Positions 1 to 64,000 of a stretch of DNA of 64,000 bases are shown here, in pieces. The stretch covers positions 15,128,001 to 15,192,000 of the forward strand of contig JAQFVV010000004.1 in assembly GCA_028023455.1 (NCBI GenBank), read 5' to 3'. A model generated the notes under the pieces. It was not told the DNA's origin and searched no databases. It worked only from the letters and a program-made list of their open reading frames with translations. Numbering within the stretch: position 1 is the first letter of the stretch; each line of letters starts with the position of its first letter. This stretch comes from Epiperipatus broadwayi. Lineage: Eukaryota; Animalia; Onychophora. The position numbers and the translations under genes were made by a program.

Positions 1-1246
1 CACAAAATCAAAATCCTAAAATTACTTTAAAAAAAAATCTATAACATAATTAAATATTATCATCAGACACAGCCACTTTAATACATAAAGTACCTTCATT
101 ACTGTCTTTTCTTTATAAGCAATATTCAGAAATTATTTCAATAAACAATACAGAGTCCATGTAAACACATTTTTATTTGCATAAACATAGTAATAGTCTC
201 AAAATATACCCAAAACTAAATTAGCACAACACAATTTCTATTGTGTTATATTTAAAATAATTTATAAAACTGATGAAAGCTAACAGCACTATCACATTAA
301 AATACAGTGCTAATTCTACAATATATAAACTAATCTTCAAATAGCCCACTATTAGGCATAGGTTTCAATCAGAAGAGAAGACATTACTTAATCACAAATA
401 ACTTTGACAATTCTGAATGATTAAGGTTTTTAGACATTTTCCATCTTTGTTTTACTCTTTCGATAAGAATTACTACATATTCATTTTCTGACCAATAACT
501 AGATAGTTAGCTAGCTTAACAATGGATAAGCTACATGGAATAAAAAGCTAAGTTTGATTAATTTTAAAAAAATGTTCCCAAATGGAAGAGGAATATGAGT
601 CTCTTCTAACCATCAAGGCAAACATTCTTTTTAATACATTAAAAAAATTTTCTTATTACTTATGATGGCAAAAACTTGTCTTGTATTTTTCTTTTAAATT
701 AAGTTATATATGAAATAAAAAAAGTCCAGCTAGAAAAATAATCTATTTATAACCAGAATAAAAAAAAGACTGAAAGATAAGCATTTATAAAACTCCAGTT
801 TGGTCTTCTATTTTTTTTTTTAATAATATCAGTAGTTAAAAAACAATTAGTAATAGCATAAAAATTCATATAAACATTTGAGATCTTAAAGCTTTAGCCT
901 TTATTATACTAAAAGTATTTTTAAATAAAACACTTATTAAGAGCTATAAAATACTTTCATTTTTATATTATTGCATTTGTAATTTTATTTTTCAAAAACA
1001 CTGGCTGCTTATTAAAATAGTCTCATGTTACTTATGCGTAAAAACATAAAATATTTTTTAAAGATTGCATTTCTAGGTATGTGGAACTGGAAAGTGTCTC
1101 AAAATCAGTTTTAATGATAAGATGTAATGTAGAATTCATATTAACTACAAAACCACTGATCACACAAATACTACTTAAATTCTAATGAAAAATTAAAAAG
1201 CAAAATTTTTATCATAACCTATTAAGACTTAATACCTAACATTAAC

Positions 1247-1285
1247 TTGATAATGACTACAGAATGTAGTTGAAACGTTGTATTG
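1247..1285 (+). ncRNA. Decayed minimal hammerhead ribozyme relic just upstream of the Penelope ORF
   Basis: TTGATAA-t-GACTAC-agaat-GTAGTT-GAAA-CGTT. This is CTGATGA...GAAACGTC with three transition changes and a 6-bp stem II (one G.T). Stem I is poor. Confidence 0.45.
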
Positions 1286-1977
1286 GAAGGAGAAAGAAAA
1301 TTATAGTTGGAATAAAAACAAGTTTTAAAAAGAAAAGGAATGTTGAATTTATATATTTATTATCACGGAGCTATAATTTAAAAAGAAAAAGAAGTGAAAA
1401 GATGTGTATATAATTATAAATATACCTTTTGTGATATTCTATACCAAAATTGTCCTGTTTTTTCCAGCTACCAGCAATTCAAACAAAATTTAAAATATTT
1501 ATATTTACTTAATACCAGAATATACAATTTTAAAAATAGACATTCAATAAGCTGTAAATTAGGACAACACATTGCACCATTTGATATTGAGAAAATGTAC
1601 AAAAGAGTACCTAGAAAGGATAGTATAGAAATAGTTATGATTAAATTGAAAATATGTAATGTTTTGTCAGATGATTGGATATATATTATTTATGAAACAT
1701 TATTAATGGTAGATGAGGCTTTGTATTTTAAATATAAGGAATAATTTTGGAGTATACAAAAGGGATGGGTTATGGGGTGTTCAATAAGTATATTATCATG
1801 AGTAATTGGTAAGTAGTATAGAGGAGGGTATAGTGGATAAGTTTATAGGAAATAAAGGAAATATAGAATATTATAGGTATGTGGATGACATTATTGTTAT
1901 TGGAAAAAGTAGAAGTACTGATAAGATTTTTAATGAATTGAATAATAAATATAAAATTAGGTTTACAGTGGAGAAAG

Positions 1978-3500
1978 GGTACTTGCCTATTAGCAGCTGT
2001 ACATCGTTTGATGGTGCTGTTTCTGTGCAAAAATACAGAAATATGAGTTTATGCAGTCGAAACTATGCCTATTACAACATTGCCTTTGTAATAGCAGTTT
2101 TGGGCTACGCGATGGTGTTATTCTCTATGCAAAAACACAGAAATCGTAAGACTAGCTATGTGTGGCCAGCTTTATCCATATGTTCAATAATGATAGTTCG
2201 CCACCGTTTGATATGAGGGTGTCTGTTGTTCAATTTCACACAAGTGTTGAAATCTCTTCAAAATCATTGTCTCGCACACCAACTGTAGTAGTATTGTGTA
2301 GTAATAATTATCACCATCAGCGTGCTTCCCTATGCATCTTGGAAACTGCTAGAAATTTGGAAAAGCTTTTTTCAGAGCACGCCAAATTTAAAGTTCTCGA
2401 TGAGATGGCTATACACAACCAAGTTTCAAAAGATATTTTGGGTCTTATGCAGTATTATTATTCTTTTGTATTTGGTTCCACTTACAAGTGACATTTTTTT
2501 TTTTGTTATTGTTTGAAAATAAAAAGTTGTTGTTATTGATGGAATCGATGCTTGTTGTTGTGATTTATTTGAAACCCAATCAATCCAAAGAGATTTTTTT
2601 TGGCATTTGTATTACAGATTTAAAAACCAAGTCGGCTGATAAAACATCAAAACATCGGCTAATGAATTTTTTTGATTTGGGTTGTTTTTTTAATTTTGTT
2701 TAAACGTTTAATTTACTATTACAAGAAGAACATCAATTTGGAAATAAAAAAGTGTTTGGGTTTTGTTTTTGACTTTTCATCGGCAGCAGTGTAAAAAACA
2801 AAGTCGGCTGATTACTGTTTTCATGAAGTGTTGTTTTCGAATTTGTTTTAAATGAAGAATGTTAGTATTAGAAGAATAACATAAATTTGGCAATCCAAGG
2901 AAAACTGGGTGTGTTCTTTTGGGTTTGATTCCTTTTTTAATGAAGTGTTTTGGGTTGCTTTTTTATTTTTGTTTAAATGTTTAATATTAGAAGAATAACG
3001 TCAATTTGGAAATCCAAAGGAAAACAGTTTTGTTTTGGATTTGATTACTTTTTTCATGAAGTATTTTGGATTGTTTTTTAAATTGTTTCAAGATTTTAAT
3101 TTACTATTAGAAGAATAGCATAAATGGGGGAGTCGATTCCTTTTGTAATGAAGTGTTTCAGCTTGTTTTTTTTTTTAATTTTGGTTGAAACGTTTAATTT
3201 ACTATTAGAAGAATAACGTGAATTTGGAAATAAAAATACAATTTGGGGGGATGGGTATTTTACCTTTTGATTAAACGTTTAATTTAGTATTATAAGAATA
3301 ACATTATTCTTGTACTAGTAAATACAATGTTTTAACAAAATTAAAAAAAAAAAAAAACAACACAAAAAACGTTTTTTAATTTAGAATGATAACAATAACA
3401 AAGTAACAAAAAAAAGGCAGGCCCGGAAACATTATATTAATAGGTTTTTGAAGAGAAACAGCGCCATCAAGCGATGTACAGCTGCTAATAGACAAGTACC
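1978..3500. mobile_element. Non-autonomous DNA transposon with 47-bp TIRs, Merlin-like termini
   Basis: TIRs 1978-2024 and 3454-3500 (GGTACTTGYCTATTAGCAGCTGTACATCG..., 3 mismatches). Terminus GGTAC fits the Merlin GGNRM consensus. The candidate 8-bp TSD GGAGAAAG/GGAGGAGA is only 5/8 identical. No transposase recognised. Confidence 0.75.
2690..3310 (+). repeat. Degenerate ~100-140 bp tandem units inside the TIR element
   Basis: Recurring AAACGTTTAATTTACTATTAGAAGAATAAC(R)TCAATTTGGAAAT near 2703, 2850, 2975, 3095, 3188 and 3273. Confidence 0.75.
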
Positions 3501-5244
3501 GGAGGAGATAAATGGATTAGATATTTTTGTGAAGAGAGGAATGATGAATGAAATAGTGGTAAGGCATTATACTAAAGATAGAAAAATTTGAGTTTTAATT
3601 GATCCAGTCTTATCAGCCATGGTGTGAAAAAGTAGGGGTTTTAAAGGAACTTAAGTTAAAGAATGATAAACTTACATTAGATAAGAAAGAGGCATATGAG
3701 AAAAAATTAGAAGAGAGTGATTATGTTAAAATAGAATAGAAAAGAAAGGTAATTAAAACTATTTTTAGAAATCAAAATACAAATAGTAGAAATAAGTATG
3801 ATAAGAATAAATATAAGTGGCTATCTACCCCATTTGTATAAAAAGTTAGTTAAAAGAGAAGTTACCACGTAATGTAAGAATAGCTTGGGAAAATAATAAG
3901 TCTTTGGGTAGATGATTATGCAATACAAATAGGATAGATGGTACTAATAGTAAGAGAGGAATGGTTTATAAAATTGAATGGAAGTTGTAATAAGGTATAC
4001 ATAGGACAGGGAGGACAAATGATAAGTAAGAGGAAAGTAACATGATACAGCGATTAATAGGAGAGATATAAGGTCGGGACCATATATACATTATTTAGAT
4101 ACTGGTCATAAAATGGGGTATGAGAAGAATCAAAAAAGGATACGTTATGAAACTTTATATATTCAGAAAAATTTGGATAAATATGTAAATATAGTTAAAG
4201 ATCCAGCAAAATTAGGTGGGAAATGGGCATTATTAGATAATTGGAAGATTTAAAAATTATGGTAAAAAATCATGGTAGAATTGTGAATGAGGGATTATAA
4301 AAGGGGAGGGGAAGTAGAATATTTATTTATATAGGTATAAAAATATATCTATTTATATAGTTTTAAAATTATTATTATTTTTACGTATTTTTTATGTTTT
4401 TTTATTTTATATCATTTATTTATATGTATAATGCTAATTATATTGTTGAAGATAAAATAATGTCTAATAGGTGGAGTATAAACTACTTGAAAAGGTCTGT
4501 TTGATAATTAAATAATTGTAAATATAATTTGTTGTTTATTTCAATTTTATTTAGATTGATTATTATATTAAGTATATATCAATAACAACATTGTGGACAA
4601 ATAAATATTTTCATATTGGATAATTGACCTTTGTATATAAGACAATACAACACTTATAGTGCCAATTTAATAAAAAAACATCTGTTCACAAGCAACAATC
4701 TCACTAATCAAACCTTACCATGACTATATATATGTGTGTTAAATAGAATAAAGCATCAGTTTTTACTATTTTTTAAAAATATTCCTTACTAACCACTTCA
4801 ATTTTCTAATAAATCTATGTTATTATATTTTAATTAATCATAGCAATTACACAATGCCAGACTGAGTATTTCTTATTTCCAGTTTGTTTTTGGATGAATA
4901 CTTTATGTACTAGAGGTGTAATCTAGACTAATTAAATGCACATTAGTCAAAAATTTGGGGTGTTTTTTTCTATATACATTTTCTTTATTTGTAATTTTTC
5001 ATCATGTATATTAATATTGAAATTTTTTTTTTTTTTGATCAAGAAAAAATTGTGAAGGTACTGAATTTATAGCATGTATTTTAAAAGTTTAAAATTAGAA
5101 AATAAATTATTAGCAACAATGATGATTTCTTACTTTGACACTCCATTGTACCAAACAATGAATGATATAAATAAGTAAATTAAATTTTGCTATTAATTAC
5201 CATATCATTTTGTAAAACATTATGATATAAGAATAAGTCCTTAC

Positions 5245-5314
5245 CTTGTTCAATAGGACACATTAAATGAATAGATTCAACAAGACTAGCTGACACATTC
5301 TGAGAATCTGTCAT
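5245..5314 (-). CDS. First coding segment of an unidentified divergent gene (MTDSQNVSASLVESIHLMCPIEQG...), in 80-nt exon 5245-5324
   Basis: Minus strand: acceptor TTTATTGTTTAG|G at 5324 and donor CAAG|GTAAGG at 5245. Only one of three frames is open across the exon. ATG at 5314; if spliced to the 9055 donor, an in-frame stop lies upstream. No family recognised. Confidence 0.55.
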
Positions 5315-6059
5315 TCCTAAATGCCTAAACAATAAAATTTTAGAATCAAATTTTATGATTAACATAAGAAATATCTTTTTCATTATTAAGTTGATATTAG
5401 AAAGTACACATTTAATTTAATTAACACACACTCAAATATATGTAAACACACAAAAATATGTAAAAAAAAATTTAATTAATGAAATTATAAACAAGTGTGG
5501 AACTTTCAAGAAATAAATTATTAATCAATCAAACTAATGTAAAAAAAGTGACAACTACTTCGTCACACATCTGGGAATCCCATCAAATATTCCGGGAGAT
5601 ACTCTGAATAGTCATACATTTCTATTTAAATACTATATATCCCCATGTTTTTGTATATTGTGTGGGCTTATGAACTATCTCCAAAAAAAAAAAACCAGTT
5701 GGATGAAGTGGGAAGCTTTCCAATTGCAAGACAAAGTGCATATAATGTTGAGATCGTATTTTTTTTTTATCAATTAGTACAGGGAATAGTATTATGAAAT
5801 TTCATCTATAATTTTCATATTTTTAATGTTATTAAATTAATTCAATCACATTAGTATAATTAGGAAATGTATAGAAGTTGTTTGCAAATAGGCTATAAGC
5901 AAAATTGCTTAAACAAAACTTTTCAATGTATTCAAACAAACTTACTCAAACCTTTAATATTTCCCACATTAATAATAATAGATTTTCCAAATAATATATT
6001 CTTAGCATTTGTAAACTATGTGCTAAACTCTTGCATAAATTATTGTCACCAAAGAAATA

Positions 6060-6199
6060 AAATTTTGAGATGGATGGATGAAATAAGAAAGTGTGCAGGA
6101 GTGATGTGGAAAAGAGAAATTAAAGATAGGAAAAGATGGATTGAACTTGGAGAGACCTTCATCCTGCAGTGGATTGATAATGGTTGATGATGATGATGA
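6060..6199 (+). mobile_element. 3' end of an RTE-type LINE
   Basis: RWMDEIRKCAGVMWKREIKDRKRWIELGETFILQWIDNG* followed by a (TGA)n tail. Confidence 0.75.
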
Positions 6200-7052
6200 T
6201 TCTATACTGTTATGTATATATAGTTAACTCCATAAAAAGATCTTGATTAATCTAAAAAAATGATATGATAAAGTAAATTAGATCATTATGTTCAATATTT
6301 TATAAAAGTTATAAATCGAGAGATCGTTTTGAATTTTTTAAGTAATATTTTCCATATTCATTTACGTTCTTTGATCTTAAAATTGATCCCACAAAAATTT
6401 ATTTTCCCATGACTCCATCATTTTATTGCATCTATCATTGACAAATCAGTCTCCACACAATATTTTCCCACATTTTTTTCATTTTATTAAAAAAAAAAAA
6501 AGTCTATCATATTTTTATTTCGCTGCCCTGTACTTAATAATAAAAATAAGATACTTGTTTTAATTTAATAAAAACTGCAACTCTATCAAGTTTTTACTGG
6601 ATTCTTTGTTGAATGATGCACAAAATTAAATCTCAACAACATCTATGCATCATTAACAATTTTAAAGTCAGTCACTGACTTTTTCATCACAATGTTCATC
6701 TTTTTTTTTGTATTGAATTTCATCTTTTCATTCAATTCTTTAACTTTCCTAATGAGAAATTTGAGATCTACAATTTCATTTACAAGTTAGTGTTATCAGC
6801 AATCTATCCTTAATTCATAATAATCTGTAAATGGAAGTGTAACTAAATCACAGTTTCACCTTTTCACTATAATTAAATATAATATATAAAAATAATAATC
6901 TAGTAGTCAAAACTTTAGTGCATTTAAAATTAATGCAATAGTTTGAATACCATATTAAGTGGAAAAATCATAGCTAATTGAGTAGTTAAAATCAATGCAT
7001 TCTATAAATTTATTCTATAAGAATGGCTTTTTTTTTACAGATTAAAATCTTT

Positions 7053-7858
7053 TTTTTCTTCATACCTCTATGCCACCTACTGTAAGCTTTAGTAACTAAT
7101 AGATGCCGGATGATAGTGCTTAATAAATCCCTATTCAATGCTATCCTATTTAATAACTTCAGATTACTATCAAGCTCATGGCTTTCATTAATGAGTAGAT
7201 TTGGATCATAGAACAGGGCACTTGGAATTTTAGAATCTAATTCATCTCCCTTTTAGCGGCCATTATTAACCTCTCTTTTAAATTATCAAGCTATCAGTCC
7301 AAACTGAAAGATATTCTTTCAATCTAGGCCAAACTTGCTTGAATAGTCATATATAACTAAAACCAGTTCAGTATCTATATACGATGTCATTAGTTTCTTA
7401 ACAACTAGTCACCTTTATCCTGTGGCCAGTATTGGCATAAAACCAATAAAATATGACTATCAAATGATTTTAGCTTACTCATCATTCTTTCAGCAGTTAA
7501 TTTTTTCTTAGCATCATATGCTAATAGATGTCAGATGCTAAGTGGTTTAGATTGAAAACATTTATATGCTTTTCAGTTTGGGCTGATAGCTTGATAATTA
7601 AAATGAGAAGTAAATGATAGTCGCTAGAAGGTAGATGCATTAGATCTTAAAAAGTTCAACTGAATTGTTCCAAGATCCAAAGCTTCTTGTTGGTGAAAAC
7701 TATAAGTTTGAATCTGATCAGGGGATATTGAAAGAAAAAGCACTGGATAATAGATTTATTAAAGCATTACCACCTGAAGTCAGTTAATTATTGGGGGCAT
7801 AGAAGTGAGAAAAAAAAATGTTGCTAAAACAGCAATTAATAAGCAGAAATCATGTGAT
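7053..7858. mobile_element. Old, diverged fold-back copy of the H1 hammerhead family
   Basis: Inverted arms (e.g. AATTATCAAGCTATCAGTCCAAACTGAAAG near 7281 vs its complement near 7570). Alignable to H1 (GATGCC...ATCCCTAT...TTGGATC). Decayed HHR near 7673-7732, tail ATCATGTGAT at 7849, perfect 14-bp TSD AGATTAAAATCTTT (7039-7052, 7859-7872). Confidence 0.75.
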
Positions 7859-8959
7859 AGATTAAAATCTTTCAATGAAAATATAAAAATTTAGTAACAA
7901 GCTCACATCAATATAAATTAAACAATTATCATATTAGTAATAACTAAATAAACCAACAAATTATGACATAACTTTTTCTGCTTACATTTAATATCTGCTT
8001 TTAAAAGCAGTAACACTTTATTTAGTCAGAGTCATCTATTAAAAGCTTAAGAAATCAAAGCCTACTAGATAGTAGTGCTGTGTGTGCGTCCACAGATCCG
8101 ACTGGTAGCTGTCTTCAATAATAAACAGAATTACACTGGCCACCACTATCTTCTATCTTATCAGAACCTAATAACCGAAATAAAAAAATACCCCATTGTT
8201 TTTAATTTAAGCCAATTTTCTTTAAGTTGTATACATTAATATTTGTAATGGCTATTTTTTTTCAACACAAAAAATTTCACTTGCAAATGTTTTCCATATG
8301 CTCTTTTTTTTTTTAGAATATTTACTTTAGAAATGAATTGTAAGAAAATATTAGTAGCAATGCATTATAATTAGAATATCCTAATGTTTTCACAGAAGAA
8401 AATAATCGAAAATTGGGGGGGGAATGTATGTATAGAAGTCATCCAATTCTCATTTAAAGATAGTAAGCATAACGAACAATTTAAAAATAATATTAACGAT
8501 CTGGAAGCATATTACAATAGCATATATATATATTTTTCAAAACTATTCCTATTTTTCTACATACCAGTTTATTACTGTAATGACTATATCACATTATTTT
8601 CTAATAAAAAATTGAATTGTTACGAAATATCTATTTTAGTTTGCCTATCAATAAAGATTTTTTTTAAACCAAGAAATATGCACGCATATAATTACATATT
8701 TAAATAACAAGTATGACGAAAATAAACGTTATTTTAAAAATCATTTAAACATACTTCAATGTTGCGCTAAGCCTTCCGAAGAATTGGAGACAAAAATTAT
8801 ATATATATTAAGTCGATTGGAAACCCAAATTGTTTCCATTTTTTTGTTTACATTGAAGTTTATGTAACACGTGGAATTTAAAGACCGCTTGTCGTTAGAT
8901 AACTTACATTTAGAAGATATGATTAGTCTTCAAACCATCAGAAAGGCAATGGGAAGTAA

Positions 8960-9215
8960 GACAATGGCGATATATATAGTAGAAACATTTTCAAGCTAAT
9001 ATTCTGAACGATTTTATCCATGGTCAGCGAAGAAACGTACAAACGTCGTCTTACCTTCCAGAGATGAGATTTTGGCTCAAGTTTGGCGCGTGAAGAAGTA
9101 AAAATCACGTCGGGGGTCTCGGTGCCGCGATAATGGCGTCGTTTCTCGTCCGACTTCGAGAGGAATTGCATTGCGCAGACTCCGGAACTCATCCGGTTAG
9201 CTGAATTTGCATAAT
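8960..9215. promoter_or_regulatory. CpG island / candidate bidirectional promoter
   Basis: Dense CpG cluster in a CpG-poor window. Motif-like words: AATGGCG (YY1-like, 9132), TGCGCA (NRF1-like, 9172), CCGGAA (ETS-like, 9182), ATTTGCAT octamer (9205-9212). Lies between divergent first exons. Confidence 0.7.
9055..9200 (-). other. Probable 5' UTR first exon of the divergent gene (upstream boundary/TSS unknown)
   Basis: Strong donor TGGAAG|GTAAGA on - at 9055, inside the CpG island. Confidence 0.55.
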
Positions 9216-9533
9216 CTTAAAAGGAAAAAAAAGATAATTAATAAAATAAAGCTGTGTATTCAAAATTGTGAGAATGTTCTTAAACTTAACATTTTTTAAA
9301 CTGATGGATAAAATTAAAAAATTGTTTAATTAATAGTTAAATGTTTGTATGATTTTTTTTTTTATAAATCATAAAAAAATTCATTCTACTTTTGAATGGC
9401 ACTAGAGGACACTATTGGTCTGGCATGTTGACTGGTAAATTGTACTATGATAGATTTCACCTACTAAGCTTGCCCTAATAATATGATAATTTAAATTATT
9501 TATTACAAATTTTATAATATTTATTTTTTACAA

Positions 9534-9715
9534 ATGATTACGCATATACTACCAAGTGTGTTCATTATTTTTTTATATAATGCCGAAGCTCAATTGTCCG
9601 ATAAACAAACCATATCGGCAACAAAGTCTCTCATCTACGGCCCTGGATTAGATGCTCGTATAGTATTGCCTGCGCGATATTTCTTCTTTCAGGCTGTAGA
9701 CCATAATGGTTCAAA
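9534..9715 (+). CDS. POGLUT2: POGLUT2/3 (KDELC-type) protein O-glucosyltransferase, exon 1 (signal peptide + start of filamin-like domain)
   Basis: MITHILPSVFIIFLYNAEA signal peptide, then KSLIYGPGLDARIVLPARYFFFQAVD, which matches my recall of human KDELC1 [26 protein letters not shown]. Donor AA|GTAAGA, phase 2. Confidence 0.93.
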
Positions 9716-11339
9716 GTAAGAAGAAACATTTATATTTAAGTATTGTAAAATATTTAATATATGCGGCGGTAGATTTCTAGTGATTTGCCGTGATTTAATT
9801 ATAATAATAGAAACAATTAACTTTAATTAATTGAGTAAAAAAAAATGCTTAACAAAAAATCCATGATTTCCTACTTTTTAGTGTTTCAATAACCTAAATA
9901 CTTTCATAAAGGGAAATAAAATTGTAATTTGTGATTTTTTTTTCCTCTTAAAAAAAAAGGGGGGGGGGGGTACTTATATATAAACTTTTTAGCCAATATA
10001 AATACTAATTCATTTAATTTAAAAATTCGTGGTAAGTTGCTTCTACGTTAAATTACTAGGGGGGGAGTGAATAGACATCGTAATCTTTTAGAAACATTAT
10101 CAGTCATGTGAAAATCTACCTCCCCTCAATCTTTCTCCAGACTGGCGATAAATATTTAAAAGAAAAAATATTACACCCCCAGCTTTTATATATTGCTGTA
10201 TTAACAAATTTACAAAGTTTTACTTGTTTATTTTGCAAATTAAAATATCTGAAAATATTAATTGTGGCATTTAGTTGAACAGTAAAAAACTAATTTTGAA
10301 TAAAATAAATTGTAATATACTATCTCTATGTATATATCATTAGAATTGATTAATAGAAATGCTAGAGGGTGACTGTAATTCATGTGTTTATCTATATTCG
10401 TATTAAATGTTATCAGCAATTTTCACAGCTGGTTTAAACATAGAGGAAATAATAATAATGTATATACTTCACTATTAGCAGTATAACAAATACCAAATGA
10501 TATTGTGCCTTCATTGATGTGATGTTAGAAAGCACATTAAAGTGCAATGGGATATTACAATTCCATGATAATACGAGATCATCATCATCAATGATGGTTT
10601 ATCATTGATAGTTTTTGCATTTAGCTCTATATCACAAACTTTTTATCTCTGATGTTCCAATGTTAACTAATCAAGAATGGACCAATTACCCATCAGTGCT
10701 ATACCTAAAGCCAAAAATTTATATCTATTCATGTTTATTTCAAATAACTATGAAAAAAATTCCATTATCAGTTTCTAATGACTTAATATCAGGTATTAAT
10801 AGTTCACTCAGAACAACGACCTATCAGCAAATGTTTATTAATTAACATAAATGATCCAATAAATTTTACCTAATTTCAAATTTGATCTTTTTTTAAAGAC
10901 GTTTTTATCTTTTGGTGTTAATCAAGCTTTATTTTCTTATTATAGACATTATTTAGTTATTGAATTATTATTTTTTAAACAACTTAAGGTAATCTATGGA
11001 GATTCCAAAACAGGAGATAGCTTCACCAGTGACTTTATCATGTTCTAGAATTTTTGGCACAATAGCATAAATTCAATGGAGATTAAGTATATGGTTTATA
11101 GTTTGTGTTGTTCATATCTATACAAATCAGTTGCTGTTAAATTCTATATATGAGCAGATGAGCATCGCAGCCATAGATTGTTCTGAATCTTTTGATAAGA
11201 TTGCTGTTTTAATGCTAGATCCTACATTTTTCCAATTATAAATTCTTAACTTCAATATCCAAAAATGGAATGTTGATTATAGATGGAATTGGTAAGTCCA
11301 ATCTACTTAACAATTTTTAATGTGTTGCAGTGCACTATG

Positions 11340-12420
11340 GCTCCTCTTTTATCGAAGTCAGGAATCTCTCTGTCACTATGCCCAGAGAAAATGTTAGCCA
11401 TCTTATCTTCTCTTTTCATTCTCCACCTTAAGTTTTCCCCAAATTCTCTATCTTGCTTCATCCCACTTCCACTACATCATCTTTATCCTCTCTATGGCCT
11501 TTTTATGTAGATCCCCCTTATCTTTTTCCAAATCCAGCATAAAAACCAAGAACTCTTTGTATAATTACTTTGTTTATATTTATTCTTCCACAACTTCATT
11601 ATTTGTACCCTTTCTGCTTGTAAGCATTTATATTCACCTAACAGATGCTTAATATTTTCCATGCCTTCCTTACATAACTTGCAGACTAAATCATCCTCAT
11701 TCCTCCATTTATGTGTATATACTGCTAATGGTCCTGTTTGAGCCTTAAACAGTAAACTATTGTCCTTGCTATTATCATAAACTAGCTCTTAACCAATATT
11801 CTGTTTACTTCTATATATATTTAAACTCTTTTTACTTTCATATTAGTTTTCTATCTCTCCAATTCCCTATTTTTTATTAGTGCATCTCTTCTTCTATCCC
11901 ATTCTTTGCACTCAACAATTCGCCTTAAACAATCATCCCATCATTTGTATACGTATACTGACGTAAAGTCTTTATCCAAATCTGCATACCATACTACCTC
12001 TCTCACCCATCTTGTTGCCTGTTCTTTACTCATAACCCAATTAAATATCATTTTGGCTATTCTCTTACTGTCCATAAATTGCAATCTACTAAACATTTTC
12101 ATTTTGCTTTTTTCATGTCTCATATAAAAACTTAACCATCCCATTTCTCCTTAAATTGCCTCCTTTGCTTCCACACATCTGCATCGAATGCATGTCTTCC
12201 TACTTCTCTTTGTATTTTTTTTTAAGTAATTAACACCTCTTTACTAACACAATGCATCATTACCATAAGTTAATCTTGCTACTGCCACTCCATTCCATAC
12301 AATTATGGCTTCATCATATTTATTATAAGAGAACACTTAATTTCTTTATCAGTCCATTTCTTTTCTTTGCTTTATTTATCAATTTTTTCTTCCATTTATC
12401 CAAGCAATTTCTCTACTTAA
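11340..12420 (-). mobile_element. Decayed non-LTR retrotransposon 3' part (RT C-terminus + CCHC-like motif)
   Basis: Minus-strand remnants MGWLSFYMRH...RLQFMDSKRIAKMIF...TRWVREV, KKSLNIYRK and LLFKAQTGPL...VCKLCKEGMENIKHLL. The 3' end is homologous to 51960-52150. Confidence 0.7.
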
Positions 12421-14553
12421 TATATATTCTGCGATAACTGAGATCTGGTGAAGGATATATAAAAGAGTAGGTTGTCATCACAATGGAATAGACTTTAGTG
12501 TCCTAGTAATATTTTTTATAATATTTTAGTTTCCAAAAATTGAATATAAGAATGTATTCTCCAGTCAGGAGCACAGCAGAATGTGTTAAGAAAGCTATTG
12601 ATAACAATATTTGCAACATAATCCTAATTTAGTGCCAGCCAGCATTCCAAGGAAGTTATTTCTTGAAATTAATTTAGATTTAATCTGAGATAAATAAGTT
12701 AAATAAATTATGCCATAATCCAAGATTGCATCTAAATAGCAAGGGTAAAATTGTGTTTTAATCTATTAAGATTGTTTTCTGAATATTCAGTTCAAAAGAT
12801 GAGCATACTGTCTTTCTTAGGTCATGAATAAGTTCCTAGTCTTTGAAAAAGATTTCCAGTGTTTTCATATCCTTATTTACAGATTTTTTTATTATGGAAT
12901 AGAATCTCTTGTGTGCGTTGACTATCTCCAGTTATATTTTTCAATCTTTGTAATAATACTGATGCAGTTTTTCTATTGATATTCGTAACATAACTTCTTC
13001 AAATTTTTTTTCATATTATTGTTTTACCTTAATCTCAAAGTTACTAGATAAAATAAATAAAGACCATTGATAGTGTTTTGCTACAAAGATGTAGTAACAA
13101 TTTGGGGATTAAATATATGTTAAATTTGTTCATTTTGGATAAATTATTGGATTTAAAAGATAGCACTATTAAGAAATTGATAATAGAAAATTATTACTGT
13201 TAGAAAGTTGCACCAATGTATATTGAAAGACAGAAAATATTTTTTAAATGAATTTGTTAATTTTGGTGATATAAAATAAGTTATTGTCATAGTCAGATTC
13301 TATTTTGAATAAGAAGAGCCCTTGTAGTATTTGGTAATATTAATAAATCGATGAAATAAAACCTTGGCAAGAAAAAGCGAAGAAGTGGTGGAAATGTTCT
13401 CTTTTAAACATTGTGAAATGAAATAAAAATGCTAAAAGAAAGCATAAATGGTCTATAAATAAACACGTAAAGCAATGTAGTTATGATGTATCTAGTGAAA
13501 TGATTAATAACTCTAAAGCTGCTATTAGCTCTCTGAATGTATTTAATTATATATATATAAGATTTAAGTTATTGTTTAATGAATTGTCTTGTGCAATGGT
13601 AGAATTATTGATTCGAGAGTTATTGATTTTTGGTTCAAAACTCAAGTTGCCACTTTGATTCTTGAATGTCACATGCCTTTCCATGCAACTAATTTTTTAG
13701 TTATTGGAGACTTCAGTGCTTCAAATATAAATGTTTATGCTTGTTGAATATTCTGTTTTAAACAAAAACTTTATTGATATGTCGTGATAAAAGTGGATTG
13801 TCCAGGTATATTTAAAGCAGTTAGTTATAGAATTTGAGTAAGAACATGAGATTTATTTAGTATTAACTATAAAATTTGTTAAAGTTTGAAAAAGACTGAA
13901 TGGACGATTCAAAAAAATTGAATTTAGTTCATTATTTTTTTTACGAAGTAGCTTCATTCATCATTTGTGGAGACAGTTATAAGCAAGTTTTTTTAGCCAT
14001 GAAATTTATAACTAAAGACATTTCAATGTTTTATGGAAAATTTAGATATGTTGATTAATTGACAATTTATACAATTTCTGTAGTTTCTTTTAATAGCGGA
14101 TTGGATCATATAACATTAGTTTTACCTTATTTAAAGATTCACTAAATATCAGCCTTTTACAGCTACTGTACATGCGCTTTAATAAGTGTTAAATAATAAA
14201 TGAATACTTTTCAGTGCCCATACAAGATATAGCATTTAAGAAAGAATAAAATGAATCCACTTATTCTTTCCGAACCCAAATGTTTATATATGGGCAAATC
14301 TTAAGTACGTTTAAGTAAATTCTAAGTAATTTCGTCGATGTCATTAAGTCAGACAACGCGAACCGTAATTTAAAGTGAATGATCTATTTTCACGCTTTAT
14401 TTGCCAGTACTTAAGATTAATACAAAAGAATCGTGTAGTTCTTGCTGTTTAAATTCATTATATTTGCTTAAGAAATATAATAGTAATATAATTTTAGTTC
14501 GGAGAGTTTTGTTATTTTTATTATCATGAACATATTTTATAAATATGATTTAG

Positions 14554-14989
14554 AATGATAAAAAAATCAAGTCAGATGTCACGTGACTTAATTTTAATAA
14601 AGCTCGTATTTACAAAAGTTATATATAGAGCTTGCATAACAAGCTTTGAGAATATCCTCAACCCCAGACTGGTTTCTGCTTCTGGGGTTGTCAGTGAGGT
14701 GCCAGGATAGTTATTAGATTAAAAATACTAGGACTATTAATATATGGTGTATCTGAACTTAGTTCAGTCCCATATGGCTATTTGAGATAGATAGCTGGAT
14801 TTTTAGACATATGGGTGTCTGAAAATTTCAGATTTTCTTCTCAATAATTATACATTAGATAAAGTGCTGGGCTTGTCCTAGTATTTTTAATCTAATGAAT
14901 ATCCTGGCACCTCACTGACGACGCCAGAAGCAGAAACCGGTCTGGGGTTGAGGATATTTTCAAAGCTTGTTTTGCGAGCTCTATATATA
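14554..14989. mobile_element. Fold-back hammerhead element, subfamily H3
   Basis: ~115-bp inverted arms (14619-14734 / 14875-14990), left-side tail with GTCACGTGAC (14578-14587), perfect 13-bp TSD AAATATGATTTAG (14541-14553, 14990-15002). Confidence 0.85.
14899..14957 (+). ncRNA. Type I hammerhead ribozyme fold (H3)
   Basis: ATATCCT-ggca-CCTCA CTGACGA cGC-cagaa-GCa GAAA CCGGTC|TGGGG-ttg-AGGATAT. Core intact, stem I 5+7 bp with an internal loop, palindromic ACCGGT in helix/loop III. Stem II closing pair is C.A. Predicted cut after 14942. Confidence 0.75.
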
Positions 14990-15157
14990 AAATATGATTT
15001 AGGTAATTGTGAAAAATGATTTTATATATGTAGCTTATATTGTCATCTGCTTTAAATAGATTTTTAAATATTATGATTAAATGTTTGAAATTAACATTAG
15101 TTTTATTCAAGCTATAGACAACTTTATTAGAACTCAAGTGATTTTATTTTTTACTAG

Positions 15158-15360
15158 TTTTACGACATCACCTGGTGAAGCAGCATTCAGTCTTAGTATC
15201 TACAGTCCTCGAGAACGATGTCGCATTTGGACCCAAACTCTTGACAGATATGATGGATCTTTTATAATTCGTTATAGACTTTTTCAAAGTTGTAACTCAA
15301 TCCAAATAGCACTCACGGTTGGAACGGAACATGTTGCTAAGTCTCCATATTTGCTTGAAG
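15158..15360 (+). CDS. POGLUT2: POGLUT2/3 exon 2 (filamin-like Ig domain)
   Basis: Acceptor TTTTTACTAG| and donor GAAG|GTACTG. Phases match exons 1 and 3. FTTSPGEAAF...LDRYDGSFIIRYRLF...HVAKSPYLLEG matches human FTSSPGEKVF...LDRKDGSFIVRYRMY...HVAKSPYILKG as recalled. Confidence 0.95.
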
Positions 15361-16220
15361 GTACTGAAGCATATATTAGTTGTGTATGTATGAATGCACA
15401 TACTGATATACTTTAATAATACTTATAACATTATGAAATATTATTCAAAATATTATAAGTGAAGATTTTTGAAATTTTGATGCACAGTATTTACAAATAC
15501 TTCATTTAGAATAAAAAATATCAATTTATTATATTTTTATTGTTTTTAAATTAATTTCTAACAATTTAAAAACAAAGCAATGTATTGCACCTCCACATAT
15601 GCTATACACAGTTTATTGTAAAATTAATTTTTAAAACTATTGTTTAGCACAAACAGAAAACAAAATTTTACCAATTTGAGTGTATTCATAACTATTTGAG
15701 ATGATTTAAATTTATAGTAGAATAGATTCAGACTACAATTGTGATAATTCAAATAAAAGCTGAAATTAATTACTGTTAAATGAATAATATATATACTATA
15801 GCTTAATTATTTTAATGAGTACATAAATAATTTTACAGCTTATCAAATTTGTAATACTAAGAATATAAACAAATTTCACGAAACAAACAAGTTTGACTAC
15901 ATTACTAAGACAATTTTAAATGCGATCACCCAAAGAATCATTTAAATTGTAAATAACACCCATCCTTTGTTATATCAATGCCTTTCCATTTGGTTAGATA
16001 AAAAGTAAAGAATAAGTAAATAACCAAACATTCAGTGAGTTGTAAAAATTGTTGCAAATATATATTATTATGAAGAAAAAAAAGCCAACTAGTTAATAAA
16101 TATTCCTACAATTTTTCATCTATAAATTCTAATGTTTGAATTTTATTATATAGTAGTCTGAAGATTTTTTGACTGTTCTTGGATAGTTATCTGTTAAAAA
16201 TATCATTACTCATTTATGTA

Positions 16221-16374
16221 ATATATAGGGTATAAGAGCACAGACTTTCACATGACCCACCATTCTCCACTCTATCCCATAACACTGATACACTTGAACA
16301 CATATATGTCGAAAAGATAAATAATCACCAATATACGTATTTTATGCTAAACCAGCAATCATCAGTTGGTCCAG
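16221..16374 (-). mobile_element. H2 hammerhead-family copy (5'-truncated; core G12 to A)
   Basis: Homologous to 26845-27105, 35641-35880 and 55790-56050. Minus strand ACCAA CTGATGA tTGCT-ggttt-AGCAt AAAA TACGTATA TTGGT. Confidence 0.8.
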
Positions 16375-18396
16375 CATTGTGATGTTGTTTTTAGATCCAC
16401 ATGAAAAAGTCCACAGTTTTAAATTCATCAATCATTCTCAAAAAAAAAAAGGTTATTGAATTTCTAATTGTGAATTTTATGTTGATGATAGAGTTGAACC
16501 TTCAGTTTAGTATTCTACTAAGCAAAGAATTCTATTATTACTTTTTAATCTAGTTGCTAATAAGGCAATCATTGTCAGAAAACTAATAAATATTATTATT
16601 ATTTTTGAAGAATGGTCTTTTTTTTATGCCTGCAACATTGTTCTTAAAATAATTCTATGTTTGGTATCATTACATGCTTGAAAATCCAAATTGTCAATTT
16701 TAGGTATTGAATTTAGTGCAAGTAAAAGTTGTTTCTAAAAAATAAATATTATTTCTCATATATCACTTGGTGAGTGAAGATTTATTTATGAAATGTATGC
16801 AATGAGAAAAGGTAGTCTATGTTTGTACGTTGGAGGAAGATTGCAATATGGCAGTGTTGAATAGAAATGTGTTTATAGAATATTTTAAAAAATTAAAAAA
16901 TCATTTCATATATAATCACAATGGGGCTTAAATTTTTAATATAGCTATCATTTTAACCTTAGAATGCCCCAATATGTAATCAGTTCAATAATCTGCCCCA
17001 TTAAGTTAAGCTGTTTGTGAAATTTTACTGTTTACATTCTAATTTCCAATTGAAACATCCATTTGATAAATGTCTGGTGACTTTTTTTGGATATGGATGT
17101 ACCCAAGTTTTCAGGGGCAATAACTATTATTTTGAGATGAGCCACAGCTTTTTTTTTCCTGTCAATGTGTGCTACAGTTTCTTTTTCCTCCTTCCCCTAG
17201 TTTTTAATCATAATAATACAATAATACTATCCAGAAAAAAATAAAAGCTTTCTTTTTAGAATTTTCTGATATTAACATTCCTAAAGAAGACATAGATAAT
17301 ATTATTGAAATTTCATAGTGAATCCAACACCTGTTTTTTCAAAAAAACGTTTTTCCATTGAATTAAATTTTTTTTTTTTTGAAAGTCAAATTTAATTTAA
17401 ATTGGCTATATTAGTCTTAAATATTGACAATTCTTTAGCTATAAATGTGGCTTTACATTCAAGTCTTGAAAAATCATATAGAGGCAAAGTCAGTGTATGG
17501 ATATGTAGAAAACAATTTAAATACTATTACTTCCTGTTTTATTATCTACAGTTATTAATAACAACTACTTCTATCATTTACGAACAGTCTTCCAAAACAG
17601 AGACTATACTTACCAACTGAAATTTATGTTCCTAAATCTAGTTTTGAGATGATTCATTATTAATTGTATGGGTATGTGATATGTATACATACTTACATAC
17701 AAAAAAAGGAGAAAAGATTAAAGTAAGAATTGTTATGCTTGTAATTAAGGATGGAAATGTGATCACACAAATACATAATCTCATTATTACAATTAGAATA
17801 CAGAGAAATAGCTTACAGTACATAGAGGTTCATAGAGTTCTAAACAAACTTAAGTGACTGAAGACAGTATAGCAAAATAAAAATGAAGACATGGTGAGAG
17901 AAAAATCAGAAAGGAGAGAGAAAAGGCTACCTTTATCAATACTAAATCAGTAATGAGCCAACATCTTATCTAATAAAGCATGAAGATTGGTTGGCTTTTG
18001 ATTATTTAATTAATCTTCATATCTGAAGTTCATTCTCTTGACCATCTGCAAGCCTTTTTTTATATTTTTTGAAATAATAGTTTGATCATATACGTAATAT
18101 TCAAATTTTTATTATTATATCTATCTATTCATTTTATTATCATATTAAATTTATAATAGTATAATATCTTAAATTTATACATGGGTAATGTATTACAGTT
18201 ATATCCTTATTTTGTTTGCCCAGTTACTTCATTGTATTTCACTATCCACAATGTATCATTGCTTTCAAAAATTATTGAAACATATAATGTTTAAAAAATA
18301 TTCTATGAATTAAGTAACATTTATATCATGCAATTTGTATTCTTTACTTCAAGCACTTTTTAGCAAAAAAAAAAAAATTATTGCATATATACACAT

Positions 18397-18438
18397 ATAA
18401 TCTGATGTTTCGACTTCTGCAGTCTTCTTCAGACTATG
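18397..18438 (-). ncRNA. Decayed minimal hammerhead relic
   Basis: Minus strand CTGAAGA-a-GACT-gcaga-AGTC-GAAA-CATC. CATC is probably CpG-decayed CGTC. Stem I is poor. Confidence 0.5.
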
Positions 18439-20286
18439 ATATAATAACAAATGAAATGAAATGAATAAATATATAAATAATATAATAAAAATGTAATCAA
18501 TAAATTTAAAAAAATAAAGAAAAATAACACTATAATAAATTATAACAAAACATAATAAAACTAAAATAAATTAAATGTGATAAAGTGAAATTAAAATGAA
18601 ATAAAATAAGATAATCCACATAATGTAAAATAAAATATACAATATTAAACTGAAATATAGGATAAATATGGATTATACATGTGTATTTCTGTCTGTATAT
18701 ATATATTTACTGAAACCATTTTAATGTTTTATTTATTTTGAAAGTTATTATACTATATTTCACGATTTTTTTTTTTTTAATTAAATAATGAGACATAATT
18801 ACAACATTTTTTAGATGGGATTAGGTTAATTAAGTTTTAAAAAATATACTTCTTTTTTTAAAAGTATATATAATTGATTTAAATTAAGAATAAAATAAAT
18901 GTAAATTTAAATTTGTCATTTAAATTTGTACTGTGAAATATTTCTTTAGAGGTTGTGTTTGGTTTTTTTTTTTTTTTTGATGATTATTTATTTTATTTTT
19001 GTCTTAGCTTTATATATATATATAATTCTTTGTTACTTATTGCTAAACCATTTTCAAATGCTTTTATATCATTATTAAACAATTTGTATTAAATTCAATT
19101 GCTTTATTTATTTTAAAATTAATTTTGTAATTAAAATTTGTACTATATTACTGAATGGTTTGATCACATTTCTGTTTCAGGATCAAATTTTGAAAGATAT
19201 AACAACATCAGTCTAACTTATATAGATCAAACACCACTTTAATTAGTTCATAGATGAGATGGTTTTTTCGCTTAACATTAAGTTGCTAAAGAAAGTGTTT
19301 CTGGGCATATTGAACATGGGTTTTTCCACATGATATTTATTGAAGAAATACTAAATTGAGATAGTACTCCCATATAATCAATACCTGTAATTTCTATAGT
19401 AAAATAAACAGTCTTGATCATGTGATCCAACTAAATTCATAGCAGAATAAACCAATCACATGGTTCATAACCTGAAATCTTTTCTATAAGTCTCCGAGAA
19501 CTATGATATTATTAATATAACCACTAGTAAGAGTGATAATATTCAAACCAAAAGAAAATAGAGAAATTGTTTTTTATGGCTGAACATGAAAACATAATGC
19601 AAGTTCCTCCAAAATCAGGTCATATGCATTCCCTTTAAAATATACTTAATATCCCCATATTTGATTAGTACTATTAATTTATTTAATTTCATTATAAATG
19701 GAATCAGTAACATTTTATATCATGAGTATTGCAGTAGTTTGGTACCTTTAAATTCTATTTGCAAATTATTTAATCCTAAACTACAAGAATAATAATATGA
19801 CTTATATCCATGCATCCGGTAATAAAACTGCAAAGATGCAAATGATTCTGTCTTCTGTGGTTAAAAAATACCCTGGATGCTCTCATTCAGCGAACCCTTT
19901 CAGCTATTATTATGTATGAGTTATAATTAAGATGTAGGATTTAAATATTTTTATGAAAAATTATAAAAATATTTTTGTTGTGCGAGCATCGTATACTAAA
20001 GATAAATAATGGGCATGATTTATTTTTATATGCAAGATATTTCAACGGATAATTAATTTACTTGATTAAGAAAGATAATAAATAATACACAATTGTCAAA
20101 ATAGGTACACTACTTCAGTTATACACTATCCAAAAAAATCTTGTAAAAGTAATAATTATATGACATTATTCTCTTATTCTTCTCCTTCATTTTCTTTGCA
20201 TATCTTCATATAATCATATATATTGCTTATAACACTTCTTTCATATACACTTTAATGCAACAAATTTTCTTAAAAACTTCTTTATT

Positions 20287-20329
20287 TTCCTTACAGTTTC
20301 AACTGTCCAGCAGTCTTCATCAGAGTTCT
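20287..20329 (-). ncRNA. Minimal hammerhead-like relic
   Basis: Minus strand CTGATGA-a-GACTG-ctgga-CAGTT-GAAA-CTGTA. Stem II is 5 bp; stem I only 2 bp. Confidence 0.5.
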
Positions 20330-20857
20330 ATTTTCTTCTCTGCTTTAATTAAAAAAAAGCACTTACATTTTACTCTTTGATTTTGCATAATAAAATGTTT
20401 TCTATGCATAAACTAAATGTTTTATGACATTTAAGAAAATTTGTAAAGTATCTTTCTTAAGTGATAGATGAAATTTGACAATTTAGTAATAGCAGGAAAA
20501 AAATATGTTCTTGAATTACATCAAAATGCTTAAAGTTTGATAAGTTTAATGGGAATCTGAAATAAATAATGTCAAGTAATGGGGATTGTTTAGATTCTGA
20601 AATTGATTTTAATTTAAAAATATCAAAGCAACTAGAAAATCATAACATGCTGATAACAACACTATTATATTTCCATAGGTGGGAAAAATTTGTTGTAGAA
20701 AAAGAATATTATTCAGAGTGTGTTTAATTATGATGAAAGTTTGACATTTTACTATTTATTTTATTTTAAAAATTAAAGATGTGGAACAGTAAGTTTTTGT
20801 ATTATTTTAATTTTTGACTGAAAGTGAATGAGTAAATACTCACCAAAAATATATATA

Positions 20858-23035
20858 CAGGTAGCCCCCTAGTTACAAACTTAATTGGTTCCTGACGGAA
20901 GTTGAAATTGTTTGTAAGTAGAGGTCTGTAAAAAAAACATCAAAATGGGTTTTCAAAATACAGTATTTATTTTTTATTGATTAGTATCTGGAGTTTTGTT
21001 TACAAATTTATCAAGAGTTAATTGAATTCTATTATTTTTCTTTTTTTGATAAAGAATTCTGTAACATTCTGTGTCTTTTTCTATTGTCCTTCATACACCA
21101 GATTTGTGCTTTCCATTGGGATCACATTCTTCCATGATGGTCAAAAATTTGTCAAGATGCATGAAGGCTTCATTCATATTCTTGATTGTCAAACTCTTAA
21201 CAATAAGTTCATTATCAGGTTCTTCTTCATTTTGTATTTCATTCATCTCTTGTAGTTTAATCAAGTCTTCATTTGACAGAGGTTCTGAGTGAGATTGCAT
21301 TAACTCATCAATATCTTCATCAGTGACATCTAAATTTAATTCATTCATTATATTGACTATTTCAGTTGTGATATCTTCAGGAGTTTCTTCAATGTCCATA
21401 GAAGCATTCATCATTTGTGGATATATTTTTTTCCAACAACCTTTCATTGTTGACTCTCTTATTTCAGCCCACACATCCCCAATAATATTTATTGCATTCC
21501 ATATATTATAACTTTTCCAAAAATCTCTTAGTGTAGGTCCACCTTCCTTGTCAATTGCCTTGATTGCTTGAGTCATTAATCTTCTCATATAATACTGCTT
21601 AAAAGTAGCTATCACAGTTTGGTCCATAGGTTGTATTTCACTTGTAGTATTGGGAGGGATAAACACAACATTAACTTCTGGATATAAATTTTGCAGGGAT
21701 TTTGGATGTCCAGGAGAATTGTCTAAGAGCAATAGTGTTTTAAATGGTAAATTATTCTCACTACAATATTGCCTAACAGAAGGCACAAAATGATGTGAGA
21801 ACCAATCTTGAAAAAGCTGTGCAGTAGCCCAGGCTTTAGGATTTGATTTCCAAATGACTGGAAGCATTCTTTTATCTTTTCCTTTCAATGCTCTAGGATT
21901 TTCTGTCTGATAAATTAGCATTGGCTAAAATTTAAAATCACCAGCTAAATTACCTCCAAGAAGCAATGTTAATCTGTTTTTAGAAGGTTTATGCCCAGGT
22001 GCAACTGATTCTTCCTTTGCTAAATATGTATGTGCAGGCATCTTTTTCCAAAATAATCCTGTCTCATCTACATTGAAGACTAGGCATGGAAAATAAGCTC
22101 CATCTTTAATGATATTAGAGAAAGTGGAAATAAATTCACTGGCAGCTTTCTTATCTGCACTGGCACCTTCCCCAGTACATTTAATATTATGTAAAGAATA
22201 TCTCATTTTAAATTTGTGAAACCAGCCATTGCTTGCTACAAATTCAACAGCAGAGTCTTCTTTTAATTCTTTCTTCCAATCTTCATGCAAACTAAGAGCC
22301 TTAGCTTGAATAATTGATAAACTCACTGGGATGCCTTTTTGATGTTGATCTTCAATCCATAAAGCCAAAGATTTCTCCATTTCATCCATTACTCTGCCAT
22401 GTCTTTTTGAAACAATCTTTGAAGAAATATTTCCACAATTTTTAACATATTCCTTAATTTTGTTCTTGTTTTTCACAATAATATATATTGTTGATCGGTT
22501 TAAATTACCTGAACATGCAGTGCAATTGAAGCAAAAGATTCACCATTTTCAGAATGTCTAATTATATCCATTTTTGTCTCAATTGTTTGGGGTTTATGAG
22601 ACCTTGATTTCTTTTTAGTTGTATCAACACTGCTGTTTTTTCATTTCTCCCTCATGTTTTTAATTAATAAGAATGAAAAAAATTCACCAAAACAGAAATA
22701 TATGCAGTGAATGTGTAGCGTAATCATGCACAAACTACTTTTAAAAATAAACACTAATCAAGACAGTCTGTGACGATGCTAAAAATAAAAGTAATCAATG
22801 TCAAAGAGATGGGAAGATTTACAGTATTTTATATAGGTTTTTATTGTTCTCTAAAATATACTTTTAATTATTTTCTAAATTCCAAAGTTTATCTTTCTTT
22901 AGAAAAAATTCAATTATGAATGTATGTAAGTAGTTTATTTTAATCACATGCATAGATAAAGATCTAAAGTCCAAAAGCGATTATGTAATAGCGAAATATT
23001 TGTAACTCGAATGTTCGTAACTAGGGGACTTCTTC
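20858..23035 (-). mobile_element. Tigger/pogo (Tc1/mariner superfamily) DNA transposon, near full length
   Basis: TIRs CAGGTAGCCCCCTAGTTACAAAC / (rc) GAAGAAGTCCCCTAGTTACGAAC, flanked by TA. Encodes CENP-B-type HTH and DDE_1 domains. Confidence 0.93.
21091..22650 (-). pseudogene. Tigger transposase pseudogene
   Basis: Motifs FNVDETGLFWKKMP, LLLLDNSPGH and IQPMDQTVI. ORFs 21925-22476 and 21091-21921 are in the same frame, separated by TAG-CCA (a single nonsense codon). The HTH region near 22510-22620 is frameshifted. Confidence 0.9.
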
Positions 23036-23080
23036 TATATGTAAATGTTCATTACTACATTATTATTTAAAACAGCAAGC

Positions 23081-23289
23081 ATCACATGATCACATCTCCA
23101 ATACTAGCACATAATTGTTTATAAACAAAGCAAAGCAAAACTCCATATAGTAGTGCCACCTGTGCTAAACAGAGTAATCAATGGATGCCAGAAGGCTTGT
23201 GCATAAAATCCCTATCTAATGCCTACTCATCCAATATCCCCAGACTAGTTTCTGGCTTGTGGCCATCGTCAGTAAGGAGCTTTGGATTT
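23081..23289 (-). mobile_element. H1 hammerhead-family copy A (single arm with tail)
   Basis: Tail ATCACATGATC at 23081, then the H1 body. Ends about 2 nt beyond HHR stem I. Confidence 0.85.
23229..23287 (-). ncRNA. Type I hammerhead ribozyme, intact core (H1 copy A)
   Basis: Minus strand ATCCAA-agc-TCCTTA CTGACGA TGGC-cacaa-GCCA GAAA CTAGTC|TGGGGA-ta-TTGGAT. All core nucleotides present, GUC triplet, palindromic ACTAGT. Confidence 0.85.
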
Positions 23290-24771
23290 GTTAAAATTTT
23301 GTTTATACTATATTCTTAATTTACATATGCATAATATATACAAAAAAGTGTTTGTGTTATACATATGTATATGTGACATGTTGAATAATTCTGGAGTTGC
23401 AATTCAGTATATAATATGTATTCTACTGCAATCAAAGTTTTATCAACAAATCATTAGTATTATACACAGTGTGCGATATACATGTTAGGATATTGCAGCT
23501 CCATTGTAATTCTATAGCTATAATCTACAAATATAAATTTTAGATGGCATTATTTGTATTTTAGATACTAGAACTGATATTGTTATTGATTATAGCTTGG
23601 TAGAAATAATTTCACTTCTCCTTTAGCACAAATAGATAATGTAAATAAATAAACTTGACATTTGCATACACATTTATAAATTATTAGTTTAAATTGAGAT
23701 AAACTGAATTAATTCTAGAATTTGATATAGACTCTCATATATATATCCTAGTATTTATGTCTTGCTTTTAATTTAACCCCCTCCCCTTAAAATAAAATGT
23801 TAATAATATTAAAAATATACATCAATATTAATATTTTTTCTAATTGCCTTGCATAATTGTTTCTATAATAATGCAAATTATGCAATTGTATAATAAAATA
23901 AAAAAAAATAAAAAAAGGTAAATATAGTTTAAACTTACCTATTTATTTAAAGATATTATATTCCTTGGGATGCATCTTTAATTGGATAATGTTTTCTTAA
24001 AACAAAGATTGATTAGAAATGACAGGTTTTTATTACAGGTAATTATTACTAGAATAATCCATTTCTAGAAAACTATTTATATATTTCCTGTTTTAGTATA
24101 TTCCGGTACGGTTTTTCCTAAAATATAAAACTTTTATTTTAAAGCATATGGATATGTAACTGTATTTCTTACTTTTAACAAAGATATCCATTTTAAGCAT
24201 TGCAATTTAGAGATATATTATTGAAAAATAATATATTAATGATAGATTTCCCTTCTATGGGAGTGGGTTTCCTTCAAGGACTTTTTTTAAAATTTAACAA
24301 TGCATTTGAATGTTATTAATATCATAAAGTAAATATTATAAGTTCAGCTTTCTGAAAAATTTAAAGGTTTAACATAAAAGATTGTGGTTTTTTTTTTGTA
24401 ATCTATACAAATATTCTGACATTTTCTTTCTTTTTTTTTTTTAAAAAAAAAGTAGTGCAATGTGTTCTAGAATACTATTGCTAATTAAATAGTCATATCC
24501 TTTGATGTTTGAACTAATAATAGATGTATGGTTTTTCCTTCATCTTTCTTATACTTTAAAAAAACGTTTGATAGGAAATAAATAATCAAATTCTTTTAAA
24601 TAACTTATTTAAAAGCTATTAAACTAGGAAATAAATAATATCATTATTTTTTCCTGTATTATAAAATTATAAAGTACAAGGAATTGGCAATACTCTTGAC
24701 AAATTACTAAATTTCTTATAGAGAATTAGTTGATTTGTATAATGTTAGTTATGATACTGAAGAATAGTCAA

Positions 24772-24859
24772 GCATTGGTGGTCGAGAGATCAGTGACAGC
24801 TGCTTTACAAGCAGTTGTCCCAGGTTAGCGGGTTCGCTTCCCGGCGGATGCTATGACAC
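24772..24859 (+). mobile_element. Short tRNA-derived SINE-like copy
   Basis: GCATTGGTGGTCGAG (A-box region) ... GGGTTCGCTTCCC (B box) ... ATGC-TATGACAC. Homologues at 31174, 55443 and 57152. Confidence 0.75.
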
Positions 24860-25000
24860 ATGAGAATAGTTATTAGATATTTTCTCCACTGACTAAAAGA
24901 CAGCAAAATGTCGATTTTAGAACAATTAGTTTTATCTCACAATTATATAGTAATATTAACAATCGTAAATAGGCATATGTGTAATAAATAACACATTTTA

Positions 25001-25263
25001 TATCAGCTGAGTAGTTTGGATTTAGAAGATATAGAAGTATTAAGGAGTTTTGAGTATTGAGAAATATTGTTGAGAGATATACAGCAAAAGTAAGGGAAGT
25101 AATATTTGCTTTACTGATCATCAAAAAGTATTTGGTAGAATTAGTAGAATATTTTGAAAATGAAATGTATAGATTTTTTTTTTTTATCAGCTGAGTAGTT
25201 TGGATTTAGAAGATATAGAAGTATTAAGGAGTTTTGAGTATTGAGAAATATTGTTGAGAGATA
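25001..25263 (+). repeat. 79-bp identical direct duplication (25001-25079 / 25185-25263)
   Basis: TATCAGCTGAGTAGTTTGG...TTGAGAGATA occurs twice. Confidence 0.9.
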
Positions 25264-25387
25264 GATTTTTTTTATTTAAAAAGTTTTTTTCTATTTTGTC
25301 CTCTATTTTCTGTATCAAATGTGCTTGGATTGAGGAATCCATACTTGTTATCATTCGAGAAATGGTTCAGTCAATAATGATTCACAA

Positions 25388-25484
25388 CTTTCTCCATACA
25401 GTGTTGCCACCTAGTGCAAGCTATAGCATTCAATGAATGCTAGAAAGATAGTGCATCAAAATTCCTATCTAGAGCCTATTCGTC
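25388..25484 (-). mobile_element. Diverged H1 fragment lacking the HHR
   Basis: ATACAGTGTTGCCACCTAGTGCAAGCTA...TCAATGAATGCTAGAA...TTCCTATCTAGAGCCTA aligns by eye to the H1 arm. Confidence 0.6.
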
Positions 25485-25700
25485 TTTGGAGTTGGACTTG
25501 GTCCAGTACTCTTGTTCAGCAAATGATTGTAAATTTTCGTTTTTGTCACAAATATAAAAAGTTGTTGGGAAGTCCTCTAAATGTCTATTTTGTAAAATAC
25601 TATTTAGGATTTTAACACTTCACATGTTTGTGAGAGATGGAATTTTTTAAAGTGGTATACTAAGTCAATTATTTTATATAGCACGATGTTTTACAAACTG

Positions 25701-25835
25701 TAATATTTTAAACAGCATTAAACTGTTGCACATGTGCTTTGGATTTTAACATGTGTTCGAAGTGTTTGTAGTCATTCATTTTATAGTTAAAATCCAAAGC
25801 GCATGTGCAACAGTTTAATGCTGTTTAAAATATTA
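25701..25835. repeat. 50-bp inverted repeat with a 35-nt loop (hairpin / MITE-like)
   Basis: 25701-25750 vs 25786-25835, one mismatch at a CpG. Confidence 0.9.
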
Positions 25836-26519
25836 AAGTAGTATCCTAGTAAAATGATTTTTGATTTTACTAAAAAGAAAAAGCCTGACAATTTTTCTGG
25901 TGATTATATTATTAGTGGTTTGGCACAATGATAAAATGAATGTGGAGTTTCATAGATAATATAGGATTTTAGGGTCAGAAGTTCAGTGACCAGCAAGGAT
26001 ATTGATAAGAATGATATTTGGATTAAAAATCCAGATGGAATACAATTGTTTGTTTATTGTGGTCAATTTAAATTTCTTGTAAATGCACTGAAAATAAACT
26101 ATCTGCCTGAAAAATAATGACATTTTATCAAATTAATGGATCATATCAAAGTCTGGTGACTGGTAAGAAAATAGACAAGAATAATGTTTGAATTAAACTT
26201 GTGGGGGTACAGTTATTTACTGATTGGGATAACTTAACTTTTTTTTTTAAATGCATTGAAAGTAAAAATATAATTTTATCAAATTAATATTGATTTACTC
26301 ATTTAGATGGGAGAAGTATTTTGATCTTCTTTTAAATAATGACACAAGAGGTCAAATGACTTTTTTGTGATATATCTATCATATCTACTAATTTATATTT
26401 GGATAAAGATAATCAGTTTAATGAAGTCATAAGATGATGGAGATATGTTAACTCCTAAACTATTGGAATTTTTTTAGAGATGTGTGGATGCATGAAGTTT
26501 TGTTACCTAAATTTTAAGG

Positions 26520-26660
26520 ATGCTTTCATTATTCCAACTTATAAAATTAGAAGGGATAGAAAAGACTGCAGTAATTATTGTGGAATATTACTGTTATTGA
26601 CTGCAACAAAATTATCCATAAATGTGGATTTTTATTACTAGGCAAATGTAAGGTGAATGT
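26520..26660 (+). mobile_element. RTE-type RT N-terminal relic
   Basis: DAFIIPTYKIRRDRKDCSNYCGILLL resembles the W..A.I.P.YK.KGD..DC.NYRGI.LL motif. Confidence 0.6.
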
Positions 26661-26844
26661 GCAAGACATGATTCAGATGATTCTTTTATTGAATTGGACA
26701 AAAATATTTGTATCATTGTTGAAATTGGCTGCTTATCCTTCAAAGTTTTTATATTCCAGTTTATCCATGATAGTGGAAAGTGGGGTATTTGAATACCAGT
26801 ATTATACAGGGCTAATGTATTAGCTCAGACTTCATAATTTATGA

Positions 26845-27105
26845 CAGTTTTCAATTGGATGGATGGTTGGAGTGTGGAGTGGATTGAAGCCCTGTCAATT
26901 AAAGTATGAAGATATCTGAACACTTATTGCATATATGTGTGGAGATGATAATCTGGACCAACTGATGATTGCTGGATTAGCATGAAATACGTATATTGGT
27001 GATTATTTATCTTTTCGACATATATGTGTTCAAGTGTATCAGTGATATGAGATAGAGTGGTGAGCGGTGGGTCATGTAAAAGTCTGTGCTCATACACCCT
27101 ATATA
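26845..27105 (+). mobile_element. H2 hammerhead-family copy
   Basis: Reverse-complement homologue of the 16221, 35641 and 55790 copies. Ends GTCTGTGCTCATACACCCTATATAT. Confidence 0.85.
26948..27006 (+). ncRNA. Type I hammerhead fold (H2), core intact
   Basis: ATAATC-tgg-ACCAA CTGATGA tTGCT-ggatt-AGCAt GAAA TACGTATA|TTGGT-GATTAT. AUA triplet, palindromic TACGTA. Stem II closed by T.T. Predicted cut after 26995. Confidence 0.75.
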
Positions 27106-27346
27106 TGATAGTAGTTTTTGTAAAGTTTATAAATAGCTTCAATGGAACAGGTTTTAAGATATGATATAAATTTGATAGTGATGTTTTTAATTCAAACTTA
27201 TTAAAACAAAAACCCAAAAATTTATATTTTTGTTATCTAAATTTACAATAAGCTGATGATTATGCTATTTTTATCAAATTCAAGAGAATATATATATAAA
27301 ATACATATTTTGCGGGTTCATCCGTGTTAAAAACTTTTAATATCAA

Positions 27347-27392
27347 TATACTGACGTTTCGACTTGGTCACACAAGCCATCCACAGAGTATA
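27347..27392 (-). ncRNA. Minimal hammerhead, one core change (A6 to T)
   Basis: Minus strand TATACT CTGTGGA-t-GGCTTG-tgtgac-CAAGTC GAAA CGTC|AGTATA. Stems I and II are 6 bp each. Confidence 0.65.
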
Positions 27393-27539
27393 TATATATA
27401 ATGTTCATAATGTTTTGAATGCAACCATATAAAGGCTTTGGTTTGATAATTAATGTTCAAAAAATTCATTTGCTCTATTACCTAGTGATGGGTGGAGAGG
27501 AGTCTTAGGTAACTTTATCTTGGATCGTTATCAATTTGA

Positions 27540-28190
27540 GAGTGTGAATCAAATATTTTGATAGCTCTGTATAGAAAGGTTGATTTAAATATTGAAGTGC
27601 AACACACTCTTGCTCCTGATATATTTACCATGTTAAAATATAGAGTATTTTGTTGTAATAAATTAAATACTTCAGCTAAATTAATTATATGCAGGGATTA
27701 TATTATGCCAAATTTATTGAATGGAAGTGAATACGAAATTTCTAACATGAGAACACAAAATCACTTTAAAAATTTCATTTAATTATGCTCCATAATATTC
27801 TGAAATGATGATGGGTAGATGATCATTTAGTCTGCTGGATGTGATGATATTGACTCTATTTTTATAAGAGATTGTTTTAGTTAGGTTGGAATTTGAAATG
27901 AATGAATTCTTACAGATTCCCTTTAAAAAATGGTACTTTATAGTAAACTTTATTATGGTAGTCATAAGAAGCATCTCAGAGAGATTTTAAAACCACGTTA
28001 TTAATCTGCTTTTGTTGAGACGATATGACTGATGTTAGAATACAACAAAGAACTATAATATTTCTCCAAATTTAATCCAATTTCTGATACATAGAATCTC
28101 TTCTTCACATCATACGTACAAACTTTCTTATTTCATCTATCTGTCTTATATGTGGTCTCCATCTTTGGGGATTTAGCTTAAAACTTCAAT
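27540..28190 (-). mobile_element. Decayed LINE 3' relic (L2/CR1-like)
   Basis: Minus-strand remnants WRPHIRQIDEIRKFVRMM and TSIFKSTFLYRAIKIFDS resemble the C-terminus of L2/CR1-type RTs. Confidence 0.4.
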
Positions 28191-28886
28191 TATTCATTTA
28201 TATATATATATATTTAATGCCATTCTTATTGTAAATTAAATATAGGAAGGCATATAAGACAGAGGTTTTATTGAGCTTCTACTTCTTATAATTGATAATA
28301 ATAGAGTTAGTATTGGAAATAGAAAAATTCTTTATATCAGATGAGTTTCTAATATAGTGCAGCAATACTTGTGAATAGTGAGGATAAATTTATCAAAATG
28401 TTTGTTCTTTTAGATTAATGTATTGTTTGCGCAATTTACATTTATACAAAATGTTATTATAGCCATGCACATAAGATTATATAAAGAAGATTATAATCTG
28501 ATATTATAATTTATACAAAGTGTAACTAATGAAAGTATTGTTAAATTAAATAACTTTTTTTTTATTGAGGAAATTATAAACAGAAATAGGAATTGAATTT
28601 TACCATTACATTACATTTGTGCAGTGTAATATATCAATATTTACTTATATGGATAGAAATTGTCCATTCTTTATGAAAATATTTATGCTTTTGTTTTATA
28701 GATTATAACACTATATGTATATTGTACTGGTAAATATGCATAAAATGCTTTCTTATTTTTTAATTAACCTTATGTAGTGATAATACTTTAATGATTTGGG
28801 TTTGAACTCTAAGATATTCAAGTTTCTTCAAGTATATATTGATAATGATAAATGTAGAAATATCTCACTACATAGATTTGTAAAGC

Positions 28887-29386
28887 ATCACATGATCATC
28901 ATCTCTTATGCTAACACATAACTGTTATTAAACAGGCAAAACTCTCTATACAGTAGTGCCACCCTGTGCCAACTAGAGTAATCAATGGATGTCAGATGGC
29001 TTGTGCATAAAATCCCCGTCTAGTGTCTACTCATCCAATATCACCAGACTAGTTTCTGGCTTGTGGCCTTCATCAATGAGGAGCCTTGGATCTGAGAGCA
29101 CTGCACCTAGATCTTAGGATCTAATGCAACCCTCCATCAGCCACCTTTTATTTCTACTTAACTACAAAACTATGGGAATGAAATTGAAAACACAATAATA
29201 TTTTCAATCTAAGCTCAATAGCTTATATAATCATATGTGTCTGAACTCAGTTCAATACCCATACATTTTGGTGTCTTTGGCCCTTTAACAACCATAGCCA
29301 CCACTATCCTATTAGGCAGGATCCATTGATTACTCTGGTTGGCACAGGGTGGCACTACTGTATAGAGTTTTTGCCTGTTTAATTTT
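28887..29386. mobile_element. H1 fold-back copy B
   Basis: Tail, long minus-sense arm with HHR (TTGATGA variant), and ~60-bp inverted arm 29321-29383. 14-bp TSD TAGATTT(G/C)TAAAGC (28873-28886, 29387-29400). Confidence 0.9.
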
Positions 29387-29954
29387 TAGATTTCTAAAGC
29401 TTATAAATCCAGTTTAACTCAACTAAAATCAATTCAACAACAGGAATGATAATGATGATTTTTATTATCACAATCACTCTCAGGTATTTTGTTTGTTTAC
29501 AGTTAGTTTTTATAGAAATACCAGATACCAAACTTTCTCAAAAAGAGAATGTTTACTTGAATTTATTTTAGATAATAACCATCATCATTTACCAATTTTT
29601 ACCATGACACCCAGACACATCACAAAGTGGTTCACATGTTCTCAGAGCTGTGGATATTTTTACTAACTAGCATATGTGTGTGTTTAGGTTATAACATTTA
29701 ATCATATATAAAACAAAATGAATAAATGGATTAATAAATAACAAAATAATTTATTAACGCAACAAAGTGGTAGATTGATTGTAGTTATGTAAATTTCAAG
29801 GTAAATTTCCACCTTACATACAATTATTAAGATGATTATAATAATAAAGAGTTCATATATTTTATTCTCTCTCCATTCAGTAATTTCAAAATTGATCATA
29901 GGCTACTCAATCAGTTTGCAACCAACAAATTCATATGGTTAATTTTCACTAAAC

Positions 29955-30350
29955 ATCACATGATCACTTTCTTATGCTTGCTCATAACTGTTATTAAAAC
30001 AGGCAGAGCTCTCTGTACAGTAGTGCCACTCAGTGCAAGCCAGGGTAATCAATGGATGCCAGAAGGCTTGTGCATAAAATCCCTATCTAGTGCCTACTCA
30101 TCCAATATCCCCAGACTAGGTTCTGGCTTGTGGCTTCTGGAGGATTGCATTAGGTCCTAAGATCTAGGTGCAGTGCTCTCAGATCCAAAGCTCCTTACTG
30201 ACGATGGCCATAGGCCAGAAACTAGTCTGGAGATATTGGATGAGTAGGCACTAGATAGGTATTTTAAGCATAAGCTTTCTGGCATCCATTGATTACTCTG
30301 GCTTGCACTGAGTGGCACTACTGTATGGAGAGTTCTGTCTGTTTTAATAA
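29955..30350. mobile_element. H1 fold-back copy C
   Basis: Tail, left arm to about 30134, then inverted arm 30136-30350. TSD not resolved. Confidence 0.9.
30183..30241 (+). ncRNA. Type I hammerhead ribozyme, intact core (H1 copy C)
   Basis: ATCCAA-agc-TCCTTA CTGACGA TGGCC-ata-GGCCA GAAA CTAGTC|TGGAGA-ta-TTGGAT. One C.A mismatch in proximal stem I. Predicted cut after 30227. Confidence 0.8.
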
Positions 30351-31173
30351 TGTTTATTTTTCTGTTCAGTGATTTCATGTAGATATATATAAAAAGGTCA
30401 GTCATATAATATTGAATCCATTTCCAATAGGTAAATTCAGATATTCATTTTCATCTCACTCAGCAGTTTTATGTACAAATATAAAATAATTAATATTTTT
30501 ATATTTTTTTCAACAAACAGTTCATCTATTTCAGTCCTTTTAATCTTATTATTCATCAATCTTTAGCATTCTTTATTCTAGGTTTCATTTGTTTTCTTAA
30601 TTATCTTGGTCCTCTTTTTATCTGTATATGAAATGAATCTTTTCTTTTTAAAGATTAGACACATAGTTAAGCGTCATATTAGTGTAGTCCATATCAAATA
30701 TATGCAAATTTTTGGCAATTTATCTATGTAGTTCAGTCCTTCCCTTTTCTGGAAGATTATAAAAGTTGGTATTAAAATTTCTTATTGGCTTCATTTATTG
30801 GATTGGATGGTATGCTTGGAGTTTTTACCTAGCCTTCCATATTAAAAAGGTTTCCTGATATAATAAAACATTTTTATAGCTTCTCTTATAAGCTTGCAAT
30901 TCAAATTAGCTTAGCAGCAAGGCTAGTTCTTCTCTGTATGGCACATGTCAACTGCTTTACTATATATTTTTTGTTTTAGAATTTAATTTATCCACACTGG
31001 AACAAAGCTGACTGTCGACTGCCTGTTTTTTCTGTCTGCCACATTATCTAATATATGAACTGTAATATAGATTATCTTCTTTATTTTTTATGGCACCTAC
31101 CATACTGATAAATAATGGTGGACTCCAGAGAAAATATTCTCTAGTATTCTTTATCAAAAGGAAAAAATGTCTT

Positions 31174-31252
31174 GCATTGGTGGTCGAGAGGTCAGCGCGA
31201 TTGCCTTGCTCTTGCAGGCCCGGGTTGTGGGTTCCAGCCGATGCTATGACAC
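31174..31252 (+). mobile_element. tRNA-derived SINE-like copy
   Basis: GCATTGGTGGTCGAGAGGTCAGC...GGCCCGGGTT...CCGATGC-TATGACAC. Confidence 0.7.
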
Positions 31253-33419
31253 TTAAAAAAAGGAAAAGCAGATTTACTCATCATGTATTCATTCTTGGCC
31301 AATATTCTTCAGGAGTTGCTTCATAAAAATTAGTTTATGTAAATTATTTTCTCAGCATCCTCATATTGTTTATCCCAACACTGATACTTGGCCTTCTTTT
31401 ATCCTGCAGAACTTTCACTTGGTTTTATTATTATTATTTATTTCTCATTCAATTTTGTAAATAGGTTAAAAATTTAACATTGTATATGATAAGGTACAAT
31501 TGAGGAAAAGATTAACTAATTCATAATTCTTCTTATTTAACAATCACTTTTATTTTTAATATAGTAGATTTATAGTCTGAGGATTAATGATAAATTCTGA
31601 TCAATTGCTGTCAGTTTAAAAAAACACACATTTTTATTTTTCTGAGAGAGGATTCAGTTATGAATGTTATTAGTCTTTTCTTTAATGTTTATCTAATAAC
31701 TTTGTGTTGAATTATTAATTAGGGCTCCACTTTGTTATTTATATTCTGTTGATATTTGAGACAGATTTAATTAATTCATGCTTTTTAATAGTGATTTTTT
31801 AAATTACTTATGTAAACAGATATCAGTTTTTATTTATTTTTTAATCATGCAATGAAAAATAAAATTCACTGAGGAACTCTTGGAAATTTTGTTTCAAGTA
31901 ATCGACCATAGTCACTTCAGTCAACTACTAATATAATTATTGGTTAGTAAATGGGTATCTTAGCATCATTAGTCAGAACGTAAAAGTCTCCAGTTAATTT
32001 GAATTGATCAAATGATTGTCAGTGAGTTGACAGTCAAAACAAAATATGATTGCAGTATGTAAGTACTGTATTCATTATTTAGAGCACTGAATTTATCTTT
32101 ACATTTTTAACATTAATTAAGTAATCTTCGTCATTCTAATAGCTAAGATAATCCTAAAACTAATAGATAATTAATCTATGCTCATTGACATATATTTATA
32201 ATGTATTAAAAATAAGACTGACAGATGATGATAATTTTTTTTATTATCTGATAAAATATTTTTTTTATCAGAAAATTCAAAAGTATGCAGTACCTACTAT
32301 TGATTCGAAAACAGTGATAAAAAAGGTAAATAATAATTTATTTATTTTTTCAAATTATTTTTAAATAATTGATAAAAATTTTAATTAATGTAACTCAAAA
32401 ATAAAACTATTTTGGTTTAAATTACAGAAACAAGAATGTAAAACTCACCCTTATAAGCAAATATAGATCATCATCACCATCATTATGAGCAGTCACTAGC
32501 AGACAAATATGACCTTTCCATCTCTTAGAGTAAAAAAAAGAAAAGCCAATATAAAAAGAAATGTCAATGAACAAAAATTTAAGAAACAAAGAATAAAAGA
32601 AAAGATTATAGAGTCAGAAGCAGATAATTAAGGGTAGTTGATCAAAATATAGTCCCATTGCTACTGATAATACAGAGAATCATAGAGGTTCATGACACCC
32701 AAATTTTGTATTAATCTAACTAACTGAAAATTATAAGATAAAACAAAATGGAGTAAGAATAATAATGATTAATTTAGTTGTACAAGTTATTTGTGATTTA
32801 TATAATTTGTTTCGTTTTGAATGCTTTTTTTCAGAGATACATTTTAGGTCAACTAGATGAAGATTGTAGTTGTCTTACTCTGAATGTTAATCAAATATAT
32901 ATGAGGTCATAAGTCTATTTAGAACCTGCTACATGGAATTAATAAAACTTGTTCTATAGAAGTGTTTGGTTAGCTATGTCAAGATTGGAAGTAATTAATT
33001 TCATAATATTGTTCTCGTAAATGATATCCAAATTCACCATCTTCTTTGAATTTAAAAATTAATGAATTAAGTATTACATTCAACTGTTTTGATATGAGTA
33101 CAATCTTAATATTTTGAAAATATATGGAAGCATTGTTGATATGACTTACTGGCAATATTAGTACTAATCTTATCTTAATATCCTTGAGAAGAGAATATAA
33201 TAATGAAAAGTCTGAATACATTATTTTAAAAAGTATGACTGAAATGCAGAAGAAAAAGCACTGTTAAAATAGATTTTCTCAGCAAAGTAAATATTTATGA
33301 ATCCGAAATAAATTTTTTGCATAACTAAGTTAATTTGCTTAACCCAATTTATCAATGTTATTTCTCAACTGTATGGCTTTCAATCTATAACAATAAATTT
33401 CTCACTACTTTTTTTTTTG

Positions 33420-33550
33420 CTGATGTTCTCTTTTCTTCATAGCGTAAGCATGTGTTTTAAAGACCTACAGAGGTCCCTAGTGACGATTTTTTCAGACGCT
33501 CATTGCTAAGGTTTACAGCCTTGTTAAAACTATTACTTATTAATCCTGTA
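33420..33550 (-). repeat. Diverged fragment of the ~345-bp unit at 59606-61060
   Basis: CTCTTTTCTTCATAGCGTAAGC...AAGACCTACAGAGGTCCCTA...AGCCTTGTTAAAACTATTACTTAT matches the reverse complement of the unit. Confidence 0.7.
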
Positions 33551-33814
33551 AATTTGTTCGTAGCAGTCATTTTCAAACCTGCACATATTATTAATACTGA
33601 TTTTTTAAAAAAATTAGATATGTAAAGATTTGCTCCAGAATAATCTATTAAAAGCCTTGTGTCATTGGACTTTGCACTCTAATTTTATCATGATAAGTTT
33701 TATAATCATCTGATTAACTTCTCAGATACATAAAAACAATCTTTTCCTTTCACCATCTTTGTTATCACTTTAGTTTTTTTAATCTTTATTTTCATTCATT
33801 TCATCAGTTCTATA

Positions 33815-34146
33815 TAAAATCAGTTGGATGAGTAAAATAACAAATGAAGAAGTTTTGAAAAGAGTAAACGAGGAAAGAAGATTGATTAAGAATATCGGAG
33901 AGAGAAAGAGAAACTGAATTGGACATCTATTGAGAAGAGATTATAGTGTAATGAAAGATGTTTTGGAGGGAATGGTGAGTGGAAATAAAAAGAAAGGAAG
34001 GAAGAGATTGATATTGGATGATATAAGAGATGGGAATTCTTATGGGGAATTGAAGAAATGGACAAGGAAGAGAATGGAATGGATGAATTGAGGTTGTGAC
34101 TACTCTCTGGACCTGTCTATTGGACAGAATACTATTGATTGATTGA
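33815..34146 (+). mobile_element. 3' end of an RTE LINE
   Basis: ISWMSKITNEEVLKRVNEERRLIKNIGERKRN*IGHLLRR...EGMVSGNKKKGRKRL followed by a (TTGA)n tail. Confidence 0.85.
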
Positions 34147-35640
34147 GTATAGTTTAATTAAAGGAATAGGAGAATATAAATTTTCAAAACACCCGTTATA
34201 CATTCCTGTTGTTGTAGCTATTATTATTGTTTACATGATACACAAATATGGCGAGATTTTTACGAGTCAGTGTTGTGAGTTTATTGCCATTTTTCTTAAA
34301 TCTCCTCCCGCCCCAACATACACACAAAGCGGTATGATTTTTCTTTTCAAGTGTCTAATAGTTTATATATAAACTGTTGAATTTTTGAGGGCAAAAATAT
34401 AGGTATTTGCAAATTTACTTTTTTATATACATTTAAACACAATCAATTTAACAGGAAAAAAAATTAGTTTTTCAATTTCCAGATATATCAAAATTAATGC
34501 AGAAGTTAGTAATTGAAGGCAGAGGGCGCTAAGAATCATGGATCACTTTTGTCACCTATAACTATAGACCTCTTTTAAGTAAAGAAACATTCCATAAAGT
34601 GGATGAACTCTTAGGATAGTTGGTCCTTTTGTTTAAATTTGAAGGAAAGATGAAACAATTGACTTTATTCTAAAAGCACAAATATTATATCAAAAGCTCA
34701 AGTTAGATTTTTAATAAATATAAAAATGAAAGAGAGAAGCAATAAGATTAGCTATTCTATTAATAACTATCAAATATCACATGATCACCAATACTTGTGA
34801 ATAGACTGAACAATCTTTTAAAACATTAGAAAAGTGAAAGTAAAAAAAAAACATACATTAGAGGAAAAAAAAATTAAGATAAATGCTTTGAGAAAATGTT
34901 GACCAACAAAACAATTTTATTTCAAGATTATAATATGCTTCATTGAAATTAATCAACTACTAATGATCTGTAAATTAATTATTAAAATATTGGATTAGAG
35001 GTAACAGCTATTTTTTTTTAAGAAAAACCAGTATCCTCATCTTCATAAATATTAGAATATCTTACTTCAACTAGAAATATTTTAAGTTATTAAACTTAGA
35101 ATATAGATTGGACTTACATGAACTCAATAATATGTTTCGTGTGACTTTCTTTACTTACATTCAATATATGCTTTAAGGAGCTGTAATTCACCTTTTCTAG
35201 AGCCATCTATTGTAAACTTGAGTAATCAACAGTTATTAAGTGATACTTTTAATAATTAACTATCTTCACTGAAGAGCAGGGTTTCTCTCATAATCTTTAC
35301 AAGCAAAGTTTTTTGGATTCACTATCGTAGAGCATTTTGGAATCTCAGGTTATTAACTTGCATAATATGAAAAAATTAAAGATGGCGGTGATTATGAGTG
35401 TATTTTTACTTCTTAAAATTGCCAATAGCTGGCAATATGGATTAAGAACTATCATCTAATCTCCATTGATTACAGAAGGTGATTCTGTAGTAGAGAAATA
35501 GTGTGAATTACTATTTCCAAAAATATACCAAGTATTCTGCTAAAAATAGCTATTTAAATAGCAAGGACAAAAGGCAGTATTTTATGATTTTTTTTTTCCC
35601 TAGTATGAAGACCATGTGGTATACTAAAACAATGAAATAT

Positions 35641-35880
35641 ATAATATATAGGGTATATGAGCACAGACTTTCACACGACCCTATCTAATAACACTGATAC
35701 ACTTAAACACATGTATGTTGAAAAGATAAATAATTACCAATATACATATTTCATGCTAAACCAGCAATCATCAGTTGGTCCAGATTATCATCTCTACACA
35801 TATATACTATAAGTGCTCAGATATATATTAAGATAGACAATCCTCATACTTCAATGGACAGGCTTCAATCTACTCCACAA
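35641..35880 (-). mobile_element. H2 hammerhead-family copy; HHR core intact at 35731-35789 (-)
   Basis: Minus strand ATAATC-tgg-ACCAA CTGATGA tTGCT-ggttt-AGCAt GAAA TATGTATA TTGGT-AATTA. Confidence 0.85.
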
Positions 35881-36149
35881 AATAATTTCTTTTAAGTGGG
35901 ATATTTTAAATTATTTTTATAATTCTTAGGCATAGTAGCATTTTGTAAAATGATATCGAAAAATGCTAAACTTAAAATAAAATTTTCAAGATACAAAATG
36001 GCATTGTGATATTAGACCGAACATTATTTGAGCAATAAGAAGAAAGGCTAGTGTAATTAATAAAGATATAACCATCATGAAAATGGGTTTCGGAAAAATA
36101 TATATATACACATTTAGCTGTAGTAATAAAGAAGAAGACAAAGTACCAT

Positions 36150-36990
36150 ATACAATAAAAACTTATTTGGAAATTTCACACATTTTAAATGAAAAAGAGA
36201 TACATAATTAAATCTTAAAGAATAGAAAAGCTTTCTAAATTGTTAGAATAATTATAAATATTTTTAAAAGAATTTGGTGAAGAAATAGTGAAATTGATGG
36301 CAAAACTATATATCAAATATCTACTTTGTAAGGACATACCAGATGTTTAAAAGAATTTAATAGTAAGAAAGGATAGAAATAGAATTTATCAGCCTTTTAT
36401 TAATTCTCTATAAAATGTTTTCTAAATGCATTACAAATTGTTTACAAAGAATTGTGGATGAAGTCACTAAAAATGATATTAATAATCGTTTATGTCCAAA
36501 TATTAAGAAAAAAATTAAAGAAAGTATCAACAACTACAAGCTGATATTTTCCATTGTATTTGTAGATTACTTTGTCCATAACCATTTCTTTTGAAATAAA
36601 ACCATGGGAACTTCATGATTTAATCCAGGATATTATTAAGTTTTGAAAAATATTTATCAAAATGCAACAACTGTAATTAGACTACATAATGCATAAGGAT
36701 GTTATTGTTGTGGATGTACATCACTTATTTAGCAATTATTTTGTGGATTAAATAGTCATATAAAAGAAGATTACTTAAGTCATCTAAATTTTGCAGATTG
36801 TTTTTCCAAATGTTCAGAGCTGCAGGAAATGCTGCAAAAACTATCAGATGAAATCAAGAAAATAGAATTAGTGATACATATTAAGAGAACAAAAGTAATG
36901 TTCATTGATTTTTCACAAACGGAGAAGAAAATGAAGACTGATAGTAGTGAATTAGAAGGAAACGATTGTAAATTCTTTGATCAATTTAAA
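36150..36990 (+). mobile_element. Heavily decayed RTE-like RT relic
   Basis: LNFADC...SELQEMLQKLSDEIKKIELVIHIKRTKVMF near 36785-36905. Confidence 0.5.
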
Positions 36991-37499
36991 TGGAATTAAA
37001 GTTTTATGAAATACTTTTGGTATAAATATTAGGATAGAAAAAGTAAATGTATTAATCTTTCAATTAAGAAAAGTTTTCAATAAATGTAACTTATTGGTCT
37101 GAGATTTAGATAGAAGAGTTATATAGGGAATGATGACTAGACAATGTAAATCACTAGATGAAGTAAGAGATGGAAATAAAGCAAGGGTGGCATATTGTGA
37201 TAAAAGATAATGAAGGGGTAACTGGATCTCAAATTTAAAAAGAAATCACATGTGAGATAAATAGATCTAAGAAGGAATGTCATTGGGGTGATATGTAGAA
37301 AACTATATGGATCATAGAAAACTGAATTTAAGTTGCATAGGATTTCATACAATAGTAAAATGATAATAGTGTACCAACAATATATAAAAAAAAACTGACA
37401 GAACAAAATATTAAACATAAGCTACTCATTCAGTACTAGACTTTTGCTTTAAAAAAGTTCTATAAAAAATATTGGATTAACAATAAAAATCATTTCAAG

Positions 37500-38460
37500 T
37501 CAAATATAATTCATCATTATTTCTAACCATTCAATTGATCCAATAAAAGTGAAGATCCCTCCAATCTATAGCCTCTCTTTCACATTGCTCCAGCAAACTT
37601 CCATATTTTGTTCATAGTCGGTTTTAATTATTTTACAATCTCATGTGATTCACTTTAAGATTTTAACTATCCATCTATTGTAATCTCTTCTAGTAAGTTT
37701 CATTTTATTTTCTTAATTCTTTCATAATGTTAATGTTATCTATTTTTCCATTCATGTGTTTCACTTCTTGTTACTTCCAACATATATCTTCTATGTCTCT
37801 ATTGCTCTTTTATTAAGTGTCCAAGTTTCAAATTCATATGTAGGAATGATAAATACATCTATTAAAAAACTTTTCCTTTTCAAATATATATATATTTAAT
37901 CCAATAAACATCACATGATCACCATTTCTTATGCTTGCTTATAACTGTTGTTAAAACAGGCAAAACTCACTATACATATTGCCACACACAGCGGATGCCA
38001 GAATGCTTGTGCATAAAATCACCATCTAGTGCACAAGATGATGGGCTTGAATTGAAAATATTAAGGTGTTTTCAATTTAAGACTCATAGTTTTGTAGTAA
38101 AGTGGAGATAAAAGGTGGCTGCTGGAGGGTTGCATTAGATCCTAAGATCTGGGTGCAGTGCTCTCAGATCCAAGGCTCCTCACTGACAAAGGCCACAACC
38201 CAGAAACTAGTCTGGGGATATTGGATGAGTAGGCACTAGATGGGGATTTTAGGCACAAGCCTTTTGTCATCCATTGATTACTCTAGCTTGCTGTGTGTGG
38301 CAATAGGTATAGTGAGTTTTGCCTGTTTTTATATTTTTAAGCATGCCAAGTTTAATTTTACAATTAATTTCATTCTGTTTCCATCTGTGATACTAATCAA
38401 CCCAATGTATTTATAATTATTTATCTCTAGTTCATGATTTATCAATCTTTATCTCTTTTT
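37500..38460 (-). mobile_element. Decayed RTE 3' relic interrupted by H1 copy D
   Basis: Minus-strand YKYIGLI...ACLKI (right of D) and LKRKSF...PTYEFETWTLNKK...MNKIWKFAGAM (left of D). Confidence 0.55.
37910..38330. mobile_element. H1 fold-back copy D (HHR on + at 38168-38226 with CTGACAA, G8 to A)
   Basis: Tail, internally deleted left arm to about 38030, long inverted arm to 38330. TSD not resolved. Confidence 0.9.
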
Positions 38461-39160
38461 TTTTAGTGCAAAACAAAAACATGTACATTTTAGAATTTAT
38501 CTTTAGTCCTACTTTGTTTTTTTTTTGTTTGCAAGTCTTATAACATTTTCTAAAACTCTGAAGCATTATTTATGAAAATAACTATTATGCAAATTCTAGT
38601 TGACTTTAATGTTCATGCATTTTTATCTCCTTAACATGCACAAAATACTTTTTATAAAACTTCAATAAAATGCATTGAAGATATGGAATCACCTTATCTT
38701 ATAAATGTTAATCTTCTTAGTGTCATTATATAATCTAATCATTATTATTGTATTTTGATAAATATTCTTCAGAATACAGCAATATCTTAGATTTTTATTC
38801 TATGGCCCAAAGCTTTCATTACTGAAATGCTTATAGAATCAAAATACTTATTCATAATCTACAAATTCAAGCGAAATGATAACTCATTCATTGATTCTTT
38901 TTATAACCAGTTTCAATATTTAAATGTGATCCACTCTACTAAAATTACTTTTAAATTAAGCTTTATTTTTTAAATTGGTTTTTGTCTAATGTTTTCTGTA
39001 GGTAAGTTATATTTATCTTGGTAATGATCTTGAGAACTGATAAAAGACAAATAAGTCTGTAATTTCTATCTTCATACTGGATTCTTCCAATTAGCTTGTA
39101 TGTGTATGTGTTTATATACATATATATTGTTTTATCATCAATTTTTCAATTTCATAATAA

Positions 39161-41850
39161 TGTAACGGTCAAATTTGTACATTCGCACAACAAAATCCAG
39201 AGTTTTAGTAAATCATCCCAAGGCTGATCAGCATAAGGTGGTGATGATCACGTGTTTGATATAGCGCCAGTTCCTTTACTAATGCTCTAAGATTTACTAC
39301 CTTATGGAAGACATGTGAGGCCATAGCAGTATTCTGTTTAATCGCTTGCCAGCAGTAGCCCATCGGTAAAGCACAAGACTATGGGGGACTGGCATTTTAA
39401 ACAGTATAGCTATATAGATATTATGTGGCTTGGACATAATTATCAAATATGGATTGTGATTCTCAATAACTAATAGATAACTAATCAATAATGACTTAAC
39501 AATGAGCAACATTGAGACACTAAGCAGAAGTTAAATTTAAATTAATTTAATGAAAGCCAAATAATAAAATTAATAAATGAAAATAATAATTGCAATGATT
39601 ATGGGATGGTCTCACTCGCAGGTGATTAAGTTAGGGATATAATTTAACATTTAAGTTTTGGTTCACACACAGGTGATGATTTTGGATATAATCAATTATG
39701 GTTTACTGAGTTACAGGTAGTTCTAGTTTACATATATATATATATGACATTTTAAATCACTCGCAGGTTACATTAATTTTCTGGTTACAAATTAGTTAAA
39801 TTATTCTACTTGTCATAATATATATGTATATCACTCGCAGGTGATGATTTTGGATATAAGCATTTATGGTTTATATATATATATATATTTAGCGTTTCAA
39901 ATCACTCGCAGGTGAGTGTAGTTTTTGGGTTACAAATAATCTAATTTACTTTGCTTGCTATATATATATGTATCACTCGCAGGTGATGAAGATTTGTACA
40001 TTTTAGGTTACAGTTTTCATGAGACTTATTAAGTGAAGAATTAGTTTAGTTTGCTCATGATGATCTATGCCTATTTTATGCTATATAACAGGATCTAGAT
40101 TTGCTTAAGAGGTAGCAGAAGTGACTATTAACATTTATAAAGAATATTTTATTAAATGCGAATATTTAATATATTCTCTAAATAGCTTATATGCCTATGA
40201 AATTAGATTCGGATTCAGATCAAAGCTGAAAGATACAATTATTATGGTGGGATGAACTGGTGATTGGCAGTCAGACTTCAGATACCAAGGCGTATAGAAA
40301 ATATACAATCTGAGTCCCTGCATCTCGAATGTGTGCTTTTTCACGGGATTTGTACCAAGTACCGGTTCCCTTTTCACCATACCCATTGCTGTGAAATAAG
40401 AGACCCTTTAGTCCGGGTGATCTAACAACTATTTTAAACTGTCTGGAGTCTCATGCTCCAGTTCTAAGGATGCAGAATGGGGTGGCGCTTACCCGACACC
40501 CATCTGAAGAATGTAGTTGTCCGAACTAAGAGTAATGGGGTAGCCCTTACACATACGCCCATTAGAATTGATACAGCAACAAGTATATATGCCTAAGCGT
40601 TTCTTAAGGACACATTCGCACCGCTGACTACATCATTATATAATAAAATAGGATGCTAAACAATAGTTTCCTTCCATGAACCTACCGTAGATTAGTTCAT
40701 TATATAGCATCTATAATTATGCTATTAAGGAAAGCTTATGAATCTAATTTATAAAGCTATCTATATAGGCATTTATAATTCTAGGGAGGATTACAGCATA
40801 TTATGGATAATTACAATATAAAATTATAGCTTTATGCTGCATTTTATCACTTCAGCTAAATATCAATTAAATATCACATTTAAAGCAAATCTATCTTAGA
40901 GTAGCTGTAAGCTTTTAATTATATCTTAAATAAGACATTTTATCCATTTCAGAACGGAGTTTCGTTTGTGCATTAATAAATGCGAAATTACATATATATG
41001 TGTGAGAATATCTAATCGCTTCTCACTAATGATTTAACTAAGAGTAAAACTCCGTTTTGAACAAATATAGCATAAACAAATACATAATTGAAAATAAAAT
41101 AAAACTGGCATAGATTTAACTAAAAGAAACAAGTTTAAAGAAAAGATTTCACATAAGTGAAATCTGAAATTTGGTTTTATTTTAGCTTAGTTTAAAAAGG
41201 GAATTTAAACGAAATTAGCTTAACTTGATTGATTCAGTTTAATATAGATTTAACTTACTCTCTAGAATTATTAATAAAGGCAAATATTAGCATTAAGCTA
41301 AAATATGTAAATTAACTTAAAAACTTAATTATCATTTTAAAATAAATCATTTAGAATTATACGTAATAAATTAGTTATGATAAATCATTTAGAATCACTC
41401 GATTAAAGCAAATTAAAACTAAATCACTTTTAATAACTCAGAATAAGACAAATACGTTGAAACCAAATCACTCAGAAATAAATCATAGACTAGATCAATA
41501 AATAAAATCAGTAAGTAAATCAATAAACCAGTAAATCAAGCAAGATTTTGGGATTAAAATAAAGAAAAGAAAATTTACATTTAACTGTTGAGTTTAGAAT
41601 ACATTTACTTATTTTTGCCATAATTAATAGATTTAGCTAGCTTTTAGGAATTAACAAATTTTAGTTGGAAAGTTAACTTTAATTTGAGGTAGGTTTGTTA
41701 CCGCAATCTTTTCTCTGCTGGCAAGTCGGCTTCGTGTTGAGGGATTCCTTTTTAGGTGGTATCGGCTCTTACTTCACCACTCTCCGTATCTTGTAGACCA
41801 TCATGGGGTCTAGAAAGCAAGGGAATTGCCTTTTCTAGCTCATGATCATC
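39161..41850. mobile_element. Unclassified ~2.7 kb CpG-retaining segment, probably an insertion (boundaries approximate)
   Basis: CpG dinucleotides are clearly more frequent than in the flanks. Begins TGTAACGG and contains a motif array. Hairpin plus CTAG near 41810-41838. No protein motif found. Confidence 0.4.
39612..39986 (+). repeat. Array of six TCACTCGCAGGTGA motifs
   Basis: Starts at 39612, 39663 (TCACACACAGGTGA), 39757 (...GGTTA), 39831, 39902 and 39973. Spacings are 51, 94, 74, 71 and 71. Confidence 0.9.
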
Positions 41851-42949
41851 ATCATTACCAATTTAAATATTTTAACAAATTGAACTGCATGAATTAAGAA
41901 TAAGATTCTGATCTCTTCAAAGATGGCTGAAGCAACTTATTTACCAGTTTATCCCCCTCTCCCCTGTCATAGTAGTTTTAGATTTGTTTTTCTCATTACC
42001 TCGTTGTATTCTAAGAAATCGTGGAATTCCACTGTGAGTGATTTTTCTACTGGTGGGTTTTTCCTTTGGTCAACTACATTTTTTCCTTCGGTTGCCCAGG
42101 ATAATTTATTCATACTTTATTCTAAAACCTATTTTTACTCTTAAATTTGTAACAAGGTCATAATACAGCGAGAAAGATTAAGTTTTATGAAGTCATCTTT
42201 TTTAGAAAAACCAATCCAAAGATGAAAAACATTTTGTTATATATGTAACTCGATTATATAATTTAGCGATATATGCAGAAAATATAATAATTTCAAATAT
42301 TAATTTTAGAATAAATATTCTAAATAAAGAAATTTCTAATGTTTTAATTCTATTAACATTATTCTTTCCTGCATATATGTAGTCTCTTGTTACACATACA
42401 AAGCATTTTCCATTTATTTAATACTACTAGAAATATATACGAGCGTACTTACTGAATTTTATACATATACATCCATTTCTTTTACTGTAAAATATATGCA
42501 CACATACACGACTAGTACATTTAGGTTTAAAATTAGCATCGTTTTAGCATAATATTAGCGTAGGATTTGGGTATAAGTATACAAAATAAACACTACTATA
42601 GCATATAGTAGGTGAAACAGTAGGATAGACAGATCTGACTGTTTCAGTAACATATTACCAAGCACCCAGCTTAACAAGACAAAATAGTTCTCTAACTTAC
42701 TGGATAAATTTGAGTATCATTGATTACTAGAATCATGTAATTCTTTTAGTATTTGAACCCCATTCTCATGTAATTCTTTTAGTATTTGAACCCCATTCTC
42801 AAGTTGGTTTCTGAATTTTACCTATATCAGTAAGGCCTGAGATTCAGAATTGAAATGAATGCTTGTAGTAATCATTGTTTACTCCACTTATAATAGATGG
42901 CAATAAACTATAGAAGTGATTTTATAATTTTTCTATTTTGTCATTTGCT

Positions 42950-44050
42950 TATTTTAAAATATTAATATATTTAATTTCCTCATTTCCTGTAAGGAACTTT
43001 TCTTCAAGAGCTAAATATATATCTTGCTTTTTAATTTAAAACACTTGGTACTTCAGATGTAATTGCAGGAATGATTTTATTATCTTGTTTTTTATTGCTA
43101 TATAATTCTTTGTAGAATGTTTTACAAATATCATGATGTTCTCATATTTTAGTCTTCCATATTTTTAAAACAACTTTCCTTCCAAAATCAATATATTGTT
43201 TTATACTTTTGATATTTTTGCTTTCTTCTATAGCTTTTTTTACCATTTAACAATATATTACTATCAATTGTTTTTCCTAACATTTTACAGAATTCCAGAC
43301 ATTCAAATCTTTTTAATTGACCATTTTAAAATATTTTCATATCCATTCTGTTCTTCATCAGTTGAAAATTTATTGTATTAACAATCTATGTAGAAATAAA
43401 ATCTGAATAATTTTCAAAGTCTTTTGATATTTTAAAAAGATTTGCAAGTTTTAATTTAAATTTATTAATATCTTTCTTAGTAGTAATATTAACAATCAGT
43501 ACTGCTTTTCTTAATAGTTTTCATCTCTCTAGTTTGCTTTAACATATATCTTTTATCTCACTGATCAATGATTACTTCTTGTATTTTCTTTGTTAAGAAT
43601 GTTACAGTCTTGAAATACATATTTTCTCTAAAAAGAATTTATAATATATAGTTTGCTTATTTTTTCTGCAAAGTCTACTAACCTGTGTTCTTTCTCATTT
43701 CTGTTGCCATAATCATATTTACCCACAGAACATTCATATTTCAATTGCTTATCAATTCTAGCATTAATGTCTCCCATTACAATTTTCAAGTATTGTTTGG
43801 GGGTCATCAAAAATATTTTGTATATCTGTATAAAAATTCTCTACTTCTTCATAAGAATTTGTCCATTAAGTTGAAAAATTATTCTTGTTTCTCTATCTAA
43901 TATACCATCCCTCTCCACAGAGCTGTTCTTTCTCCTTTTATTTAGAATAAATTCCATTTTACTTTCAATATTTTGTGCCTTTCTATTAAAATATATGTCC
44001 TATTTTTTAAATCAATATCTCATTAAATATTAGACAGTTCTTCGAATTTA
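42950..44050 (-). mobile_element. Decayed RTE LINE (APE endonuclease and linker)
   Basis: LKIVMGDINARID...VGKYDYGNRNEKEHRLVDFAE...LYIINSF (ORF 43628-43810), then IPAITSEV near 43050-43080. Confidence 0.75.
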
Positions 44051-45294
44051 TTCAATCTCCCTTTACTTGAAAGATATTTGCAATTGTTCATAGTTAAATA
44101 AAAGGTCATTAGAGAACAATAGACTAGATCTGCAATGAGAAATTTTTAGCATCTTCTGCCTTTTTCCAGCAGTTTCCTTGGCTAATGAGTTTACAATCTC
44201 CTGGATCTGTGGACCATAATTTATTTTTATCTCTTATGATTGTAAATATGTGGAAGTATTCACATACACACTCATCTTGCCTTCAAGAAAATTCACCTGA
44301 TATTTCATTTAAAAACTATCATATATCTGAAAAGACTGCAGTATTTCTTGGTTACTGATGTGGTCAATGTGTAGCCCATCCATGTTCAAGTATCATGTGA
44401 ATAATCATACAGTAATAACAACTGCAATTACAAGATTTGTCTTCGTTTCATTTTTTTAAAGTATCCAAAAGAATCAAGGAGTCTCCTTTCAATTAACAAC
44501 AAACTCTTATAATTAAAAATAATTATGTAAGTCGATGTTTACAAAATATCGTTTCAAAGAGAAAATGATAAAAATTCTTAAAGGGGAAAGTGAAAATTTT
44601 TAGAGTTCACAATCAAAAAGTTTTATAGTACTCATCACAGTAACTATCATTCTAGCATTTTGAAATTAAGAAGATCTTTCAACCTATTATAAATGTTCTT
44701 GTAAACTCAGACATGGATGTTTCATTTTACTAATACAAACAGTATTTATGAATACTGTCCATATATTATCAGCACTCACAATTTAATGCACTATAACTGT
44801 TTGGAGTGCTAAAGACAACAATGTCCATGTAGAGAATTGCTTTTTAATACGACATCTTTCTAGAAGAGGACATCATGTTTGATTACAAGACAGTTTTTTT
44901 TCTAAGTAGGCATGTTAACTGGTATAGAAGTAAATGTGTTGGATAATATTATGTAATTTAAGGATTATGATGTTTAAAACATGAACTATATAGTCGGAAG
45001 ATACTCATGCAACAAGGACATTTTTTTTGAATATTTACAAACAATATCTTTTTTCTCTAAGAGTATCTGATATTTAAAGTTAAATGCTAAAGAATAATAT
45101 ATCTTATTTTTAAACGTAAAAAAAAAAAAAACAACAACAAATATTTCCAAACTTTATTCTTAAAGGACAATAAACTAAATTATAATTTAATGATTTTAAT
45201 TTTTAAAAATAAAAAAGAGAGTGATATATGATTCTATTTTATTTACTATTTATAGTTTTGCTTTTAGCTGTTACATGATGTTATATTGCTAAGG

Positions 45295-45650
45295 CTATTA
45301 ATATATGGTTTGGCTGAAGATTTATCAGCCCCACATAGCTATTTAAGATAGATAGCTGGGTTTGAAGACATATAGGTGACTGAAATTTTCAAGTTTTTCT
45401 ACTTAATAGTTAACTTTTAGGTAAATGCTGGCTTTGAGTTGATATTTTAGATCTAGTGTCTGAAATTATTCTAGTGCCTCACTGAGGAATGCAAAAGCAT
45501 AAAACCATTGGTCTGAGGATTGGGTGATAATTTCTAGATAGAGATTTTTAAATGCTTTCTTTTGTAGCATTTATCAATAAAGCTTGTTAGGGCAATTAGT
45601 ACTGCTTATTATTTTTATTTACAAACTTAAAAATTTGGGTCATGTGATAT
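45295..45650 (+). mobile_element. H3 single-arm copy; HHR at 45477-45518 with G12 to A
   Basis: Homologous to 14734-14960. CCTCA CTGAGGA ATGC-aaaa-GCAT AAAA CCATTGGTC|TGAGG. Tail GGGTCATGTGAT at 45637. Confidence 0.75.
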
Positions 45651-45840
45651 ATGACTATTTTCTAAAAAAATTTTATGATTTGAAAAATTGTTGCAAATTT
45701 GGTTTTTTGGGGTTTATTTATCTGACACACGCTTATGAATTTTAGCTAGAAGATTGAAAAGTGTGATTTCTGTTATTATTACTTCACATTTAGCTGATAT
45801 ACGACATTTTACGACATTTCAGGTGATTACATTTTAGTGA

Positions 45841-47010
45841 TATAGGAGGTGTAACAATTTAATTCCTGGAATGGGCATAAAGTATCACTCATGACATAAT
45901 TGTATCAAAACCACATGAATATTCATGTTTGAACATGTTTAAGCTAATACAAGTATAAATTTTAAGCTAATAGAGCAAGTTGTTACTTAGCTATTGAGGA
46001 GATAGTAAATATCTGCAAGAAAACATTGATATAAGAATTTATGATTGTAATTTTGAGCAACATTAATATCAAATTTTGTGTGAAAATCCAATAAATGTGC
46101 TACTGAAATATTACCACTATTGCAAGGGGCATATGATGAAGATTCTATGAAGAAATCAAGGGTGTTTAAGTATCATAAGAGGATCGGAGATGGGCAAGAA
46201 GTTCTGATAGATGGTTCCAGAAGCAGACAGACAAAAACAACAAGGGCTGGAGTTAATATTAACACATTTTGCAATACATTTTGAGAAATAATTAAGTGTG
46301 AGATTGATGCTGAAGAATTGCAGATTAATCAAGAAACAGTTAGCTTAATTTTAAATAAAGAATTTGGTATGATAAAGATTTCTGAAAATTTGTGTTTTGG
46401 ATTTGACAGATGAATAGAAATAGTTTCAGTTTGATGGTACAACCGATCTTTCGTCAAATATGTATCTGCTTCTAAGAATAATTATGGGTGATAAAACTTG
46501 GTGCTTCCAGTATGATTCAGAAACAAAATGTCAGAGCATGCAATGGAAATCTCCAGATTCCCTGTGCCCTAAAAAGGCACACATGTTGTACTTACAGTTT
46601 AAGACTATGTTATTGTGTTTCTTTGGTCACAAGAGAATAGTCCACCAAGAATTTATTGAACAGGAACAAACAATCAATCATGTTATTTAAGAGTATTTTA
46701 GGGAGTATTAAGACCTGGATTGTGGTCTGACAATTGAATCATTCATCATGGCAATGTGCCAAGTCATACTTCACTCACTGTGAGAGACTTTTGGCCAAAA
46801 AATCAATTACACATTTATACTATGCTGCCTATTCACCTGAATTAGCTCACTGTAATTTGTGGTTATTTCCAAAATTAAAAACTGCAATGAAAGGTCAAGG
46901 ATGTGAGATAATTATTCAACTGTATTTCTGAAAATGAGTTTCATGTGTGCTTTCAGAAATAGGAATTCCATTTTAATCAGTATATAGATACACAAGGGGA
47001 CTATTCTGAA
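45841..47010 (+). mobile_element. Decayed mariner transposon
   Basis: IIMGDKTWCFQYDSETKCQSMQWKSP, MLLCFFGHKRIVHQEF, YSPELAHCNLWLFPKLK and a C-terminal GDYSE remnant. Left end TA-TAGGAGGTGT is TIR-like; right TIR not seen. Confidence 0.88.
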
Positions 47011-47279
47011 AGCTTCAGTTGACATAAATTGGTTTTATATTTTATGTATATATATATTAATATTTTGAAATTTGTAGGGCTAATTCCAATGTTTCGCTTA
47101 TTATATAGTATTATTATATCTGATATATATAATAAATAAAACAAGTTATAAATTTCGTAACTTGCTTTTAGCTTGCATTTTATGATCACTAGATGGAGCT
47201 TTACCAATAGCTCCTAACAAGCTTTTGTTTACATAAATGCCAAGAGTGATAGAATTCAATATCTCTTTCATTGTCTACA

Positions 47280-47326
47280 CCTCCAGGTCTGCTGGTTTCG
47301 AGCTAATTGGCTCACGTCAGTGAAGG
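47280..47326 (-). ncRNA. Decayed hammerhead relic of a further family
   Basis: Minus strand CCTTCA CTGACGT GAGC-caatta-GCTC GAAA CCAGCAGACC TGGAGG. Stem I (6 bp) and stem II (4 bp) are intact; A9 and the NUH triplet are altered. Confidence 0.55.
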
Positions 47327-47835
47327 GTATATATATATCAGTCAGTGTGACCCTTCTGGCATTGAATAAAGGATACTTTAAAGATCCTTTTTTTTTATTC
47401 ATTTGATTATTTGGTTTTGTTGAATACCATAAGGTACTTTCAGAACTTGGAAGATGATTTGAGTTTAAATCTTCTTTTCTTCCAGATTGTATACTTATGT
47501 TATGGGTGAGCATGGTAGAGCCTTGAAAATCTTCACAATAATCTTAGTTGATCTGAACTATAACAACAATAATAAATTGTTTCTTTGCTGTACTTTTTCT
47601 TTCCTTTCTCCAGATCCTTCTTTATTCATGCTCTTTTTCTTTCGATGATCATTACATGCAGCAATTTATTTTTATCATAAATGTAGAAATCATGAACTTC
47701 TTTGAGTTACATGTCTAATGAAATATTATTTCTAAGTTTTACAAAAGAAAGGTTCAATTTAACAAACACAGTATATATATTATTTGGCACTTGCCTGAAA
47801 GTTTGTGGTGATGGTATTTTAGTTGTACTTTTATG

Positions 47836-47995
47836 TTGGACTATTTCCCTCACCCAAAATCAAATCATGAATATCTTTAGAAAAATTTTGAACTGTATTT
47901 ACTAACAGTTGAATGTAATTCGAAAATTTAAATAAAATTCAAAATTTTTCTAAAGACATTCATGATTTAATGTTAGATGATGGAAATAGTTCAGC
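47836..47995. repeat. ~55-bp inverted repeat with a ~46-nt spacer
   Basis: AAATCATGAATATCTTTAGAAAAATTTTGAA (47862-47892) vs its complement 47938-47968 with 1 mismatch. Looser pairing continues outward. Confidence 0.85.
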
Positions 47996-48323
47996 ATATA
48001 AGTATAATTATGATTCAGTATATTCCATTTTACTTTACAAAAATTTATTGATTTTTTAAGGTGTATTGTTGAACTGAAATTCTCAGACTATACTTTTTAT
48101 ATATTTTATTACTCCAATTAATTCATTCTCAAAATCTAATTACTGGTATCTATTAATACTTCATTACTCTATTAACTATGTATAATTTTCTAGAGTTTTA
48201 AATCAACTACAATTCAATATTTGCAGGGTTAATTGTTTACTGTGATAATGTTCATTGTATTTGCTGAATGGAGTACTAATAATATGTTTAAGACATATTA
48301 TCACATATACTCTTTAAATATTA

Positions 48324-48354
<31 letters not shown>

Positions 48355-48490
48355 AAATAGAAAATCATATAACATTACAAAATTAGCCAGAAAACAAAAT
48401 TTTACTAAAATTCTCTCACAACCATGGTTTCATCTAATAACAAATAGATCTTTCAAGTGAAATTCAACAAGATACATATAGAAACAAAAT
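48355..48490 (-). repeat. Fragment homologous to 63070-63200 (3' region of the terminal Penelope relic)
   Basis: Shared ACAAAATTTTACTAAAATTCT...CACAA(C/T)CATGGTTT...ATCTA...AACAAAT.GATCT. Confidence 0.7.
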
Positions 48491-48655
48491 AACCTTCCCA
48501 TAATTCACTTCAAGGATATATTTGTAAATTTGATTAAAATGTGTCAGAAATAAATACTTTTTTCAGTAGTTCATAAATTCCTTTGATGTTAAATTAATCT
48601 CACAATTTTTCATGGTTAAATCACTTCAATAATAATCAAATACACAATCTAATCT

Positions 48656-48759
48656 TCTTAAATTATATATTGTTGATACTGTATGATTAAAGTTAAATAT
48701 GGCTATGTCTTAAATTATATATTGTTGATACTGTATGATTAAAGTTAAATATGGCTATG
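48656..48759 (+). repeat. Perfect 52-bp tandem duplication
   Basis: TCTTAAATTATATATTGTTGATACTGTATGATTAAAGTTAAATATGGCTATG x2. Confidence 0.95.
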
Positions 48760-49729
48760 TCAGAACACTACATCGGCTGAGTCAAATTGATGGAAATGAC
48801 TAAGAAGTTTATATAATTGTGTCATCAAACAACATCCATCGAATGAAACCAATAATATAAGAAAATGTACTTTCTTTCATTCTTCAAGCCATGATATGTA
48901 AAATATTTCAAAAAGGCATTCTCGTTGGCACATACTCTATGACAAAATATTATTTTCCAACTCTTATTTTGTAATATTTAATTTTATTTACTAGTGCAGA
49001 GATAGTATGTAATTAAGCATTAAGGATTTTTCATCCTAAGACATGAGCTGTGCTGTGTTTTTTATATCTTAACGATGTCTTGTTGAGTATTGAGAAAATT
49101 CTCAAATAAAGGCACAAGATAGAAACTTTTGGAAAGAAAAGAGTGGCCATCTTATCTTTAAACCTACTTTCTAATTATATAGGCTAATCTAAAGCATCTC
49201 AGTTTAAGAGCTTGAAGATGTTTCTCTGTTCATTTTACTTTCATTATTTTTTTTCTGCATGTTAACTCTTATGAAATCTTTAGATTTACTACAAGTTAAT
49301 ACTCAGAAATATTAGAAATTGTGTAATATTTAATTTTATTTACAAACGCAGTTAAGCAGTGAGGATTTTTCATCCTAATACATGTGCAGTATTGTTGTTG
49401 TTTTTTTAGAATATCTCATTGATGTATTAAGGAAACTCTTGAACTAAGATACAAGATAGAGCTTTTACTATAATTTCACTTTCTCAATATAGATTATGGT
49501 ATGAGCATTTTAACTGATCATAACAAAAAATATAAATAAATCTGGTAACAATTATCATGTTAACACCCATAAACTGACATGGCTGACAATAAATATATTT
49601 AGTGTGTTTAAATGCTAGATGACTAAATTATAATCAATATTTTTTTATATATGAATATTTTAAATCAGTCCATGAGCATTCATTACCTGTTATACATCAA
49701 CTGCATACAATGGAGACTAAATTATTTGT

Positions 49730-50560
49730 TTATTCTTAGACATTAACTCAAAAATTTTCTTTATCTTTTACTAGAATTCAATTAAATACATTGGGATATA
49801 TTCTAAATATCTCTAACTTTTTAAAATTTAATAATTTATAACATTTAATATCTAAATTATAATAGTGCCGATCTAAACACACTTATTCATGCAGTAATGT
49901 TGAATAATTTTTATTTCAATAATTAAAGAGTTTATTTAATTTTATGTTTTAATTTTAACTTATTTATAATGGAGATTTTTTGTTTTATCATTTATTTAAC
50001 TATTTATTATTTATGGTTAGAATCTATTTAATAAAACAAATTCCTTTCATTGTTCACATTACATTTCTTTAGAAATAATTATAAACTCATATTTCTCTCT
50101 TCTTTTTTACAATATAACATATTTTTCTGAAATTATATCTTAAGATCTGTGAATAAAAGAAAAATATATTCCACTTTTTCAAACAAAAATGATATTGAAA
50201 CATATTAAATTTATATTTTGGAGCCAAGAAGAAAATTAATATTACATTTATTATGTAAGTTTCTCTTTAATTCCAGCAGCATTCAAATTATTCTCCTCTC
50301 ATTAAACACATTATACACACCCTCAAAATGGATACAAAGCCTCATATTATGGTGAGACTAGAGCCACCATAGCTACTAGGTTGTCACAGCACAAGTACAG
50401 GTAGAACAAGTCACATACTAACCCAGAATGTACTTCAATTTTTGCACAACATCAAAAAGTATCCAGACATGAGTTCAAACCTGCCTCTGCAAAATTAGTT
50501 TGTGCTGAGAGGCATGATATTAAACAAAGGTAAAGGAGGCTTTCTTCATACAGAAGACTC
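49730..50560 (+). mobile_element. Decayed Penelope-like relic
   Basis: KASYYGETRATIATRLSQHKY (50336-50398) is GIY-YIG-like. LIHAVMLNNFYFNN upstream is RT-like. Confidence 0.6.
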
Positions 50561-51319
50561 CTTCACCATTAATCGTAAAGAAGCATGTTTTGCTATATCA
50601 AAAAGATGGACTAATTGACTCATTTGCATAAACTTTGCATATTATACACATTAGAATCATTCCATTGAATGAGTCACAACAGGCTATGATCATGAGAAAT
50701 TTGTTTTCTTGAAAGCGCTAAGCCATTTTAATTGCTATTAATTTATACAGCTTTACGTAATAAGTGTGTTAGAACTATTTAAAATCATTGACCAGCAAAT
50801 AAATCTCATTATTTTTCACTAAATATCAAAGCAAGAATAAACTTTCTTAAAGCAATTGTCTCTTTAAATAGTTGTTAGAGATTCATGCCTTATGGTGGGC
50901 TACTGAACTGATTTACTTTATTCATACTTAATTTCAATGAAGATATCACTGTTATAAATATTGATTATATCTTGAATTAATAAAAACTACCAAAAAATAT
51001 CTACAAAGAATCGTATAAGAAATTAGTTAATCTTGAAATATGCATGTCTTGCCTTTGAGTTGATAATTGAGCACACTCTTCATCAAAATGTACGTAATGC
51101 ATTTGTTGGTTTATATTACCTATACATACTTATATGTTTATTTTTAATGTATATATTGGTAATTACATTTATCAAACTTTTATTCCATTCAAGCACTAAA
51201 GAATTAAAAGTAAATTTAGTACATTGCCTATTTTCTGATTTTATTTCATAGATTACATTATGTTAGATTTTAGATATTTACAATAATTTTATATACAGCA
51301 TATGTAATATATTTGGCAG

Positions 51320-51531
51320 GTATGATATATCATGAAGAATGTCCGTGTCCTGTGTTTGATCTCAGTGGCTGGTCTAAACTCATGAATTGTCAGCAAACTT
51401 ATGAACAGATTGATAATGATCTAGCTCCTTTTTCTAAGATTGATATGATTAAAGTTGCAAAAGAAGCAGTTGAAAGGTTTAATCAAAGTGGTCGCCACAG
51501 TATTTGTCATTATTCCATTCTAAAAAATAAG
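51320..51531 (+). CDS. POGLUT2: POGLUT2/3 exon 3
   Basis: Acceptor TTTGGCAG| and donor AAG|GTAATA, phase 1 to 0. GMIYHEECPCP...MNCQQTYEQIDNDLAPF...SICHYSILKNK matches human VYHENCDCP...MNCPETIAQIQRDLAHF...SLCHYTLKDNK as recalled. Confidence 0.95.
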
Positions 51532-51959
51532 GTAATATTTATTTAAAACATTTTTTTTTTTTTTTAAATAACTCCAGCTTCTGAAATTAAATATTTGCAT
51601 GAAATGTATATTCTTTTAAACTTCTTCTTTCATACAATTTTCAATTATTATTATTATATTGTTTTTACTAAAAATATATTTAATTCTCAACTATCATTTA
51701 CATAGATAGCTTATACTATTTTTTTTCTTAGTACTTTTACAAGATCGTGTTTAACTGAAATTTATAGATATATATTAAGGTATGCAAACTGTTACGAAAT
51801 GATTTAATTTTGGTTATGCACTATATTATAATTGTTTCTGTATGCAGTTGATTTTGGCTCTTTTTTTTTTGCTTTAAATTGTAAGAGTAATTATATATAT
51901 ATATTCTTTAATCTTTTTGTTGTTTGTGTAAATACATGTGATGATGTGATGTGATGTAC

Positions 51960-52150
51960 TGTAGCTTCTCCTTAAACGAAGTCAAGAATCTCTCAACAAT
52001 TATGTCCGGAGAAATCTGTTAGCTACTTTATTTTACATTCCCCAGTCTATGTTTTCCCATATTCTGCTCCATCCCATTTCTACAACATAATCTTCGTCAA
52101 CTCTATGGCCTTTATATCTAAATTCCCCTTATTTTTTTCCAAACCCAAAT
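51960..52150 (-). mobile_element. LINE 3'-terminal fragment, same family as 11340-11530
   Basis: CGAAGTCA(A/G)GAATCTCTC...CTCTATGGCCTTT...CCCCTTAT.TTTTTCCAAA is shared with 11340-11530. Confidence 0.65.
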
Positions 52151-53399
52151 TGTGCTTTATAGTGGTGCCCTCTATGAAATAACTTTATTAAATTTATTAA
52201 AGTATCTTATTTTATTATTATTGATTGGGGGGAGGGGGTTCAAATTACTTTATTTTGCATATTGAAATAATTTATTTTCAGTGATATAATGAAAGAAACT
52301 TGTGTTATTTTAGACAAAAATAATAATTTGTTTTAATACTAGTGATAAAATATAAACTGGACTTATGAAATTTCTAATTCATAGCTTTATATTAGTAAAC
52401 ATTTTCAATCTACTGTTGGTTTAAAATATCATTTATACAGCTATTTAGAGATTATTTTATTTTTTTATGGTAATGGTGATATCATGTGAGATCTCTATCG
52501 ATATAAATTAGAAAAGATGTAAGACATTGCTTCTAAGAAATTCAAATTATAGAAATATAATTCATTTATTATGATCATTATACATCATTGCTGACATGAA
52601 ACCATGTGCAGTTTAATGCAACAGCACAGAGATGAATTCAGAGTTAAAGGTTTCAAAATTGATTCCCTAATGAGTAAAGTTTGAAAATAGAAAAAAAAAT
52701 TAGTTCCTGTCATATGACTTAAACTATTTAACACAACTTACTATTTGAATAGTTGAATGTGAAATAGCCTCCTAAATGTTTTCATATTTATTATTGACTT
52801 ATTTATCTTTGCTGATATAAGATGTGGCTTGAGGTTTGAAGATGAGATGGCTGTGTATGCATTACAAAAAAGAAAAGCTATGAAACTTTTTTGTCACATG
52901 GTATGCAAAAAAAAAATATTGTGTAATATCTCTTAGTAAAAAAAAAATGGAACCTGGTTTACATAAGCTTTCATGATATTCATTAATATATATAGTATTC
53001 TTTAAAGTGCTTTTTTGGAAGCTTTGAAACACTATCATTTTATCCAGCTCTGTGGAGAATATATTTAGTCCCAAACAATGGTGATTAAAATAAAAAAATG
53101 AAAATAATCTAATCAAATCTGCAGAATAAGTTTCACTTTTGATTATTTGCTAGTAATAAATTAAATTCTGATTAATTATTAAATTCATTTAGATGAACCT
53201 GTCTATTTTTGTTCTTTTATTAAAAAGATGTCTTAAAATTGAAAATAAATATTGGAAAGCGATGTGGGGTCATTTTTATTAACATTATAAGTATTCTTTC
53301 TGTATAGAGATGTATGCCATCTATAGTTATTTCCTGTAATTTTTTTATTTCTCCGAAACAGTGGTTTCTGTTAATGTTGAACTTAGAGCAAGATGCATT

Positions 53400-53660
53400 A
53401 ACATAATATAATCTCTCTTTTTTTATATTCTTGTTGAAATGAAATATCTGGTGTTTCTTGTGTATATTATATTACAATTATAGAATATTTGAGAAATTCC
53501 TGAGGTTTTTAAAGATCCTACAGTTTTTAAAATTGCCAAATATGTCAGAGGTTTTGTTAGAAAATTTAATGTGGAATTATTATTACGTTTTTGTAGAATT
53601 CTTACAATTTTATCGATAACAATTTTAATAAGAAAGTACTTTTGCAACATATTATGGTTT
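53400..53660 (-). mobile_element. Penelope GIY-YIG region relic
   Basis: KIVRILQKRNN...TKPL...SGISQIFYNCNIIYTRNTRYFISTRI resembles G.Y.I.C.CN..Y.G.T.R...TRI. Confidence 0.5.
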
Positions 53661-55442
53661 TGCTCAACTTTCTGGGAATTATATTTATTAAAAAAATTGC
53701 AAAGAAATTTACTACAACTGTCTTTACTGCAGATATTAATGATGAAGAATTCTTTTCAAAAGTTTTAATCAGCTTGTAGCTAGTAATATATGATCATAAT
53801 TGCCTTACTTCTGAATATGAATAATATCTCTCTTACATTAATTATTAGTTCGGTAGAAGAACATTTGTCATTAACTATTGACAATTTTATTGACTTAAAT
53901 AAAAACACATAATGTTTGGCAAAATAATTAGAAAATTATGAAAATACATTCAAAATTTGTTTGAGAATAATATCTAAGGAAAAAAAATTTTACTCGGTAA
54001 ATTGAATGGTGATTTGGATTTTGTTTCTTAATAACTTATTCAGACTTTAACTCTTATCTGCGTACTTTATTTTACTATTAGCATAAATGATCAATTATTG
54101 TTTTAGCATCAGTCAATATGTTTTTTCATCAATCATTGGCAATGGGTCATCTTGATGAAATATTCTTCTACATGGATAGTTTTATTTTAATCTGCAATGG
54201 CTATTACTAATCACATCAGTATAAATGTTTAAATGCCGTAATTTCATACTATTTTTTTTTAATTGAACAGGTGATCAACTCATTATCTTCCAAGTATTTC
54301 TCCATTTTGTAAAAATAAAATTAATTTAAATTTAGCTCACATAATATAAATTTTATGCTTCCTTTTTGTGATTTAGCTATATATCTCATACCATTTGTTG
54401 TCTTAATAGCTATAAATTTTCATCTTTTTCTAATGATTATTTTTTTCTACATTTTTAGATAAATATAATACTTAAACTTACTAATGACAGTAATAATAAA
54501 GAGCAAATTTATTTCATTATAATAACTGATTATAAGAAAGCAATCAAATGAATCCAGTTAAACAAAAGTAATTTTATATCTCCATTTTTGTAATTTTATG
54601 GCTTAATTTTTTAAATTTTTTTATTCAAATATTTTAATAGTTATTGTACATAATGATTATAATTTTTAAAAAAATCCAAATTTGAAATGGCATTTATATA
54701 AAACAAATACTCTTCTTAGGAGTGGTATGAGATACCGGTTGTAGCATTTATATTACTATACTGTATTGTTGCTCTTGCAGATTAAATTGAATTTTACTTT
54801 TAAAAAATAAGAGATATTTTCTCTTTCTCTTTTTCAGGTTTAATTTTTATACAGTAATTTAGAAATAATTATCTCTTTTATTTATTTTATTCCTGCATTA
54901 GAGACTATTAAACTTTGGCCCTTTTTTTTTCATTTTGTTACTCATTCATTAAAAAGTGAGATTTTGTTTCTGTTTGTCTATAACTTTGTCCTTTTTAAAA
55001 AAGTCTTACAAATGAATGAGTTAAAATTAATTATAGTAATTAGGTAAGATTTCATTTTTGTAATAATAAATTAAAATTTATTTCAGATTATTTATTTAAA
55101 CAAGTAATCTTATCTAATTACTATAATTAATTTTAATTATTGTTTTTTTTTTTTAAATTATCACATCAAGCGGATTTCTTTATACTTGAAATATAGATTT
55201 CATTCTTCACCAGCTTTTCTTAAATGATTACTTGAAATTGAAGTTGTTGTTTTTTTTTTATGACTTTTTTAAAATTAATTGACAGCAAAATGTTTTAGTC
55301 GGTCATCTTTGCTAAAATGTATCACTAGCCTGAAAAGGTATGACTTGTATTACTGATTTAATGTAAGCTTTGAGTTATTGAACTTCTAATAAGTACTCAT
55401 TTGAAACAATTACCTTAAAAAAATTTATTTGCCTTAAAGAGG

Positions 55443-55631
55443 GAAGTGAACTCCGGGACAACTGCTTGTAAGGCAACTGTGCTAACCACTCGGCCACCAA
55501 TGCTTGACAACATTTGAGGTGATATGATACTTGATAATATATATATAAGCAATTCTCTTGTGCTTTAAATAAAGATTATCTCAAGGTTTAAATTGTTGAA
55601 CTATTTTCCAACTACTGTTTATTTGTTTATA
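55443..55631 (-). repeat. tRNA-SINE head plus ~120-bp flank, duplicated at 57186-57373
   Basis: The ~105-bp flank is nearly identical in the two copies. The SINE heads differ at several sites, many of them CpG-type. Confidence 0.85.
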
Positions 55632-55789
55632 CAGTTGTATTTAGCTTTTATAGTAAATAATTAATTAATTTGTTGTCATAAGATTTTCTAATTAATAAAA
55701 ATATAAAAACATGTATTGTAATTGGCATTATTAAAAAAAAGGTAATCTATTTAATTATAAGAGATTTGAACTCAAACTTTTAAGCTCCC

Positions 55790-56050
55790 TACAGCTAACC
55801 AATCTATCTCATACAACTGACTCACATAACTACATACATGTGTAAAAGATAAATGATATCCAATATACACATTTCATGCTGAACCAGCACTCATCAGTTG
55901 GTCCAGATCACCATCTCCCACACATATATACAATCAGTGCCACTTTACATTAAGATAGCAAATCTTTAAACTTAAATAAACAACTTCAATCTTCTCCACC
56001 CACCAACTAACTCTTCAGCCATCCATTTTATTGAAAATCTGAGGATGGAA
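55790..56050 (-). mobile_element. H2 hammerhead-family copy; HHR about 55854-55910 (-)
   Basis: Minus strand ACCAA CTGATGA GTGCTG-gtt-CAGCAT GAAA TGTGTATA TTGGA. Core intact. Confidence 0.8.
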
Positions 56051-56418
56051 TGCTCAAAGTCCTTATTGAAGCCAATATTATTGTCATACCCATGTTGACA
56101 TTAAGTCAATCTGACCCCTCACACATAGGACCTTAATATGTCCATTTCATTATATAGAACAGGGATGGGCAGAATACATTAAGTAATCTATTTAAATATT
56201 TTAAAATCAAACATGAACTTTAAAAAATACAAAAAAATTCTCTTCCTTTTTTTACAGTTAAAGTAAAAAACAATGAAAAAAACATTTATTTTACAAAACA
56301 AGAAAATATTTTTAAAAAGGCTATAATCTTTTAGTTTGTGTATCATCATATATATTTGACATGCTGCTATTTCCATAAGATAAAATAATTTAAATTTGAT
56401 AATATAAATACATGATAT

Positions 56419-56709
56419 GACCACCACCTCTTATGCTTGTGTATAACTGTTGTTAAAACAGGCAAAACTCTCTAAACGTATTGCCACACACAGCAAGCTA
56501 GAGTAATCAATGGATGCCAGAAGGCTTGTGCATAAAATTCCCATCTAGTGTCTACTCATCCAATATCTCCAGAACAAGCCAGAAACTAGTCTGGGGATAT
56601 TGGATGAGTAGGCACTAGATGGGGATTTTATGCACAAGCCTTCTGGCATCCATTGATTACTCTAGCTTGCTGTGTGTGGCAATACGTATAGTGAGTTTTG
56701 CCTGTTTTA
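56419..56709. mobile_element. H1 fold-back copy E (near-perfect palindrome)
   Basis: 121-bp arms 56453-56573 / 56590-56710 with 5 mismatches and a 16-nt spacer. 15-bp TSD ATAAATACAT(G/T)ATAT (56404-56418, 56710-56724). Confidence 0.92.
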
Positions 56710-57151
56710 ATAAATACATTATATTATGGGCTATAGAATCTGATTGTAACATTTTCCTGCCTTTGGATTAAAAAAAAAGAAAGATCATACATGCTTAGCT
56801 TTAGTATTCTTTCTTTCTTCTTATTCAATATTTATTTTCTTTTTCAGCATTTAAAATCAATATCATATTAAGCTAGAGAAAATGTTGTGTCTATTTGACA
56901 TTCTATGGAGTATCCAATTGAAATATTGATTCTCTTGTTACTTTGCACTTTGTTTGTGCCAAATTTTATCTTGTTTGCAATAGTTTCATGGTACTGTTGG
57001 ATATTGTGTCCTTTTACTCTGTTAAATCATCAGGAACATAAGTTAAATTTGAAATCATTTTTCTTTATATGTTTGTATGATATATATGTATATGAAAATA
57101 ATTTCAGTGTCAATTACAAAGAACGTAACTGAAAATTTTTTAACGTTTGAG

Positions 57152-57248
57152 TTGATTTTTTTTTATGTCTCAAAGCATGAGCCGGGAAGCGAACCCCGGG
57201 ACAACTGCTTGTAAGGCTGTGCTAACCACTCAGACACCAACGCTTGAC
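57152..57248 (-). mobile_element. tRNA-derived SINE-like copy with A tail and TSD
   Basis: Minus strand GCGTTGGTG...GGTTAGC...CCTTACAAGCAG...GGTTCGCTTCCCGGCTCATGC-TTTGAGACAT-A8. 10-bp TSD AA(C/T)GTTTGAG (57142-57151, 57249-57258). Confidence 0.8.
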
Positions 57249-59605
57249 AATGTTTGAGGAGATTTTATACTTGATAATATATATATATAAGCAATTCTCT
57301 TGTGCTTTAAATAAAGATTATCTCAAGGTTTAAATTGTTGAACTATTTTCCAACTACTGTATATTTGTTTATAAATTAAGAAATGGCTCAAAATATAAAT
57401 TTCAAGAGGGTGAAATAATATTTTGTATGTAGACACTCCAAGTTATAAATTCTAAGAGGTTCAATTTATGTTTCATACTAAATTAAAAAAATATTCAATA
57501 GTTGTACATCTTTAGATCAAATAGTAATATTATAATATTAAAATCCAAGTGCTTAAATGTCTGTATTATTGTTTGAACAATTTGGCATTTTGAAATTTAT
57601 TTTCAGTCTTTAGTTTACTGTCTTTAGTGACAAGTCATTTTTCTAAATCATTTTCTTTTATTCAAAGTAGTAGTTGGATATATACTATTATTTAAATATT
57701 CCCCATTTTGAAGATTATTTTCATTAGGATTTTCCTTAATTGAAATATTTATTATTTTGTATAATAAAGTTTAACAATATTAATAGTAAATTTTATTTAA
57801 TTTTTTATATGATGCCTTGCAGATGTATTGGATATGTTTCTTCGTGTTTTTGGATTATAATGGTGGATACATTTGATCTATATTTTAAACATTGGTTTGT
57901 ATTTTTACTTCTTTTGTGGTGGATATGCTTTAATTTATAATAAAAGGAGAGTTTGTCAGTATCACTAAATATAAATTCTTTCAACATTGCTACCTGTGAA
58001 GCAAATATAAAGCCTGAATAAAGTAGTATATGTAAAAGTACTCTTTATTTATAGGCTGCAAAGATGTTAAATGTATTGAAATTCAGATTAATGAAAATGG
58101 GAAGCACAAAACTAAAACAGTTGCTAAAAAAACAACATATTTTACATTACCCGAATTTCAATATACTTAAAATTTTTGATGCCTATAGGTAAGAATTCCT
58201 TTTATTCATGCTGCTTTATTGAAACTTGGTGTTTTTTTCACAGATAGTACTACTGATGTAATCTAACATTAAGTGTTGCTAATATGATCTATTTTCTACA
58301 TTTGAATTTCAGCTATCTATATGCAACTGGCTTTATTTCTTATATAATATGCTTTGGGAGTTTTTAAAATTTTAAATGATTGATTAATGTATTAATCTTA
58401 TCTTGTATATGTAATATAAAATATGTTTGTTTATTAACTATTAAGATCTTAGCTGATTTGATTTCACACTTCGTGTTTACATTAGTTTGAATTTTAATAC
58501 GCTTAAAATCTTTGCAGTTTATAGATAAGAGTTACTTTTTAACTATGTTATCTTATTCAGAATTTACGTTTATTTTACAGTTAGTGCTGCTGAAGCAATT
58601 TAATGATAGATGATGATGATAAGATCTGCTTTTCATATTTGAATATTGGCTAATGATGTGCAGCTGGTTTTATATCATCTTAAATATTTATCTGACTGAT
58701 ATGTTTGACCTGTATTTATGTGTCTTGGCCGAAATGTTTGATCTAATTACTAATTTTGTAATTCTACCAATATCTGTATCTACTGTTATAGAAATATCAA
58801 AACCTATGGATTTTAGTAATAAGTTCACTTCATAATGTATGGACAGCCTGTTAACTTTTTTAACTTTACTTCCTTTTTCAGCAGACTATAAATGCTTCAA
58901 GCTAAACTTTGTCGTAAAAGTATTAACATATTAAGCAAAACTGTATGAAATGATATTTCTCCTGACTTATGTAACAAATAAAATCCTTTTGGAATTGCTT
59001 TGTCCAAATTAAGGTTTCTGCTTTATCCATAGCAAGATCATCCATAACTGTGTTAAGACTCCAATAACAGTATCTACTCGTAACAAGAATCATGACTTTC
59101 AGGTGCAATATTGATGGCATATGTCTCTCAGAACAAGTTGGCAGTATTTAATGACCACACACTAGGATCAAAGTATATAATCAAAAGATGACAATAATAT
59201 GGGATTAATTTACTAATAAAATGTAAAGAATGACAGGAATTTATTCATCTATCTATTAATTTTCAAAGACCATCTAATAGCTTGGATAAATATAAAAGAG
59301 AAAACAGATATTGAAAAACTGGCAAAAATTGCATAAACTGTCAAATATTTAAAAAGGACTGACCTAGAGTCTCGCCATTATCTTCAATGATCCACAGAAT
59401 AAAAACATATCAAAAAATCCATATATCATTCATAATCTTGGCAACATCAACTTTCATTACATTTTATCTAACTATCTTTCATAAATATATTTTAAGTCTC
59501 CATCTGTGTCATTTGTGAGACATAATGTTTTGGATGATTTTTGTCATCAAATTTTTATTTAAATCATTTTTTTAAATAAATGTTTATATTTTATAACGAG
59601 TTGTT

Positions 59606-61060
59606 AGGAATATTTACTAAGGCTTTAACCTCAAGAATATGCGTGTAAAATGCTATATTAGGAACCTCTACAGGTCTTAACCACAAGCTTACGCTTTGTA
59701 AGAAAAGAGGAGAACCCTTCTTTACTTCAACCTACTTTCTATTTAAATGGGTGAAGCTGAAGAAGTTAGATGTAAAAGCGTGAATCTATTAAATACCTCA
59801 CTGATTAAGTCCACGTTTCTTATTACACATTAATACTCATGAAAATCTTTCAATTTACAATGAGTCAATGGAAAGCTCTTATAGTTAGAAATCTATTATG
59901 ATGATTTAAAGTTGTAATTATAAATTTATTTAAACACACATTGATTACATAATATTTACTAAGGCTTTAACCTCAAGAATATGCGTGTAAAATGCGATAT
60001 TAGGAACTTCTACAGGTCTTAACCACAAGCTTACGCTTTGGAAGAAAAGAGGGGAACCATTCTTTACTTCAACCTACTTTCTATTTAAATAGGTGAAGGT
60101 GAAGCGGTTAGATCTAAGAGTGTGAAGCTATTAAATACTTCACTGATTAAGTCCACGTTTCTTATTACACATTAATACTCGCAAAATCTTTCGATTTACA
60201 ATGACTCAATGGAAAGATCTTATAGTTAGAAATCTATTATGATAATTTAAAGTTGTAATTATAAATTTATTTAAATGCACATTGATTACTTAAGTAATAT
60301 TTACTAAGGCTTTAACCTCAAGAATGTGCATGTAAAATGTGATATTAGGGACCTCTACAGGTCTTAACCACAAGCTTACGCTTTGTAAGAAAAGAGGGGA
60401 AACCTTCTTTACTTCAACCTACTTTCTATTTAAATAGGTGAAGCTGAAGCGGTTAGATCTAAGAGCGTGAAGCTATTAAATACTTCACTGATTAAGTCCA
60501 CGTTTCTTATTACACATTAATACTCGCAAAATCTTTCAATTTACAATGAGTCAATGAAAAGATCTTATGGTTAGAAATCTATTATGATTTTCTTCCAAAG
60601 TATAAGCTTGTGGTTAAGACCTGTAGAGGTCCCTAATATCGTATTTTACACACATATTCTTGAGAGTAAAGTGTTAGTAAATATTACTTATGTAATCAAT
60701 GTGCGTTTAAATAAATTTATAATTACAATGTTAAATTATCGTAATAGATTTCTAACTATAAGATCTTTCCATTGACTCATTGTAAATCAAAAGATTTCGC
60801 GAGTATTAATGTGTAATAAGAAACGTGGACTTAATCAGTGAAGTATTTAATAGCTTCATGCTCTTAGATCTAACCGCTTCAGTTTCACCTATTTAAATAG
60901 AAAGTAGGTTGAAGTAAAGAAGGGTTCCCCTCTTTTCTTCCAAAGCATAAGCTTGTGGTTAAGACCTGTAGAGGTCCCTAATATCGCATTTTACATGCAT
61001 ATTCTTGAGGTTAAAGCCTTAATAAATATTACTTATGTAATCATTGTGCGTTTAAATAAA
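59606..61060. mobile_element. Single insertion of ~345-bp unit multimers: ~2.85 tandem copies + ~1.4 inverted copies
   Basis: Unit starts at 59609, 59951 and 60296. Inversion junction near 60588; inverted period 345. 16-bp TSD TTTATAA(C/T)GAGTTGTT (59590-59605, 61061-61076). Confidence 0.9.
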
Positions 61061-61530
61061 TTTATAATGAGTTGTTGTAACTTTTCATAATCAGTGATAA
61101 ATATTTTCATTAAGGGCAGGTTTAAACTAAGTTTATTATCTAGTCTCATTTTCTTTTAGCAGAATATTGTTCTGTCACAGTATTTTAAAAATTTTAAACT
61201 TTAATGTTTTTTTTAATTTAATTCTGGTCTTATATCTCAAAACTGTTGTCTTTTGGGCAGTTCATCATCATATGCTTACTGTCATTACAAATTTTATAAA
61301 TTTTATACACATTTTTTCAACCTTATATTTTTCAGATCTAATCATCTTTTCATATTACTAGTAAAATGAAATAAATTATTCTCTTTATATCTTCCATAGT
61401 ATTCTTGATTGAGTCCTTTGTGGGGTTTATTGCACCAATTTTTTTATCAACTAAATCTGTTTTAATATTCACTCTATTGATTTGAAACTCTTCAGCATTG
61501 AATTTTGGTCTCTAATCAATCTTTCTATTA

Positions 61531-61969
61531 ATCTGAATTTCTATAGCTGTTTCATTTCTTCTACAATAAATTTTTGTTTCTATTTCAACTTTAAATTTTT
61601 CTACAGTGCCCCTTCAACATTTTTGGTTTTAAAAGTTTCTTTAATAATTTTTTAAAGTTGTCATTTTTTATTTCTCTGTATTTTATTTTTCTACTATTTT
61701 CTGTCTTTTCATAACTATCTGAGTCTCTCTTCCATGTATTTTTAGCTTCTATCTGAATTTCTATAGCTGTTTCATTTCTTCTACAATAAATTTTTGTTTC
61801 TATTTCAACTTTAAATTTTTCTACAGTGCCCCTTCAACATTTTTGGTTTTAAAAGTTTCTTTAATAATTTTTTAAAGTTGTCATTTTTTATTTCTCTGTA
61901 TTTTATTTTTCTACTATTTCTGTCTTTTCATAACTATCTGAGTCTCTCTTCCATGTATTTTTAGCTTCT
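61531..61969 (+). repeat. ~220-bp near-perfect tandem duplication within a probable decayed LINE relic
   Basis: ATCTGAATTTCTATAGCTG...TTTTAGCTTCT x2 (61531-61750, 61751-61969). Confidence 0.9.
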
Positions 61970-63069
61970 TTTAGATATTATTTTTTCTCTTCATCTAATT
62001 TCTTATCCACTTCTTCTATTTCTTGTTCTCTGAGCACTTTTTTGAACATTTTATTTGTGTTTCTGATAAGAACAGCACAATATTCACCACATTCAGTACC
62101 AAGTTGTCCTCAGTTGCACTTACCATTTTTAACTATTTGCACCTGACTTTTATTATCTACCTTGCATTAAATTAGCTATTCAATTATTTCATTTTTGAAT
62201 TATCCACTTTCTATCTTTTATAGCATTTTAATACATGTCTGAAGCTTCGATTATCTTAATATTCCAAATTACTGATATTATACTTTTGGGTTTGTGTTTG
62301 CCTTCTTTTTATTTAATATTGCTTTATTCTTATTTCTCTAATATGTATATATCATCTCCAATATGTATATGTGTATCTATATATATATAATTAAAAACTA
62401 GTCGACATATATGTAATCCCAATATCAATAACAGTCAACAATTTTTAACTATTGTCAAGGCAATCTCCTAAACAATACTAAACAGTCGAAACAATATCAA
62501 AAATCTTGATCTGCTATGATTCAAGTTAACCTATATAGACATTAAACATTGCAATTTGATACCTCATTAAACAAGCAAATAGAAACTGCTCTGAAAGAAG
62601 ATTAACAATTAGTCAATTATGTATAACTTAAATAATAAAGCTAATAATGTTCAGGGTTAGATTTATTTATAAATAGTAAATAATACAAGAAAGCAGTCCA
62701 CACCTAAAAAAATATAAATAATATTAAGAATCTCAAACTGATGTCAAGGATTAAAGATGGATACCCATATGATCAAATATGATTATATATATATATATAT
62801 AGATACATACTGTGTTCAATTAAAATTTATTTCATATAGCTTTCAAAATTTTATCTGATAATTAAAAGTAACTTACTGGTTTTGCTCCAGAGGAATATAA
62901 TTGATTATAAAATATTAAGTTTCACATTGGTATCAAAAATGCATAACATTACAGTTGAAATAAATGTATGCAAAAAGGTGTCTTAATCAGATATATTAAT
63001 AAAGCTTGGGTGTGCACATACACACATATATGATTAAATAATGCTTAACACTATACTAGCAATTAAAAA

Positions 63070-64000
63070 TAAAATAAAAATTCATATAACACCATAATAC
63101 TAGCTAAAACAACAAAATTTTACTAAAATTCTTACACAATCATGGTTTTATCTATTAACAAATCGATCTTCTCAAGAGAAATTTAACTAAACATATTACA
63201 TATGTCCAAAATAAAATATTATTTTCATTATTCAAAACAACTTCTTTTCACATCAAAGGATGTCTTCATGAGATTCAAAAAAATTTATTATCAATGTTTC
63301 TTTTACTCTTCTTTTCAATTCTCTTTTTTTTCATAAAAGGTAACCTCTGCACTGTCGAATAATATTTTATGACATGTATTCAATTCAAGAATATACACTG
63401 AGGTTTTTATATCTATTTTTAATTCTACTTTTATGAACTTTAACTCTTTTGTTAAGATTTAATTTACTCTGGCCTATATAAATTTTATGACAATTACAAG
63501 GTATCTTATAAACTACCCCAAGGAATAGATTTGCAGTCATTTGCCTGTTTTGAACTATTTAGTAATGAATTTAAATTCTGGCCCTTTTTCCAGGCCACTT
63601 TCATACCACCCAATAAAAACTATTCTTATAAATCAATTTAATAATTGATGCCTTATGGGGTGAAGAAATAAACTCTATATTCACATTATCAATTAAATCT
63701 TTATTATTAACTGATTTATAAATATTTTTATTAAATATAGTATTCCTGATATGTTCATGATTATATCCTAACTCAGTATAGTCAGAATCAAATTGATTCT
63801 TCTGAATATAACTATTATTTTCAAAATTATTAAGTCTTCTTTTCCTATAACAAAAATTCAATAAAGAATGTTTCTTATGAGTAAAAGGTTGATAACTGTC
63901 TGACTTATCATATTTTTTAAATTTTTTGCTTTAATAAAATCACTACAAAATAAAACAATATCAATTTTATCAATACTTAAATCTAAAAATTTTATGTTAT
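63070..64000 (-). mobile_element. Penelope-like relic (RT C-terminus + GIY-YIG), continues beyond the window
   Basis: Minus strand LGYNHEHIRNTIF...FISSPHKASIIKLI, then GVVYKIPCNCHKIYIGQSKLNLNKRVKVHKSRI (63421-63519). Confidence 0.85.

Follow-up and report, generated by a model that had tools for sequence, protein, structure and literature searches.

Metazoan non-LTR retrozymes consist of non-coding units of 170–400 nt, and each unit contains a single hammerhead of type I (Cervera & de la Pena 2020, PMC7229834; Li, Clavereau & Pollet 2026 preprint, 10.64898/2026.07.22.740005). These elements are defined by the hammerhead, are expressed as both linear and circular RNA monomers, and are thought to spread via circular RNA made by the ribozyme. 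They co-exist with Penelope-like elements (PLEs), which have been proposed as their mobilisers (PMC7229834; 10.64898/2026.07.22.740005). The hallmarks of PLE insertions include 5′ truncation, partial tandem copies, an adjacent inverted and 5′-truncated copy, and a tail of 30–40 bp at one end only (PMC8557442). This tail corresponds to the sequence that separates two internal start sites of the reverse transcriptase (PMC11167929), and in vitro PLE insertion proceeds without hammerhead cleavage (Frangieh et al. 2024, PMC11167929). PLE machinery also serves non-autonomous Chlamys elements such as MRC1 of Chlamydomonas, which encode no protein and give rise to pLTRs as well as to insertions with multiple copies head to tail (Craig et al. 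2021, PMC8557442).

The 64-kb stretch of onychophoran DNA analysed here (the window) carries an insertion of a non-coding repeat family, F1, which is a ribozyme-less variant of this known kind of parasite and not a new system. F1 resembles metazoan retrozymes in its unit size, low GC content, short tandem multimers, and target-site duplications (TSDs) of more than 4 bp, but neither strand has the type I hammerhead that defines those elements. Without a hammerhead, the production of monomer RNA by the hammerhead route is impossible. Resemblance to MRC1 extends to the lack of protein, the pLTRs, and the multicopy insertions, whereas Chlamys elements are green-algal and share 3′-end sequence with autonomous families; no such similarity was found between F1 and 30 PLE loci.

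A composite insertion and its target site

The insertion occupies positions 59603–61068 of the window, about 1.46 kb, and comprises 2.87 direct and 1.40 inverted copies of a 346-bp unit (Table 1). This remapping bears out the earlier note, which had counted 2.85 direct and 1.4 inverted copies of a non-coding unit of 342–345 bp. The unit has about 30% GC; its largest open reading frame is a chance frame of 63 aa, and it encodes neither a reverse transcriptase (RT) nor an endonuclease (EN). From 59603/59609, the left arm runs through unit positions 342/1 to 346, 1 to 346, and 1 to 295. Its outer end lies at the ‘A’ start site (unit position ~342/1) and its inner end at unit position 295. The right arm, 1.40 units in total (60588–61068), is the only one to carry the 37-nt tail, which terminates at the ‘B’ start site. 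The two arms join directly, with a 1-nt overlap at 60588.

Table 1. Positions of the insertion, its parts, and related features in the window
Feature	Positions	Strand	Remarks
Left TSD copy, GAGTTGTT	59598–59605		Exact match; left arm begins 0–3 nt beyond
Right TSD copy, GAGTTGTT	61069–61076		Exact match to left copy
Left arm, 2.87 tandem units	59603–60588	+	Antisense relative to inferred template RNA
Right arm body, unit positions 100 to 1, then full unit 346 to 1	60588–61031	-	Window + strand is element sense
37-nt ‘tail’, unit positions 346 to 310, past A site	61032–61068	-	Comparable to 30–40-bp Penelope tail (PMC8557442, PMC11167929)
Conserved core, unit positions 262 to 87, in full unit of right arm	60770–60945	+	Sense strand; nhmmer, alignments, pair counts
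Near-hammerhead string, GTGAAG CTGAAGC ... CTTCAC	60439–60488	+	Not a hammerhead
Old copy of sister family F2, unit about 354 nt	48966–49460	+	Same 64-kb window

A TSD of 16 bp (59590–59605 and 61061–61076) had been proposed for this locus. The duplication exists and is exact over 8 bp, while the full 16-mer has one mismatch, C/T at a CpG, and on the right side its first 8 nt are also element positions 311–318. Under an 8-bp TSD, the right arm stops at unit position 310, within the range where such ends cluster in the family (304–311). Since the arm end then falls within the family cluster and the additional 8 nt double as element sequence, 8 bp is the safe length and 16 bp is possible. Neither an empty site nor a second haplotype was found, and the flanks match only old repeats, at 65–78% identity.

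Units within the insertion are 92–95% identical to one another and 92–97% identical to the consensus of 37 F1 copies, with the first unit somewhat more diverged (6.4% from consensus). Among the 47 consensus CpG sites that are covered, 21 persist and 22 now read TG/CA through decay, which agrees with the partial CpG retention seen before. The subfamily-diagnostic positions 185 and 209 have the same base in every covering unit. The single TSD pair around the whole composite, the direct inner junction, and these uniform diagnostic bases support the origin of this old insertion in a single event, as had been suggested for a retroelement multimer with an inversion. The units nevertheless differ by 5–8%, and the template may therefore have been a heterogeneous multimer, or the units may later have undergone conversion.

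Fixed ends and head-to-head arms across the genome

A first look at the 5.6-Gb genome yielded 4,477 F1 candidates; 40 of them were scored and all 40 proved to match, in 114 match rows distributed over many contigs. Ends and arms were compared in 27 independent F1 insertions and 18 insertions of the sister family F2, which were picked by full-length matches, so that the sample covers copies of at least one unit. In this sample, outer ends are fixed, while inner ends scatter along the unit. The outer ends form two clusters, A (unit positions 337–346/1–10) and B (294–311), which lie 32–49 nt apart. Two-armed insertions, which make up 11/27 of F1 and 15/18 of F2, always have a plus arm followed by a minus arm, head to head and with the fixed ends outward (11/11 and 15/15). 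Most of them combine an A end on one side with a B end on the other, that is, they have a one-sided tail (10/11 for F1, 10/15 for F2). One-armed F1 insertions usually end at A (14/16).

Exact repeats of 8–14 bp directly adjoin 13 of the 27 F1 insertions. With automatically set boundaries, the two flanks had a word of 8 bp or more in common in 9 of the 27, compared with 7.5% of mismatched flank pairs. Arms are 1–2.9 units long, and arrays are short (1–3 units), dispersed, and not expanded. Inner arm ends show some clustering inside the conserved core, at positions 149–174 in F1 (10/38) and 168–174 in F2 (5/35), and an excess of arms of exactly unit length was not significant once arms had been mapped with a multimer query.

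Ribozyme searches and the conserved core

A search of F1 and F2 against Rfam, which the earlier note had recommended for all ribozyme models, was run at E values up to 10 and found no ribozyme. At the gathering score, the whole window contained no ribozyme or known RNA family, and both searches returned only chance snoRNA-like matches. HDV-like ribozymes were covered by Rfam’s HDV-like models, and the same library detected the hammerheads of this genome above the gathering score. A hammerhead scanner, which recovered the hammerhead of locus L031 with 0 deviations, was applied to both strands of the F1 and F2 consensus sequences, taken as circles; none of its matches had fewer than two core deviations, and those with two were at chance level. 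Together, Rfam and the scanner uphold the initial observation that neither strand has a canonical hammerhead.

The near-hammerhead string listed in Table 1 is present as first described, with violations at A9 and A15.1 and no stem II. Its interpretation as a variant self-cleaving motif is unsupported, and a variant hammerhead at this position is ruled out: the string is antisense to the inferred template, helix II is missing, and the core deviates at both A9 and A15.1. Moreover, the F2 version reads CTAAAGC while the neighbouring bases are conserved, so that the catalytic G5 is lost. Among a variant motif, a different motif, and no ribozyme at all, the last is best supported.

The head-to-head layout of F1 also occurs in the hammerhead families of this genome, as anticipated when the architecture was likened to hammerhead fold-backs. 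In sequence, F1 has no similarity to the sampled hammerhead family with units of 411–432 nt. Descent from hammerhead retrozymes through loss of the ribozyme was rejected, with no similarity to loci L031–L034 detected by blastn or nhmmer.

Alignments and nhmmer identify a core domain common to F1, F2, and a further sister family, F3. Its counterpart in the left arm of the insertion is found at 60036–60211, on the antisense strand. The core has five helices with some compensatory changes, and pair counts place changes between families in four of them. F1 RNA folds better than shuffled sequences on both strands (z of -3.3 and -2.6). RNAalifold recovered no consensus structure from 31 decayed copies, and the structure derives only from family consensus sequences. 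A strand test based on G-U pairs was not decisive: pairing reached 85.0% of cells on one strand and 80.4% on the other, and the structure had been optimised on the first. The core (87–262) is most likely a recognition feature for the enzyme or for the transcription machinery.

Could F1 be a full retrozyme after all, with a self-cleaving motif that has escaped recognition and may lie in the core, monomers ligated to circles, and rolling-circle reverse transcription producing the 2.9-unit arm? The multi-unit arms, the better-than-shuffled folding of both strands, and a core kept from family to family, four of whose helices show compensatory changes, would all be accommodated, and the pile-up of inner ends within the core might correspond to a defined 5′ end of the RNA. 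This is nonetheless unlikely. No Rfam ribozyme matches F1 or F2 although the library finds the genome’s hammerheads, and the hammerhead scan is negative on both strands. Coding PLEs yield the same tandems without circles, the fixed A and B starts fit internal initiation on linear RNA, and conserved structure is equally expected of an enzyme-binding or promoter element. It is very doubtful that the core of F1, F2, and F3 is a new RNA-processing or self-cleaving motif that took the hammerhead’s place, giving an RNA 5′ end at ~150–175 and allowing monomers or circles; if it were, F1 would represent the first class of retrozymes whose ribozyme is not a hammerhead.

Probable mobilisation by Penelope-type machinery

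The F1 insertion is probably (at roughly 80%) a non-autonomous, non-coding retroelement that was copied into the genome with enzymes borrowed from a PLE, its reverse transcriptase and its GIY-YIG endonuclease. F1 and F2 display all four footprints of PLE insertions, including pLTR partial tandems, the inverted 5′-truncated copy, and the tail (PMC8557442, PMC11167929). PLEs are abundant in this genome, with 10,243 GIY-YIG candidates and open frames of up to 901 aa. One young insertion, L038, serves as a control and shows these footprints too: its two inverted arms, which are 100% identical, derive from a coding PLE fragment and are flanked by a 12-bp TSD, and just one of them bears a tail, of ~42 nt. 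In L038 and in the hammerhead families L031 and L032 alike, the left arm is antisense and the right arm is sense, and F1 agrees with this polarity if its sense strand is the minus strand of the unit.

Under the proposed mechanism, cDNA synthesis on F1 RNA would be primed by both 3′-OH ends of a staggered cut, 8–14 nt apart, one priming at start site A and the other at start site B. Synthesis could pass beyond one unit either on a multimeric template or by a jump of the enzyme back to a start site, and the two cDNAs would then be joined in the middle of the insertion. No self-cleaving ribozyme would be necessary. A circular RNA template would not be needed for the F1 insertion, because partial tandems, an inverted 5′-truncated copy, and a one-sided tail are normal PLE products (PMC8557442, PMC11167929).

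Some of these traits occur in target-primed reverse transcription of the L1 type as well, where TSDs of 8–14 bp, 5′ truncation, and 5′ inversions are also seen. A SINE-like element moved by a LINE, with the inversion produced by twin priming, is nevertheless improbable. Two starts ~40 nt apart, with a tail on one side only and with partial tandems as a routine product, are specific to PLEs and absent from LINE insertions (PMC8557442). In addition, the inversion recurs in 11/27 F1 and 15/18 F2 insertions, always as a complete head-to-head arm. Neither fixed end has a poly(A), microsatellite, or simple-repeat tail, and Rfam finds no tRNA, 7SL, or 5S head; F1 thus has neither a Pol III-derived head nor a LINE-type 3′ tail.

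Tandem units next to an inverted block might also be expected if a plain satellite or a segmental tandem array had undergone local inversion, or in an assembly artefact, since fold-backs are a known artefact of long reads. Either is hardly credible, as the same architecture and fixed ends recur with different TSDs at dozens of unrelated loci, in arrays of only 1–3 units flanked by TSDs. Long homogeneous arrays, as in satellite DNA, were not found for F1. The least plausible origin is one at the DNA level, from a rolling-circle (Helitron-type) or tyrosine-recombinase element carrying tandem repeats: internal tandem arrays occur in some invertebrate Helitron derivatives, but such elements have defined termini at both ends and are not known to produce 8–14 bp TSDs or variably truncated head-to-head arms, and no matching terminal features are seen in F1 insertions.

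F1 differs from PLEs themselves in having no RT or EN, in a whole unit of only 346 nt, and in bearing no likeness to PLE 3′ regions as sampled in 30 copies. In nhmmer searches at E up to 1, profiles of F1, F2, and the core showed no similarity to these 30 loci, sampled from >10,000 candidates and including about 1.2–1.5 kb downstream of the endonuclease. PLE coding sequence was neither attached to any of the 45 F1 and F2 loci nor present in the window. It is a conjecture that a PLE of the Naiad clade (Craig et al. 2021) would be a natural partner for a parasite without a hammerhead; none was found among 30 sampled GIY-YIG loci, all 30 of which have the canonical RT-then-EN order.

With Penelope-type mobilisation as the preferred reading, F1 offers natural, genome-scale evidence for mobilisation in trans without a ribozyme, in agreement with the in vitro results (PMC11167929). 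Its value is moderate, as elements of this kind are already known. F1 separates two questions that are tied together in the retrozyme model, namely how the elements are copied and what purpose the hammerhead serves. The regular pairing of A and B on opposite arms also constrains how the two start sites of the Penelope reverse transcriptase are used at a staggered break.

Structure and age of the window insertion

The composite repeat near the right-hand end of the window is a real insertion, moderately old, of a non-autonomous retroelement of Penelope type that lacks a hammerhead. A 346-nt consensus of its family (F1), built from 37 genomic copies and mapped onto the window as a multimer, divides it into two arms of opposite orientation that overlap by 1 nt where they meet (see table). 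The left arm ends at one of two start sites used by the family (A), and the right arm has a 37-nt extension reaching the other (B). The description of the element in an earlier sequence-only note was borne out by a reading of the region and three repeat analyses. Units within the insertion are 92–95% identical. Roughly half the CpGs of the consensus have been lost (of 47, 21 are kept and 22 now read TG or CA), in a window of 27% GC with a CpG observed/expected ratio of 0.33. The insertion contains no open reading frame besides a chance one of 63 codons.

Coordinates of the arms and of the elements compared with them
Feature	Coordinates	Strand	Content
Left arm	window 59603/59609–60588	+	2.87 head-to-tail units, multimer mapping
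Right arm	window 60588–61068	− (opposite orientation)	1.40 units, multimer mapping
Old F2 copy	window ~48966–49460		~1.4 units of ~354 nt; source of cross-family comparison
Coding Penelope-like fragment, two inverted arms	L038:876–3030 (G000:C6351); arms 934–1945 and 2007–3021		arms 100% identical; GIY-YIG in both

The direct repeat GAGTTGTT flanks the element at 59598–59605 and 61069–61076. A target site duplication (TSD) of 16 bp had been proposed in the earlier note; 8 bp of it are certain, and the 8 upstream (TTTATAAY) only possible. The sole mismatch in the 16-mer is a CpG transition, which favours the longer reading. However, the right-side copy of TTTATAAY is also the element's own positions 311–318, and the 8-bp reading places the right-arm end at 310, within the family's end cluster at 304–311.

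Three points support the whole composite having been laid down in one event: a single TSD pair encloses it, its inner junction is direct, and its arms follow the usual A/B pairing. At positions 185 and 209, every unit departs from the family consensus, and the four covering units agree; the remaining differences are mostly private, many of them at CpG sites. Neither an empty site nor a second haplotype of the insertion was found in the assembly.

Other repeats lie nearby. An old dispersed repeat in the left flank (58700–59572; about 20 matches at 65–78% identity) stops some 30 bp before the insertion site. A tandem duplication at 61531–61969 (220 bp x 2, 99% identical), unique in the genome, is a local duplication rather than a repeat family, and two perfect tandem copies of a 52-bp sequence occupy 48656–48759.

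Dispersed families with fixed outer ends

The F1 unit retrieved 4,477 first-look candidates from the 5.6-Gb assembly. All 40 candidates scored matched (114 match rows), with full-length ones at 91–95% identity. Rather than a local array, F1 is a dispersed mobile family present on many contigs. The sister family F2 (unit ~354 nt; 2,876 candidates) has the same layout, and is older, judging from copy identities of 75–90%.

Among 27 independent F1 insertions, exact flank-adjacent repeats of 8–14 bp were found in 13. With automatic boundaries, a shared flank word of at least 8 bp occurred in 9 of the 27, against 7.5% of mismatched flank pairs. The target sites are AT-rich, and several look like the element's own tail, the stretch from A to B on one arm (e.g. 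TAATAATTTAAA, CATAATAAATTAGT). This apparent resemblance may reflect the published dependence of the Penelope endonuclease on tail sequence.

In every F1 and F2 arm, the outer end is fixed and the inner end variable. The + arm precedes the − arm in all two-armed insertions (11/11 F1, 15/15 F2), so the fixed ends always face outwards. These ends form two clusters, A at unit positions 337–346/1–10 and B at 294–311, 32–49 nt beyond A. One side ends at A and the other at B in 10 of 11 two-armed F1 and 10 of 15 two-armed F2 insertions; of the 16 F1 insertions with one arm, 14 have their fixed end at A. Inner ends pile up within a conserved core, at 149–174 in F1 (10/38; ~3 expected) and 168–174 in F2 (5/35; 0.7 expected), the ranges having been picked post hoc. 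Reverse transcriptase (RT) might stall at the structured core, or the RNA might have a defined 5' end there. The multimeric arms could derive from a multimeric transcript, from template jumping back to a start site, or from a circle.

Penelope-like elements as models and possible partners

Published hallmarks of Penelope-like elements (PLEs) are strong 5' truncation, partial tandems (pseudo-LTRs), an adjacent inverted 5'-truncated copy, and a 30–40-bp tail, often at one end only (Craig et al. 2021, PMC8557442). All four are present in F1 and F2. In vitro, a PLE reverse transcriptase initiates at two closely spaced positions within the RNA, the tail being what lies between them, and insertion does not need hammerhead cleavage (Frangieh et al. 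2024, PMC11167929). F1 resembles animal retrozymes in its manner of insertion, but lacks the hammerhead that defines them.

GIY-YIG candidates in the genome number more than 10,000, the longest open frame among them being 901 aa. RT similarity precedes the endonuclease, as in the canonical order, in 26 of 30 sampled PLE loci, that is, in all where it is detectable; in the others, the frame ends just after the endonuclease. The two-armed coding fragment at L038 has a 12-bp TSD (TTGAGCAATTAA) and a ~42-nt tail on the left arm only, and this very young insertion suggests that PLEs were recently active. Its left arm is antisense and its right arm sense, as in the hammerhead families L031 and L032. 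If F1 follows this polarity, its sense strand is the unit's minus strand, which in the right arm corresponds to the + strand of the window. Canonical-looking hammerhead motifs from other families happen to fall in F1/F2 flanks (L002:1342–1375(−), L009:2808–2837(−), L081:2971–3002(+)); the density of hammerhead repeats in the genome is evidently very high.

Profiles of F1, F2 and the core had no match in the 30 PLE loci sampled or in four hammerhead loci. PLE coding sequence neither lies in the window nor adjoins an F1 or F2 copy at any of 45 loci. PLEs of the Naiad type, which lack a hammerhead (Craig et al. 2021, PMC8557442), would make attractive partners; none was seen among the 30 sampled GIY-YIG loci.

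Ribozyme searches and the conserved core

The retroelement multimer with an inversion and no canonical hammerhead that the earlier note described is borne out; of the options it raised (a variant self-cleaving motif, a different one, or none), the last is best supported. Rfam models gave no ribozyme on F1, F2 or the window: the whole window had no match at gathering score, and F1 and F2 gave only chance snoRNA-like matches at E up to 10 with lax filters. The same library detects the genome's hammerheads above gathering score. A custom scanner, run on the unit as a circular sequence and tolerant of the minimal, palindromic helix III seen in Penelope-type hammerheads, recovered the L031 hammerhead without deviation. 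On either strand of F1 and F2, it found nothing at one core deviation or fewer; matches at two deviations were at chance level, in positions non-homologous between the families. The proposed near-hammerhead (60439–60488) is rejected: it lies on the antisense strand, breaks A9 and A15.1, has no helix II, and reads CTAAAGC in F2, where the catalytic G5 is lost and neighbouring bases are kept.

Profile searches define a core at F1 positions 87–262, common to F1, F2 and F3, a third type represented by two copies in L009. Alignment of junction regions shows the families to be homologous over the whole unit. The sense strand of the family consensus sequences folds into five helices. Among 31 copies, pairing holds in 85% of cells, compared with 36–46% when partners are slid by 1–3 columns, and both-side changes occur in 20 cells, against 9 expected from shuffles. 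Compensatory pairs between F1 and F2 are present in four helices. Few independent events lie behind these figures, and the structure was drawn from the same sequences; the evidence for a functional RNA fold is rated moderate. Compared with shuffled sequences, a single unit forms a more stable fold on either strand (z −3.3 sense, −2.6 antisense). The analyses gave no indication that the core cleaves. Its sense-strand loop CUUCAUGCUCUUA is nearly invariant among families, and the simplest reading of fold and loop is that the mobilising enzyme may bind there, or that they may serve as a transcription signal.
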